A DNA stretch of 64,000 nucleotides, from contig JAYQAJ010000003.1 of the NCBI GenBank assembly GCA_038136775.1, positions 28,302 to 92,301 on the forward strand, read 5' to 3'. The notes beneath the pieces are model-generated. The model saw only the letters and a program-made list of their open reading frames with translations. It did no database searches and was not told the origin of the DNA. Made by a program: the position numbers and the translations under genes. Source of the stretch: Gammaproteobacteria bacterium (GTDB taxonomy: Bacteria; Pseudomonadota; Gammaproteobacteria; Pseudomonadales; Azotimanducaceae). Shown piece after piece: positions 1 to 64,000 of the stretch (positions within the stretch are counted from its first letter, which is position 1; each line of letters opens with the position of its first letter).

Positions 1-74
1 GGCGGACATGTTGGTTGAGTTGCAAAACGGCCAGGACAAACGCATTAGCGATGGCGCCGCGTTACCGATTACCA

Positions 75-599
75 ATGAACCCTCTGGTCAAAACTAAGGG
101 CGTGTTACGTCCAGCGGTAATCGTCACGGCACTGCTGTTAGCTTGGGTTGGAACAGCCCAAGCGCATCGACAGCCAATTACCTGGACCGATATCGAGTTA
201 AACGCGGATCGGCAGGCGGCGGCTATCACCCATCGCTTACACCATCACGACGCCATCGCGTGGTTGCGCCACAGCGGCGAGCAACAGCCCGACTTGGGGA
301 AATTGAAGCATCGCGCAAAAATTGCTTTGCACGCAGCCCAACACACTAAATTCTGGCGCGATAAGGCCGCGCCAATGACGCCAGAAGTGATCGGAGCCGA
401 GGTAGCTGACAACCATCTCTTCATCTACCTAGAGATTGCGCCGGCTAAGCACCCTCTCACGCAAGTGCACATGACACTCCTTATGTCCTTGAACAAGGCA
501 CAAAGAAATAGGGTTAACATTTTGCGTGATGGCGATCAGCACTCGCTTGTATTCGATTCCAACAGTAAAGCGCAATCATTGGAACCAACTAGACCATGA
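75..599 (+). CDS. Secreted protein, DUF6702-like
   Basis: Signal-peptide-like N-terminus (…AVIVTALLLAWVGTAQA|H) followed by H-x-x-x-x-(S/T)-x-T-x-I pattern and later 'IGAEVADNHLFIYLE'. Start uncertain (ATG 51 or 75). Stop overlaps the next start (ATGA). Confidence 0.55.
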   Translation: MNPLVKTKGVLRPAVIVTALLLAWVGTAQAHRQPITWTDIELNADRQAAAITHRLHHHDAIAWLRHSGEQQPDLGKLKHRAKIALHAAQHTKFWRDKAAPMTPEVIGAEVADNHLFIYLEIAPAKHPLTQVHMTLLMSLNKAQRNRVNILRDGDQHSLVFDSNSKAQSLEPTRP

Positions 600-1876
600 A
601 GAGATTTTCAGTACCCGTTAGCCTTCAGACGCGTTGGCAAAATATAGCTGCGCTGATAGTCGTTATCACCGCCCTATTCGCCTCGGCCACCAGCCATGCT
701 GCAATAAAAGCCGCTGGTGCCGAGCCACGAGTACCCGTGGTAATGCTGTCACTGGATGGATTTCGCAACGATTACATCAACCGTGGCTACAGCCCGAATT
801 TGGCGCAATTGGCAAATAGTGGGCTTACCAGTCGCGGGCTGACTCCAGTATTTCCCAGTAGCACCTTCACTAATCACTACTCCATTGTTACCGGCATGTA
901 CCCGCAGCGTCATGGCATTGTTGGCAACACATTTTACGACCGCACTAGAAAACAGACCTACCGAATCAGCAACCGCAAAGTTGTTGAGGATGGCAGTTGG
1001 TATTCAGGCACACCGCTTTGGGTGGCTGTAGAGAAAGCTGGCGGCATCGCAGCAAGTTTTTTTTGGGTTGGCAGTGAGGCTGATATTCAGGGTGTGCGAC
1101 CGAGCCATTACAGAACCTATGACGGCCGAGTGAAAAATTCTCGCCGGGTGCAGCAAGTGTTGCAATGGCTGCAACTGCCTGTGGCGCAACGACCAAATTT
1201 GATCACCTTCTACTTTTCTGATGTCGATAGCGCAGGCCATGACTTTGGCCCTGACAGTGCTGAAGTGAACGCTGCGATCGGCAAAATCGATAAGGAAATT
1301 GGCCAGCTGCTGGAAGGTCTTGAGGCGTTGCCCTACCAAGTGAACCTGATTATTACCTCGGACCATGGCATGGCTGAGGTGAGCCCAGATCAAATCCACT
1401 ACCTCAGCGATTGGATCGACATTAGCCAATGGCGCAAAAATTCCAGGGTCATCAGCGGCGGTGCCTACCTCTATTTTTATAGTGATAACAATGAATTAAT
1501 TAAAACTACTCAAAACAATCTAAGGAAAGTTAAGGGATTATCCGTGCATCAACAGGATCGTTTTCTGCAGGAAATGCGCCTTGGCGGTGGTTCTCGTAGC
1601 CCAAATTTTGTCGTCACTGTAGAGTCGCCTGGTTATCTGATGACGCGACGACCCAAAGGTCGAGCCAATATCCCTGCTGGCGCCCACGGCTACCTACCGT
1701 CGACGAACGAAGATATGCAGGGTCTGTTTGTTGCCAAAGGTCCGAACATCACACCTGGCAAGATGGCAAGTTTTGAGAACATTCATGTCTATCCCTTCGT
1801 CATGGCTCTGTTAGGCCTAGAGACTGACGAAGAGATTGATGGCAGGCACTCTGTATTAGCAGACTTTATTCAATAA
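596..1876 (+). CDS. Alkaline phosphatase superfamily nucleotide pyrophosphatase/phosphodiesterase (ENPP-like), exported
   Basis: Motifs SLDGFR, FPSSTFTNHYSIVTG (catalytic Thr), DSAGH, TSDHGM, GAHGY; N-terminal hydrophobic signal. Confidence 0.92.
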   Translation: MKRFSVPVSLQTRWQNIAALIVVITALFASATSHAAIKAAGAEPRVPVVMLSLDGFRNDYINRGYSPNLAQLANSGLTSRGLTPVFPSSTFTNHYSIVTGMYPQRHGIVGNTFYDRTRKQTYRISNRKVVEDGSWYSGTPLWVAVEKAGGIAASFFWVGSEADIQGVRPSHYRTYDGRVKNSRRVQQVLQWLQLPVAQRPNLITFYFSDVDSAGHDFGPDSAEVNAAIGKIDKEIGQLLEGLEALPYQVNLIITSDHGMAEVSPDQIHYLSDWIDISQWRKNSRVISGGAYLYFYSDNNELIKTTQNNLRKVKGLSVHQQDRFLQEMRLGGGSRSPNFVVTVESPGYLMTRRPKGRANIPAGAHGYLPSTNEDMQGLFVAKGPNITPGKMASFENIHVYPFVMALLGLETDEEIDGRHSVLADFIQ

Positions 1877-1918
1877 GCGCTTGTATTGGTTGTCTGCCGT
1901 TGAATTTCCGCTTCGGCG

Positions 1919-2266
1919 TTAAGCAATGGGCAATCCATCTTCAACAACAAAATCCGGCTGCAACAACGTCACAACACCAGTTCCGTCCACTACTCCAGTC
2001 ACCAAGCACTCACTCATAAACGGCCCAATCTGCTTCGGTGGGAAGTTCACCACGGCAATTACCTGTCGCCCGATCAGTTGGTGTGGCTGGTAATGATCGG
2101 TGATCTGCGCACTGGTCTTGAGTTCACCAACCTCTTCGCCGAACCAAACCCATAACTTTATTGCCGGATTTCGTGCCTCGGGAAATGCTTCAGCTCGTTT
2201 AATCGTGCCCACTCGCAAATCAACACGCAGAAAGTCCTCAAAACTTATATCCGGTTTACGTTCCAT
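1919..2266 (-). CDS. csaA: CsaA-type tRNA-binding/secretion chaperone (OB fold)
   Basis: DLRVGTI…FPEARNPAIKL…KTSAQIT…VVNFPPKQIGPFMSECLVTG is typical of CsaA. Confidence 0.9.
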   Translation of the reverse strand: MERKPDISFEDFLRVDLRVGTIKRAEAFPEARNPAIKLWVWFGEEVGELKTSAQITDHYQPHQLIGRQVIAVVNFPPKQIGPFMSECLVTGVVDGTGVVTLLQPDFVVEDGLPIA

Positions 2267-2318
2267 GCGGCATCCAAAGAGGTGTTCCTAAGAAATTGCA
2301 TAAAAGCATAAATCTTCC

Positions 2319-2402
2319 CCCGCCAACAATTGCGGCTTCAGGGGGAGACGCGGGGCAAGTCCCGCCAACAATTGCGGCTTCAGAGGGGATGCAGGGCAAA
2401 CC
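2319..2402. repeat. Imperfect 42-bp tandem duplication with an exact 23-bp core
   Basis: cccgccaacaattgcggcttcag occurs at 2319-2341 and 2361-2383, each followed by a similar GGGGA-x-GC-x-GGGCAA tail. Confidence 0.85.
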
Positions 2403-2509
2403 GCCGTTTTTTCACGAATCGTTCATTAGTTTGCTAGCATCATTGCCCGACATTCAGTGTCACGGCACTGACAAAGGGACCTACCCTGCCCAACAACTGT
2501 GAGGCCATC

Positions 2510-3799
2510 ATGTCGCGAGTCATCCATCCGCTTACTCAGTTGCTTACCGTGTTAACCGTTACCACGGATCGTTTTATGGCCGCCCAACAGTGGGCCTCCA
2601 AGCGCAAGCCCCTCAACCCCTTTGCCGGCAACTCCAAAAATCCAGAACAACCCACTGTGCTTACGCCAAACAACGGTGGCACGCGCAGTAAACTGATCGG
2701 CCTACTGCAAATCGGCGCCATTATTTTAGTCATCGCTTTGGCTGTAATGGTCTCCAGAACACCATCAACTCCGGCGACCGACGCGCCGGCATTCACTCGC
2801 CCTGTGATCGCTACCGAGGTAACCCAGGTTCGAGTGACTCAACCCCAAGCGCTGCCTTATCAAATCTCGGTAGCCGCCAACGGCAGCATAAGCGTACGCA
2901 ACTATATTAACTTGGCGCCTCAAGTAAGCGGTCGAGTGGAACGAATCTCCCCAGCACTGAAAGCTGGCGGTGAATTCTCAGCGGGTGAAACGCTTCTGGT
3001 TCTCGACCAACAGGATTTCAAACTGCGCTTGGCTCAGGCTCAAGCTGATGTCGCTTCGGCGCAGTCGAATCTGTTATTGCAACAAGCTAAGAGCGACGCG
3101 GCAGTCGCCAACTACGCATTACTCAATCCAGGCAAAACAGTGCCGCCACTGGTGGCTCTTATTCCGCAAATTGGCCAAGCTAAGGCGCAACTGGCGGCAG
3201 CTCAATCCCGAGCTGATGCCGCCCAGTTAGATCTTTCCCGCACTCGTTTCAGCCTCCCCTTCGACGGCAAAGTTACCCGCAGCAGCGCCGAGGTCGGCCA
3301 GCTGCTGAATGCCGGAAGCGCTTTTGGCCAGGTTTTTGCGCTGGACGCCGTAGAGTTGGTCGTCCCGCTACCACCCGATGATCTAGCGCTGATCAGCCCC
3401 GCCGTCGGCCGCCAAGTGATGTTCAAAGACGGCCAAGCTACCCACCAAGCCGTGATCGAGCGAGTCAGTGCGGAGGTTGATCCACGTAGCCGTTTTGCAA
3501 AAGTGTTCATACCTATAGCTGTGAACACGGCGCTGCAACCAGGGAGCTTTGTAGATGTCGAAATCGCAGGAGCGAATTTACAAGGTGCACTGCAATTGCC
3601 GGAATCCGCGACTCAAGCCAACGGCAGCCTTTGGTATGTAAAAGACAACCAACTCTTGCGTCATGACCCGGTGGTGATCGGTCGCAACCAACAAGGCTCG
3701 ATAATTCAACGTTTTGACTATGCTCAGGGCATTGTCCTAGGAGCAGTTCCTGGCGCTGTGGCCGAGCAAGAGGTGGCCATCTTAGCCACCCGCAACTGA
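2510..3799 (+). CDS. RND efflux periplasmic adaptor (MFP) subunit
   Basis: TM anchor, lipoyl-like 'APQVSGRVERIS', coiled coil, 'RFSLPFDGKV…VGQLL'. Lies directly upstream of an RND permease. GAGG 5 nt before ATG 2510. Confidence 0.92.
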   Translation: MSRVIHPLTQLLTVLTVTTDRFMAAQQWASKRKPLNPFAGNSKNPEQPTVLTPNNGGTRSKLIGLLQIGAIILVIALAVMVSRTPSTPATDAPAFTRPVIATEVTQVRVTQPQALPYQISVAANGSISVRNYINLAPQVSGRVERISPALKAGGEFSAGETLLVLDQQDFKLRLAQAQADVASAQSNLLLQQAKSDAAVANYALLNPGKTVPPLVALIPQIGQAKAQLAAAQSRADAAQLDLSRTRFSLPFDGKVTRSSAEVGQLLNAGSAFGQVFALDAVELVVPLPPDDLALISPAVGRQVMFKDGQATHQAVIERVSAEVDPRSRFAKVFIPIAVNTALQPGSFVDVEIAGANLQGALQLPESATQANGSLWYVKDNQLLRHDPVVIGRNQQGSIIQRFDYAQGIVLGAVPGAVAEQEVAILATRN

Positions 3800-3812
3800 T
3801 TGGGTGATCAGC

Positions 3813-6800
3813 ATGAGTGAGCAAACCCAGCAGACAACCCAAACTGAATCTAACGGCTTAGGTATCGTCGAGTACTTCAGTCGCAATTCTGTCGCCGCTA
3901 ATTTGATGATGGTGTTGCTGTTGTTTGGCGGGCTATTAGCGGGCCGCAGCCTGACCTCCCAGGTTTTTCCTACCATCGATCCCGGTTTAGTCACAGTCAC
4001 AGTGCCTTATCCCGGCGCGACACCCAGCGAAGTTGAAGAAAGCATTACTCGCCGGGTGGAAGAGTCCGTGCTGGGCATCGACGGTGTGCAACGGGTCACC
4101 TCCAGAGCGTCCGAGAACGTTGGTACCGTGACCATAGAACTGAAAGACTTTGTTGACGCCGCACAGGTGCGAGACGACGTAGAAGCCGCCGTAGAGCGCC
4201 TGGCCGACTTCCCACCCGAAGAAGCAGAACAACCTGAGGTAGAACGCGCAGACACCGTTAGCGATGTACTCACTCTTGTGGTCTCGTCTGAGCAGGATGA
4301 GAAGGCTTTGCGCATCGCAGCACAGCGACTTGAAGCGACCTTATTAGAGCTACCTGAGGTCACTCTAGTATCAATGATGGGCGCACGGCCCTATGAGATC
4401 TCGATAGAGGTCAGTGAAGAAACTTTGCGCCGCTTCAATCTAACAATTTCTGAGGTAGCCGCAGCGGTACGCTCATCGTCCATCAACTTATCTTCTGGCG
4501 AGTTGAGAACCGCCAGTGGCGATCTGTTACTGCGAACCAACAATAAAGGCGATCGCGGCGAAGACTTTACCAACATCGTGCTGCGCTCTGATCCGAACGG
4601 CAGCATTTTGCGTCTTGGCGACATTGCGACCATCCGCGATGGTTTCGCCGATGTGGACCTCATACAGCAATTTAACGGCCGCCAGAGCCTCTTCGTTAAA
4701 GTCCAGAAATCTGAAGCGGAGGACGCCTTAACAATCGCTGCTGCGGTCAAACAGCGTCTGCAGACTTATGTCCTCGATTCCGGTGTTGATATCGCTATTT
4801 GGGACGATCAGACCGACATACTAGAGCAACGCTTGGGGCTGTTGATTCGCAACGGCATCCTTGGTTTTGCCTTGGTGTTCCTGTTTCTGGCGATCATGCT
4901 GGACTTGCGCTTAGCCACCTGGGTCGCTATGGGCGTGCCAATCTCATTTCTCGGCGCGGTCATGTTCTTTGCACCGTTTGACGTCAACATCAACATGATT
5001 TCGCTGTTTGGCCTCATCATCGTACTTGGACTGGTCGTAGATGACGCCGTGGTAGTAGGCGAAAACATCATTTCGGAACAAGAGAGCGGCGGTCAGGGTA
5101 ATGCCTCGACCTTACGCGGAGTGCGTGGGGTGTTCAGTCCAGTAACAGTAGGTGTTCTGACCACTATGGCGGCTTTCGCCCCTCTGCTTTTTGTCACCGG
5201 CACATTTGGCCAAATTCTCGGTTCGGTGCCTATCGTAGTGATTTTGGTCCTAACCATGTCGTTAATCGAAGTGTTTTTAATTCTGCCCGCCCACCTGTCG
5301 CACGGCCAGGCCTGGAGCCGCGGTGCATTGAAAACGTTCCAAGACGCTGTGGCCTTGCGAGTTACTAACTTTCGCGACCGGCTAATAGTGCCCGGCATCA
5401 AAAAAGCCGTACGCCACAGCTATCTGACCCTGCTGGGGGGTATTGGCATGCTGATGCTTGCCGGGGCGCTGGTCAGCAGCGGTTCCGTGCGCTTTATTTT
5501 CTTTCCCGAGCTGGAGTCCAACAGCATTCGCGCAACCCTAGAATTTCCAGTAGGCACGCCGTTTAACACGACTAAAGCCGCCGCAGAGCGCATCGTAAAC
5601 GCAGCCTACGTCGTCAACGAGAACGTAGGCGGTACATCGTTCAAGGCAGTAAGCGTTACTATTGGCGGCCGCTCCCGCACGGGCGGTGGCCCAGGCGGTG
5701 GGGGCCGTTTGACCACCGCCAGCAATTTGGCCTCTGTGGAAATTCAGCTTGCCTCGGAACCTCAGCGCACTCTCTCAGCCCAGCAACTCGAAAAACTCTG
5801 GCGCACCGAAGTAGGCCCAATAGCCGGTGTCGAGCGGCTGTCCTTTGTCGCCGACTTCTTTAGCGGCGGCGCCGACGTCGAATTCGAATTGGCCCACAAG
5901 GACGAGGAAACGCTGTTTCGTGCAGTCGATGCTATGAAAGCAGGCTATGCAGAAATTCAGGGCGCCTACGACATTCAAGACTCTTTTAGCCTTGGCAAAC
6001 GCCAATTCGATATTACCCTCACCGCTGCCGGTGAAGCTGCTGGACTGACACCAGCGATGATTGCACGTCAATTGCGCGGTAATTTCTTTGGCCAGGAAGT
6101 CCAACGTATTCAGCGCGGCCGCGAAGAGCTAAAAGTGATGGTCCGCTACCCCTACGCTCAACGTCAAAGCATGCGCAGTTTATACAACGCAAGAATACGT
6201 CTGAACGACGGCACCGAGACGCCCCTTAGCACAGTGGCGAATCTGACCGAAACACGCAGCTTCTCTAGCATAGATCGAGTTAACGGCTTACGCATTGTGA
6301 CGGTCTCAGCCGAGGTGGACTCAGATATTGTGACGCCGACACAGGCGAATGCCCGGGTCAGCAACCAGCTTATGCCCAGAATGAAAGAGCAGTTCCCAGG
6401 GTTGCAAGTTCGGCTGGCTGGTGCCGGGCTAGACCAAACCCGTGATCTTGCATCATTGGGTCAAATGATGACGATAGCGATGCTGGTCATCTTTTTACTG
6501 CTGGCATCCCAACTGCGCACCTACACCCTACCCTTTGTCGTGTTGGCTGGAGTACCTTTCGGCGCAGCCGGTGCCGTGATCGGCCACTTTATATTGGGGT
6601 ACAACATTTCGTTTATCTCTATTTTTGGCATAGTCGCTCTTAGCGGCGTAGTCATCAACGACTCCCTGGTACTCGTCGATCAATACAACCGCCTGCGTGC
6701 GGAAAACGGTATGCCACCGGCAGAAGCCATCGTAGAAGCCGCTAGAAAACGCTTTCGAGCGATTTTTCTAACCACCGCGACCACCGCGTTGGGCCTTGCA

Positions 6801-6989
6801 CCGATGCTATTCGAAGACAGTACCCAAGCGCAGTTCTTAGTACCCATGGCAGTGAGTTTGGCTACCGGTATCGTCTTTGCCAGCGCCATCATTCTGTTTT
6901 TGATTCCTGCATTGGTCATGATTCGGCATAACTTGGGTAATCGTGCTCGGCGCATGTTTACAACGACAGCTGATCCGGTGACTCAATAG
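3813..6989 (+). CDS. RND efflux permease, AcrB/AcrD/AcrF family
   Basis: About 1058 aa, 12-TM layout, motifs GLVVDDAVVVGENI and RFRAIFLTTATTALGLAPM. Confidence 0.96.
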   Translation: MSEQTQQTTQTESNGLGIVEYFSRNSVAANLMMVLLLFGGLLAGRSLTSQVFPTIDPGLVTVTVPYPGATPSEVEESITRRVEESVLGIDGVQRVTSRASENVGTVTIELKDFVDAAQVRDDVEAAVERLADFPPEEAEQPEVERADTVSDVLTLVVSSEQDEKALRIAAQRLEATLLELPEVTLVSMMGARPYEISIEVSEETLRRFNLTISEVAAAVRSSSINLSSGELRTASGDLLLRTNNKGDRGEDFTNIVLRSDPNGSILRLGDIATIRDGFADVDLIQQFNGRQSLFVKVQKSEAEDALTIAAAVKQRLQTYVLDSGVDIAIWDDQTDILEQRLGLLIRNGILGFALVFLFLAIMLDLRLATWVAMGVPISFLGAVMFFAPFDVNINMISLFGLIIVLGLVVDDAVVVGENIISEQESGGQGNASTLRGVRGVFSPVTVGVLTTMAAFAPLLFVTGTFGQILGSVPIVVILVLTMSLIEVFLILPAHLSHGQAWSRGALKTFQDAVALRVTNFRDRLIVPGIKKAVRHSYLTLLGGIGMLMLAGALVSSGSVRFIFFPELESNSIRATLEFPVGTPFNTTKAAAERIVNAAYVVNENVGGTSFKAVSVTIGGRSRTGGGPGGGGRLTTASNLASVEIQLASEPQRTLSAQQLEKLWRTEVGPIAGVERLSFVADFFSGGADVEFELAHKDEETLFRAVDAMKAGYAEIQGAYDIQDSFSLGKRQFDITLTAAGEAAGLTPAMIARQLRGNFFGQEVQRIQRGREELKVMVRYPYAQRQSMRSLYNARIRLNDGTETPLSTVANLTETRSFSSIDRVNGLRIVTVSAEVDSDIVTPTQANARVSNQLMPRMKEQFPGLQVRLAGAGLDQTRDLASLGQMMTIAMLVIFLLLASQLRTYTLPFVVLAGVPFGAAGAVIGHFILGYNISFISIFGIVALSGVVINDSLVLVDQYNRLRAENGMPPAEAIVEAARKRFRAIFLTTATTALGLAPMLFEDSTQAQFLVPMAVSLATGIVFASAIILFLIPALVMIRHNLGNRARRMFTTTADPVTQ

Positions 6990-7022
6990 CACCGCAAGTT
7001 AGGATGCTGCTAACATCAACGG

Positions 7023-7412
7023 ATGAAGTTCATCCTAGCAGTACACGGCTCACCCCATAGCAGCGAAAGCGGCGAACATGCGCTGAATTTCGCCCGTGCT
7101 GCTCTGGCCCAAGGGCACAAAATTGAACGTATTTTTTTCTACCACGACGGAGTTCTACAGGCCCTACAAACTCAAGTAGCACCACAGGGCGAAATAGACC
7201 TCACCGAACAATGGCAGGCATTAGCTGAGCAAGGGGTTGAATTGGCTGTGTGTATAGCCAGCGCCATTAAGCGCGGGGTTATTGACGAAACTGAACAGGG
7301 GCGTTACGACAAGCAAGCGGCTACCCTGGCCCGCGGATTCGAACTGGTGGGACTGGGACAATTAATCGCAGGTATCCAGCAGTCCGATCGCTACATTGAA
7401 TTCTGTTGTTAA
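7023..7412 (+). CDS. tusD: Sulfurtransferase complex subunit TusD/DsrE
   Basis: IFFYHDGV, LAVCIASAIKRG (catalytic Cys), FELVGLGQL. Confidence 0.92.
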   Translation: MKFILAVHGSPHSSESGEHALNFARAALAQGHKIERIFFYHDGVLQALQTQVAPQGEIDLTEQWQALAEQGVELAVCIASAIKRGVIDETEQGRYDKQAATLARGFELVGLGQLIAGIQQSDRYIEFCC

Positions 7413-7416
7413 CACC

Positions 7417-7776
7417 ATGAAGAAAATCCTATTCGTTATCAGTAAACCGCCATACGCCAGCAAACGTAACGCGGAATTGTTAGACGCAGCGCTCGTAGCA
7501 GCGGCCTTCGACTGCGAGGTCAGTCTGCTGTTTCGAAATGATGGTGTCTGGTCGCTGTTACCGGAACAATCAGCTAATGCCGTTGGACAACGCTCCATCG
7601 CTAAAATGATGCTGGGCTTGAGCGACTATGACATCGACAAGCTCTACGTTTGCAGCGAATCCCTCAAAAACCGTGGGTTGCAAGAACACTTCGAGGTGGC
7701 GCTCAGCCCGATCGGAATGACCGCACAACAACAACTTATGGCGAGTCAGGGCGCTGTCATAGGAGCAGGCCCATGA
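7417..7776 (+). CDS. tusC: Sulfurtransferase complex subunit TusC/DsrF
   Basis: KKILFVISKPPY…LLFRNDGVWSLL…LYVCSESLKNRG; position between tusD and tusB. Confidence 0.88.
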   Translation: MKKILFVISKPPYASKRNAELLDAALVAAAFDCEVSLLFRNDGVWSLLPEQSANAVGQRSIAKMMLGLSDYDIDKLYVCSESLKNRGLQEHFEVALSPIGMTAQQQLMASQGAVIGAGP

Positions 7777-8027
7777 GCTTGCATTTGGTCTTCACCTTGG
7801 CTGGCCTAGAACACTGCCAAAAACGCCGACATGCCGGCGAACCTGTTGTCTTGCTTGGTGACGGTGTCTATGGAATCTCTGAAGCAATAGACAATTGCTA
7901 TATATTGCAGCCAGACGCCCAGACCCGCGGCGTCACACCGAGTGTTCAGGCACCTCAATTTATTGACTACGAAACATTTGTGCAGCTAACAATAGATCAT
8001 CACCCCAGCGTCAGCTGGACGGATTAA
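7773..8027 (+). CDS. tusB: Sulfurtransferase complex subunit TusB/DsrH
   Basis: ATG at 7773 (overlaps tusC stop). Motifs VVLLGDGVY, DAQTRGV, IDYETFVQLT…SVSW. Confidence 0.85.
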   Translation: MSLHLVFTLAGLEHCQKRRHAGEPVVLLGDGVYGISEAIDNCYILQPDAQTRGVTPSVQAPQFIDYETFVQLTIDHHPSVSWTD

Positions 8028-8031
8028 CCCA

Positions 8032-8379
8032 GTGCTCCAACCACCAAAAGATGCAAGCAATTCGGATTTACTGTCATCTTTAGATAAAGATGGCTATTTG
8101 CGAGATCACACTGGGTGGACTGAGCAAATCGCTACCCAGTTAGCCGCCCGTGAAGGAATCACTCTTACAGCAACACATTGGCAAGTGATTCAGCTGTTAC
8201 GTAGTTACTACGCGCGCACCGATATCTCCCCCGCTATGCGCCCTTTGGTTAAGTTGGTCAAAACAGAATTTGGCGAAGAGACAGGCAGCAGCGCCTTTTT
8301 GATGGGTCTGTTCGGGGGTAGCCCAGCTACGATCGCAGCCAAAATCGCAGGCTTGCCGCGACCAACCAACTGTATTTAG
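8032..8379 (+). CDS. tusE: TusE (DsrC-family) sulfur relay protein
   Basis: DKDGYL…W…HWQVI…SPAMRPLVK; C-terminus KIAGLPRPTNCI with a single Cys. Confidence 0.9.
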   Translation: MLQPPKDASNSDLLSSLDKDGYLRDHTGWTEQIATQLAAREGITLTATHWQVIQLLRSYYARTDISPAMRPLVKLVKTEFGEETGSSAFLMGLFGGSPATIAAKIAGLPRPTNCI

Positions 8380-9803
8380 CCGCCGTCCGGCACCTTTGAC
8401 TCGGAGTAGCCCGGTGCCAGCGAAACGACTTCGCCGACAATAATAATCGATGGTCCGGTGACCTGCTGCTTCGCAACCGCCTCGGCTAATGTATCTACAG
8501 AGGCAAAAACTGCTCGTTGATTGCTCAGTGTTGCGTTTTCAATCAGCACCGCCGGTGTAGTTGCTGCACGCCCCGCAGCGATAAGCTGCCCGAGTATCTG
8601 GTCGATTCCCACCAACCCCATATAGATCACCAAGGTCTGATCACTGCGCGCCAATTCCGGCCAATCAAGTTCGCTGGTCTGTTCCACACGATGACCAGTA
8701 ACAAAACGCACGGACTGGCTAAGCCCTCTGTGAGTCAGCGGAATACCACAATAACTGGCCGCACCCATAGCGGCGGTTACACCAGGAACAACCTCGAACT
8801 CGATATTTGCTTGTTGCGCAATCAGCTGTTCCTCACCACCGCGCCCGAAAATATAAGGATCGCCGCCTTTAAGGCGCACTACGGTTTTGCCTTGATTGGC
8901 TTCGTTGAGAATCAAGGTGTTGATTTGTTGCTGCACCTCGGTGCCGCCACGCCGCTGCATACTCTCCTCACCATCCCGCGGACCTTGTTTACCCACATCA
9001 ATTATTTCCGCGTCTCGGCGTGCATAGTTCAAAAGGTCCGGGTTAGCGAGCTTGTCGTAAAGCAGAACATCTGCACTTTGAATGGCGCGCATGCCTCTAA
9101 TAGTGATCAGATCAGCATCCCCAGGGCCAGCGCCAACCAATACAATTCGCCCGGTCAGCGCATTTTCTTGGGACTGTTGCAATTGTTGTAATGCCAGATG
9201 CTCCGCTTTGCCAAGGTCATCGTTAATGGCGGCATCTGCTGCTGGGCCTGAAAATACCTGCTCCCAAAACGCTTTGCGTGTATCAACATCGGGTAAGCGC
9301 TCCTTGGTCACGTCGCGCAGCCGCCCTGCCAAATCCGCCAGCTTTCCTAATCCCATAGGGAGTCGCTGTTCTAACCAGCCACGCACGGTTCTCGACAATG
9401 TTGGCGACTGACCCATGCTAGAAACAGCGACCAAAATCGGCCAACGATCAACAATTGCTGGGAAAATCACATTACACAGGTCGGTGCGATCCACGCAGTT
9501 AATCCATTGGCCTCTGGGAGCCGCGATAGCATGGGCTTGTTCACTCACGCTTTCGGCATTCGTGGCACATATGATCAGCGCCAGGTCCCTGTGCAAGGCA
9601 TCTGGCGTAAAGGCTTGCTGCAACAACCGCACATTGTGGTGTTCCTGTAATGCAACGATTTCCGGCAGAATTTCTGGTGCCAAAACAGTAATGCTGGCGC
9701 CGGTGCGCACCAACCAGCGCAGCTTCCGGGATGCGGTTAGCCCGCCACCGATCACCAGGCATTCACGCCCCTCAAAGCAATGAAATAGAGGTAAAGAAAA
9801 CAA
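8376..9803 (-). CDS. cysG: Siroheme synthase (multifunctional CysG)
   Basis: N-terminal dehydrogenase VIGGG…RKL; methyltransferase VGAGPGD, RLKGGDPYIFGRGGEE, VPGVTA. Confidence 0.95.
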   Translation of the reverse strand: MFSLPLFHCFEGRECLVIGGGLTASRKLRWLVRTGASITVLAPEILPEIVALQEHHNVRLLQQAFTPDALHRDLALIICATNAESVSEQAHAIAAPRGQWINCVDRTDLCNVIFPAIVDRWPILVAVSSMGQSPTLSRTVRGWLEQRLPMGLGKLADLAGRLRDVTKERLPDVDTRKAFWEQVFSGPAADAAINDDLGKAEHLALQQLQQSQENALTGRIVLVGAGPGDADLITIRGMRAIQSADVLLYDKLANPDLLNYARRDAEIIDVGKQGPRDGEESMQRRGGTEVQQQINTLILNEANQGKTVVRLKGGDPYIFGRGGEEQLIAQQANIEFEVVPGVTAAMGAASYCGIPLTHRGLSQSVRFVTGHRVEQTSELDWPELARSDQTLVIYMGLVGIDQILGQLIAAGRAATTPAVLIENATLSNQRAVFASVDTLAEAVAKQQVTGPSIIIVGEVVSLAPGYSESKVPDGG

Positions 9804-9806
9804 CGG

Positions 9807-11084
<1,278 letters not shown>

Positions 11085-11124
11085 TTAGTGTATTTCTCTA
11101 AAATAAATTGTCATGAGCGCTGCC

Positions 11125-11484
11125 CTAGCCCAACTTTGAACCCAACCAAACACCCAGCAGGCATAGACTGACCGAAGCCAAGGCGTAGGTTATTGCAGCC
11201 ACCACACGTCCATTGTTTAACAGCAGCAGCGTGTCCAAGGAGAATGCCGAGAACGTGGTAAACCCACCAAGAACCCCTACCACGAGGAACAACCGCCCCC
11301 AACTTAAAAACCAGGCCTGTTCCGCGAACAGACTCCACAGTGCGCCAATGATAAACGAGCCGGCGATATTAATCGTCAATGTGGACCAAGGAAATGTCTG
11401 AACGGTGAAATATAACCCGATCCCATAACGTGCCATAGCACCGAGAGCACCGCCGAAACCAACCCATAAAAGCCCGGACATCAA
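11125..11484 (-). CDS. crcB: Fluoride efflux channel Fluc/CrcB
   Basis: GGALGAMARY, FPWSTLTINIAGSF, GVLGGFTTFSAF. Confidence 0.95.
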   Translation of the reverse strand: MMSGLLWVGFGGALGAMARYGIGLYFTVQTFPWSTLTINIAGSFIIGALWSLFAEQAWFLSWGRLFLVVGVLGGFTTFSAFSLDTLLLLNNGRVVAAITYALASVSLCLLGVWLGSKLG

Positions 11485-12794
11485 TCCTCTCCATCTCGGC
11501 TATTCGCTTGCTGGTCTAGTTGTGCAAGTTGCTGCAAGCGCGCCTTAATTTTTACCTCCAAACCGGCAGATTGAGGGCTATAGAATTGCTGGGGCTCCAA
11601 TTGTTCAGGGAAATAGCTCTCTCCTGCGGCATAGGCACCAACATCCGTCTGCTCGTTGTGCGCATGCCGATAACCCTCGCCATATCCTAAGTCACGCATA
11701 AGCGCGGTGGGAGCGTTGGCCAGATGCCTGGGTACTTCATGAGAAGGTTGGCTCGCGACGAATTGTTGCGCGGCAGAGAATGCTCGGTATACGGCATCGC
11801 TCTTCGGCACACTCGCCAAATACAAAACTGCCTGGGCTAATGCCAGCTCCCCTTCGGGTGATCCAAGCCGCTCAAAACTCTGCAAAGCGGACAGAGTGAT
11901 CTCTACTGCACGCGGATCCGCGTTACCTACGTCCTCACTCGCTAGACGCAACAAACGCCGTCCGATGTATCGCGGATCTGCGCCCCCATCCAACATGCGG
12001 CAGAACCAATACAGAGCCGCATCAGGGGAACTGCCGCGTATCGATTTGTGCAATGCGGATATTTGCTCGTAGAAAACATCTCCGCCTTTATCGAAACGGC
12101 GTGTTTGATCGCCTGCGGCCCGCGCCACTTGATCTACGTCAATATCATCTGTGCACAATTGCGCAGCAATTTCCAAGATGTTTAACAATCGGCGCGCATC
12201 GCCGTCAGCAAGCGCCGCCAAGTGTTCACTGGCCCTTGGGGTAATCCGGCGTTGTAACAGAACCGCTGCCCGTTCCACCACCGCAACCAAGTCTTGCTCT
12301 GTCAGCGCGGTCAATACGTAAACTCGCGCCCGTGACAGCAGTGCTGAATTCACTTCAAAAGACGGGTTTTCAGTGGTGGCACCGATAAAGACTAAGGTTC
12401 CGTCTTCCACGTGGGGTAAAAACGCATCTTGTTGCGCTTTGTTGAAGCGATGCACTTCATCGACAAACAGCACTGTCTGCTGACCACGTGCTTGTTGCAT
12501 TTTAGCTTCCGCAACCGCCTGGCGGATCTCCTTTACCCCAGCCAACACCGCAGACAAGCTGATCCAATAACAATCAGCCTGCTGAGCCAACAAACGCGCC
12601 AAGGTTGTTTTACCCGTACCGGGTGGCCCCCAAAGAATCATCGAGTGAATGGCCCCGCCATCCACCAATTGCCTTAGTGGCCGCCCTAGATCCAAAATCT
12701 GTGACTGCCCAACGTATTCCGACAGTGTTTGGGGCCTTAGCCGCTCCGCTAATGGACGGTTATCCGGCGCCTGCTGAGAGAACAAATCAGCCAC
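11481..12794 (-). CDS. rarA: Replication-associated recombination protein A (AAA+)
   Basis: [43 protein letters not shown]. Start reassigned to GTG 12794. Confidence 0.95.
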
Positions 12795-13473
12795 GAATAA
12801 TATCTGTGCCCTCAGGCACCTGCAGTTCAAAGCGATCAGTAGCAATGCTCTGGCCCAGCGCTAACTCTGTTAGCCGAATGCGCGTTAGTTGTCCGGCGCT
12901 GTCCCAAATACCAATGTGGTGCAACTTAGCTCCCACAAATCGCAATTCCACCTGTAAGAACACTGCTGTATCTGATTTTGGATATAAGAAATAGCGTCCC
13001 TCGCCCTGTTCATCGGCGCGATAGATCATAAAGTCATCCGTCAACGATGCCGTATCACCCAGTAAAATTGTAAGTGGTGTCGAGCCTAAGCCAGCATCGA
13101 GGTCGCGCTCGGTAACCTGCTCCAAATCGGGATCGTAGATTTGCACTTTGTTGCCTCTCGCTAGGATCACCTGAGCGAAGGGCGCATCAGCTTGCCAACG
13201 AAAATTAGGTCGTTGCAACGCTAAGTGACCAGTTGATTCATTCAGTATCTGGTTACCAGGATCGACTATTTGTTGACTGAATTTTGCAGTGACTCCATCG
13301 AAGGCCTCTATCAGTACCATCAATGCCGCTGCGTCAGCGCCTTGGTCTTTATCTGCAGCCCCAGTCAATGTCCCATGGTCTTGAGCGAGCGTCACCGTCG
13401 CAATCATGGTCCAAAGCAGGGCTGCGAATGAACTAGTTGTTACGATCTGGAACAAGGATTTCACGACTACCAT
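12787..13473 (-). CDS. lolA: Outer-membrane lipoprotein carrier LolA
   Basis: AKFSQQI…[12 protein letters not shown]…[11 protein letters not shown]…TPLTILLG; conserved ftsK-lolA-rarA order. Start uncertain (13473 GTG or 13407 ATG). Confidence 0.88.
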
Positions 13474-15712
13474 TTGAATTCATTGCTGACACGACCCCGG
13501 CCGCTTCCATAGCCTCAATGAGCCGCGCCGCGCGGTTATAACCAACTCGCAATTTACGTTGCACTGACGATATAGAGGCGCGGCGAGACTCTAAGACGAA
13601 TTGCACCGCTTCATCATAGAGGGCGTCGTCTTGTTCTGTGTCTCCTTCACCTTCCAATTGTAAGAACGGCTCTTCAGTACCGCCGCCACTGACAATATCC
13701 GCAAGGTAATCGGGCTCTGCACGCTGCTTCCAATCGTTTACCACACGGTGCACTTCATCATCCGAAACAAATGCGCCATGCACTCGCTGGGGCAACGCCG
13801 TGCCCGGCGGCAAATACAACATGTCACCATGGCCCAAAAGCTGCTCGGCGCCACCTTGGTCAAGCACTGTGCGCGAATCAATTTTGGACGACACTTGAAA
13901 ACTGATACGACTGGGGATATTCGCCTTAATGAGTCCGGTGATGACATCGACCGAGGGACGTTGTGTAGCGAGCACCAGGTGAATGCCTGCCGCCCTGGCC
14001 TTTTGCGCGATGCGCGCGATGAGCTGTTCGACCTTTTTACCCACCACCATCATCATATCGGCAAATTCGTCGATCACCACCACAATAGCTGGCAGAGCCT
14101 GTAAGTCTGGAGCAGGCTCTACCTCGTCTTTCCAAAGAGGATCTTTCAGAGGCTCACCCTTTTGGATCGCATCGTTAACCTGACGATTAAAGCCGGCCAA
14201 ATTACGAACACCCATAGCCGCCATCAAACGATAACGCCGCTCCATCTCAGCGACACACCAGTTCAAAGCATGAGCGGCTTCTTTCATATCTGTGACGACT
14301 GGTGTCAGCAGGTGCGGAACCCCTTCGTACACAGATAACTCCAGCATTTTCGGATCCACCAGAATCATTCTGACTTCGTCTGGTGTCGCTTTGAGCAGTA
14401 GACTCAAAAGCATAGCGTTTACACCAACCGATTTACCTGAGCCGGTGGTGCCCGCTACCAACAGGTGCGGCATCTTCGCTAGATCAGCAACAATGGAGGC
14501 ACCAGAAATGTCTTTACCTAACGCTAGAGTTAACACCGATGGCGCGTCCTGAAAAACCGTAGAACGAATCACTTCTTGCAACTGCACCATCTCTCGATGT
14601 TCGTTAGGAATTTCAATGCCCACAAATGACTTGCCCGGAATCACTTCAACAATCCGAACGCTAATAACGGCCAACGAACGTGCCAGGTCTTTTGCCAAGC
14701 CGCTGATCTTTTGCACTTTGACTCCAGCCGCGGGCTGAACCTCAAAACGCGTGACTACCGGCCCAGGCAATACCGACACAACTTCCGCTTCCACACCGAA
14801 GTCGGCGAGCTTAAGTTCAAGCTGGGTAGACATCGCTGCTAATACATCGGCGGAATAACCGAGACCAAGATCCTTTGATTGCGCATCTAGCAAATCAATG
14901 TCTGGCAATTCCCCCACGCCCTTACTATCAAAGAGGCGCTTTTGGCTGATCTTAGCGGCTGGCTTTTGCTCAACAGCTTTGGGCAAAATTTCTATCTCAG
15001 GCTTGTTTTCTATTTGGCTTGTGACTTTCTTTAATGCAGCCTGACGGTGCTCTATGCGCTGCTTAGTCTGCTTACGCGCTTCTAGGCGATGAGCACGGCG
15101 TGCTTTGTAGCGGTCGAACTGGTTATCTACAAAGATCATGCTTTGACGCCACAGCAGTGACAAAAGGCGAATGATCAAGGACGCTACATCAATCCAAGAA
15201 AAACCGAGAGCTGCCTGTAGACCAATGATGGCGCCTGCACAGCTCAGAACCGTCAAACCAACACGGCCAAAAACATCAACTCCGGCTTGACCCAGCCACA
15301 CGCCAACAAAACCACCACTCCCAGATGGCAATAAAGGCGACGGCTCGCTATGCAGTTCAAACAAAATGCATAGACAGATCACCAACCCTAACCAACCACT
15401 CGCCCGCACACACCAGAGCATCGGCGACCAGGCTGTTCGCTCTTTTTGCAGCAAACGCAGCCCAACCATGGTCAATAACAGAGGAATCGAATAAGCGACC
15501 CAACCCAGAACCAATAACGCCAGATCAGCAAAAAAAGCACCACTTGAGCCCACTAGATTGCGCACATCGTCGCCAGTTCCAGTGAAATTAAATGACGGAT
15601 CATCTGGCGAGTAAGACATAATCGCCAATAACAAAAACAAGGCGCAGGTGCCTAGCAGGACCAGCGCCATCTCCCTGAAAGGTATCGAACGATTAGGTGC
15701 AGTATCAGGCAA
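13433..15712 (-). CDS. ftsK: DNA translocase FtsK (short-linker form)
   Basis: 4TM N-terminus, [38 protein letters not shown], gamma domain [21 protein letters not shown]. Confidence 0.98.
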
Positions 15713-15855
15713 TCACCCGCTCCAATGGGAATTTGCGGCCAGTTTACGCATTCGCCGAAGACCGCACAAACCCCAAGACCGAACGTATACGAAAAGCAGG
15801 ACACGAACAGAAAGGTCACCGTACAATACCGAGTACCGACTAATTGAGAGCATCC

Positions 15856-16140
15856 GTGCGAGCAGATAAAGCTAAAATTACTGACGAAGTTTGGGATGAC
15901 GAACGTATCCACAGCTTCCTTAACAAACCCGCCATGGGCCAAGAACCAGAACAATACAGCCAGTTGCTGTTTGCCTACCGAAGCATGCGTGCCGAGGACT
16001 TTGCACGCTTTGTCCATGCTTTTGTCGAAGCCGGTGGAGATCTAAATGCGCAAAACAAGGACGGCTTAAGCTTGCATGAGGTCATCACCACCCACGCGCA
16101 GGCCAAAGATTTTTTGACCATTCTGCAGCAATACAGCTAG
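15856..16140 (+). CDS. Small PA4642-like protein with an ankyrin-like C-terminal motif
   Basis: DKAKITDEVWDDERIHSFL…LLFAYRSMRAEDFARFV…GGDLNAQNKDG resembles the PA4642 family as I recall it (no database check). GTG start at 15856. Confidence 0.65.
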   Translation: MRADKAKITDEVWDDERIHSFLNKPAMGQEPEQYSQLLFAYRSMRAEDFARFVHAFVEAGGDLNAQNKDGLSLHEVITTHAQAKDFLTILQQYS

Positions 16141-16145
16141 CGCTA

Positions 16146-16883
16146 ATGCCCGGCATTCCACTACTGGACAAATTGCCGGTACAGTTTCCAGACCCGCGTG
16201 AGGCTATGGCCAAGCCAGACGGATTGCTTGCAGCGGGCGGCGACCTGACTCCAGACTGGCTGATCACAGCATACAGTCACGGTATCTTTCCCTGGTTTAA
16301 CGACGATGCCGAACTGATTTACTGGTGGAGCCCCAAAGTCCGCGGTGTCCTGGTACCTGGAGAGATGCGCGTGACTCGTAGTTTCGCCAAACGGTTGCGC
16401 GATAGCTCTTTGCAAATTCGCGTCGATGAGCACTTTGCCGAGGTTATCAAAGCCTGCGCACGAAGCCCTCGTCCCGGTCAAGAAGGCACGTGGATCACCC
16501 CTAATATGCAGAATGCCTACCTAGAGCTGCATCGTCTTGGCGTAGCGCATTGTGTCGAGGTTTGGCAGGATGACCTCTTAGTTGGCGGCTTGTACGGTAT
16601 TGCTTTGGGCCAGATGTTTTTTGGTGAATCAATGTTTAGCCGAATATCTGACGCATCGAAAGTAGCCTTCTTTCATTTGCAAGAGCAATTGGCGGTAGCC
16701 AACTATGCGCTTATTGACTGCCAGATGATGAACCCTCACCTCGCCACCCTTGGCGTAAAGGAGATGGATCGAGACGACTTTCTGCTGCTGTTGGCTGACA
16801 ACAGACGCATACCGCTGAGCTCTGGGGCTAAACCCTGGGCTACGAAGTTCCAGTCGATAAATAGTCCAATTAGCTCAAGCTAA
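16146..16883 (+). CDS. aat: Leucyl/phenylalanyl-tRNA--protein transferase
   Basis: PDGLLAAGGDL, AYSHGIFPW, WWSP, VGGLYG, FFGESMFS, LIDCQ. Confidence 0.97.
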   Translation: MPGIPLLDKLPVQFPDPREAMAKPDGLLAAGGDLTPDWLITAYSHGIFPWFNDDAELIYWWSPKVRGVLVPGEMRVTRSFAKRLRDSSLQIRVDEHFAEVIKACARSPRPGQEGTWITPNMQNAYLELHRLGVAHCVEVWQDDLLVGGLYGIALGQMFFGESMFSRISDASKVAFFHLQEQLAVANYALIDCQMMNPHLATLGVKEMDRDDFLLLLADNRRIPLSSGAKPWATKFQSINSPISSS

Positions 16884-16915
16884 ACAGCAGTAGGAAGAGC
16901 CAGCGAGAAAGAAAC

Positions 16916-17629
16916 ATGCAAGATGATCATCGCGAACAAATTCAGTTCTTTCTAACCCCGCCACACCCCTGCTCGTACTTATCGCGCAATGATGCACAAA
17001 CGTTATTTGTAGACCCACGTCGCATCATCAGCACCAGTCTTTATCAAACCCTCACCGATCGAGGCTTTCGTCGCAGCGGCAGTCATTTGTACCAGCCTCG
17101 ATGCAACGCATGTAATGCCTGTATCGCGACGCGTATACCGGTAGCAGAATTTCGTCCACGCCGGACCCAGCGCCGGATCGTGAGAAACAATCAAGATTTG
17201 CGTTTAGAAATAGAAGATGCTCGCTTCAGTCGCAGGCACTACAACTTGTACGCACGTTACATCAGCCTACGACATGCAGACGGCGACATGTATCCCGCAA
17301 GTGAAGATCAGTTTCGCTCATTTTTACTTAGCCCATGGTCAGCGAGTTTTTTCATCTGCTTGTACCAGGGTGAACAATTGCTCAGCGTAGCGGTTACCGA
17401 TCAACAGGCGAATGGATTGTCTGCGATTTACACATTCTTTGAGCCGAATGAGGACAAACGCAGCTTGGGGGTATTGAGCATCCTGCAACAAATCGAAGTA
17501 TGTCGCTCTTTGAATCTGCCCTACCTTTATTTGGGGTATTGGGTGAAGGATTGCGCCAAGATGGCTTATAAAACTGACTATCGCCCGGCGGAATTGTTTA
17601 TCGATAACAAGTGGGTCAGATACGACTAA
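16916..17629 (+). CDS. bpt: Bacterial arginyltransferase-like Leu-transferase (Bpt/ATE)
   Basis: HPCSYL, GFRRSG, YQPRCNACNAC, LSAIYTFF, SLG, YLYLGYWV…KMAYK. Confidence 0.93.
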   Translation: MQDDHREQIQFFLTPPHPCSYLSRNDAQTLFVDPRRIISTSLYQTLTDRGFRRSGSHLYQPRCNACNACIATRIPVAEFRPRRTQRRIVRNNQDLRLEIEDARFSRRHYNLYARYISLRHADGDMYPASEDQFRSFLLSPWSASFFICLYQGEQLLSVAVTDQQANGLSAIYTFFEPNEDKRSLGVLSILQQIEVCRSLNLPYLYLGYWVKDCAKMAYKTDYRPAELFIDNKWVRYD

Positions 17630-17699
17630 CCGTTGGCACTTCTATTTGCCTAAGTGATCCGGCACAATGCGCCCCTTCAAAAATACAGCTTAAATTTGC

Positions 17700-17915
17700 A
17701 TGTCGAAAGAAGAACAGATTGAGATGGACGGCACCGTCGTCGACACCCTACCCAACACAATGTTTCGGGTTGAACTAGAGAACGGTCATACGGTAACAGC
17801 GCATATCTCCGGCAAGATGCGCAAAAACTATATTCGTATTTTGACCGGCGACCAGGTCAAGGTTGAATTGACCCCATACGATCTCTCTAAAGGACGCATT
17901 ACCTTTAGAATGTAG
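17700..17915 (+). CDS. infA: Translation initiation factor IF-1
   Basis: [30 protein letters not shown]…[13 protein letters not shown]. Confidence 0.99.
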
Positions 17916-17991
17916 CTTGCCACGCTGTCTTGGGTGCCCCAACGGCAGCGCTTCTTCTGCTCACTACAACTGCGCTAGCGGCTTCGAAGGA

Positions 17992-20256
17992 TCAGGCGGT
18001 TTCAGGAGCGTCTACTTCTACCGACAACTCCCCTTCCTCGACGCTTACCCGCACAACACCACCACCATTGGCTAAACCGCCAAACAGCAGATCCTCTGCC
18101 AATTGGCGTTTAATTTTCTCTTGAATGAGTCGTTGCATCGGCCGAGCACCCATTTTTTCATCGTAGCCTTCTCGGGCTAACCATTCTCTGGCTGCATCGT
18201 CCACGTCTAGGGTGACGCGTTTTTCGTCAAGCTGAGCCTGCAATTCGGTAAGGAACTTGTCCACTACGGTCTTAACCACCTCAATACTCAACGCACTAAA
18301 CTGGACAATAGCGTCTAAGCGATTGCGAAATTCCGGGGTAAACATGCGCTTAATGACTTCCATGCCATCTGTCGTATTGTCTTGCTCAGCGAAACCGATG
18401 GACGCGCGGCTCATTTCTTGCGCACCGGCATTGGTGGTCATCACCAGCACGACGTTGCGAAAGTCTGCCTTGCGACCGTTGTTGTCCGTGAGAGTACCGT
18501 GATCCATAACTTGCAGCAGCAAGTTGAATACTTCTGGGTGGGCTTTCTCGATCTCGTCCAGCAACACAATGCTGTGGGGATGCTTAGTCACTGCCTCGGT
18601 AAGTAAACCACCCTGGTCGAATCCCACGTAGCCCGGAGGTGCACCAATCAAGCGTGAAACGGTGTGTCGCTCCATGTACTCCGACATGTCGTAGCGCAAC
18701 AGTTCCACTCCCATGGTGTGCGCCAATTGCTTACACACTTCGGTTTTACCTACCCCGGTAGGACCAGCAAACAAGAACGAGCCAATGGGCTTCTCGCCAC
18801 TCTTTAAACCTGCTCTGGATAATTTGATGGCCGTCGCCAACTGTTCGATGGCCTCGTCCTGGCCAAATACGGCCATTTTCAGATTGCTATCCAAGTCCCG
18901 CAGCGACGCCTTGTCTGAGGCCGTAACCTGGCTTGAGGGAATACGCGCGATCTTGGCCACCACCTGTTCAACATCTGACACGCCAATGCTCTTTTTACGC
19001 CGACTGGCAGGCTGCAACTGCTGTGCGGCGCCGGCCTCATCAATGACGTCAATGGCCTTGTCAGGCATAAATCGGTCATTGATATAACGAGCGGCAAGCT
19101 CCGAGGCTGTGCGCAACGCCTTGTCCGTGTAACGTAAGTTGTAGTGGTCTTCAAATCGGCTCTTCAAGCCTTTTAGAATCCGATAGGTGTCATCAACATC
19201 AGGCTCAATGACATCAATTTTCTGAAAACGCCGAGACAGCGCGCGGTCTTTATCAAATATGCCGCGGTACTCTTGATAGGTTGTCGAACCCATACAGCGT
19301 ATTTGGCCGGAAGTGAGCAATGGTTTGAGCAAATTGGACGCGTCCATCACCCCACCCGAAGCTGCGCCAGCACCAATGATTGTGTGGATCTCGTCGATGA
19401 ATAGAATCGAGCCTTCTTGTTTCTTCAGTTCACCCAACACTGCCTTGAAGCGTTTTTCGAAGTCTCCTCGGTATTTGGTACCCGCAACCAGTGCGCCAAG
19501 ATCCAAGGCGTAAATCGTGCTTTGTGCCACCACTTCGGGCACCTTGGCGTCGACAATACGTTTCGCAAGACCCTCTGCAATAGCGGTTTTGCCGACTCCT
19601 GACTCACCGACCAATAACGGATTATTCTTACGTCGGCGGCATAAAATTTGTACCGCTCGCTCCACCTCTTCATCGCGTCCCACCAGCGGATCAATGCGGC
19701 CCGCTTTGGCTTCTTCGTTTAGGTTGGTCGCAAAAGATTCCAACGCACTGGAGCGTTTTTCGCCCTCGGCGTCTTCCGTCTCACCCAATTCAGCGTCTTC
19801 ACTCTCTTCGGAAGAACCCTCAATTTTGCTGATACCGTGGGAAATAAAGTTCACCACATCAATACGGGAAACCCCCTGAGACTTGAGTAGATACACCGCT
19901 TGGCTTTCTTGCTCGCTGAAAATCGCGACAAGCACATTCGCGCCGGTGACCTCTTTGCGGCCTGACGACTGCACGTGGAATAACGCCCGGGAAACTACCC
20001 TTTGAAACCCTAAAGTGGTTTGCGTGCCGCGTTCAGAGTCATCCATTTGCAGCGTTGGAGTCGTGTCGTCGATGTATTTCTCTAACTCGGCGCGTAATTT
20101 TTCGACATCTGCCCCTACATTGACCAAAACGTCTATCGCTTGATCGTTGTTGAGTAACGCCAACAACAGGTGCTCGACGGTTACAAACTCATGGCGCTTG
20201 AGACTCGCCTCTTGAGCTACTCCGTTTAGCGACTTTTCTAATTCTTTACTCAGCAT
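17992..20256 (-). CDS. clpA: ATP-dependent Clp protease ATPase ClpA
   Basis: HEFVTVEHLLLALL; two AAA modules (GESGVGKT, GPTGVGKT); adjacent to clpS. Confidence 0.99.
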   Translation of the reverse strand: MLSKELEKSLNGVAQEASLKRHEFVTVEHLLLALLNNDQAIDVLVNVGADVEKLRAELEKYIDDTTPTLQMDDSERGTQTTLGFQRVVSRALFHVQSSGRKEVTGANVLVAIFSEQESQAVYLLKSQGVSRIDVVNFISHGISKIEGSSEESEDAELGETEDAEGEKRSSALESFATNLNEEAKAGRIDPLVGRDEEVERAVQILCRRRKNNPLLVGESGVGKTAIAEGLAKRIVDAKVPEVVAQSTIYALDLGALVAGTKYRGDFEKRFKAVLGELKKQEGSILFIDEIHTIIGAGAASGGVMDASNLLKPLLTSGQIRCMGSTTYQEYRGIFDKDRALSRRFQKIDVIEPDVDDTYRILKGLKSRFEDHYNLRYTDKALRTASELAARYINDRFMPDKAIDVIDEAGAAQQLQPASRRKKSIGVSDVEQVVAKIARIPSSQVTASDKASLRDLDSNLKMAVFGQDEAIEQLATAIKLSRAGLKSGEKPIGSFLFAGPTGVGKTEVCKQLAHTMGVELLRYDMSEYMERHTVSRLIGAPPGYVGFDQGGLLTEAVTKHPHSIVLLDEIEKAHPEVFNLLLQVMDHGTLTDNNGRKADFRNVVLVMTTNAGAQEMSRASIGFAEQDNTTDGMEVIKRMFTPEFRNRLDAIVQFSALSIEVVKTVVDKFLTELQAQLDEKRVTLDVDDAAREWLAREGYDEKMGARPMQRLIQEKIKRQLAEDLLFGGLANGGGVVRVSVEEGELSVEVDAPETA

Positions 20257-20346
20257 GTTTTACTCGTCTTTGCTTTATCGCGCCTAGTCAGCGGAACTGC
20301 ATGAATGCAACGGTTGTAACAGACTATGTGTCCCTTTTAGTGGTTT

Positions 20347-20697
20347 TCAATCTGTCATTTCCACCGTAGACATGAGCGGGTGATTGTTCTCCTGGGCGTA
20401 CGTATTCACCTGCTCAGATTTGGTTTCGGCGATGTCCCTGGGAAATATACCCACCACCGCAGAACCTTCAGAATGTACTACCAACATAATTTGCGTGGCT
20501 TTCTCTCGATTCATCGAAAAGAATGATTCAAGAATATGCACGACGAACTCCATTGGGGTGTAGTCATCGTTGAGCAAGATAACCTTATACATAGGCGGCC
20601 GCTTCAGCTCTGGCTCTGCTATCTCGGCAATGGTGCCTAGATCATGATCGCCTTCTGGCTCATCATCGCCAGCGTTTGCTTGGTAGTTCAAGTCCAT
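20347..20697 (-). CDS. clpS: ClpAP adaptor ClpS
   Basis: [20 protein letters not shown]…IMLVVH…IAETK. Start reassigned to ATG 20697. Confidence 0.96.
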
Positions 20698-20906
20698 AAT
20701 TTGGTAAATACTTGTTGCGTCCAAAATTTGTCTACGGACTAAGACTACCAATGTTCGCGTGGAATTTCCGTTGATAGCCCTACTCTTTCAAAACCTTTGC
20801 ACCGCAGTGACTCTTGGGTACAAACCGCCTCTTTTAGCAGTTCATACCCATACTTTACTCGTTAGACCTTATGCAACACAGTTTGCATAAGACAGTAGTT
20901 ATCGTG

Positions 20907-21122
20907 ATGCCTGAAGGTTCCGTTAAGTGGTTTAACAACGCTAAAGGCTATGGCTTTATAATCGCAGACGACAGCAGCAAGGAGCTATCCGCTCACTACA
21001 GCGCGATCGCCATGAAAGGTTATAAAACCCTGCTCGCTGGCGAAGTTGTAGAGTTTGACTTGCAGCAATGCGACAAAGGTTTACAAGCAAAAAAACATCC
21101 GTCGTTGCGATGCAGATACTGA
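20907..21122 (+). CDS. cspD: Cold-shock domain protein CspD-like, probably frameshifted near the C-terminus
   Basis: GSVKWFNNAKGYGFI (RNP1) and AHYSAI, divergent from clpS as in the typical cspD locus. An A7 run at 21089-21095 shifts out the expected 'AKNI' ending. Confidence 0.8.
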   Translation: MPEGSVKWFNNAKGYGFIIADDSSKELSAHYSAIAMKGYKTLLAGEVVEFDLQQCDKGLQAKKHPSLRCRY

Positions 21123-21185
21123 CAGCGGCAACCCTGAAGTGAGCGAACCATCCACGCCGCTATAGAAACAAGCCGACCGGACGGC

Positions 21186-21213
21186 ACAGGGCCGGAAACT
21201 AAGTCCGCCCTGT
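21186..21213. terminator. Hairpin between convergent cspD and idh, possible terminator
   Basis: ACAGGGC(C)GGA-N7-TCC-GCCCTGT stem; the U-tail is weak. Confidence 0.35.
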
Positions 21214-21246
21214 CTTGCGACCGAACCAGTAATCGCTACCTAGTGC

Positions 21247-23469
21247 TTACAGAGACGCTAAGGCTTCGTTGAATAAAGTCGAGGGCCGCATCGCAACGGA
21301 GGCCAACTCACTGTTAGGCGCATAGTAGCCACCCACATCCACAGCATCGCCCTGAGCCGCCAGCAACTGCTCATTAATGCCCGACTCGTTCTCATCCAAG
21401 CGCTGATGTAAGCGCGCAAAGCGTTCGCGCAATTGGGCGTCCTCTTCCTGTCCAGCAAGGGCTTCGGCCCAGTATTTCGCTAAATAGAAATGACTACCGC
21501 GGTTATCAATTTCGTGCACCTTGCGAGACGGCGACTTATTACTCTCTAGGAATTTCGCAATAGCCAAATCCAATGTCGTGGCAAGCAAGCGGGCCGCGGA
21601 GTTATCGTAGGTATTCGCAAGATGTTCCAGAGACGCTGCTAAAGCTAAGAACTCTCCTAGACTGTCCCAACGCAAGTGCCCTTCTGCCTCCAACTGCTGC
21701 ACATGTTTAGGTGCAGAACCACCCGCACCCGTTTCAAACAATCCACCGCCGTTAATAAGAGGGACTACCGAGAGCATTTTTGCGCTGGTGCCCAACTCCA
21801 TGATCGGAAACAGGTCCGTTAGGTAGTCCCGGAGAACATTGCCTGTGACAGAAATGGTGTCTTGTCCATCACGCATACGCTGCAACGAAAACTTCGTCGC
21901 TTCCGCAGGCGGCAATATGCTGTACTCCACTCCCGCCAGGTCATGCTCGGGCAAATAGGCTTCTACTTTCTTAATAAGCTCGGCATCGTGTGCGCGCTGC
22001 GCATCGAGCCAGAAAACCAGTGGCGCCCCAGTCAAACGCGCACGAGTCACTGCTAGCTTGACCCAATCTCGTACTGGCTCGTCTTTGACTCGGCACAGGC
22101 GCCAAATGTCATTTTCCTCAACAGCATGGCTCAACAATTCTTGTCCTGCGCTATCCACTACCACCATGACACCAGCACCCGGCGCTTCGAAGGTCGTATC
22201 ATGCGAGCCATATTCTTCTGCCTTTTGTGCCATCAACCCCACATTAGGAACTGACCCCAATGTTGTTGGGTCAAAGGCCCCAAAGCGTTTGCAGTCCTCT
22301 ATGACCGCGGCGTAAACGCCCGCATAGCAGCGATCAGGAATAACCGCTTTCATATCGTGAAGCCCATCGTCAGCGCCCCACATTTTTCCAGATTCACGAA
22401 TTGCCGCTGGCATCGAGGCATCAATGATCACGTCGCTGGGCACGTGCAAATTGGTAATGCCCTTGTAGGAGTTAACCATGGCGAGTGCCGGGCCGTTTTC
22501 CAAACAAGCATCCAAGTCTGCTTGAATTTGCGCGCATTGCTCTGCTGGTAAGCTCTGTATTTTGTCGTAGGCATCGCCCACACCGTTATTCGGATCCACG
22601 CCCAACTCATTAAAAACGCTTTCGTGCGCTTGAAATGCAGCGCCGTAGTAAGAACGTACCGCGTGGCCAAAAATAATCGGGTCAGACACCTTCATCATGG
22701 TGGCTTTGAGATGCAGTGAAAATAAAACACCCGGCTCTGTGCTGGCAATTTGCTCAGCAAAAAACTCGCACAGCTTGTTCTTATTAAGGGTTGCGGCATC
22801 CACCAACTCACCACTTTCTACTGCCAAACCGTCAGCAAGGGTTTGAGCAGCACCATCGGCCGCTTTAAAGATCACTGTCAAAGTGTCGTCTTTGGTCATG
22901 GCAACCGACTGTTCAGAACTGTAGAAATCGCCGTCCTGCATGTGCGCAACATGCGATTTGGAGTCACTGGACCATTCACCCATCGAATGCGGATGCTTCT
23001 TTGCAAACATTTTTACCGATGCCGGTGCCCTGCGATCTGAATTTCCTTCGCGCAGCACTGGATTAACCGCGCTGCCTTTAACTCGGTCGTAACGTGCCTT
23101 TACGTCGGCTTCGGTATCGTTTTGCGGTTCCTCAGGATAGTCTGGAAGATCGTAACCTTGATCTTGCAACTCTTTGATCGCCGCGTGCATTTGCGGGTTA
23201 GACGCACTTATATTCGGGAGCTTGATGATATTGGCACCGGGATCCTGAGTAAGCTCACCCAGTTCGGCAAGATCATCAGGTATACGCTGCGCATCGGTTA
23301 AGCGCTCTGGAAAGGTCGCTAGAATGCGCCCAGCTAAAGAGATGTCTCTGGTCTCTACTTGCACGCCAGCGGCATCGGTAAAGGCCTTAATAATGGGTAA
23401 TAGCGAAAATGTCGCCAACCGAGGGGCTTCATCCGTTTCTGTGTAGATGATTTTTTGTTGGTCGCTCAT
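21247..23469 (-). CDS. idh: Monomeric NADP-dependent isocitrate dehydrogenase
   Basis: 740 aa; [59 protein letters not shown]. Confidence 0.98.
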
Positions 23470-23660
23470 AAACTACCACTGTCCTTGTCTTGGAATTGCT
23501 ATACACGCACGACGCAACGCCGTTGCCAGGCGCACGCCTACATCATTCGTCGAAAATCCCCCTTCTGCGAACGCGCTGAAATATAATCGGCGCGCCCAAA
23601 CTCTGCAACTTTCTGCCAGGTCCATTGCTGTTGCAGCACAGGTTCAAACTCTAGTTTTCT

Positions 23661-24137
23661 CTAGTTTTGCTGCCAGTTTTCCGCTCGCGTTGCGTCTTGA
23701 GCTGTGGACTCAAGCCATACCTCGCCTGCATCACTTAATTCGCGTTTCCACAAAACTGCCTTGGTTTTGAGGTAGTCCATTATGAATTCCGCCGCCGCAA
23801 AGGCAGCGTCACGATGTGCAGAGCCAACCATCACGAGCACTATTTGCTCACTGGGCTGCAACTCCCCCACCCGATGGACAACTTTTACCCAGGGAACCGG
23901 CCAGCGTTGTTGCGCCTCATCCACAATCGACGCAATACTTTTTTCTGTCATGCCGGGATAATGCTCAAGGGTCAGCGTGCTCACGGCCGAACCATCTCCT
24001 GCGATCGCGTTTCGATCACGCACCAAACCAACAAAAGTCACGATTGCACCCGCGTCACTGCCAGACGCACTGCGCATGTCGTCATAGATCTGCGCAACGC
24101 TAAAGTCTTGTTGCTGAATCACTACGCGAGAATCCAC
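23661..24137 (-). CDS. moaE: Molybdopterin synthase catalytic subunit
   Basis: GAIVTFVGLVRD, LEHYPGMTEK, HRVGEL, HRDAAF…MDYLKT…WKRE. Confidence 0.96.
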   Translation of the reverse strand: MDSRVVIQQQDFSVAQIYDDMRSASGSDAGAIVTFVGLVRDRNAIAGDGSAVSTLTLEHYPGMTEKSIASIVDEAQQRWPVPWVKVVHRVGELQPSEQIVLVMVGSAHRDAAFAAAEFIMDYLKTKAVLWKRELSDAGEVWLESTAQDATRAENWQQN

Positions 24138-24138
24138 A

Positions 24139-24381
24139 TCAGCCTCCAGTCACTGGGGGCAAGAATGCGACTTCATCGCCTCCTAACAACCGATGGTTAG
24201 CACTGACGATGTCTTGATTCACGGCTACTCGGACATTCTCCGCCCGCAACTGTGTGTAAGTTTCGGAACCCAATGTCCGCCGCAAATGCGCATATACCTG
24301 CTCTAAGTCATCAGCGGCAAACTGCAAGCTGTCAGTCCCCACAACATCACGCAGCTGAGCAAAAAATCTAATTGTAACCAT
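24139..24381 (-). CDS. moaD: Molybdopterin synthase sulfur carrier
   Basis: IRFFAQLRD…AVNQ…DEVAFLPPVTGG (C-terminal GG). Confidence 0.96.
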   Translation of the reverse strand: MVTIRFFAQLRDVVGTDSLQFAADDLEQVYAHLRRTLGSETYTQLRAENVRVAVNQDIVSANHRLLGGDEVAFLPPVTGG

Positions 24382-24896
24382 CAGCGTTGCCCATCTTTAT
24401 GTTGCGCTTCGCCTAGTTCTTGCTCACGTATCCAGTCACCGCTTTTGCCACCTGTTTTTTCTAATAATCGTACATCTTGGATGGCCATGCCTTTATCCAT
24501 GGCTTTGCACATGTCGTAGATGGTTAATGCAGCAACGCTCACAGCCGTAAGAGCTTCCATCTCAACACCTGTTTGTCCGCTTAATTTGCATAGCGCACGA
24601 ACCTCTAGCTGGGTGTCAGATAGCCGCGAAAATTCCACCTGCACCTTACTCAGAGCCAACGGATGGCACAACGGTATTAGATCCGAGCATCGTTTCGCTG
24701 CCTGAATGCCGGCAATCCGCGCGACCGCCAAAACCTCACCCTTGGCCAACTGATTGTTTTCGATCGCAGCAAGTGTCTCTGCTCGCATAGTGACCATCCC
24801 GGCAGCAAGCGCCGTGCGCTGACTAACGTCCTTATTGCCCACGTCGACCATGTTGGCCTCACCGGCTGAATTAATATGACTGAATTGTGTCGCCAT
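24381..24896 (-). CDS. moaC: Cyclic pyranopterin monophosphate synthase
   Basis: FSHI…[47 protein letters not shown]. Start reassigned to ATG 24896. Confidence 0.97.
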
Positions 24897-25008
24897 AGTC
24901 GTTCCAAATTTTGTGCAACTGTACCACGCAGGCCAATCTTTGACTGACCCAACCCGCCGAGTAATGTAAAATTCGACGCTTAATTCCAACGGCCCTTGCC
25001 CAACAGCC

Positions 25009-26127
25009 ATGCAATCTTCCGCTACTGAACCCAGGCAACCCTCGACGGCCACCGTCATCGTTGGCATGTCTGGTGGCGTGGACTCCTCGGTTGCCGCTTA
25101 CCTCCTGAAAAAGCAAGGCTATGCCGTTCAGGGCCTATTCATGAAAAACTGGGATGAGGACGACGGCACCGAGTACTGTACAGCGATTGCCGACCTGGAA
25201 GACGCTCAAGCGACCTGCGACCGGCTGGATATTCCCCTGCATTGTGCAAATTTTGCCGCTGAGTATTGGGACAACGTGTTTGAACATTTTTTGTCTGAAT
25301 ATCAGCAGTTACGAACACCTAATCCAGACATTCTGTGTAATCGTGAGATCAAATTCCGCCAATTCGTAGATTACGCAGAAAGCCTTGGTGCTGACTACAT
25401 TGCAACCGGTCATTACGCCAAACGCGATCAAGACAAGACTGGCTTTATTGTTAAGAAAGCGGCAGACGACAACAAAGATCAAACCTACTTTCTACAGGCA
25501 GTACCGCAACAGCAATTGCAGAAGTGTTTGTTCCCGTTAGGTGATTGGCTAAAAGACGATGTGCGCAAACTTGCTCAAGAGCTCGGCCTGCAAAACCATC
25601 GAAAGAAGGACAGCACTGGAATTTGTTTCATCGGCGAACGTCGCTTTGCAGACTTTTTAAGCACTTACATCACGGATAATCCAGGGCCAATTGTTGATGC
25701 ACAAGGCCGAGTGCTTGGCGAACACCGCGGCTTACACTACTACACCATCGGTCAGCGCCAGGGCATTAACATTGGCGGCAAGTCCGGCCGCTCTGAATCC
25801 CCTTGGTATGTGGCAGCAAAGCACCCAGGGGACAATCGCTTAGAAATCACCCAAGACGAGAATCAGCTTTGCAGTGAATGGCTACATGCCGTCGATGTAA
25901 ACTGGTTGCATAGGGTGGAGCTGCCAATTCGCTGCCAAGCAAAAGTGCGGTACCGCCAGGACGATCAAGACTGCCAAGTACAGCCAGCCTGTAACGGCCA
26001 GTTACTGGTGCAATTCGACAAACCACAACGTGCCGTCGCCGAGGGACAATACATTGCCTTCTACGACAATGACCGACTGTTGGGCGGCGGCTGTATCGAT
26101 CTCTGTCAACGAACCTTCACTTACTAA
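25009..26127 (+). CDS. mnmA: tRNA 2-thiouridine(34) synthase MnmA
   Basis: [46 protein letters not shown]. Confidence 0.98.
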
Positions 26128-26148
26128 GCCACCTGGAGCCATTGGCCT

Positions 26149-27525
26149 ATGTCTCAATCTGATCCCATTCACGCAATCTCCGCCATTGACGGCCGCTATA
26201 GGAGCAAGGTCGAGGCTTTGGCCTCAATCTGCAGCGAATTCGGACTCATGAAGTTCCGCACCGAGGTGGAATGCCGTTGGGTAGCTTTTTTGGGCGATGC
26301 GCCAGAGGTCGGAGAGCTGCCAGCGTTAAGTGCGGATGACAAGCAGTTCCTAGACAACGTGATTGAGAACTTTGATGAGGCTGCCGCGTTACGCATCAAA
26401 ACATTCGAAGCTACAACAAACCATGACGTTAAAGCCGTAGAGTATTACGTAAAAGAGCGTTTCAACGAACGCGAGACACTAGCTCCGCTGAGTGAATGGA
26501 TTCACTTTGCCTGTACCTCTGAAGACATTAATAACACCGCCTATGGATTGATGGTTAAAACGGCAATCGGCGAAGTGTTGTTGCCACAAATGGATGCATT
26601 GATTGCAGCCATCGACGCATTGGCATGCGCGAATGCCGACCGCCCAATGTTGTCGCGTACGCATGGGCAAACGGCCTCACCGACTACGCTTGGCAAAGAA
26701 CTGAAAAATGTTGCAGTACGGCTGCAACGCCAACGCGAACAATTAGCATCGATACAAATTTTAGGTAAGTTCAATGGTGCGGTGGGTAACTTTAATGCGC
26801 ACCTTAGCGCCTACCCAAATATCGATTGGATCAATGTTTCTGGCGAGTTCATCAATTCGCTCGGGTTAACAAATAATCCTTGGACCACTCAAATTGAGCC
26901 CCACGATTACATTGCCGAGCTGTTCCATTGTCTGATGCGCTTTAATCAAATCCTGCTGGATTTTGATCGCGACATTTGGGCCTATATTTCTAATGACTAT
27001 TTCAAGCAACGCAAAGTCGAAGGCGAAACAGGCTCTTCAACGATGCCGCACAAAATCAACCCAATTGATTTTGAAAACTCCGAAGGCAATGTCGGAATGG
27101 CTAACGCCATGCTGGCACATATGGCAGACAAACTGCCGGTGTCGCGTTGGCAGCGTGATCTATCGGATTCAACCGTCTTGCGCAATATCGGCAGCGCCTT
27201 CGCGCACTGCGGCATCGCCTATCAAGCGACGGTCAAAGGCTTATCGCGGCTGGACGTGAACGGCGACGTCATCGCTGCTGATCTTGCCCAAAGCTGGGAG
27301 GTCTTGGCTGAACCCGTGCAAACGGTGATGCGCAAGTATGGAATCGCCGAACCTTATGAAAAGCTGAAAGCCGCAACCCGTGGACGGCGTTTGTCCGAAC
27401 AACTGTTCGCGGAACTGCTCGACGAATTGCAGTTACCTGAGGCCGCGGTAACCGAGCTGCGCGATCTCACACCCGAGCGCTATGTCGGCCTCGCCAAGGC
27501 TCTAACCGAAAAACCTTTCGTCTGA
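26149..27525 (+). CDS. purB: Adenylosuccinate lyase
   Basis: AISAIDGRY, TNHDVKAVEY, RTHGQTASPTT, GSSTMPHKINPIDFEN. Confidence 0.98.
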   Translation: MSQSDPIHAISAIDGRYRSKVEALASICSEFGLMKFRTEVECRWVAFLGDAPEVGELPALSADDKQFLDNVIENFDEAAALRIKTFEATTNHDVKAVEYYVKERFNERETLAPLSEWIHFACTSEDINNTAYGLMVKTAIGEVLLPQMDALIAAIDALACANADRPMLSRTHGQTASPTTLGKELKNVAVRLQRQREQLASIQILGKFNGAVGNFNAHLSAYPNIDWINVSGEFINSLGLTNNPWTTQIEPHDYIAELFHCLMRFNQILLDFDRDIWAYISNDYFKQRKVEGETGSSTMPHKINPIDFENSEGNVGMANAMLAHMADKLPVSRWQRDLSDSTVLRNIGSAFAHCGIAYQATVKGLSRLDVNGDVIAADLAQSWEVLAEPVQTVMRKYGIAEPYEKLKAATRGRRLSEQLFAELLDELQLPEAAVTELRDLTPERYVGLAKALTEKPFV

Positions 27526-27535
27526 CAACGACGCA

Positions 27536-27958
27536 ATGACCAAAGTCACCGAAGTTACCTGGAGCACCCACAGCGAAGCGCTGATGGCGCTGCGTATGCA
27601 GGTATTTGTCCACGAGCAAGGCATTGCACTAGACGATGAGTTGGATCCGAATGATCCAAAGCACCGTCACTTTCTGGCATTTGAGAAACCAACAATGCCG
27701 ATTGGCTGCGGCCGCCTAACCGCCAAAGGTCAAATCGGTCGAATGGCCGTGCTGTCCGAGCATCGAAGCCAAGGAGTTGGTACCGCGCTATTGCACAACA
27801 TTGTCGCTGCGGCTCAGGATGCCGGTGCCGACGGCGTTTTTTTGCATGCTCAAAAAGATGCGGAACGGTTTTATGCCAAGCTAGGTTTCACAGCGACCGG
27901 CGAAAACTTCATCGAAGCTGGCATAAGCCACATTACCATGCGCAGAGCGCTGGCTTAG
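27536..27958 (+). CDS. GNAT N-acetyltransferase (YjcF/ElaA-like)
   Basis: LRMQVFVHEQG, IGRMAV…RSQGVG, LHAQ…FY…LGF…F.EAGI.H. Confidence 0.9.
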   Translation: MTKVTEVTWSTHSEALMALRMQVFVHEQGIALDDELDPNDPKHRHFLAFEKPTMPIGCGRLTAKGQIGRMAVLSEHRSQGVGTALLHNIVAAAQDAGADGVFLHAQKDAERFYAKLGFTATGENFIEAGISHITMRRALA

Positions 27959-27977
27959 AACATTACCGAGGGGAACT

Positions 27978-30578
27978 ATGAACTCACAATTTCGCACGTC
28001 ATTACCAGGCACGGATCTAGACTACTTTGATGCCGAAGCGGCCGTGAATGCGCTCACACCCGGTGCATACGCACGCCTGCCCTATACGGCAAAAGTTTTA
28101 GCCGAAAACTTAGTACGTCGTTGCGAGCCCGAAGCTTTGAATCCTGCTCTTGGCCAGCTCATCGAACGCAAACGCGACCTGGACTTTCCATGGTTCCCGG
28201 CACGGGTGGTATGTCATGACATTCTTGGCCAAACCGCCCTCGTCGATCTAGCCGGCCTTCGAGACGCGATTGCAGCAAAAGGCGGCGATCCAGCAGAGGT
28301 CAACCCTGTAGTACCGACGCAGCTCATTGTCGACCACTCCCTTGCTGTGGAACACGCTGGCTTTGAAAAAGATGCCTTTGAAAAGAATAGAGCGATTGAA
28401 GATCGCCGAAACGACGACCGCTTCCACTTCATAAATTGGACTAAAACCGCATTCAAAAATGTCGATGTCATCCCTCCCGGCAATGGCATCATGCACCAGA
28501 TAAACCTTGAACGAATGTCTCCAGTGGTGCACGCCCAAGACGGCGTGGCCTTTCCAGACACCCTCGTAGGCACCGACAGCCACACCCCACATGTTGATGC
28601 ATTAGGCGTTATCGCTATTGGCGTAGGAGGCCTAGAGGCCGAGAGTGTCATGTTAGGACGAGCTTCGTATATGCGACTGCCAGATATTGTTGGCGTCGAA
28701 CTCACTGGAGAGCGACAACCAGGCATTACCGCCACCGACATCGTACTAGCCCTCACCGAATTTCTGCGTAACGAAGGCGTGGTTTCCACCTATCTCGAGT
28801 TCTTCGGCAGCGGCGCTTCAGCATTGACCCTTGGGGACCGAGCAACCATCTCCAATATGACTCCGGAATTCGGCGCCACCGCGGCAATGTTTTATATCGA
28901 CCAACATACCTTGGACTATCTACGCCTTACCGGCCGCGAGGAACATCAAGTTCAGTTAGTAGAAAACTACGCGAAACGAACCGGACTCTGGGCAGATGCT
29001 ATGGCGGATGCCGACTATGAACGTGTCCTGCGTTTTGATCTGTCCCGTGTATGCCGCAACATCGCAGGACCCTCCAACCCGCACCGCCGAGTACCCACCA
29101 GCGAGTTGGCGGCACAGGGCATCAGCGGCGAGGTCGAACAAAACGAGGGGCAAATGCCCGATGGGGCGGTAATCATTGCCGCCATCACCAGTTGCACCAA
29201 CACCAGTAATCCTCGAAATGTGATCGCCGCTGCTTTGCTTGCACGCAATGCCAACGCTCGCGGCCTTACCCGCAAACCCTGGGTTAAAACCTCTTTAGCA
29301 CCCGGTTCCAAAGCCGTACAACTTTATCTGGAGGAGGCTAATCTGCTGCCAGAACTTGAGCAGTTGGGCTTCGGCATTGTGGCGTTCGCCTGCACCACTT
29401 GTAATGGAATGAGCGGCGCCCTAGACCCGGTGATACAAGACGAAATTATTTCTCGCGACCTTTATGCCACCGCCGTCTTGTCTGGCAATCGAAACTTCGA
29501 TGGGCGCATCCACCCCCACGCCAAACAAGCCTTTCTTGCCTCGCCACCCTTGGTCGTAGCCTACGCCATAGCCGGCACCATACGCTTTGATATTGAACGA
29601 GATATTCTTGGCACCGATCAAAACGGCAAACCGGTTCTGCTTGCGGATATTTGGCCAAGCGATGAAGAAATCGATGCCATCGTCAACCAGGCAGTCAAAC
29701 CGGAACAATTCAGTGCCGTTTACGATCCGATGTTTGTTTCCCTCAAGGACGTGACCGAGCAAACCGATCCGCTCTACCAGTGGCGCGAGCAAAGTACCTA
29801 CATCCGCCGCCCGCCCTATTGGGAAGGCGCGTTGGCCGGCGAGCGCACGCTTAGCGGCATGCGCCCGCTTGCGGTGCTTGGTGACAACATCACTACGGAC
29901 CACTTATCGCCGTCAAACGCCATATTGTTAAACAGCGCTGCTGGTGAGTATTTACACAGCATGGGATTGCCAGAAGAAGACTTCAACTCCTATGCAACCC
30001 ATCGAGGTGACCACCTAACCGCACAGCGCGCTACGTTCGCCAATCCAAAGCTGCTAAACGAGATGGTACAGAGTGACGACGGTTCCACTCAGCAGGGCTC
30101 GCTGGCGCGAATCGAGCCAGAAGGCGACGTCGTGCGTATGTGGGAAGCTATTGAAACCTACATGCAACGAAAACAGCCTCTGATCATTGTGGCGGGCAAA
30201 GACTATGGCCAAGGATCTTCTCGGGATTGGGCTGCCAAAGGCGTAAGACTCGCTGGCGTAGAGGCCATTGTTGCCGAAGGATTTGAACGTATTCATCGCA
30301 CCAACTTGGTGGGTATGGGTGTATTGCCACTGGAATTTGTAGACGGCGACAGTCGTCAGAGCTACCAAATTGACGGCAGCGAATGCTTCGATGTGGTTGG
30401 CCAGGTCAGTCCTGGTGCGCAACTGCAACTTGATATGACTCGGCGCAACGGCGAATCCGTCACCATTCCAGTGCGCTGTCGCCTAGACACCGCAGAAGAA
30501 GTCTCAATTTATAACGCAGGTGGCGTATTACAGCGTTTTGCTGAAGACTTCTTACAAAGTAACCAAGCGGCCTCTTAA
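27978..30578 (+). CDS. acnD: Fe/S-dependent 2-methylisocitrate dehydratase AcnD
   Basis: RVVCHDILGQTALVDLAGLRD, GTDSHT, ITSCTNTSNPRN, ACTTCNGMSG, TDHLSPS; adjacent to prpF. Confidence 0.97.
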   Translation: MNSQFRTSLPGTDLDYFDAEAAVNALTPGAYARLPYTAKVLAENLVRRCEPEALNPALGQLIERKRDLDFPWFPARVVCHDILGQTALVDLAGLRDAIAAKGGDPAEVNPVVPTQLIVDHSLAVEHAGFEKDAFEKNRAIEDRRNDDRFHFINWTKTAFKNVDVIPPGNGIMHQINLERMSPVVHAQDGVAFPDTLVGTDSHTPHVDALGVIAIGVGGLEAESVMLGRASYMRLPDIVGVELTGERQPGITATDIVLALTEFLRNEGVVSTYLEFFGSGASALTLGDRATISNMTPEFGATAAMFYIDQHTLDYLRLTGREEHQVQLVENYAKRTGLWADAMADADYERVLRFDLSRVCRNIAGPSNPHRRVPTSELAAQGISGEVEQNEGQMPDGAVIIAAITSCTNTSNPRNVIAAALLARNANARGLTRKPWVKTSLAPGSKAVQLYLEEANLLPELEQLGFGIVAFACTTCNGMSGALDPVIQDEIISRDLYATAVLSGNRNFDGRIHPHAKQAFLASPPLVVAYAIAGTIRFDIERDILGTDQNGKPVLLADIWPSDEEIDAIVNQAVKPEQFSAVYDPMFVSLKDVTEQTDPLYQWREQSTYIRRPPYWEGALAGERTLSGMRPLAVLGDNITTDHLSPSNAILLNSAAGEYLHSMGLPEEDFNSYATHRGDHLTAQRATFANPKLLNEMVQSDDGSTQQGSLARIEPEGDVVRMWEAIETYMQRKQPLIIVAGKDYGQGSSRDWAAKGVRLAGVEAIVAEGFERIHRTNLVGMGVLPLEFVDGDSRQSYQIDGSECFDVVGQVSPGAQLQLDMTRRNGESVTIPVRCRLDTAEEVSIYNAGGVLQRFAEDFLQSNQAAS

Positions 30579-30595
30579 ACAAGGATCTTGCCTAA

Positions 30596-31786
30596 ATGGA
30601 TACGCTAGATAAATTTCCGCCACAGTTGGCTGTCCGCGCAACCTACATGCGCGGCGGCACGAGTAAGGGGGTCTTTTTCAACAGCGCCGATCTGCCTGCC
30701 GCTGCTCAGAGCCCAGGCGCCGAGCGTGACGCCCTGCTGCAACGCATAATCGGCAGTCCAGACCCTTATGAAAAACAGATAGACGGTATGGGTGGTGCTA
30801 CTTCAAGCACGAGCAAAACCGTCATTATTGGTCCGAGTACACAGCCCGACCACGACATCGACTATTTGTTCGGCCAGGTGGCTATCGATCAAGACTTTGT
30901 TGACTGGAGTGGCAACTGCGGCAACCTCTCTGCAGCAGTAGGCCCATTTGCAATTGAGCAAGGGCTTGTAGAGTCGGCGCGAATCCCGGAAAACGGCGTC
31001 GCCAAAGTGCGCATTTGGCAAGCAAACATCAACAAGACCATCGTTGCCCATGTACCCATCACAGAAGGTCGCGTGCAAGAAACCGGCGATTTTGAACTAG
31101 ATGGTGTCACCTTTCCCGCGGCTGAGGTGGCATTAGACTTCATGCAGCCAGTGGACACCGAACGAGAGGCACTGTTCCCAACCGGTAGCTTAGTGGACCC
31201 ACTCGAAGTGCCAGGAATCGGCATTCTTGATGCCACGATGATCAATGCAGGTATACCGACAATTTTTATAAATGCCGAAGCCATCGGCTATCGAGGTACC
31301 GAGCTACAAGCGGATATCAATTCCGACGCTGACGCGTTGGCTAAGTTCGAACGCATCCGCACCGCTGGCGCTATGGCCATGGGCCTGATTAAAAGCCCAG
31401 AGGAAGCTGAAGCGCGCCAGCACACCCCCAAGGTTGCATTTGTGGCGCCAGCCCAAAGTTATACCGCATCAAGTGGGAAGCCTGTGCCAGCAGAGCAAAT
31501 TGATTTGTTAGTGCGCGCCTTGTCCATGGGCAAGCTGCATCACGCAATGATGGGCACCGCTGCCGTCGCTATTGGTGCCGCTGCTGCGGTGCCTGGCACA
31601 TTAGTTAATGTTGCTGCAGGCGGTGGCGAACGTAATAGCGTCGCGTTCGGTCACCCTTCTGGGACCCTACGTGTCGGGGCTGTGGCAGAACATTTGGCTA
31701 ACGGCTGGACCATTCATCAGGCCAGCATGAGCCGCAGTGCACGAGTCCTTATGGAAGGTACAGTCCGCGTTCCCCAAAGTCGCTAG
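30596..31786 (+). CDS. prpF: 2-methylaconitate cis-trans isomerase PrpF
   Basis: TYMRGGTSKGVFF, QIDGMGGATSSTSK, DWSGNCGNL, SMGKLHHAMMGT. Confidence 0.97.
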   Translation: MDTLDKFPPQLAVRATYMRGGTSKGVFFNSADLPAAAQSPGAERDALLQRIIGSPDPYEKQIDGMGGATSSTSKTVIIGPSTQPDHDIDYLFGQVAIDQDFVDWSGNCGNLSAAVGPFAIEQGLVESARIPENGVAKVRIWQANINKTIVAHVPITEGRVQETGDFELDGVTFPAAEVALDFMQPVDTEREALFPTGSLVDPLEVPGIGILDATMINAGIPTIFINAEAIGYRGTELQADINSDADALAKFERIRTAGAMAMGLIKSPEEAEARQHTPKVAFVAPAQSYTASSGKPVPAEQIDLLVRALSMGKLHHAMMGTAAVAIGAAAAVPGTLVNVAAGGGERNSVAFGHPSGTLRVGAVAEHLANGWTIHQASMSRSARVLMEGTVRVPQSR

Positions 31787-31826
31787 CGACCGTCGAACGC
31801 GAACTGCTTATCGTTACCTGTACTGA

Positions 31827-32951
31827 TCAGCGATCAGCGATCGGCGTCACTGCACGAGGGTCGGCGCCAACATAGTCGGCACTAGGACGAATAATCCGAT
31901 TGTTTTCGCGCTGCTCCATAACATGGGCGGTCCAGCCCGAAACCCGCGAGCAAACAAAAATCGGCGTAAATAGCTTGGTAGGAATCCCCATGGCGTTGTA
32001 AGCCGACGCATGAAAGAAATCAGCATTAGCGAACAGTTCTTTTTCATCCCACATGAGCTTTTCAATGGCACAAGAAACGGGATACAACACCGTGTCGCCC
32101 ACATCCGTTGCAAGCTTTTCAGCCCACTGCTTAATAATGACATTGCGAGGATCGCTGGTGCGATAAATTGCATGACCAAATCCCATGATTTTATCTTTGC
32201 GCTCCAACATACCGCGGACGCCTTCCGTGGCTTCTTCAGGTGATGAGAATTTCTCAATAAGCTCCATTGCCGCCTCATTCGCGCCACCATGCAAAGGACC
32301 GCGCAGTGAGCCAATAGCACCAGTCACACAAGAATGCATATCCGACAACGTTGAGGCACAGACTCTGGCCGTGAAGGTTGATGCATTGAATTCATGTTCT
32401 GCATAGAGGATCAGCGACGTGTCCATCACGCGCTGATGCAGTTCGTTGGGCGACTCGCCACTGAGCGTGCGTAAAAAATGACCGGCAAGAGATGGCTCAT
32501 CCGTCGCCGTATCAATGCGGACGCCGTCGTGACTGAAGCGATACCAATAGTTGATGATTCCAGGCAAAGCACCAAGCAAGCGGTCTGCCGCTTGTTGTTG
32601 ATTACTGAAGTCACCCTCTGGTTCCAAATTGCCCAACATCGAGCAGCCAGTGCGCATTACATCCATGGGATGCGCTGATGCAGGAATACGTTCAAGCACT
32701 TCCAACAACGTGGCGGGCAGTTCGCGGTTGGCAATAAGCAGCTTTCGATAATCATCAAGCTCTTGCTGGTTAGGCAAGTGACCATGAAAAATCAAAAAAG
32801 CCACTTCTTCGAAGCAGGTGTTTTCAGCCAAGTCAGTGATGTCGTAGCCCCGATAGGTGAGACCTGTACCCGACACGCCCACGGTACAGAGCGCCGTGCT
32901 ACCAGCACTTTGTCCGCGCAATCCTGCGCCACCTAATTTTTTATCAACCAT
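31827..32951 (-). CDS. prpC: 2-methylcitrate synthase
   Basis: GAGLRGQSAGSTAL, YAEHEFNASTF, GPLHGGANE, MGFGHAIY, FANADFF. Confidence 0.97.
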   Translation of the reverse strand: MVDKKLGGAGLRGQSAGSTALCTVGVSGTGLTYRGYDITDLAENTCFEEVAFLIFHGHLPNQQELDDYRKLLIANRELPATLLEVLERIPASAHPMDVMRTGCSMLGNLEPEGDFSNQQQAADRLLGALPGIINYWYRFSHDGVRIDTATDEPSLAGHFLRTLSGESPNELHQRVMDTSLILYAEHEFNASTFTARVCASTLSDMHSCVTGAIGSLRGPLHGGANEAAMELIEKFSSPEEATEGVRGMLERKDKIMGFGHAIYRTSDPRNVIIKQWAEKLATDVGDTVLYPVSCAIEKLMWDEKELFANADFFHASAYNAMGIPTKLFTPIFVCSRVSGWTAHVMEQRENNRIIRPSADYVGADPRAVTPIADR

Positions 32952-33018
32952 AACGAGTTCTCCTTCCTTGTCCTTTAACGACCGAGCTTAGCCCACCTAC
33001 TTTATTCGTTGAACCGAT

Positions 33019-33894
33019 TTAATCGTCTTGCTCTGCAAACAGCTGATCCAGTTTCTGTTCGTATTCGTGATAACCCAAAAAGTCGTACAACTCCATGCGG
33101 GTCTGCATGGTGTCAACGACTGCAGCCTGGGTGCCCTGGGTTCGGATCTCTTGATACACATTGAGTGCAGCCTTATTCATGGCGCGAAACGCTGACAGAG
33201 GATAAAGCGCCATTTCAATACCCACATCGGCAAGCTGTTGCGTGGTGTATAACGGCGTTTGACCAAACTCGGTGAGATTTGCCAGCACTGGCACTCCGGC
33301 AGCGGTAACAATTGACGTGTACATATCAATATCGGTCATCGCCTCGGCAAAAATTGCGTCAGCACCAGCCTCGGCGAAAGCACCGGCTCGGTCCACCACA
33401 GCATTAAACCCGTCTACTGACAAAGCATCGGTACGGGCCATAACCACGAATTGCGCATCCGTTTTTGCATCCATGGCGGCTTTGATTCGATCCACCATCT
33501 CAGCCACCGATACAATGGCCTTATTGGGTCGATGACCGCAGCGTTTCTGCGCGACCTGATCTTCGATGTGCACGGCTGCTGCGCCAGCCTGCGTCATTTC
33601 ACGAATTGTTCGCGCGATATTGAACGCACCACCCCAACCCGTATCAATATCCACCAGCAGCGGCACCTCGGTAGCTGAAGTAATACGGCGTACGTCTTCA
33701 AGCACATCGTTTAGGGACGTCATCCCCAGATCGGGCAAACCATACGAAGCGTTAGCTACCCCACCACCAGACAAATAGATCGCCTTGTAACCTACCTGTT
33801 CGGCCATCAACGCTGTATAGGCGTTAATCGTTCCTGGAATCTGCAATGGTTTTTCGCTGGTATAGGCGGCTCGAAACTTTGCTCCCTGGCTCAT
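33019..33894 (-). CDS. prpB: 2-methylisocitrate lyase
   Basis: YLSGGGVA…[23 protein letters not shown] signature. Start reassigned to ATG 33894 (GAGG upstream). Confidence 0.97.
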
Positions 33895-34137
33895 AGACTC
33901 ATCCTCTTTTTCCTGATCTCTTATCTTGACCTTTTTCTCGACTGTTTCGCTGAAGCGCTTCGCTTGTCTCTTATCTATCAGACTGTTAGCGCGCATCTGC
34001 TGGGCAACTGCGCTTTACTAGCGCGATGCCCAAAACTCCAAACTTTTACGGCTCTGGCACCTATCTACGAAGGCGCATTGTACCTTCTCAAGGGATGGCG
34101 CTGGCAATGCTTCACGATCCAATCCCAGTGTTGAGCG

Positions 34138-34731
34138 TTATGAATTAACGATCAAATCTCGCAACTCGTGGTAATTGTTGGCTAGAGCGTATTGCGGATA
34201 CAACTCTCGAACGTTGTCTGGTGCCTGGAAAAAGATACCTAGATCGGCCTCTTCCAACATCGATACATCGTTAAACGAGTCGCCTGCCGCAACAACTCGC
34301 AAATCCAACGACTTGAACGCTTTTACCGAGCAGCGCTTAGGGTCCGTTTGGCGCAATTTGAAGCCCTTGATACGGTCATCCTCGACAATAAGCTTGTGGC
34401 ACAACAAAAACGGTTGATTCAGCTGCGCCATTAGCGGTGCTGCAAATTCGTAGAACGTATCCGAGATGATCGCGACCTGAAAATTTAAGCGCGCCCACTG
34501 TAAAAACTCGTAGGCTCCGGGTAACGGCTCAAGCTTAGCTATCTGCTCCTGCACGTCAGAAAGCGTAATGTCGTGCTGTTCGAGCAGGTCTAACCGGTAA
34601 TTCATCAGATCTTCATAAACTGGAATATCACGGGTGGTTTTTAACAAACCCTCTACCTCCGTGGCATGGGCAACGGCTTGCCAAACCTCAGGAACCAATA
34701 CCCCTTCCAAGTCCAAACACAATACGTCCAC
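34138..34731 (-). CDS. thrH: Phosphoserine phosphatase/homoserine phosphotransferase ThrH
   Basis: CLDLEGVLVPE, TTRDIP, ISDTFYEF, GDSFND. Confidence 0.93.
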   Translation of the reverse strand: MDVLCLDLEGVLVPEVWQAVAHATEVEGLLKTTRDIPVYEDLMNYRLDLLEQHDITLSDVQEQIAKLEPLPGAYEFLQWARLNFQVAIISDTFYEFAAPLMAQLNQPFLLCHKLIVEDDRIKGFKLRQTDPKRCSVKAFKSLDLRVVAAGDSFNDVSMLEEADLGIFFQAPDNVRELYPQYALANNYHELRDLIVNS

Positions 34732-34843
34732 AACTGTCCTTAAAAATTCATGCGGGCGTAAGCATATAGCAACAGGGTCTTTTTGTTCTGTGAAAACCGC
34801 TGGTAGCCTGCGCGAAATTTCAACACAAGGCCCTCAAAGACTG

Positions 34844-35572
34844 ATGAATACGGCAACCGTCGCTGCAGATTTTGGCACCCTAGTAAGTCACAGCAAGGAA
34901 CTACTGGGCACCGCACTAACCGACTACGCGCAGGACAAAATAGCCATATCTTTCAGCGGCGCTGAAGACGTCGTGCTGATTGATTTGGTTCACAAACTTG
35001 GGCTGCAGTGCAATGTATTCAGCCTTGATACAGGACGACTGCATCCAGAGACCTATCGTTACTTCGAAACTGTGCGTAATCACTTTGACCTGACCATCGA
35101 ACTCGTTATGCCAGAACCAAGCGAAGTCACTCAACTAGTACAACAAAAAGGACTTTTCAGCTTTCTCACCGACGGTCACGGGGAATGCTGTAAGGTGCGC
35201 AAAATCAACCCGCTACGGCGCAAACTCACCGGACTCGATGCCTGGATAACCGGTCAACGTATGGATCAGAGCGTGACCAGGGCCGACCTCCCCAGCACAC
35301 AGACCGATGAAGTATTCCAGGGTGCCAGCGGCACGCTGCAAAAGTTCAATCCATTGGCCGCTTGGCGTTCAGCAGACATCTGGAACTATATTCGCGTTAA
35401 CAATGTTCCTTTCAATCCATTGCATGACCAGGGTTTTGTATCCATTGGCTGCGAGCCTTGCACAAGGCCTGTCGGCCCCCACGAGCATGAGCGTGCCGGA
35501 CGCTGGTGGTGGGAGCTAGAAACCCAAAAAGAATGCGGCTTACACAGCCAAAACCTAATCGCCAGCGGCTAG
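34844..35572 (+). CDS. cysH: Assimilatory APS reductase (CysH family, 4Fe-4S type)
   Basis: SFSGAEDVVL, LDTGRLHPETY, ECCKVRK and SIGCEPCT (cluster Cys), GRWWWE, KECGLH. Start reassigned to ATG 34844. Confidence 0.93.
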   Translation: MNTATVAADFGTLVSHSKELLGTALTDYAQDKIAISFSGAEDVVLIDLVHKLGLQCNVFSLDTGRLHPETYRYFETVRNHFDLTIELVMPEPSEVTQLVQQKGLFSFLTDGHGECCKVRKINPLRRKLTGLDAWITGQRMDQSVTRADLPSTQTDEVFQGASGTLQKFNPLAAWRSADIWNYIRVNNVPFNPLHDQGFVSIGCEPCTRPVGPHEHERAGRWWWELETQKECGLHSQNLIASG

Positions 35573-35606
35573 TCGGCTGGTAAGGTTATCGATGGGCGCG
35601 CTGCGC

Positions 35607-36632
<1,026 letters not shown>

Positions 36633-36638
36633 TTAAGA

Positions 36639-36655
36639 AGTTATTTTATATAACT
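36639..36655. promoter_or_regulatory. LysR-type inverted repeat upstream of cysB
   Basis: AGTTAT-N5-ATAACT, containing T-N11-A, in an AT-rich gap ahead of cysB. Confidence 0.45.
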
Positions 36656-36661
36656 AATTTG

Positions 36662-37570
36662 TTACTTCTTATTAACTACCCCGTGGGGCACATGACCTGT
36701 GGGAATATGTTCCGCGGCACGATGACAATGCAATTCATGGTCATCGAAGAAGATATCTGCAGCAAATCCGCGCAAAAACTCAGTTTTTTCCATACCGCCT
36801 AAGAATAGAGACTCATCTAGGCGAATATCCCACTCTCGAAGGGTTCGAATCACTCGCTCATGGGCAGGTGCACCACGAGCCGTCACCAACGCCGTACGGA
36901 TGGGACTTTCCCCATCAGGAAACTCCTGTTGCAGACTTTGTAGTGCGGCCAGGAACGCTTTAAACGGGCCACCGCCTAATAGATCCCCGGCCTTAGTTTG
37001 TTCATGCTCACTAAAGGCATCTAAGCCGTCGCGCTGATAAACCTGTTCGGCTTCATCTGAAAACAGCACTGAATCGCCATCAAAAGCCAGCTTCAATACA
37101 TCGTTGTCGCCATCACTTGAACTGCCACTGCGACCCAACAACGTTGCCGCTGCGACATTTTCCTCCAACGCCATGCGCACATCCTCGCCATGGGTGGACA
37201 AAAACAAATCGCAGCCAAAGGCGCCAATGTAACGATAAGGCGACGCTCCGGAACAAAAGGCAGCACGGGTAATACCCAGGCCGTGGGCTCGAATAGAGTT
37301 GAAAACTCGCAGCCCCGTGTCCGCGGAGTTTCGCGATAAAAGTATTACGTCAACGCGAGGTTTTTCTAATAACTTATTGATATTCAGTATTTTTTTGACC
37401 AAATCATAGCCGTCGCCAGGTTCTAAAATCGAGTCCTCTTGGTCGATTTGATAACGCCGGTAAGCTTCTAAGCCTTGGCTTTCATAGATTTGGTTTGATT
37501 TCGAGAGATCGAACAGCGCTGTAGAGGAAATCGCTACAGTGAGAGGCTTATTGGCGACAGCGTTAGGCAT
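36662..37570 (-). CDS. 5'-nucleotidase (cN-I-like HAD family)
   Basis: VAISSTALFDL, LSRNSADTGLRVFNSI, AFDGDSVLFSDE, LVTARGAPAHERV, IFFDD. Confidence 0.92.
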   Translation of the reverse strand: MPNAVANKPLTVAISSTALFDLSKSNQIYESQGLEAYRRYQIDQEDSILEPGDGYDLVKKILNINKLLEKPRVDVILLSRNSADTGLRVFNSIRAHGLGITRAAFCSGASPYRYIGAFGCDLFLSTHGEDVRMALEENVAAATLLGRSGSSSDGDNDVLKLAFDGDSVLFSDEAEQVYQRDGLDAFSEHEQTKAGDLLGGGPFKAFLAALQSLQQEFPDGESPIRTALVTARGAPAHERVIRTLREWDIRLDESLFLGGMEKTEFLRGFAADIFFDDHELHCHRAAEHIPTGHVPHGVVNKK

Positions 37571-37772
37571 CTAAATCAGGGATCAATTCGCTTTCTAAGC
37601 GATGGATCATATCTTTGATTTTAAGCTTGCGGCGCTTTAATCGCTGGATGCGCATACTGTCATGATGACGCGCTTCCATTAAATGATTGATCACCACATC
37701 TAGATCGCTGTGCTCAACTCGCAGCCCTTCAAGCCACTCCAGTATTCTTTTTTGTTCATCGGCCTGAGTCAA
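37563..37772 (-). CDS. DUF465/YdcH-like small coiled-coil protein
   Basis: LRVEHSDLD…IQRLKRRKLKIKD…IPDLDA; GAGG before the TTG start. Confidence 0.85.
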   Translation of the reverse strand: MTQADEQKRILEWLEGLRVEHSDLDVVINHLMEARHHDSMRIQRLKRRKLKIKDMIHRLESELIPDLDA

Positions 37773-37831
37773 AAGAACAACCTCGTGCTGTAGGAGTCAC
37801 TGCTTTGCAAGTGTTGGAGACGTATAACCAA

Positions 37832-38224
37832 CTAGTCGAATAATGCGGTCACTTCTTCTTCTAGGGCCGTCAGTCGGCGAACCCAGTTGTCGAGCAACAA
37901 GAAATCTTGATCGGTGATGTCGAATGTTCTGGCAATTTCCTTTAGCAGACACTCTTCTTCGACTTCAAAAGCGCCGTCCACGTAGCTCAACTTGAGCAAG
38001 TTGACCACGACGATAATCCTAGAGCGTCTGTCCTGGAAAACGTTTTGAATACCATCGAGTTCTAGATATTCAAGTTCTCCTACCTCACTCAAACCCATTT
38101 CGCGCTTGAGTTCGAACAGCATGTCTTCCTCATTGGGGTCCAGTAGACCATCGGAAACCACGACGTTGTGAGCAAGACGCAACAGCGCATGACGCTGATC
38201 AGTACTGAGTGAGGATAACCACAT
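37832..38224 (-). CDS. TerB-family (tellurite resistance/J-associated fold) protein
   Basis: VVVSDGLLDPNEE…; second repeat SYVDGAFEVEEECLLKEIA…F.I. Confidence 0.75.
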   Translation of the reverse strand: MWLSSLSTDQRHALLRLAHNVVVSDGLLDPNEEDMLFELKREMGLSEVGELEYLELDGIQNVFQDRRSRIIVVVNLLKLSYVDGAFEVEEECLLKEIARTFDITDQDFLLLDNWVRRLTALEEEVTALFD

Positions 38225-38247
38225 AAAAAGCTAGAGAATTTCGCTGC

Positions 38248-38367
38248 TCAGGAAGCCAATTGCTGGACGAGACTAAACACCATGATCAACAGTGAAAGCC
38301 AACCTAAACCAATGAACGCCTTCATAACGATGCCTTGATCGAAGAAGTCTTCAATGAGATGCCACAT
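38248..38367 (-). CDS. Unannotated 39-aa single-TM small protein
   Basis: My translation: MWHLIEDFFDQGIVMKAFIGLGWLSLLIMVFSLVQQLAS*. AGGA 8 nt upstream; ends 23 nt before the terB-like start. Confidence 0.55.
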   Translation of the reverse strand: MWHLIEDFFDQGIVMKAFIGLGWLSLLIMVFSLVQQLAS

Positions 38368-38551
38368 AATCTATGTCCTGCCTATTCCTGGGAAATAATT
38401 CGCGCGCATTTTAGCGTGTCTTGGCGGCAAAGCCATCAAGTCTTTTGCTCTTTTAATACAACCGGCAGGCAAAACTGGGCAGATTGTTATTTTTCAGAGT
38501 ACAAAGGCTGCAGATGCGAAATTAGCTCTACGCCTGAGTTACACTCTTGGG

Positions 38552-41161
38552 GTGGTTAATGCGTTCGTCAAAATTTCTGATTTACTGGCTCAAGCTGCCA
38601 GCGACCACATTATTGTCACGCCAAACGAACGACTGGCCCGGGAACTGCGCAGAGGTTTCAATCAACGGCAACAGCAATGTGGCAACCAAGCTTGGTTAAC
38701 AACTCAGTGTTTGAGTCTAAATCAGTTTTTAACAAGCGAATTCACCAACTGGCAGGACCATTCGAATGATTTAAGGCAACTGCTGCCGGCAAGTGCCCTG
38801 CTATCGCGCTTCTATCAAAGCGCAACACCCACACAACGGCATTTGTCTACAAGCGCTGCCCAAGCCCAAGAGCTGCTTTATCGCTACGACATTGATTTAG
38901 AGCAACTTGAAAGTAATGACACGCAAAGCCAAATGTTTGTCGAATGGGCACGTAGGGTATTTGCTATGCAAACGGCTGAGGAACTATACCCCGCCGAGTT
39001 AGCCAAATTTCTAACTACCGAAAATTATCTTCCCTCCAAGCCCCTGCTGCTCATCGCCTTTGATCATCTGAGCATCACAGAACAGCAGTACCTTATGGCC
39101 GCATATGCGACATCAGGAGTCGCTTACTGGAGCGAACAGGATGAAATGTTGGATTTTGCAGTGGCTTTCTCTGACGTTGCTAAATCGTTCACCAAATCCA
39201 TTGATCCACCGCGAGTAAAACCACGCTTGTATGGCTTCGACTCCCTTGCCGAAGAGCTTGCCGCCGCCGCCGCCTGGGCTGCAGACATTTGTCGGCAACA
39301 ACCCGAAGCTCGAGTCGCAGTGGTTGTACCGCAACTGTCTAAACACTATCTGCGTGTGCAACGACAGTTTGCGGTGACCCTAGACCCGAGCCAAGGAAGC
39401 GCTACTCGGTGCTTCGACCTTTCTGGCGGCACGCCGCTAAATACTCAACCAGCTTGGACTCACGCGCTCGCGTTTCTCACGTGGTGCTCCAAACCAGCAG
39501 ACCAAACCACGATAGAGAACGTCGCGTTCTCACCCTTTCTCAACGCTCCATGGAGTCACCAAACGTTAAAAAATTGGATACCAGGACAGCGCCATTTAGC
39601 TTTGTCTGCCTTGGCAAAAGAGCCCAGTGCAGCACTATTGCTAAAGCATCTCAGCCAAGCCCCGCTCCATGCCAGCTTTGGCTTTTGGCTTACCCATATT
39701 GAAGCCTTGTTAAGTGTTGTCGATTGGCCGTGCATCGGCGATTTGGAGTCCAGCCAGTTTCAAGCGGTAGCGCAGATAAGAGAGACCATAAACGCCCTGG
39801 CTAGACAACACACTGGAGACGAGGAACCAACGACCTACGAAGGCGCCTTGGAACTCTTGGATCTGCATCTGCTGAATCGTGTTTTCGCGCCCCAACGACC
39901 GGCTAGCCAGGTACAAATTCTGGGACTACTGGAAACCACGGGGCTGGAGTATTCCCACCTTTGGGTCAGCGGCATGGACGCCAACAGCTTTCCCCAGAGC
40001 GCGCAGCACAACCCATTTATACCCACCCGCATAGCGCAACAGCATCGCCTGCCAAGAATCACCCCAAATCAAGAACTGGAATTCTCAAACCGGATACTGA
40101 GCCAGTGGCTGCAAAGTGGCGCTGACATATGCTTTAGCTATGTACGCATGCAGGACGCCTATGAAGTCCTTCCCAGCCTACCTGTAACGGCGGTAGCGGA
40201 ACTCATCCCAACAAACGCCAGTGCGCGAGCGAATCTGTCTCAGTACCACCCGTACCTACAAGCCAACGACGTTCCGCTAGAACAGTTCGAAGATTGGAGC
40301 GGCACGCCGCTACCAGACGGCCTTGTACAGGGCGGCAGTAGAATACTACAGGACCAGCTGGAATGTCCGTTCCGCTCCTATGCACGTCATCGCCTAGGTA
40401 TACGCCAAGACCGCGAACCAAGCGACTTTCCCGACGCCTTAGAGCGAGGCATTGTTTTACACAGTGTTATGCAATTGCTTGGCAACCGGTGCAGCACGAG
40501 TGAACAGCTAGTGGCGCTGACATCCGAGGAAATTTATGCGGCTTGCGAACACGTATTGATGCAACGGCGGCCCCTGCCAACGTCATTCGTCGCGAATGAA
40601 TGCGCAAGACTGAGTGCATTAATCGAGCAATGGATAGCAATTGAACAGTTACGCTTCCCCTTTTTTATAGACGCAACTGAGCAAAATTATCAGCTGAATC
40701 TAGAAGGCCTTACATTCAACTTAAGGGTTGACCGTATAGACCGCCAACAAGAAACCTTAACGGTCTTTGACTATAAAACCTCTAGCCGCACCATCAACGG
40801 CGCTACCAAATCTCCGCCAACAGATTTGCAATTGCCCATTTACAGCTTGTTGGATCCAGACATCAGCAATGTGGTGTATGCCTGCATCGGCGACAAAGAA
40901 GTAAAGGCCACAGGTATCGGTGAACAGCCTCTGGATTCCGCAAATAAAGGTGAGCTGAAAATTCATTCGCCGAAAATTTCATGGACGGAACAACGTGAAC
41001 AATGGCGTCAAACACTGAGCGAACTTGCCCGCTCTATACAACAGGGCGACGCTCGCGTGACACCACAGAAAAATGCTTGCCGCTACTGCCACCTGCAAAG
41101 TTTCTGCCGCATTAACGCTGAAAACGAAGACGAGAGTGTCGATGAGCCATTCAACGCCTAG
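38552..41161 (+). CDS. addB: AddB-like helicase-nuclease subunit (PD-(D/E)XK nuclease, Fe-S staple)
   Basis: Degenerate helicase N-terminus (IIVTPNERLAR), LECPF plus C-terminal CRYCHLQSFCR (4 Cys), RVDRID…FDYKT. Confidence 0.85.
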   Translation: MVNAFVKISDLLAQAASDHIIVTPNERLARELRRGFNQRQQQCGNQAWLTTQCLSLNQFLTSEFTNWQDHSNDLRQLLPASALLSRFYQSATPTQRHLSTSAAQAQELLYRYDIDLEQLESNDTQSQMFVEWARRVFAMQTAEELYPAELAKFLTTENYLPSKPLLLIAFDHLSITEQQYLMAAYATSGVAYWSEQDEMLDFAVAFSDVAKSFTKSIDPPRVKPRLYGFDSLAEELAAAAAWAADICRQQPEARVAVVVPQLSKHYLRVQRQFAVTLDPSQGSATRCFDLSGGTPLNTQPAWTHALAFLTWCSKPADQTTIENVAFSPFLNAPWSHQTLKNWIPGQRHLALSALAKEPSAALLLKHLSQAPLHASFGFWLTHIEALLSVVDWPCIGDLESSQFQAVAQIRETINALARQHTGDEEPTTYEGALELLDLHLLNRVFAPQRPASQVQILGLLETTGLEYSHLWVSGMDANSFPQSAQHNPFIPTRIAQQHRLPRITPNQELEFSNRILSQWLQSGADICFSYVRMQDAYEVLPSLPVTAVAELIPTNASARANLSQYHPYLQANDVPLEQFEDWSGTPLPDGLVQGGSRILQDQLECPFRSYARHRLGIRQDREPSDFPDALERGIVLHSVMQLLGNRCSTSEQLVALTSEEIYAACEHVLMQRRPLPTSFVANECARLSALIEQWIAIEQLRFPFFIDATEQNYQLNLEGLTFNLRVDRIDRQQETLTVFDYKTSSRTINGATKSPPTDLQLPIYSLLDPDISNVVYACIGDKEVKATGIGEQPLDSANKGELKIHSPKISWTEQREQWRQTLSELARSIQQGDARVTPQKNACRYCHLQSFCRINAENEDESVDEPFNA

Positions 41162-44100
41162 CGATCAGGCTGCAAGGGACAAAGCCGTCGACCCAACACG
41201 CTCTTGTATTGTGCAAGCGCCCGCCGGCTCAGGAAAAACCACGCTGTTGGTGCAGCGTTACATGAACCTACTTTGTATTGCCGAGCGCCCAGAAGAAATT
41301 CTCGCCATTACATTCACTCGCAAAGCCGCAGCCGAGATGAAACAGCGCATTCTGCTGGCGTTAGAAAAAGACGATGCGGTAGCTGCTCGGGTACGCAAGC
41401 GAGATCTTGAGGCCAACTGGGGAATTCGACAAAACCCCAACAGACTAAAAGTCCAAACCATCGACAGCTTCGCCATGGAACTGGCCACCCGCATCCCCCG
41501 CCAAGACAGTGTTGCCGGCCTAAAATTATTGGATTCAGCTGATCATTTATATGAAGGCGCTTGTGAGGCACTGTTTGAGCAACTCACCAGTGGCCAGTCT
41601 AGCGCACCGTTTGTTGCGGAATTTCTCGCCTTTGTAAACAACGATGCCGCCAATGCAACGTCCCTACTATGTCAAATGCTGGCGCGCCGTGATCAGTGGC
41701 TGGACTTCAATAACGCCTTCGCTTTGGAAAATGCAGGTTCGCCAGAGCAGATTCAACCGTTGCTTGAACAAGCGCTAGTAGAACTCCGTCAACAGGTATT
41801 GCACGCAGCAGCAAATGCTCTGTCCACTGCGCACAAGCAAACTATCCAGTCTCTATACGCTGTAGTTTTTAACGAGGATCCTGCTGCAGATTTACATAGC
41901 GACCTGGCAGCTATAGCTCCCCTGCTGTTAACTGGCAAAAAGCTTCGCAAAAGCATAGACAAACGAGCACATCCGGCTTTCGCCGACAAAACCCTGCGGG
42001 ACACCGTTAAAGCACTACTGGCAGAACTGGCCGCTACCAACATAACTGAGCACTTCCAGCACATTCAGCATCTGCCACCAAGCAGCATAGACCCGACTCA
42101 AAGCGACATTCTTGCAACCGTTAGCCTTTGCCTGGCCCTTTGCGCAGTTGCTCTGCAAGAAATTTTCGCCCAGGAAGGCGCCATTGATTTTACTGAGCTG
42201 CAAATTCGCGCCACTTCAGGCCTGCGCGACGAATTCGGCCCTACCGACCTGGCCCTGTACTTTGACTACAAAATCCACCATCTGCTGGTGGATGAATTCC
42301 AAGACACCTCGCGCGCCCAATTAAATTTCTTTCAATTGCTAACCGAAGGCTGGCAAGCAGATGACAGCAATACAGTGTTTGCAGTGGGCGACCCGATGCA
42401 ATCCATTTATCGATTTCGCGACGCCGATGTGGCTATTTTCGCTCAATGTCGCGATCAGGGATTAGGCAGTCTGCCGTTAGAGCCTCTGGATCTGGTCGCT
42501 AACTTTCGCTCGGCCGCCGAATTAGTTGACTGGAATAACGCTCTGTTTCGCCAACTACTTCCTGAGCACAGCACGCCACGATTGGGCGCAGTGCGCTTTG
42601 GCGTAGCCGAAGCTGCGGCAAACGTAGCTGGTGCAACCGGCGTTATTTGCCAAGCTTATGCCCAAGCAGACACCGAACTTAGCGGGGTTTTGGCCCATGT
42701 CGAATCATTGCAAAGCCATGGCGGGAGCGTTGGCATTTTATGCCGCTCTCGCGGCCATCTACAGCCGCTCCTAGCAGCTCTGACAGACTCCGGCATTAAG
42801 TGGCGATCTACCGACATTGACCTACTTGCCGATCTGCCGGTGATTCAAGATCTCATGAACCTATATCGCATCTTGAAGAATCCCGAACACCGACTGTCTT
42901 GGTTCAGCATACTGCGCAGCCCGCTAGTCGGATTGCGCTTAGCGCAACTACAGCGACTTGAGTCAGTTGAAGACTTCGCCGAGGAATTACCAGCCTTCGC
43001 AGCAGAATTTAATGCGCTACAACGCCTGATAAGCGCCGTTGACTGGGCGCAAAAGCATGCATATGAATTCCCTTTACGTGAAGTTATTGAAGGCTTGTGG
43101 CTCCGTCTAGGCGGCATGAACGCTTATGACACCATCGCCTTAGGGCACGCAATGCGCTGGTTTGAACTACTCGAAGAACTGGGTTCAGATGCTTACCAGC
43201 AACCCATTCTCGAGCGTGCCGTTGAACGATTATTCGCCAACAGCGCAAGCGATGCCCAAGTTGAGGTAATGACTATCCACAAGGCCAAGGGCCTTGAATT
43301 TGACCATGTCATTGTGCCGTTTTTGCACCGTGGTACTCGACACGATGAAGCGCCTCTCATGCTCTGGCAGAGCGATGGCAGGCATCTACTCATAGGTGCC
43401 AAAAGCGACCCCATTCATAAGTGGCTGCACTACGAAGACAAAATCCGAGCAGCTAACGAGCGTAAACGTTTGCTATACGTGGCATGCACTCGAGCGCGCA
43501 ATAGTTTATGGCTTAGTTATCAAAGCGATGATCCAGACAAAGCCAGTGGTATGGCTGAGTGGATTAAAGACCTGGCTCAATATGTAGAAGATGTTAATAG
43601 CACGGCATTGATTAGCGACCAGCCTAAGGCGCCATTGCTAACAGCACTGCCTGAAGACTACCGCTGGACAGCCCCAGCTGTGTCCCACACAACTATAAAT
43701 ACTGATGCCCTATTAGCCTCCGATGATCTAATTGGTAGCCGTTTCGAGGTGGCCCTGGGACACCTGGTTCATAAGGCTATGGCGTGGCTCGCGACCACTC
43801 AAGCCAGCCACTCGGACTTACTACCTGCACGATTGGAAAATTGGACCGCACAGCTGGATGTCGATCCAGGTGAGCTACCCCGGCTCATTCTCCAAGCACA
43901 ACAGCACCTTGAGCAAGTATGCTCAAACAAGCAGGGACAATGGCTTCTGAGCAGTCATGAGGGCGCGCAGTGTGAATGGGCTATCAGCGGCCTGGACAGC
44001 CAAGGACAAGTGCGCAGCGCAATAATCGACCGCTACTTTGTGGTGGGCCAGGAACGCTGGATCATCGACTATAAAACCGCTACACCAAATACAGAGGACA

Positions 44101-44270
44101 CCTCGCAAGAGCAATTTTTGCAAGAGCAATTTTTGCAAGAGCAAAAGGAACGTTATCGACCCCAGCTAGAACGTTATAAACAACTCGTGGCTAAATTATT
44201 TTCTGACGACCCATTACCCATTCGCACCGCTTTGTATTTCACCGGGTTAGGTGAACTGCACGAACTGTAA
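41142..44270 (+). CDS. addA: AddA-like UvrD helicase-nuclease
   Basis: APAGSGKT, LAITFTRKAA.EM, LLVDEFQDTS, VGDPMQSIYRFR, MTIHKAKGLEFD, LLYVACTRAR, nuclease IIDR…IIDYKT. Start at ATG 41142, overlapping addB. Confidence 0.9.
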   Translation: MSHSTPSDQAARDKAVDPTRSCIVQAPAGSGKTTLLVQRYMNLLCIAERPEEILAITFTRKAAAEMKQRILLALEKDDAVAARVRKRDLEANWGIRQNPNRLKVQTIDSFAMELATRIPRQDSVAGLKLLDSADHLYEGACEALFEQLTSGQSSAPFVAEFLAFVNNDAANATSLLCQMLARRDQWLDFNNAFALENAGSPEQIQPLLEQALVELRQQVLHAAANALSTAHKQTIQSLYAVVFNEDPAADLHSDLAAIAPLLLTGKKLRKSIDKRAHPAFADKTLRDTVKALLAELAATNITEHFQHIQHLPPSSIDPTQSDILATVSLCLALCAVALQEIFAQEGAIDFTELQIRATSGLRDEFGPTDLALYFDYKIHHLLVDEFQDTSRAQLNFFQLLTEGWQADDSNTVFAVGDPMQSIYRFRDADVAIFAQCRDQGLGSLPLEPLDLVANFRSAAELVDWNNALFRQLLPEHSTPRLGAVRFGVAEAAANVAGATGVICQAYAQADTELSGVLAHVESLQSHGGSVGILCRSRGHLQPLLAALTDSGIKWRSTDIDLLADLPVIQDLMNLYRILKNPEHRLSWFSILRSPLVGLRLAQLQRLESVEDFAEELPAFAAEFNALQRLISAVDWAQKHAYEFPLREVIEGLWLRLGGMNAYDTIALGHAMRWFELLEELGSDAYQQPILERAVERLFANSASDAQVEVMTIHKAKGLEFDHVIVPFLHRGTRHDEAPLMLWQSDGRHLLIGAKSDPIHKWLHYEDKIRAANERKRLLYVACTRARNSLWLSYQSDDPDKASGMAEWIKDLAQYVEDVNSTALISDQPKAPLLTALPEDYRWTAPAVSHTTINTDALLASDDLIGSRFEVALGHLVHKAMAWLATTQASHSDLLPARLENWTAQLDVDPGELPRLILQAQQHLEQVCSNKQGQWLLSSHEGAQCEWAISGLDSQGQVRSAIIDRYFVVGQERWIIDYKTATPNTEDTSQEQFLQEQFLQEQKERYRPQLERYKQLVAKLFSDDPLPIRTALYFTGLGELHEL
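44105..44144 (+). repeat. 15-bp tandem repeat (gcaagagcaattttt) x2.7, in frame in addA (QEQFL-QEQFL-QEQ)
   Basis: Read directly from the sequence. Confidence 0.9.
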
Positions 44271-44284
44271 CCCCAGACCAATGA

Positions 44285-44312
44285 TTGATTTTTATCGTCA
44301 TGGGTTTAGTAT
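44285..44312 (+). promoter_or_regulatory. Candidate sigma70 promoter for the leader/DAHP synthase transcript
   Basis: TTGATT-N16-TAGTAT (4/6 and 4/6 to consensus), 10 nt before leader ATG 44323. Confidence 0.4.
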
Positions 44313-44322
44313 TCGCGACGTT

Positions 44323-44427
44323 ATGAATTTGATGCCCACACAGCAACCAACAACAGCGTCCAGCGGCGCGGTGACTTCTGTGCGCGCAATCTATTGGCGA
44401 GGCTTTAGCTTTTACCTAAGCATTTAG
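44323..44427 (+). CDS. Putative attenuator leader peptide (Tyr/Trp/Phe-rich)
   Basis: MNLMPTQQPTTASSGAVTSVRAIYWRGFSFYLSI*. Five aromatic codons in the last 11, none in the first 23. Alternative in-frame ATGs at 44281 and 44332. Confidence 0.7.
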   Translation: MNLMPTQQPTTASSGAVTSVRAIYWRGFSFYLSI

Positions 44428-44484
44428 CTCGCCTTTTAAATTTTTGAAGGCAGCGCACTGCCTTCGTTGAACCCCGCGAGGCAG
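44396..44484 (+). promoter_or_regulatory. Mutually exclusive attenuator hairpins
   Basis: GGCGAG(44396-401):CTCGCC(44428-33); GCCTTT(44431-36):GAAGGC(44446-51); GAAGGCAG(44446-53):CTGCCTTC(44458-65); CTGCCT(44458-63):AGGCAG(44479-84). Confidence 0.65.
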
Positions 44485-44504
44485 ACGTCTACCGGGGTTT
44501 TTTT
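44470..44504 (+). terminator. Rho-independent terminator upstream of DAHP synthase
   Basis: AACCCCG(44470-76)…CGGGGTT(44493-99), T7 run at 44498-44504, 80 nt before the DAHP synthase ATG. Confidence 0.8.
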
Positions 44505-44527
44505 ACGCCCGCAGACCGCGCTACAGA

Positions 44528-44573
44528 TCGCAGGAGCAATTTTTGCAAGAGCAATTTTTGCAAGAGCAAAAGG
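44528..44573 (+). repeat. Second copy of the addA 15-bp repeat block, in the DAHP synthase 5' region
   Basis: 45/46 identical to 44103-44148. Confidence 0.9.
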
Positions 44574-44584
44574 GAAATTAAAAG

Positions 44585-45634
44585 ATGCAGCTGGAAAACA
44601 TTAACGTTGAGTCACAAGAAGTGCTGATTACACCAGAACAATTAAAACGGCGGTTGCCAGTTTCAGAAGAAGTGCGCGAAGCAGTCAACGCCTACCGGCA
44701 AAGTGCACGGCAAATCGTCGCTGGAGCAGATAAGCGTCTATTAGTCGTCGTTGGCCCCTGCTCAATACACGACCCAGAGAGTGCGTTAGAGTACGCCCAA
44801 CGGCTGCGACAACTGGCTGAGGAATTAGATGATCGCTTGTTCCTAGTCATGCGGGCTTACTTCGAAAAACCACGCAGTACCGTCGGCTGGAAAGGTCTGG
44901 TAAATGACCCTTATTTGGATGATAGTTTTCGAGTAGCCGAAGGCTTAGAAATCGCACGCAGCCTATTGCTGGACATTTCCAGCTTAGGGCTGCCCTTAGC
45001 AACAGAGGCGTTGGACCCCATCACTCCCCAATATCTACAGGAATTGTTTTCCTGGAGCGCGATTGGTGCGCGCACTACCGAATCACAAACACACCGTGAA
45101 CTGGCCTCGGGCCTTAGCTGCCCGGTAGGTTTTAAAAATGGCACCGATGGCTCCTTAGAAGTGGCATTGAATGCGCTGCAGTCTGCAGCCAAGCCCCATC
45201 GGTTCCTAGGAATAAGCCCCAACGGTCAGGTCAGCGTTGTACATACCCGCGGTAATGATCATGCGCACATCGTACTGAGAGGCGGCGCAGACGGCCCGAA
45301 CTATGACGCCAATAGCATCGCCGAATGCGAATCGGCGCTGCAGAATATCGGCCATCGACCATCGATTATGGTGGATTGCTCTCATGCCAACTCCAACAAG
45401 GACTACCGCAAGCAACGCCAGGTTCTGGAATCCGTCGCCGAGCAGATTGCAGCAGGCAACAAGTTCATTACCGGACTGATGCTTGAAAGCCACTTGCACG
45501 CTGGCAATCAGGGCATTGAGGCGCCTGATAACTTGCGCTACGGCGTATCCGTGACCGACGCCTGTGTGGATTGGCAAGAGACCGAATCGTTATTGCGCCA
45601 TTTGCATGGCCAGATGGCCGTTCGCTTTTCCTAA
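44585..45634 (+). CDS. aroG: Class I-alpha DAHP synthase (AroF/G/H family; isoenzyme not resolved)
   Basis: VVVGPCSIHD, MRAYFEKPRSTVGWKGL, WSAIGARTTESQTHRE.ASG, FKNGTDG, VDCSHANS, SVTDACV. Confidence 0.95.
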   Translation: MQLENINVESQEVLITPEQLKRRLPVSEEVREAVNAYRQSARQIVAGADKRLLVVVGPCSIHDPESALEYAQRLRQLAEELDDRLFLVMRAYFEKPRSTVGWKGLVNDPYLDDSFRVAEGLEIARSLLLDISSLGLPLATEALDPITPQYLQELFSWSAIGARTTESQTHRELASGLSCPVGFKNGTDGSLEVALNALQSAAKPHRFLGISPNGQVSVVHTRGNDHAHIVLRGGADGPNYDANSIAECESALQNIGHRPSIMVDCSHANSNKDYRKQRQVLESVAEQIAAGNKFITGLMLESHLHAGNQGIEAPDNLRYGVSVTDACVDWQETESLLRHLHGQMAVRFS

Positions 45635-45648
45635 GGCCGTGATAGGGT

Positions 45649-46230
45649 CTAGGTGTAGTAGGCGTTTTCCGTGAACGAGTGATCAGTGTGATCAACCACA
45701 CCCGTTAATTCTGGAACTTGTTCGAGTAAAGTGCCTTCAACACTGCTCTTGAGGGTAATGTCTACAGCAGAGCAGCCCTGACAACCTCCGCCAAACTGCA
45801 GCACAGCTTGTTTTTCCGCCGTGACTTCCACCAACGACACCACACCACCATGGGCAGCTAGCCCCGGATTAATTTCGTTATACAGAACATAGTTGATGCG
45901 ATCCTCAATGGGCGCATCTGGACCCACCTTGGGAACTCGGGCATTCGGTGCTTTTATAGTTAATTGCCCGCCCATCTGATCTTCCTGATAGTCGACCTGA
46001 GCATCCTCCAGGTAGGGTTCGCTACGACCCTCAAACCAGGCTCTGAATCCTTCATACTCCACCGCAATATCGCCTTCCTGTTCTTCACCGGGACGACAAT
46101 AAGCAATACAGGTCTCCGCTTGGGGCGTGCCGGGTTGTGCGACAAAGATGCGGATGGCCACACCAGCGTCATCTTGCTTTGCCAACAGGCTTTGGAGATA
46201 GGTCTGAGCACTTGAAGAAATATCGATCAT
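45649..46230 (-). CDS. nfuA: Fe-S biogenesis protein NfuA
   Basis: [42 protein letters not shown]. Confidence 0.96.
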
Positions 46231-46414
46231 GGTTACTGCAATTACTTAAGTTAAATCGGCCACAAATGCAGCGGCCTGGAAACCGGCAGTTTATACCTGA
46301 GGCTGGGGGTTGGGTAAATGACTATTAGTTTTACTCAAATAACAGCCGATCTACTTCAATTGTTCGCATCCCCCGCCTTAGTTAGGCTGCCGTTTTATTT
46401 TCCGGAAGTACGCT

Positions 46415-49400
46415 ATGCCCGCTGCACCAGCCTCCGCTGCCAGCCAGACAAACCAGACACTACCTCGACAGGCTCGGCTTGAAGCGTTAATGAAGCAGCG
46501 CATATTGCTATTGGATGGCGCCTACGGAACTGCCTTTCAAGGCTACCAATTGGAAGAAGAGGCCTATCGCGGTGAACGCTTTACAGAACACGACTTCCCG
46601 CTGAAAGGTAATCACGACATTTTGTGCCTCACCCGCCCTGATGTAGTTGAAGAAGTTCACCGTAACTATCTCGAAGCCGGCAGCGACATCATTTGCACCA
46701 ACACCTTCAACGCTACAACAGTAGCTCAAGCAGATTTCGGTACCGAAGGCATTTGTTTTGAGATCAACGAGGCAGCAGCACGCATCGCTCGGCAGGTCGC
46801 TGATGAATACGCCAGCGACACTAAACCACGCTTTGTCGCCGGCAGTATTGGCCCGACGAATCGAACCGCTAGCTTGTCGCCAGACGTAAACCAACCAGGG
46901 TACCGAAACATTTGCTTTGATGAACTTGTTGAAGCCTATACCGAAGCCATGCGCGGCCTGGTTGCAGGTGGCGCTGACATTCTTCTTATCGAGACGGTAT
47001 TCGATACGCTTAACGCGAAGGCTGCGATCTTTGCCGCTGACGTAGTGAACAAGGAATTAGCTGACCCACTGCCACTGATTATTTCCGGAACTATCACCGA
47101 CGCCAGCGGTCGAACATTATCTGGGCAAACCTGCGAGGCGTTTTTGTACTCCGTCGAGCATGCCAAACCTCTGGCGGTGGGCCTTAACTGCGCATTGGGT
47201 GCAGAACAATTACGTCCTTATGTCTCGGAATTGGCCAAACTGAGCGCTGCTGGTGTCAGCGTGCACCCCAATGCTGGCTTGCCTGATGCATTCGGCGAGT
47301 ACAACCAAACCGCCGAGCAAATGGCGGAAATCGTACGTGAGTTTGCAGAGGCAGGTTGGTTAAACATTATTGGCGGCTGTTGCGGGACCACACCAGAGCA
47401 TATTCAAGCGATAGCCGACACCGTTGCAGAACTGCCACCGCGCCCGTTGAACGACCCCGAGAACGCGGGTGCCAGCGAACACGTTGGTGGTCTGAAACTC
47501 TCAGGGTTAGAGCCTCTCACCCTGAACCAAGACAGCTTGTTCGTAAACGTTGGTGAACGCACCAATGTTACGGGTTCGGCTCGGTTCGCAAGACTGATCC
47601 GCGAAAATAAATTCGACGAAGCTTTAGCCGTTGCACGGCAACAAGTCGAGAACGGTGCTCAGGTGATCGACATCAACATGGATGAGGGGATGCTCGACGG
47701 CGAACAGGCCATGGTTCATTTCTTAAACCTGATCGCCTCGGAGCCAGATATCTCCCGCGTGCCCATCATGCTCGATTCCAGCAAATGGGAAATTATCGAG
47801 GCGGGTTTAAAGTGCGTTCAAGGCAAAGCCATCGTCAATTCTATCAGCTTAAAAGAAGGCCAAGACGCCTTCATTGAAGCCGCTCAGAAGTGCTTGGGTT
47901 ACGGAGCCGCCATGGTGGTAATGGCTTTCGACGAACAGGGACAAGCGGATTCATTGGCGCGCAAAATAGAAATTTGCGAGCGCAGCTATCGCATTCTTAC
48001 CGAGCATGTTGGCGTCCCACCCAGTGACATCATCTTTGATGCCAACATCTTTGCAATTGGCACCGGCATTGATGAACACCGCAATTACGCTGTGGACTTT
48101 ATTGAAGCCGTGCGTTGGATTCATGAAAACCTACCAGGTGCCAGCACTTCTGGCGGCCTGAGCAACGTGTCTTTTGCATTTCGCGGTAACAACCTGGTGC
48201 GCGAGGCTATTCATACCGTCTTTCTTTATCACGCGGTTCGCGCCGGTTTAACCATGGGCATTGTTAATGCCGGGCAACTCGGCATCTATGAAGAAGTTCC
48301 CGAAACGTTGCGCGAGGCGGTAGAAGACCTGGTGCTTAATCGTCGCGAAGATGCCACCGAGCGGCTATTAGAGATGGCCCAGGATCTAGTCGACAACAGC
48401 GATAAAGACGACAAGGAACAAGTACAAGATGCCTGGCGCAGCTTGCCGGTTCACGAACGCCTTAGCCACGCGCTGGTGAAAGGCATTGGCGACTTTATCG
48501 TCGATGACACAGAAGAAGCGCGTGTACTGGTGGAGCATCCACTGGAAGTGATCGAGGGGCCGTTAATGGACGGTATGGGTGTGGTTGGCGACCTATTCGG
48601 CAGCGGCAAGATGTTCTTGCCTCAGGTTGTGAAAAGCGCACGGGTTATGAAACAAGCCGTCGGCCATTTGGTGCCCTTCATCGAAGAAGAAAAGCACCGC
48701 AACCCAGAACGTGAACGCTCAGCCAAAGGTAAAATAGTACTGGCCACAGTTAAAGGTGATGTCCATGACATCGGCAAGAACATTGTTGGAGTGGTACTGC
48801 AGTGTAATAACTACGAAGTCATCGACTTAGGTGTAATGGTTCCAGCAGAAACCATCATTCAAACAGCCATCGATTGTGAGGCCAACATGATCGGCCTGTC
48901 AGGATTAATCACCCCATCATTGGATGAAATGGTGCACATTGCTAAGGAAATGCAGCGACGCGATCTGGACATTCCCTTGCTGATCGGCGGTGCCACAACC
49001 AGTAAAGCCCACACAGCAGCGAAAATAGCGCCGCAATACGACAATCGCGCAACGGTCTATGTCACAGACGCCTCGCGTGCGGTTAACGTAGCAGCCAGCT
49101 TGTTGGCTGAAGAGCCTCAGTATCAGGCCTACGCTAAGAACATTCGCGAAGAATACGCATTGATTCGCAATCGAGTCGAAGCGCGACGCGAAAAACGTGC
49201 TTTTCTAAAACTCAGTGACGCCCAAGCTAATGCCATGTCATTTGATTGGTCTGCATATCAACCGCCCAAGCCTCAACAATTGGGCGTGCACAAAGTCTGT
49301 CCTAGCCTAGAGGAACTGGTTGCTTATATTGATTGGACGCCATTTTTTATGACCTGGGAGTTGGCCGGTCGCTATCCAGCGATTCTCGAGGACGAGGTCG

Positions 49401-50167
49401 TTGGCGAGGCTGCAACGCAACTGTTTGCTGACGCCCAAGAACGTTTGCAATGGCTAATTGACGACGGCCGCTTAGATGCACAAGGTGTCTACGGATTTTG
49501 GCCAGCCAATCGCTTCGGTACCGATGACATAGAGATCTTCGCCGACGATTCGCGTAGCAACAGGCTGTGCACCCTGCACCACCTACGCCAGCAGGCACCC
49601 AAACCCGACGACCTTAGTCCTAACTATTGCTTAGCGGACTTTATTGCCCCCGGGGGCAGCGCCGACTACATCGGTGGCTTTGCCGTTACCGCCGGTCTGA
49701 ACATAGACGCCATTTTGGCAGACTTCCCAGACGACGATTACGCACAAATAATGATCAAGGCATTAGCAGATCGCTTAGCCGAAGCGTTCGCAGAGTATCT
49801 GCACGAGCAAGTTCGCCAAACTCATTGGGGCTACGCCACCGATGAGAACTTAGACGGTGAAGACTTGATTAAAGAACGCTATCGAGGAATCCGCCCTGCT
49901 CCAGGCTATCCAGCGTGCCCAGAGCACAGCGAAAAAGCCACGTTGTTTATGTTACTGGACGCGACCCAGCAGACAGGCATTGAACTTACCGAGAGTTTCG
50001 CCATGGCGCCCGCAGCTGCAGTGAGCGGCTGGTACTTCTCGCACCCTGAGAGCCGCTATTTTGGCGTAGGTAAAGTGGACGAGGATCAGCTTGCAAGCTA
50101 TGCCGAACGCAAAGACTTGTCGCTGGATCAGGCTCGACGATTGCTGACGCCGAACCTAGTGGATTAG
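46415..50167 (+). CDS. metH: Cobalamin-dependent methionine synthase
   Basis: [31 protein letters not shown]12 motif [12 protein letters not shown]…SGL, RPAPGYP. Confidence 0.99.
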
Positions 50168-50226
50168 CTTAAGAAACATGAACGACGGCGTGCCACGCAC
50201 GCCTCGGCTAACAGACTCTCTAAGCG

Positions 50227-50370
50227 TTATACGTCGATAGTGAAGCCAGAAATCAAATGCGCCGCCATAAGTACTGCGGCTGTAAAGATGACTGTGATCG
50301 CCACAACATCGACCTTACTGTCATCATTTGCCGCAGTGTTTGATTCTTGTTCTGGAGTTTGATCGCTCAT
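50227..50370 (-). CDS. Unannotated 47-aa single-TM small protein
   Basis: My translation: MSDQTPEQESNTAANDDSKVDVVAITVIFTAAVLMAAHLISGFTIDV*. AGGGA 4 nt upstream; polar N-terminus followed by one hydrophobic helix. Confidence 0.6.
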   Translation of the reverse strand: MSDQTPEQESNTAANDDSKVDVVAITVIFTAAVLMAAHLISGFTIDV

Positions 50371-50578
50371 TTTGTCCCTAATCGGCTTGCGTAAAGCGCG
50401 CATTATAAGCCCGCGCTTGGCCAGTACAACCTCTACCTAAGGCCCGGAATAGGCGAATCACCCAGATGGCATATCGTTATAACTTTCGGTCAGTTGTTGG
50501 GTTGTACACCCACTGCTAGTGTCCGCGCCTAAACCGCCATCCCCAGCCCTGATGCGCTGCGGGAACCCATGAGAATCT

Positions 50579-52258
50579 ATGTATCAATACGACGACTTTG
50601 ATCGACAGTTCGTAACGGAGCGCGTTGCACACTATCGTGAGCAAACCGAGCGCTATCTCGCCGGCAAGCTTAGCGAGGATGAGTTTCTACAACTGCGCCT
50701 GCGCAACGGTCTGTACGTGCAGCGCTTAGCACCTATGCTTCGGGTTGCTATCCCCTACGGTACTCTGTCCAGTACTCAGCTACGCGCATTAGCCGACATC
50801 TCGGTAACCTATGATCGAGGTTACGGACATTTAAGCACGCGCCAGAATATGCAATTCAACTGGCCAGAAATAGCCGATGTTCCAGACATTCTGGAGCAGT
50901 TGGCCAAGGTCAACATGCACGCCATACAGACCAGCGGTAGTTGCATCCGCAACGTCACCACAGATCACTTTGCTGGTGCCGCAGCCGACGAGATTGTGGA
51001 CCCGCGACCTTATTGTGAGTTGATTCGGCAATGGTCAACCTTGCATCCAGAATTTGAATGGCTGCCACGCAAGTTCAAAATTGCGGTGAGTGGTGCTGCC
51101 GTGGATCGTGCCGCAGTAGATGTGCATGACATCGGCCTACGGGTTTATGAGGACGATCAGCAACAGCATGTTTTTGATGTGCTGGTAGGCGGTGGTCTGG
51201 GACGCACGCCGGTCATTGGCTCCACCATCCGCACAGCCTTACCTGCCAAACACCTGTTGTCTTACTTACAAGCCATATTAAGGGTCTACAACCGTTATGG
51301 GCGGCGGGACAATAAGTACAAAGCGCGCATTAAAATTTTAGTGCGTGCGCTGGGCGCTGAATCGTTCACTCAGCAGGTCGAGTCTGAGTGGGCAATGATA
51401 TTGAACGAAAGTGAACCGCTACCGGCGAAAGCCATCCAGCATATGCAGCAGTTCTTTGCGCCACCAGAACTACCTGCGGTCAACGATGCGACTACCGAGC
51501 TCCCAGCACAACGCTTACAACAGCCTGCCTTCAGCCGCTGGGTTGAGCGCAATGTATTCCCCCACCGAAAAGAGGGTTACAGCAACATCATACTGTCGAC
51601 CAAAGCTGTTGGTGTGCCGCCAGGTGATGTCAGTGCGGAACAAATGCTGGTCGTGGCGACATGGGCTGAGCAATTCGGCATCGGCGAGATACGCATCACT
51701 CACGAACAAAACTTTGTGCTGCCACATATCCGCCAGAGCGACTTATTCGCTCTTTGGCAACAGGCACAGGAAGCAGATCTCGCGACCGCAAATGCTGGCT
51801 TGATCACCGATGTCATCTGCTGCCCTGGCGGCGATTTTTGCTCTCTGGCCAACGCCAAATCCATACCTATTGCCGAAGCTATTCAGCGTCAACTTGCTGA
51901 CGCTGACTTTGTGCATGACCTGGGCGATGTCGATCTAAACATTTCTGGCTGTATGAACGCCTGTGGCCATCACCACGTTGGGCACATCGGCATACTCGGC
52001 GTCGACAAAAAAGGCCAAGAGTTCTACCAAATTTCCCTGGGAGGACATGCAGGACACTCGAATACCCAAGCTTCGCTGGGGCAAATAATTGGCCCATCTG
52101 TGTCAAGACAACAGGTACAAGGTGTCATTGGCAGAATCATCGACATTTACTTAGGGCTGCGACAACAAGACGAAAGCTTCTTGAGCTGTTTTCGTCGCGT
52201 TGGCATCGACCCATTCAAAGCCAGCCTAAAAGAAGATCCCCATGACGCAGTTGCTTAA
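50579..52258 (+). CDS. cysI: Sulfite reductase hemoprotein (CysI, nitrite/sulfite reductase family)
   Basis: LRLRNGLYVQR, STRQNMQFNW, LPRKFKIA, siroheme/Fe-S motifs CPGGDFCSLAN and ISGCMNACGHH. Confidence 0.93.
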   Translation: MYQYDDFDRQFVTERVAHYREQTERYLAGKLSEDEFLQLRLRNGLYVQRLAPMLRVAIPYGTLSSTQLRALADISVTYDRGYGHLSTRQNMQFNWPEIADVPDILEQLAKVNMHAIQTSGSCIRNVTTDHFAGAAADEIVDPRPYCELIRQWSTLHPEFEWLPRKFKIAVSGAAVDRAAVDVHDIGLRVYEDDQQQHVFDVLVGGGLGRTPVIGSTIRTALPAKHLLSYLQAILRVYNRYGRRDNKYKARIKILVRALGAESFTQQVESEWAMILNESEPLPAKAIQHMQQFFAPPELPAVNDATTELPAQRLQQPAFSRWVERNVFPHRKEGYSNIILSTKAVGVPPGDVSAEQMLVVATWAEQFGIGEIRITHEQNFVLPHIRQSDLFALWQQAQEADLATANAGLITDVICCPGGDFCSLANAKSIPIAEAIQRQLADADFVHDLGDVDLNISGCMNACGHHHVGHIGILGVDKKGQEFYQISLGGHAGHSNTQASLGQIIGPSVSRQQVQGVIGRIIDIYLGLRQQDESFLSCFRRVGIDPFKASLKEDPHDAVA

Positions 52259-52670
52259 TCAACAGGACGGTCGCTGGCACATGAGCGCCGGCACAGATAC
52301 AGCCTGGATAAGCCCAGAGGAATTTCAACCCGATGCTGCGTTATTGTTGGACGTTGATGCAGAACCTCAAGCGGAATGGGCTGATGCCAGCTTGATCGGC
52401 GTTAACTTCCCAGCATTGACTGACGGTCGAGGTTTATCATTGGCTGCGTTGCTGCGACAACGCATTGGCTTTACCGGCGATCTTCGCGCCGTTGGCGCCG
52501 TGCATGAAGACATCGTGCACTTCATGCTGCGTTGTGGTTTTACCAGTTTTGAACTGGCGGACGAGCGCGATCCTGCAATCGTATTGCAACAACTCACGCC
52601 CTACAGTCAGCACTACCAAGCGTCTGTGATCGATCCATTGCCCGCATTAGTACGGCTGGCCAATACCTAG
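52242..52670 (+). CDS. DUF934 protein (sulfite reductase partner)
   Basis: IGVNFPALTDGRGLSLA.LLR.R.GFTGDLRAVG…RCGF; overlaps the cysI end. Confidence 0.88.
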   Translation: MTQLLNQQDGRWHMSAGTDTAWISPEEFQPDAALLLDVDAEPQAEWADASLIGVNFPALTDGRGLSLAALLRQRIGFTGDLRAVGAVHEDIVHFMLRCGFTSFELADERDPAIVLQQLTPYSQHYQASVIDPLPALVRLANT

Positions 52671-52693
52671 TGACCTAGTGCTATGCTTAGCTC

Positions 52694-53866
52694 ATGGCTC
52701 ACGCTAACCTTATTGATTCGTTTTTCATCATCTTCAGCGGCGCGGCGTTACTGGCGACGTTAAGCCTGTATTCACGCCAACCGATGCTGGTCGCCTACAT
52801 CGTTTTGGGCTGCCTCATCGGCCCTTACGGCATCGGCTTGATTAGCGACGACGAGCACTTGGGTGAGATCGCCGAAATCGGCATTATGTTTTTGCTGTTT
52901 TTGGTTGGCTTAGACCTACAGCCCAGCAAGTTACGCAATATGCTGGGCGAATCTATGCTTACCGCATTGGGTACCAGTATTGCCTTTCTAGCCCTTGGCG
53001 CAGGCACTATGTGGGTATTTGGTTTCAGCGTCGCAGAATCCTTGACGGTCGGCTTAGCGCTAACGTTCTCCAGCACGATCCTGGGCTTGAAGCTTCTGCC
53101 AGTAACTGCATTACATCATCGCCACATTGGTGAAATTGTGATCAGCCTGTTATTGATTCAGGACATGCTGGCCATCATTGCTATTGTTTTGGTCAGCGAA
53201 TTCACACCGGACCTTGGAGGCATTGTTCGAAACATCGGTAGCATAATCCTCGCTCTGCCGATGCTCGCACTACTGGCGTTCTGCATCGTAAAGTTTCTCT
53301 TGCTGCCTTTAATCAAGCGCTTCGACGCCTTTCACGAATACATATTCCTGCTCGCTATCGCTTGGTGTTTAGGCTTTGCAAGTATTTCTCACGCCATGAA
53401 TCTGTCCTTTGAAATTGGCGCTTTTTTCGCGGGCGTTAGCCTGGCCACAAGTCCAATAGCCAAGTACATCGCAGAAAATTTGCGACCACTGCGGGATTTT
53501 TTTCTGATTATGTTTTTCTTCACCGTGGGCGCCGATCTAAATACCGGATTGATCACCACCCTATGGCTACCCGTTCTCGTCGTAAGCGTCGTTATCGTGG
53601 TTTCTAAGCCCCTGGTATTTAGTGCGCTGCTACGAGCCCAAGGTGAGCCCGACAGCACATCACGGGAAGTAGGCTTCAGATTGGGCCAGGGTTCAGAGTT
53701 CGCACTTCTGCTCAGCTACATCGCTCTGAGCAATGCCTTAATAAGCGAGGCTGCTGCAGTAGTGCTGCAAACAGCCACCGTCATTTCTATGGTAATCAGC
53801 AGTTATCTTGTGGTGTCGCGCTATCCTAACCCTATCGCTGCAGATCCTAGGCTTCGACGGGACTAA
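52694..53866 (+). CDS. CPA2 cation:proton antiporter (no KTN domain)
   Basis: AYIVLGCLIGPYG, IAEIGIMFLLFLVGLDL, FSSTI, QD, SFEIGAFFAG, LGQGSEF. Confidence 0.88.
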   Translation: MAHANLIDSFFIIFSGAALLATLSLYSRQPMLVAYIVLGCLIGPYGIGLISDDEHLGEIAEIGIMFLLFLVGLDLQPSKLRNMLGESMLTALGTSIAFLALGAGTMWVFGFSVAESLTVGLALTFSSTILGLKLLPVTALHHRHIGEIVISLLLIQDMLAIIAIVLVSEFTPDLGGIVRNIGSIILALPMLALLAFCIVKFLLLPLIKRFDAFHEYIFLLAIAWCLGFASISHAMNLSFEIGAFFAGVSLATSPIAKYIAENLRPLRDFFLIMFFFTVGADLNTGLITTLWLPVLVVSVVIVVSKPLVFSALLRAQGEPDSTSREVGFRLGQGSEFALLLSYIALSNALISEAAAVVLQTATVISMVISSYLVVSRYPNPIAADPRLRRD

Positions 53867-53868
53867 CC

Positions 53869-54855
53869 TTAAAGACTCAAGTCCACCAAACCACGACCAA
53901 CCATCTGCCCGGCCAGGATTCGATCGATGGCGTCTGATAAATCATGCAAGCCCAGAACTTCTTCTAATTCACTCAAATCCAGTTTCCAATCCGTCGCTAG
54001 GCGTCCCCAGATTTGCGTTTTCTCAACGAGCGGTAGCTGCACAGAATCAATACCCAGCAGGTTCACGTGCCGCAAAATAAAAGGCAGCACAGAGGCGCCG
54101 AACTGCGGTGCAGCTACCAGTCCACAAGCTGCCAAGCTGCAGCCATAACGTAAACTTTTAACGCCATTAAATAGAATGTCGCCGCCTACGGTGTCTACTA
54201 CTCCCCCCCAGCGCTCTGCTAACAGCGGCTTCTCCGCACCCTCGGCAGCTTCTTCTCTGGTGAGAAACTCGCTTGCACCGAGACTACGCAACCAGTCGTG
54301 TTGCTCGGGTTTGCCTGTTACTGCCGCCACTTCATAGCCTAGCGTCGCCAAAAGCTTTACCGCTACCGAACCCACGCCGCCCGTCGCACCGGTGACCAGT
54401 ACCGGCCCTGAGTCCGGCGTCATACCAGCCTGTTCCAACTTTTGTACACACTCAGCCGCGGTAAATCCTGCAGTGCCGATGAGCATACTCTCTCGCGTAG
54501 TCAAACCTTCAGGCAACTTCACCACCCAGTTAGCTGGGACCCGAATTCGCTCTGCAAAACCACCTGAAGTACCCATACCCAGATCGAAGCCGATAACCAC
54601 CACAGCATCACCTTCAGCGAAGCCGTTATCCGAACTGGCAAGCACCAAGCCCGCAGCATCAATACCTGGCGTGTGGGGAAACACTCGGGTAACCCCAGGA
54701 TTACCTGTGGCAGAGAGTGCGTCTTTATAATTGAGCGACGAGTATTGAACCTCGATAAGTACTTCACCCTCTGGCAGATCTTCGACTTCTCGTTCAACAA
54801 CGCTGCGCACGAAGCCAGACTCGTTTTTCTCTACCCTGAAAGCTCTGAATGACAT
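53869..54855 (-). CDS. acuI: YhdH/AcuI-family acryloyl-CoA reductase (MDR)
   Basis: YSSLNYKDAL, PGIDAAG, IGTAGFTA, VTGATGGVGS, VDTVGG, PFILRHVNLLGIDSV. Confidence 0.8.
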   Translation of the reverse strand: MSFRAFRVEKNESGFVRSVVEREVEDLPEGEVLIEVQYSSLNYKDALSATGNPGVTRVFPHTPGIDAAGLVLASSDNGFAEGDAVVVIGFDLGMGTSGGFAERIRVPANWVVKLPEGLTTRESMLIGTAGFTAAECVQKLEQAGMTPDSGPVLVTGATGGVGSVAVKLLATLGYEVAAVTGKPEQHDWLRSLGASEFLTREEAAEGAEKPLLAERWGGVVDTVGGDILFNGVKSLRYGCSLAACGLVAAPQFGASVLPFILRHVNLLGIDSVQLPLVEKTQIWGRLATDWKLDLSELEEVLGLHDLSDAIDRILAGQMVGRGLVDLSL

Positions 54856-54904
54856 AGTAATGATCCTTAGACTCTAGTTACTTGAGTGATAACGTTTGCG
54901 CCGA

Positions 54905-55978
54905 TTACTTGCGGCTGAATTCCAGTAATTGATTAACTCGATCTAATGCGGCACTGGCCTTTCCTAACAACCGATCGATTGGTTTAGTTCCCTGCTTCCA
55001 AGCGACTTGAAAGACATCTTTGTCGTAACAAGCCTGCATCAAATACTCGTCACTGGTCGCCAGACTGTCCACCAGCTTTAACTCTAACGCCCGTGATCCG
55101 TACCACGCTTCACCTGTGGCAACAGCAGCGATGTCTAAACCAGGCCGGTTGTCGACCACAAATTCTTGAAAGAGTTCGTGCACGTCTTCCAACTCCTGTT
55201 GGAATTTTTCGCGACCCTCGTCGGTATTTTCCCCAAGAAAAGTAAGTGTACGTTTGTATTTGCCGGCAGTGAGGACTTCTACGTCGACATCATTTTTCTT
55301 CAACAGACGATGCACATTAGGCACCTGAGCCACCACACCAATCGAACCTATCACGGCAAAGGGCGCTGCCACGATCTTGTTTGCCACAGCTGCCATTAAA
55401 TAACCCCCGCTCGCGGCTACTTTATCCACTACAGCAGTTAACGGGATATTTTGGTTACGCACACGCATCATTTGCGACGCTGCCAAGCCGTAGCTATGTA
55501 CCATGCCACCAGGACTCTCTAGACAAACCACGACTTCATCTTTACTGGTTGCCATAGTCAATATGGCGCTTATTTCCAGACGAAAGTTGTCTACATCGGA
55601 AGCCGCTACATCGCCGTCGAAGCGCACAACGAATACCTTACCTGGAGAGTCTTGGCCATCACCGTCCTCGCTATCATCAGTGGCAGCGCTCTTAGCGGCT
55701 TTCTTAGCGTCAGCCGCAGCTTGTTTATCTGCAGCTTTTTGCGATTTGTGTTCGTCTTTGTGGCGACGTTTAGCCTCTTGTGGTGTAAGCAGCGCGTCCT
55801 CCATCACAAAGCGCAGACTGCGCACGCGATCATTTATCTTGGTTACGACCAGATGACCACGTTCACTACCCTGCTGACGCATCTTGGCGCTCGCGACCAT
55901 TGAAACCACGATCAGAATCGCAATTACCACAGTCACGGCTTGGGCTAAAAACATCAGGTAGTCAAACAAATAGTCCAT
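54905..55978 (-). CDS. sohB: Protease SohB (S49)
   Basis: N-terminal TM, F.GDV.AS, LESPGGMVHSYGLAASQ, VDKVAASGGY, TAGKYKRTLT. Confidence 0.96.
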   Translation of the reverse strand: MDYLFDYLMFLAQAVTVVIAILIVVSMVASAKMRQQGSERGHLVVTKINDRVRSLRFVMEDALLTPQEAKRRHKDEHKSQKAADKQAAADAKKAAKSAATDDSEDGDGQDSPGKVFVVRFDGDVAASDVDNFRLEISAILTMATSKDEVVVCLESPGGMVHSYGLAASQMMRVRNQNIPLTAVVDKVAASGGYLMAAVANKIVAAPFAVIGSIGVVAQVPNVHRLLKKNDVDVEVLTAGKYKRTLTFLGENTDEGREKFQQELEDVHELFQEFVVDNRPGLDIAAVATGEAWYGSRALELKLVDSLATSDEYLMQACYDKDVFQVAWKQGTKPIDRLLGKASAALDRVNQLLEFSRK

Positions 55979-56116
55979 AGTGTTCTCATAAGCGGAGACT
56001 AAATTAGGCGCGCTACTTTATAGAGTGCAGGGTAGCCGAGTCCAGCGCTCCGCAAAGGACTCGCCAATATCAAGAGTTTCAGTACAATCGCGCCTTCAGC
56101 CCATCAAGCAGCACCT

Positions 56117-56416
56117 ATGCACGAGTTTCTCGCACAACACTTTAATCCCAATCACGGCACTGGCTTAGATGCCTGCATTGGTTTTGATTGGGGGGACGGC
56201 GCTATGAAGTTTGCGATTCGTGAACAGCATCTCGATTTAGAGTGCGACTGCGAACCTGAGATGACCATTTATTTCGCGAGCCAGAAGTTGGCTCAAGACC
56301 TGATAAGCGGCAGTGCCGATGCCATAGAGGCCTTTATGCGCGGTCAATTCCGCGCCAGCGGCCATCTAATTTGGGTATTCCATACCATGGCCGCTTTTCG
56401 CCCCAGTGATACCTAG
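56117..56416 (+). CDS. SCP2 sterol/lipid-binding domain protein
   Basis: C-terminal 'DLISGSADAIEAFMRGQFRASGHL' resembles the SCP2 signature. Confidence 0.65.
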   Translation: MHEFLAQHFNPNHGTGLDACIGFDWGDGAMKFAIREQHLDLECDCEPEMTIYFASQKLAQDLISGSADAIEAFMRGQFRASGHLIWVFHTMAAFRPSDT

Positions 56417-56532
56417 TTCTCCCTGCACGTTGTTTGCGAACTTTGATGTGCAACCACCACACCTGGGATACGCTATGTCCAGGAACCCCACCGAGCCACT
56501 GATCCTAAATTTTTAGGTGTTTGAAGCACTGG

Positions 56533-57363
56533 TCATTCGAACTGACTAATGAACTCATGAATTAGCCAGCCTGAGATCGCAGTCTTGGGAGGCGTTTGTG
56601 GTAGCGTGTCTTTAGTGAACCATTGGGCATCGGCGATCTCACCAGGCTGACAAGTAATGTCACCGGAATCGTAATCCGCATGAAAGCCCAACATTAGCGA
56701 ATTTGGGAATGGCCAACTTTGAGAGCCAAAGTAACGCAGATTAGTTACTTTTAGACCAACCTCTTCCATGACCTCCCTGTGCACAGTCTGTTCTATGGAC
56801 TCCCCCGCCTCAACAAAACCTGCAAGTGTGCTGTACATACCGCTCGGCCAATTTGCGTTGCGCGCTAACAACATCTCTTCGCCTCGAGTCACGAGCACGA
56901 TAATACTGGGTGATAAGCGCGGATAGTTAATGAGCCCGCAGCTACCACAGTGTTTGGCTCGGTCGCTGGTGTGATCTTGCATCGGACTGCCACAACGGCC
57001 ACAAAATTGATGGCTCTCAGACCAATCCACAACCTGCAACGCGCGCCCTGCAAGATAAAACAGCGATTGCGAGGTTCTGCCCAGGAGTCCGCGCAGACCT
57101 ACGGCCTGAAAACCCTCGGAGGTTTGGCCGCGCACCCGCAGTGCGAAACAGGGTCGGTTAGAGAAATGCCCAAGGAAGTGTTTATGTTCTACTTCTAGAT
57201 CTAACCAGCGAAAGTCATCCGCAGTAATAGGCTCTGGTGCACCTTGCTCCCGTTTGCAAACTAGCTCGTTACCTATGAACGGAAAGTACCAAGCGTCACC
57301 GTTATCAGAATCAGGCTGCATTTCATGATTTGGTACAAATTCATCCGGTTCGTTTGGCCACAT
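56533..57363 (-). CDS. nudC: NAD+ diphosphatase NudC
   Basis: Zn ribbon FCGRCG…CGSCG, YPRLSPSII, Nudix AGFVEAGESIEQTVHREVMEEVG, SQSWPFPNSLM. Confidence 0.96.
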   Translation of the reverse strand: MWPNEPDEFVPNHEMQPDSDNGDAWYFPFIGNELVCKREQGAPEPITADDFRWLDLEVEHKHFLGHFSNRPCFALRVRGQTSEGFQAVGLRGLLGRTSQSLFYLAGRALQVVDWSESHQFCGRCGSPMQDHTSDRAKHCGSCGLINYPRLSPSIIVLVTRGEEMLLARNANWPSGMYSTLAGFVEAGESIEQTVHREVMEEVGLKVTNLRYFGSQSWPFPNSLMLGFHADYDSGDITCQPGEIADAQWFTKDTLPQTPPKTAISGWLIHEFISQFE

Positions 57364-57422
57364 CAGAGTGTTCACTTTTCGTTACTAGAAAACAAAAACA
57401 TAACACACTTCGCCTCCACAAC

Positions 57423-57523
57423 CAGGTATGGAATGCCATACCTGTTTGCGGTTGAAGCCCAACCACAATGCAAGCTATCTTTACTGCAACAGAGGCATAG
57501 GGAATACGAACTGAGAGTCTCAG
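57423..57523. other. Cluster of three inverted repeats between divergent nudC and nhaB
   Basis: CAGGTATGG-AATG-CCATACCTG (57423-44); GGTTG-AAGCC-CAACC (57450-64); CTGAGA-G-TCTCAG (57511-23). Confidence 0.6.
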
Positions 57524-57600
57524 AGGTTAGATACCCTGCGCACTTTCAGCTCACACTTTTTGCCTTTGCATTTGTCAAATAGCAGTAACAAGGTGTGTTT

Positions 57601-59103
57601 ATGCAAGGTCTCTCTCTCAGTTCGTTTACTCAGAATTTCCTGGGACAGGCACCTCAATGGTACAAGTTGACCATTGTGGGATTCCTACTGATAAACCCAT
57701 TACTGCTGCTCGTTGCGGGCCCTTACATTGCAGGTTGGGTCTTGGTGCTGGAGTTCATTTTCACCCTAGCCATGGCGTTGAAATGTTATCCGCTGCAGCC
57801 TGGTGGCTTATTGGCTTTTGAAGGCATCGTGCTTGGCATGACCAATCCGACTACGGTGTTACACGAAGTTGAAGCGGCCTTCCCCGTGATCCTGCTATTG
57901 ATCTTCATGGTTGCTGGCATTTATTTTATGAAGGAGTTACTACTCTTCACCTTCACCAAGATTCTGCTCTCGGTTAGATCTAAAACTCTGATTTCATTTC
58001 TTTTCTGCGCAATATCTGCGGTCCTTTCCGCCTTCTTAGACGCGCTAACTGTTACTGCCGTGGTAATCAGCGTGGCGGTAGGCTTTTACTCGGTTTATCA
58101 CCGCGTAGCCTCAGGCAAGCACTTCAATGACGAACACACCCACAGCCAAGACGAAAGTATCAAAGAAACTCACCGACAGGAGTTAGAAGATTTTCGTCGC
58201 TTTCTGCGCAATTTGCTTATGCATGCTGCCATCGGCACCGCGCTGGGCGGCGTATGTACCACGGTGGGTGAGCCACAAAACCTGCTGATCGCCAGTTATA
58301 CCGGCTGGGAATTCATGGAATTTTTCTGGCGTATGTCACCGGTGACCATGCCGGTGTTGGCTGCTGGGTTAACGACCTGCCTGCTGCTCGAAAAAACCAA
58401 AATTTTTGACTACGGCGCCCAGCTCCCAGAGCCCGTCCGAGACATTTTGGTCGAATTCGACCAACACGAAGCGTCCATTCGTACAGGCCGCGACAACGCA
58501 AGATTGGTAGTGCAGGCTGTTGCAGCACTGTTTTTGGTTTTTGCTTTGGCCTTTCATGTCGCCGAGGTCGGCCTCATTGGACTGACCATCATCGTATTAC
58601 AGACTGCTTTCAACGGCGTAATCGAGGAACACCAACTTGGCCATGCTTTCGAAGAAGCATTGCCATTTACCGCGCTATTAGTCGTGTTCTTCGGGGTCGT
58701 GGGCGTGATTCACGATCAACATCTATTTTCGCCGGTAATCGGCTATGTATTGTCCTTACCTGAGGACATGCAGCCCGGCATGTTCTATATCGCCAATGGT
58801 GTGTTGTCTGCCATCAGCGACAACGTATTTGTCGCGACGGTGTATATCGGCGAGGTAAAAGCCGCCTTTGACAATGGTATTTTGACCCGCGAACAATTCG
58901 ATCTTCTTGCGGTGGCAATCAATACCGGCACCAATATCCCCAGCGTGGCAACACCCAATGGCCAAGCGGCATTCTTATTCCTCTTGACCTCGTCCATTGC
59001 GCCGCTGGTTCGACTAAGCTACATGCGTATGGTAACGATGGCGCTGCCCTATACAGTGGTGATGGGTACTACCGGCTGGCTGGCGGTGCAATACCTGCTC
59101 TGA
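57601..59103 (+). CDS. nhaB: Na+/H+ antiporter NhaB
   Basis: [74 protein letters not shown]. Confidence 0.97.
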
Positions 59104-59162
59104 TAGAGGTTTGTGAGGGCATTTCAGAAGCTTAAGTGTCTTAACTTAGCTTCTGATCTTGC

Positions 59163-59894
59163 TCACTCAGACAGCGCTTTCCAGATTGGTGTCTTACCAC
59201 TCTTTTCGGCCAAGACGTCAATAAACGCTTCATGGGCTGCGACTTCGTCTAAGGTCGCCAGTATCGGCTTGAGTCCAGTAGCGTCCACAGGATTGAGAGG
59301 ATGCTCAGCCCCTTGCTGCCCCAGCGCTTTGTCTTGCTCGCTGGCAGAGTCAAATAACTGGGTCTGCCCACCAGTCATCAGCAGAAACACATCCGCCAAT
59401 ATTTCCGCATCCAATAGTGCGCCATGCAGCTGGCGTTGCGAGTTATCCACCATATAACGACGACATAGTGCATCCAGGCTGTTCTTTTGACCGGGATGTT
59501 TATGACGAGCGAGAGCCAGTGAATCTGTCACCTGACAAATACTTTCAATACTCTCGGGTGTTTCCACTCCTGCTTCTTGCAGATGACGAATTTCGGCGTC
59601 CAAAAAACCAACGTCGAATGGAGCGTTGTGAATAACCAGTTCAGCACCCCGAATAAACTCTAGGAATTCTGGCCAAACATCGGCAATTCTCGGTTTATCT
59701 GCTAAGAACTCCGCGCTGATGCCATGAACTTCTTGGGCCCCCTCATCAATGTCACGCCCAGGATTTATGTATTTATGAAACTGTTTGCCACTGTGGCGAC
59801 GGTCCACCAATTCCACCCCACCGATTTCAATAATTCGGTGTCCGCGCTCTGCCTCTAAACCTGTCGTTTCAGTATCCAGTACGATTTGTCTCAT
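59163..59894 (-). CDS. dnaQ: DNA polymerase III epsilon subunit
   Basis: [49 protein letters not shown]. Confidence 0.98.
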
Positions 59895-60334
59895 GATTGG
59901 GCCTGCATCAAGTCTATGGCCTCATTCGCTGCCTGATCTACTCGCTCATTTTCTACATGGCCGCTGTGTCCTTTGACCCAATGCCATTGCACATCATGGT
60001 TTTCTACTGCGGCGTCTAAGCGCTGCCAAAGCTCTTTATTTTTCACCGGTTGTTTCTGGGAGGTCTTCCAGCCGTTGCGCTTCCAGCCGTGAATCCATTG
60101 GGTGATGCCTTGACGGACATATTGAGAGTCTGTGGTTAGGGTTACAGAGGATGTGCGTTTTAGCGCCTCGAGTCCTTGAATCGCCGCCATGAGTTCCATT
60201 TGATTATTGGTCGTTTCTGGCTCTGCTCCAGAGAACATTTTTTCAACACCTTGGCTGCGCAGCAAAGCCGCCCATCCGCCAGGTCCGGGATTACCCCGGC
60301 AGGCGCCGTCGGTAAATATATCTACTTCAGGCAT
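59891..60334 (-). CDS. rnhA: Ribonuclease HI
   Basis: [42 protein letters not shown]. Confidence 0.98.
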
Positions 60335-61128
60335 TAAACTTCGTCCTTTCTTACCGCGCGTAAATTCACTACCTTCGGATAACCCGCAGGCGCCAGTCTG
60401 CTGCCCCTTCGGCTCTTTGTGGGCATAAGGGTCATCGGCAAAGCACGCTTAACAGCGGACACCGTGAGCACCCCACCCACTGGCAATCGCCGAATCCATT
60501 GGCGTAGTTGTTTGGGCAATTCGCCACCCCGCAGAGCTTGGGGCCATAAAGAGGTGCCTTTGCTCGTCCCGAAAGGCAGACCGTATTCTAAATACTCAGG
60601 CTTAACTTCCAGTGACAAACCTAAAAGTTCTAACCAATCAAATAGCCGGATTGGGTTAATGAAACGCCGTTGGCTCAAATCATCATTGATGCATTTTGCG
60701 TAACCGCGACGCAGCCCGAACAAACTGATTGGATTGAACCCTACAATAATAATCCGCCCTCCCGGTGCCAACACCCGAGCCGCTTCGCGCAGGCCAGCCC
60801 GTGGGTCCGCGAGCCGCTCTAAAGCATGATGAATAACGATCCCATCAAACTCGTTTCTGGTGAAAGGCAGCGCATCTAAGGCACCTTGGACCCAAGGCAT
60901 ATCTACCCTAGTTTGGTCACTATTCACACTTGAGCCCTGAGTCAGGTACACGCCTTGGCGTACCATACAGTTATTGAGCAAACTCAACGGTGTTGAGGTT
61001 TCGCCTACCCACAATGCGGACGAGCCATGTAAACGACGCAACTGCGTCTCTAAGGCAACCTGTTCTGTGTCGAGCACCCTCTGCCCTAGCGGGCTTGCCC
61101 AAAAGTTTTGACGCTGACTATCGCCCAT
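60334..61128 (-). CDS. Class I SAM-dependent methyltransferase-like protein (YafS-like)
   Basis: W.SPLG..VL, ALPF…D.IVIHHALE…[23 protein letters not shown]; conserved position before rnhA. Confidence 0.85.
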
Positions 61129-61237
61129 ACAAGACTGACTCAATAATAACCATCAATGATCACCCTCTATTGCCTAGCAGGCGGGATACCATTAAGTTTA
61201 CGGGCTTTCTACTGGCCCCAACAAGCGAGTCCCATCT

Positions 61238-62839
61238 ATGACTGCCAATTTGTTCGCCTGTGCTACACAAGGCGTCGTGTTGTGCTTTTTGCTTAGTGGC
61301 TGCCAAAGCACGGCTCCTGCAACCTCAGGCGAAACGGCGCAAACAGCGGCGACCAAATCAATAAGCGAAGCGTCGAGCACCCCACTTGTTGTAATGCAGC
61401 CAGAGACTGTTTCGGCGACAGAACCACCACCAGATCTTGAAGCGGATCAGTCAGAACCCGATGATTTGAGCATATGGCCTACCTTGCGTGAGGGCATGCA
61501 GTTGCAACACGCCCTGGAGCAAACTCGTGTACAACAAGAATTGCGTTGGTTGAGAGACAATCCTGATTATCTCAAACGCCTGCAACCTCGACTGCAAAAA
61601 TATCTTCCTTACTTGTTAGAGCGAACCCGCGACCGACAGCTTCCTACAGAACTGGCACTCATACCCATTGTTGAAAGTGCTTTAGATCCCTATGCCTTCT
61701 CGCCTGGTGGTGCCAGCGGACTTTGGCAATTCATGCGCCCAACGGCTAAACAATATGGACTTAAAATTGATCGCTGGTACGACGGCCGGCGCGACATCAT
61801 TGCCGCTACGGACGCCGCTCTCGACTACTTACAAGTTCTGAATAAGCGGTTGGGAAGCTGGCATTTGGCAATTGCAGCGTATAACGGCGGCGGCGCGCGG
61901 GTGGCAAGGGCGGTGAAACGCGCCACTAACAACGACTTTTTCGAGCTTAAGCTACCTAAGGAGACCCAGTACTACGTGCCTCGGGTCCTGGCTCTTGCAG
62001 CGCTGATCACTGCCCCTGAGCAACACGGCATAGCACTCCCTGAGGTGAATAATGTGCAGGTATTTACCAAGCTGCCATTGCCAAGCCAGTACGACCTCAG
62101 CATCGCAAGCGGACTGATCGGTGTGGATTACGCTGAACTAAAAGCTTGGAATCCCGCTCTGAAACGTTGGGCCAGTGCGGCAACTGGGCCGCATCATCTC
62201 ATCGTGCCCATTCTAATCGGAGGCAACGATGAGACACCGTTGGACATGGCAGTGGCTGCTAGCAAGTTGCAAACAACAGACATAGAACAACGTATGCAGT
62301 GGGAAGAAATCACTATCCAGAACGGCGACACCCTTAGCGTTTTGGCTCAGCGCTACAACACCGATATCGCTACGCTGAAAACAGCAAACAATTTAGCTGG
62401 CACCTCTATTCGAGCAGGCAGACCTTTGTTGATACCTGTAAACGGCGCCCCACCCAGCACCGCAGACAAAGCAAAGCCTGGTACCGTCGCCTATACGATA
62501 AGACCAGGGGACTCCTTATGGTCTATTGCAAAACAACACAACGTGACTGTTGCAAGGCTAGTGAAAACCAATCAGGTTGCACCACGCGACGTGCTGCAAA
62601 TCGGTCAAACATTACAAGTACCGACACATACTGCTTGGCCTGTAGTCGCTGCAACAACTGCTGAGAACATCATTCGAAAAATCGGTTACCGGGTACGCAA
62701 AGGCGACTCGCTGGCGCGAATTGCCAAGCGGTTTCAAGTAACCGTTAGAGATCTGGCCAAGTGGAACCGCTTGGACGTGAAGCGCTACCTGCAACCTGGC
62801 CAACGACTAACAATTTACGTTGATGTGCTTAACACCTAA
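61238..62839 (+). CDS. mltD: Membrane-bound lytic murein transglycosylase D (SLT plus 3 LysM)
   Basis: Lipoprotein-like signal (LLSGC), IPIVESA…ASGLWQF, AAYNGG, LPKETQYYVPR, three LysM repeats. Confidence 0.93.
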   Translation: MTANLFACATQGVVLCFLLSGCQSTAPATSGETAQTAATKSISEASSTPLVVMQPETVSATEPPPDLEADQSEPDDLSIWPTLREGMQLQHALEQTRVQQELRWLRDNPDYLKRLQPRLQKYLPYLLERTRDRQLPTELALIPIVESALDPYAFSPGGASGLWQFMRPTAKQYGLKIDRWYDGRRDIIAATDAALDYLQVLNKRLGSWHLAIAAYNGGGARVARAVKRATNNDFFELKLPKETQYYVPRVLALAALITAPEQHGIALPEVNNVQVFTKLPLPSQYDLSIASGLIGVDYAELKAWNPALKRWASAATGPHHLIVPILIGGNDETPLDMAVAASKLQTTDIEQRMQWEEITIQNGDTLSVLAQRYNTDIATLKTANNLAGTSIRAGRPLLIPVNGAPPSTADKAKPGTVAYTIRPGDSLWSIAKQHNVTVARLVKTNQVAPRDVLQIGQTLQVPTHTAWPVVAATTAENIIRKIGYRVRKGDSLARIAKRFQVTVRDLAKWNRLDVKRYLQPGQRLTIYVDVLNT

Positions 62840-62848
62840 GCGCTCAAA

Positions 62849-64000
62849 CTAGAATTCGATGTTGCGTGTAACGCCCACGTGTTCTTCTGCTGCGCGGAAG
62901 AACGCTTCAAATTCATTGTTCGTATTAAGGCGAGCCAGGGCCTGACGCAGCTGCTCGCGCTCATCATCAGTGGCAGAACTAATGTCGCCCCTAGCCACGC
63001 GAGTAACTGCGACCAATGCGCTGCTACCGTCTTCCAACTCAACACTACCAACAGATTTTGCTCCCTCACCGGGGCGCGGCAAGGTGAACGCGTGGTCGAC
63101 GACTGTGCGCTCTAAATCGTCTTGGCTCTGATTGCGTCCTATCAACTCTAGCGAGGTCCAACGCTTTCCAAGGTCAGTCGCAACCTGGCTAACCCCGACC
63201 CCTTGTTCAAGTTGGTTTAGCGCGTTCGCCTTGGCCTCTTCGATCTCCGCCAACGCCTTGTCACGGCGAATTTCTGCGCTAATTTGAACCTCTACTTGCT
63301 CATAAGGGCGCGGCGCGGGTGGATAATTCTGTACCACACGAACAACAATACTGGTTTCGTCATCGATATTGATGACAGGACTGTTTTCTCCAGCTGCCAG
63401 ATCTTCAGAAAATACTGCGGTATTTACCTCTGTAGAACTTAACAGCGGTTGGTTTTCGTCAGCAGCTGCAGTGCGGGTTAGATTGCTCGCGGTATTCACT
63501 TCTAGGTTAAACGCAGCCGCGGTTTCAGCCAGCCCAAAACGTTCGTCATAGACGCTACGCTCAATGTCTTCCTGCAGATCGGCAAAAGCGTCCAAGGCTT
63601 GCTCTTGGCGTATACGCTGCTCAAGCGCCCCGCGCTCCTCGGCAAAACTTGGGTAATCTGCTTCGGTAACCGCTAATAACTTAATAAGGTGATAACCAAA
63701 TTCAGTGCGCACCGGATCTGAGACATCGCCTGGTGCCGCAAGATCCCATAAAGCCCCTTCAAATTCAGGGTCGAAAACACCTTTACCGGCAGAGCCAAGG
63801 GCGCCACCCGCCATTGCTGACCCCGGGTCATCAGATAACTCTTGAGCTAGTTCAGCAAAGTCTTCGCCTGAGCTTAGGCGTATCTGCACCGCCCGTGCTA
63901 GCTCCAAAGTACTGGCATCGTCGCGTTCATCTGTAACCTCGAACAAAATATGCGCACTGTCGCGTTCTGAAGCTTCCATCGCAGCCTCGCGGTCGCTTGC
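62849..64000 (-). CDS. ppiD: PpiD-like parvulin peptidyl-prolyl isomerase (5' part beyond the window)
   Basis: AHIL…FAELAQELSDDPGSA..GG.LG…FE.AL…VRTEFGYHLIK. The frame stays open to the window edge. Confidence 0.85.
   Translation of the reverse strand, partial: ASDREAAMEASERDSAHILFEVTDERDDASTLELARAVQIRLSSGEDFAELAQELSDDPGSAMAGGALGSAGKGVFDPEFEGALWDLAAPGDVSDPVRTEFGYHLIKLLAVTEADYPSFAEERGALEQRIRQEQALDAFADLQEDIERSVYDERFGLAETAAAFNLEVNTASNLTRTAAADENQPLLSSTEVNTAVFSEDLAAGENSPVINIDDETSIVVRVVQNYPPAPRPYEQVEVQISAEIRRDKALAEIEEAKANALNQLEQGVGVSQVATDLGKRWTSLELIGRNQSQDDLERTVVDHAFTLPRPGEGAKSVGSVELEDGSSALVAVTRVARGDISSATDDEREQLRQALARLNTNNEFEAFFRAAEEHVGVTRNIEF

Follow-up and report, generated by a model that had tools for sequence, protein, structure and literature searches.

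Genomic context of the DAHP synthase gene

The locus considered here raises the question of how the gene for DAHP synthase, the entry step of the shikimate pathway, is controlled in uncultured marine Pseudomonadales. The textbook control of DAHP synthase genes in Gammaproteobacteria is exerted by the repressors TyrR and TrpR. A search for TyrR boxes (TGTAAA-N6-TTTACA, with at most three mismatches) across the window, i.e. the whole stretch of 64 kb of DNA that was analysed, yielded no site near the leader described below and no excess across the window. The region upstream of the gene very probably encodes a ribosome-mediated leader-peptide transcription attenuator, as judged from the features of its sequence and from its relatives.

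The DAHP synthase gene (44585-45634, forward strand) encodes a type-I enzyme of the AroF/G/H class (349 aa; Pfam PF00793, E = 1.6e-95), is monocistronic at the window locus, and is the regulated gene in the present proposal. It is separated by an intergenic gap of 314 nt (44271-44584) from a gene located upstream on the same strand (41073-44270), coding for a UvrD-type helicase with a PD-(D/E)XK nuclease domain (1065 aa). The gene order is helicase, leader, DAHP synthase, nfuA (reverse strand), and metH, and this order was kept in those close relatives whose contigs were long enough.

Leader open reading frame and putative promoter

The intergenic gap contains a leader open reading frame (ORF) of 34 codons followed by TAG (MNLMPTQQPTTASSGAVTSVRAIYWRGFSFYLSI; 44323-44427, forward strand; stop codon at 44425-44427), identified by reading the sequence and its ORFs. 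The preliminary description had pointed to this frame, which was missing from the list of predicted ORFs, and had claimed that aromatic codons were packed at its end. Indeed, five aromatic codons occur among the last 11 codons and none among the first 23. They make up a putative regulatory codon cluster, TAT TGG (CGA GGC) TTT (AGC) TTT TAC, at 44392-44415 of the forward strand, which comprises Y24 (44392-44394), W25 (44395-44397), F28 (44404-44406), F30 (44410-44412), and Y31 (44413-44415). Five aromatic residues within the last 14 codons have a probability of about 0.005, when a background of 8.5% is assumed. A longer in-frame ORF starting from an ATG at 44281 was rejected, as it overlaps the -35 box described below and is broken by a stop codon in one of the relatives (L164).

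A promoter-like pair of hexamers, read from the sequence (44285-44312, forward strand), precedes the leader ORF and consists of a -35 box TTGATT (44285-44290), a spacer of 16 nt, and a -10 box TAGTAT (44307-44312). This pair, also recognised in the preliminary description, matches the consensus in 8 of 12 positions. Relatives carry the pair at the equivalent site, with TTGATT, TTGCAA, or TTGCTT as -35 box and TAGTAT or TACTAT as -10 box. A promoter and terminator consensus scan of 43900-44900 listed nothing, because its criteria (at least 9 of 12 promoter positions, and a terminator loop of at most 8 nt) were narrower than the elements present; for the terminator, the loop limit of 8 nt was presumably responsible. 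The best -35/-10 match ended 6-10 nt 5' of the leader ATG in 17 of the 21 family members scanned, the distance being 10 nt in the window.

No Shine-Dalgarno sequence was found before the leader ATG at 44323. Given this result and the spacing between the -10 box and the ATG, the leader mRNA is probably leaderless or carries a leader of 1-4 nt, the position of its 5' end being deduced from spacing only. Translation of leaderless mRNA, or of mRNA with a 3-nt leader, starts inefficiently in E. coli-type bacteria, and the requirement of the model for such a start was counted as a point against the attenuator reading. Leader ORFs are commonly leaderless in Actinobacteria (PMC8079986); no report of leaderless leader ORFs in Gammaproteobacteria was found in the literature searched.

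RNA segments and alternative foldings

The minimum-energy fold of 44390-44510 consists of exactly two hairpins, designated 1:2 and 3:4, and a terminator (-46.1 kcal/mol; z = -4.46; none of 200 shuffled sequences was as good). All segments lie on the forward strand. Segment 1 (GGCGAGGCT; 44396-44404) pairs with 44426-44433 to form hairpin 1:2 (GGCGAG/CTCGCC). The only Trp codon of the window leader overlaps this segment (TGG CGA GG). Segment 2 (AGCTCGCCTTT; 44426-44436) begins within the stop codon and has segment 1 or segment 3 as its partner. Similarly, segment 3 (GAAGGCAGC; 44446-44454) is complementary to segment 2 and to segment 4 (CTGCCTTCGT; 44458-44467), hairpin 3:4 being a perfect helix of 8 bp (GAAGGCAG/CTGCCTTC). 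Alternatively, segment 4 can pair with segment 5 (GCGAGGCAG; 44476-44484) as an antiterminator; segment 5 runs from the top of the terminator lower stem across the internal loop and along the 5' strand of the upper stem. The intrinsic terminator (44470-44504), seen both in the sequence and in the fold, consists of a lower stem AACCCCG (44470-44476)/CGGGGTT (44493-44499) and a run of seven T residues (44498-44504), both reported in the preliminary description, and of an upper stem AGGC/GTCT. The four overlapping stems claimed in that description were all found, although 2:3 and 4:5 turned out to be longer than claimed, each comprising 9 bp and one bulge. Helix 2:3 joins 44427-44436 with 44446-44454 and takes in the G of the stop codon; helix 4:5 joins 44458-44467 with 44476-44484 and takes G44476, the top of the terminator lower stem.

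The calculated energies are -10.7 kcal/mol for helix 2:3, -13.3 kcal/mol for 3:4, -12.2 kcal/mol for 4:5, and -16.1 kcal/mol for the terminator. Summed per state, this amounts to -29.4 kcal/mol for the stop state and -22.9 kcal/mol for the read-through state, which makes the former 6.5 kcal/mol more stable. As helix 2:3 is also weaker than 3:4, the switch depends on the order of folding. The direct-path barriers amount to 9.6 kcal/mol (from 2:3 to 3:4) and 14.2 kcal/mol (from 4:5 to the terminator), and the read-through fold would therefore be a kinetic trap set by the order of synthesis, as in classical attenuators.

How completely helix 4:5 would disable the terminator deserves separate consideration. 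In the window, 3 of the 7 nt of the terminator 5' arm are paired in the antiterminator fold, and throughout the window's clade the overlap of segment 5 with the terminator is confined to the upper portion of the latter. Six base pairs of the lower stem are left untouched, which is a weakness of the attenuator reading. Helix 4:5 may exclude the terminator sterically in full in this clade. Alternatively, 4:5 and the remaining 6-bp lower stem might coexist there as a pseudoknot, an arrangement that is compatible with simple geometry, given a connecting loop of 7 nt in the window's clade, but that is disfavoured by the loop of only about 4 nt in members with triloop terminators.

Occurrence of the leader in relatives

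Related DAHP synthase genes and their surroundings were gathered as 174 loci, by means of a scan of prokaryotic genomes (one genome per species), a scan of metagenome contigs, which added at least two members (L081 and L110), and look-ups of the closest proteins (99-75% identity). All relatives are metagenome assemblies. Some of these loci showed short ORFs with tails rich in aromatic codons at the corresponding position, and a covariance model, R1, was built on 12 of them. Across the 174 loci and the 64-kb window, it scored 25 loci, 21 of which are distinct, at 45-76 bits and everything else at 22 bits or less. These weak hits, which resemble ordinary terminators, mapped either antisense to the element itself or to the surroundings of the gene's 3' end and the sequence past it. 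Within the window, the element is present in a single copy according to R1. The leader device precedes a type-I DAHP synthase gene in 21 distinct sequences of related uncultured marine Pseudomonadales. Its recurrence as a complete arrangement in these 21 loci places it far beyond chance. In the 12 members measured, 70-87 nt separate the stop codon from the last residue of the U-run.

In a phylogenetic tree of 167 DAHP synthases, 19 of the 20 leader-bearing genes were found in one clade of 25 (SH-aLRT 92), the exception being L017, which is located outside this main clade. The leader is absent from six members of the clade (L002/L003/L172, L052, L060, and L082), as well as from the DAHP synthase genes of Pseudomonas, Cellvibrionaceae, Porticoccaceae, and Halioglobus. 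Its presence and absence require five changes on the tree, versus 19 expected by shuffling, and this distribution fits a single old gain of the leader followed by a few losses. A comparison with Rfam returned no leader family among the matches up to E = 10 in 43800-45000, and nothing at the gathering score anywhere in the window.

Conservation of the aromatic codons

The 19 intact distinct leaders are 18-52 codons long and contain 4-7 aromatic codons each. These codons are concentrated near the stop, the last 14 codons being 37.6% aromatic versus 6.6% for the remainder of the peptide, and the last aromatic codon lies 2-4 codons ahead of the stop in 19 of 19 leaders. Trp occurs in the tail of every one of the 19, usually exactly once, and Trp, Phe, and Tyr occur together in 18; Phe and Tyr codons taken together relate to Trp codons in the tails as 80 to 20. 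The position of Trp relative to the other aromatic residues varies among leaders. Within the window's clade, the tails read YWRGFSFYLSI (window, and also a relative with 86% DAHP synthase identity), YWRSFSFFISI (83% identity), and HWRGFSFYLSS (82% identity). Among close relatives, changes in the aromatic codons are synonymous or exchange one aromatic residue for another, with the exception of one Y-to-H replacement. The first 20 codons of the leader largely differ between these relatives, and the N-terminal two thirds of the peptide lack conservation. As the N-terminal part drifts while the aromatic codons are kept, selection acts on the aromatic codons and not on a folded peptide.

Covariation of the switch

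Covariation was counted on structure-guided alignments, A5 and A6, that were fitted to the stop-state structure. For the stop-state helices (3:4 and the lower and upper stems of the terminator), 92-94% of the alignment cells are paired, versus 35-54% in slid controls, and none of 500 shuffles reached the covariation score. Helix 3:4 shows compensatory changes in four of its nine pairs. The terminator lower stem ACCCCG/CGGGGU is invariant in 21 sequences, while its innermost pair covaries, and a GC-rich predicted terminator hairpin is present in all 21 members. Counted on these same alignments, and thus on a fit to the stop state, the alternative helix 4:5 gave 86-87% paired cells (slid controls, 25-55%) and compensatory changes in five of eight pairs, again with none of 500 shuffles reaching the score. 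When the stretch from segment 4 to segment 5 was folded alone, i.e. before the 3' half of the terminator, 4:5 formed in every intact member (-9.4 to -17.0 kcal/mol).

Helix 2:3 and the inner antiterminator helix were judged sequence by sequence, because their register differs between clades. Of the 20 members folded, most adopt helix 2:3 as the minimum-energy structure of the region bounded by the stop codon and segment 3. In most members, the inner helix joins a CGG(A)GG-like stretch to the CCCCG of the terminator 5' arm. The antiterminator fold pairs 2-5 of the 7 nt of this arm in 18 of the 20 members folded, the exceptions being L029 (0 nt) and the decayed L166 (1 nt). As to the geometry across members, a ribosome terminating at the stop codon would cover the start of segment 2, which is reached 0-7 nt downstream of that codon, and the aromatic codons lie 2-14 codons before the stop. 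A clear hairpin 1:2 is confined to the window's clade, L001/L024, and L004, with no significant counterpart elsewhere; members of the clades missing it have five segments and not six.

Alignment of the regions upstream of the DAHP synthase genes, a step advised in the preliminary description, brought out both conserved aromatic codons and stems that covary in a shuffle test (0/500). The anatomy of the element, its conservation, its codon bias, and the covariation of both alternative foldings are shown by these data. One relative (81% identity) combines several losses. In this locus, L166, the leader frame is without a start and its stop has been lost, and helices 2:3 (-5.7 kcal/mol) and 4:5 (-5.8 kcal/mol) are the weakest of the family; the terminator (-18.3 kcal/mol) and 3:4 are intact. 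L166 is a single example, taken from a single metagenome assembly, but the decay of its ORF coincides with that of the alternative helices.

These data bear on two other explanations of the hairpins. According to the first, they and the U-run would merely terminate transcription of the upstream helicase gene, and the short ORF would be a chance frame. In favour of this view, the helicase gene is co-oriented and ends at 44270, the first terminator after it is the one at 44470, and read-through from it would end here. However, over 19 diverged sequences a chance frame would not have retained the place of its stop codon, a tail rich in aromatic residues, and a Trp codon, and a plain terminator has no need of the covarying alternative helix 4:5. 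Together with the conserved promoter-like pair between the helicase stop and the leader ORF, this makes such an explanation scarcely credible. According to the second, the switch would be set by a bound protein or small molecule, in a TRAP-like or riboswitch-like manner, and not by a ribosome. Alternative foldings alone are silent on what sets them, and the terminator lower stem is unusually invariant, which counts in favour of this view. This possibility is nevertheless extremely unlikely, since it would leave the codon bias, and likewise the fixed spacing between stop codon and segment 2, without a role, no Rfam match was obtained, and no conserved unpaired motif was seen beyond the paired segments.

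Predicted mechanism of attenuation

The attenuator reading accounts for the leader ORF and the foldings by a model from which the transcription start, the stalling of the ribosome, and the response to each amino acid are inferred. The transcript would begin a few bases 5' of the leader ATG at 44323, with a ribosome translating the 34 codons of the leader behind an RNA polymerase that is still transcribing the downstream segments. With charged tRNA-Tyr, tRNA-Trp, and tRNA-Phe being plentiful, the ribosome would reach the TAG at 44425 and cover segment 2. Masking of segment 2 would let 3:4 pair and leave segment 5 free, such that the full terminator could form and transcription would end at the U7 run (44498-44504). 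When one aromatic tRNA is short, the ribosome would stall at 44392-44415 and cover segment 1, leaving segment 2 free. Helix 2:3 would then form first, and segment 4 would therefore be free to pair with segment 5. The resulting helix 4:5 would deprive the terminator of its upper stem and of the uppermost part of its lower stem, closing the terminator 5' arm into an 8-nt loop, and the polymerase would continue into the DAHP synthase gene. RNA without translation would adopt 1:2, 3:4, and the terminator.

The switching logic had been set out in the preliminary description. It is supported by the conserved aromatic tail, by a stop codon placed 0-7 nt before segment 2, by the compensatory changes in 3:4, the terminator, and 4:5, and by the overlap of the antiterminator with the terminator 5' arm. 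The default that had been claimed for untranslated RNA, consisting of 1:2, 3:4, and termination, agrees with the minimum-energy fold of the window, but does not extend to the whole family; as 1:2 is confined to some clades, default termination of untranslated RNA is not family-wide.

An ample supply of amino acids leads to excess production of terminated attenuator RNAs, and attenuator-derived RNAs that act in trans are known in other bacteria. The terminated leader transcript (about 185 nt) or the 34-aa peptide might thus act in trans, besides or instead of the control in cis. This seems very unlikely, as the data point to no target and conservation is lacking in the first two thirds of the peptide.

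Which amino acids the attenuator senses is a matter of its own. A reading of the leader sequences according to which translation is leaderless, or starts behind a 1-4-nt leader, in a gammaproteobacterial lineage, and according to which shortage of Phe, Tyr, or Trp, each alone, opens the terminator, is possible but distinctly tentative. In that case, the first ribosome would load at the extreme 5' end as the RNA emerges and would be locked to the polymerase. If true, a single switch without repressor would integrate three end products at the entry step of the pathway.

Alternatively, the leader may be a real attenuator that reports only Phe and/or Tyr, its Trp codon being kept for RNA pairing or otherwise. 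The TGG codon does overlap segment 1 in the window (UGGCGAGG) and in L001/L024 (UGGCAAGG), and Phe and Tyr codons prevail in the tails. In addition, transcription governed by aroR of Corynebacterium glutamicum is altered by Phe limitation only (PMC11802643). However, Trp occurs in all tails, including those of members without 1:2 (L007, L029, L005, and L167), and its position with respect to the other aromatic residues is variable. Moreover, a ribosome stalls at any hungry codon, so that one codon can suffice. A restriction to Phe and/or Tyr is therefore rather unlikely.

Comparison with known attenuators

The his attenuator (hisL) of Salmonella and E. coli forms A:B, C:D, and E:F (terminator) in the stop state versus B:C and D:E in read-through. 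The window's 1:2, 3:4, and 5:6 versus 2:3 and 4:5 represent the same six-segment relay, and the additional relay stem pointed out in the preliminary description is not new but a design already known from the his system. Differences exist as well, since hisL carries seven consecutive His codons, senses one amino acid, and has a Shine-Dalgarno start. Furthermore, segment E of hisL comprises the terminator 5' arm in its entirety, whereas segment 5 mainly covers the upper stem, and Rfam His_leader gave no match. The leaders of pheL-pheA and trpL-trpEDCBA in Enterobacteria operate by the same mechanism as the one predicted here; they, too, have aromatic regulatory codons and an intrinsic terminator, and their stop codon is placed near the next segment. 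In contrast, they have four segments, respond to one amino acid each, and precede genes of terminal branches instead of the common entry step; Rfam Phe_leader and Trp_leader gave no match.

The nearest precedent is aroR-aroF of C. glutamicum, a leader-peptide attenuator ahead of a DAHP synthase gene (Neshat et al. 2014; PMC4046766, PMC11802643) and the sole experimentally studied DAHP synthase leader found in the literature searched. Both systems have a short leader ORF with aromatic codons (F-Y-F in aroR) before the DAHP synthase gene; ribosome stalling raises transcription in the case of aroR and is predicted to do so here. Compared by published description only, aroR belongs to another phylum and has three aromatic codons, no Trp, and a response to Phe only, whereas the leaders described here have 4-7 aromatic codons, always including Trp, and a multi-segment relay. 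For the aroF-tyrA genes of Vibrio, structure-only attenuator predictions from the Merino database are cited (PMC1173090). According to the part of that source considered here, they likewise concern a gammaproteobacterial type-I DAHP synthase gene behind a predicted terminator/antiterminator pair, but the gene belongs to an operon and that part describes no leader peptide family (PMC1173090), as opposed to the monocistronic gene and the conserved leader peptide found here.

Significance for uncultured marine Pseudomonadales

The principle is not new and the mechanism is classical; the leader family is real, conserved, and uncatalogued. As it is absent from Rfam, neither the small ORF nor the RNA switch is picked up by genome annotation; R1 and the alignment of 21 sequences are a possible starting point for a family entry. 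Two testable hypotheses follow from the probable leaderless start and from the near-constant trio of aromatic codons (18 of 19 leaders). Control may be repressor-free, and Phe, Tyr, and Trp may each elicit a response. These abundant, uncultured marine Pseudomonadales form a clade that very probably relies on leader-peptide attenuation where the shikimate pathway begins, instead of or besides repressors.

Conservation of the terminator and apparent decay of the leader in one relative

The lower stem of the terminator (ACCCCG/CGGGGU; window 44471-76 with 44493-98, columns 63-68 with 88-93 of the structure-guided alignment A6) was nearly invariant among 21 sequences, the DAHP synthases of which are merely 60-86% identical. 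Indeed, five of its base pairs did not change at all in this alignment, and the remaining one varied a single time, to G-U. This invariance may be due in part to a second demand on the CCCC tract, which in the antiterminator has to pair with a GG(A)GG lying upstream. However, the inner CCCC:GG(A)GG antiterminator helix is absent from the clade of the window. The terminator was also intact in the related locus L166 (640-860; 81% DAHP synthase identity), but both read-through helices (2:3 and 4:5) were weakened, the leader frame lacked a start codon, and its stop codon was changed from TAG to TCG. This locus represents either a lineage that has lost the regulation or an assembly error. Over the full 64 kb of the window (1-64000), no Rfam family was retrieved at the gathering score; tRNAs, rRNAs, riboswitches, and known leaders are thus all absent.

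Repeats flanking the attenuator

A 58-nt block, in which the 15-nt unit GCAAGAGCAATTTTT occurs 2.7 times, was present twice in the window, the copies being 90% identical. The first copy (44098-44155) is located within the 3' end of the upstream helicase gene (41073-44270, forward strand), where it encodes QEQFLQEQFLQEQKE. The second copy (44523-44580), 425 nt after the first, lies between the attenuator terminator and the start of the DAHP synthase gene (44585). At this second site, a 99% relative (L161) contained additional, partly broken units, an 86% relative (L162) contained no 15-nt units, and L163 contained GGAGCAAAGGGA only; the tandem inside the helicase gene was retained in L163 and L167. 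Judged from this comparison of loci, the second copy looks like coding sequence that was recently copied into the 5' UTR and varies in length; the shared GAGCAAAGG may have seeded this event.

Upstream sequences and possible additional control

Between the -10 box and the leader ATG (44313-44322 in the window) and at the corresponding position in relatives, the sequence was GC-rich in most members, for example CCGCGCC, TCGCGAC, CGGCGCC, and GCGCGGC. GC-rich discriminators are typical of promoters that are shut down by ppGpp; a discriminator of this type would be unexpected at an amino acid biosynthesis gene.

No TyrR box was found near the leader in the window, when scanned for TGTAAA-N6-TTTACA with up to three mismatches. 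Upstream of the leader, L167 carried 4.2 tandem copies of the 20-nt unit TAAGTAAATTGCTTTTTACT (571-653), and so did L168. These repeats abut the leader -35 box from upstream and extend into it. Each unit reads GTAAA-N6-TTTAC and thus matches the TyrR box (TGTAAA-N6-TTTACA) in its core, so that the L167/L168 lineage may combine TyrR/PhhR-type control with the attenuator.
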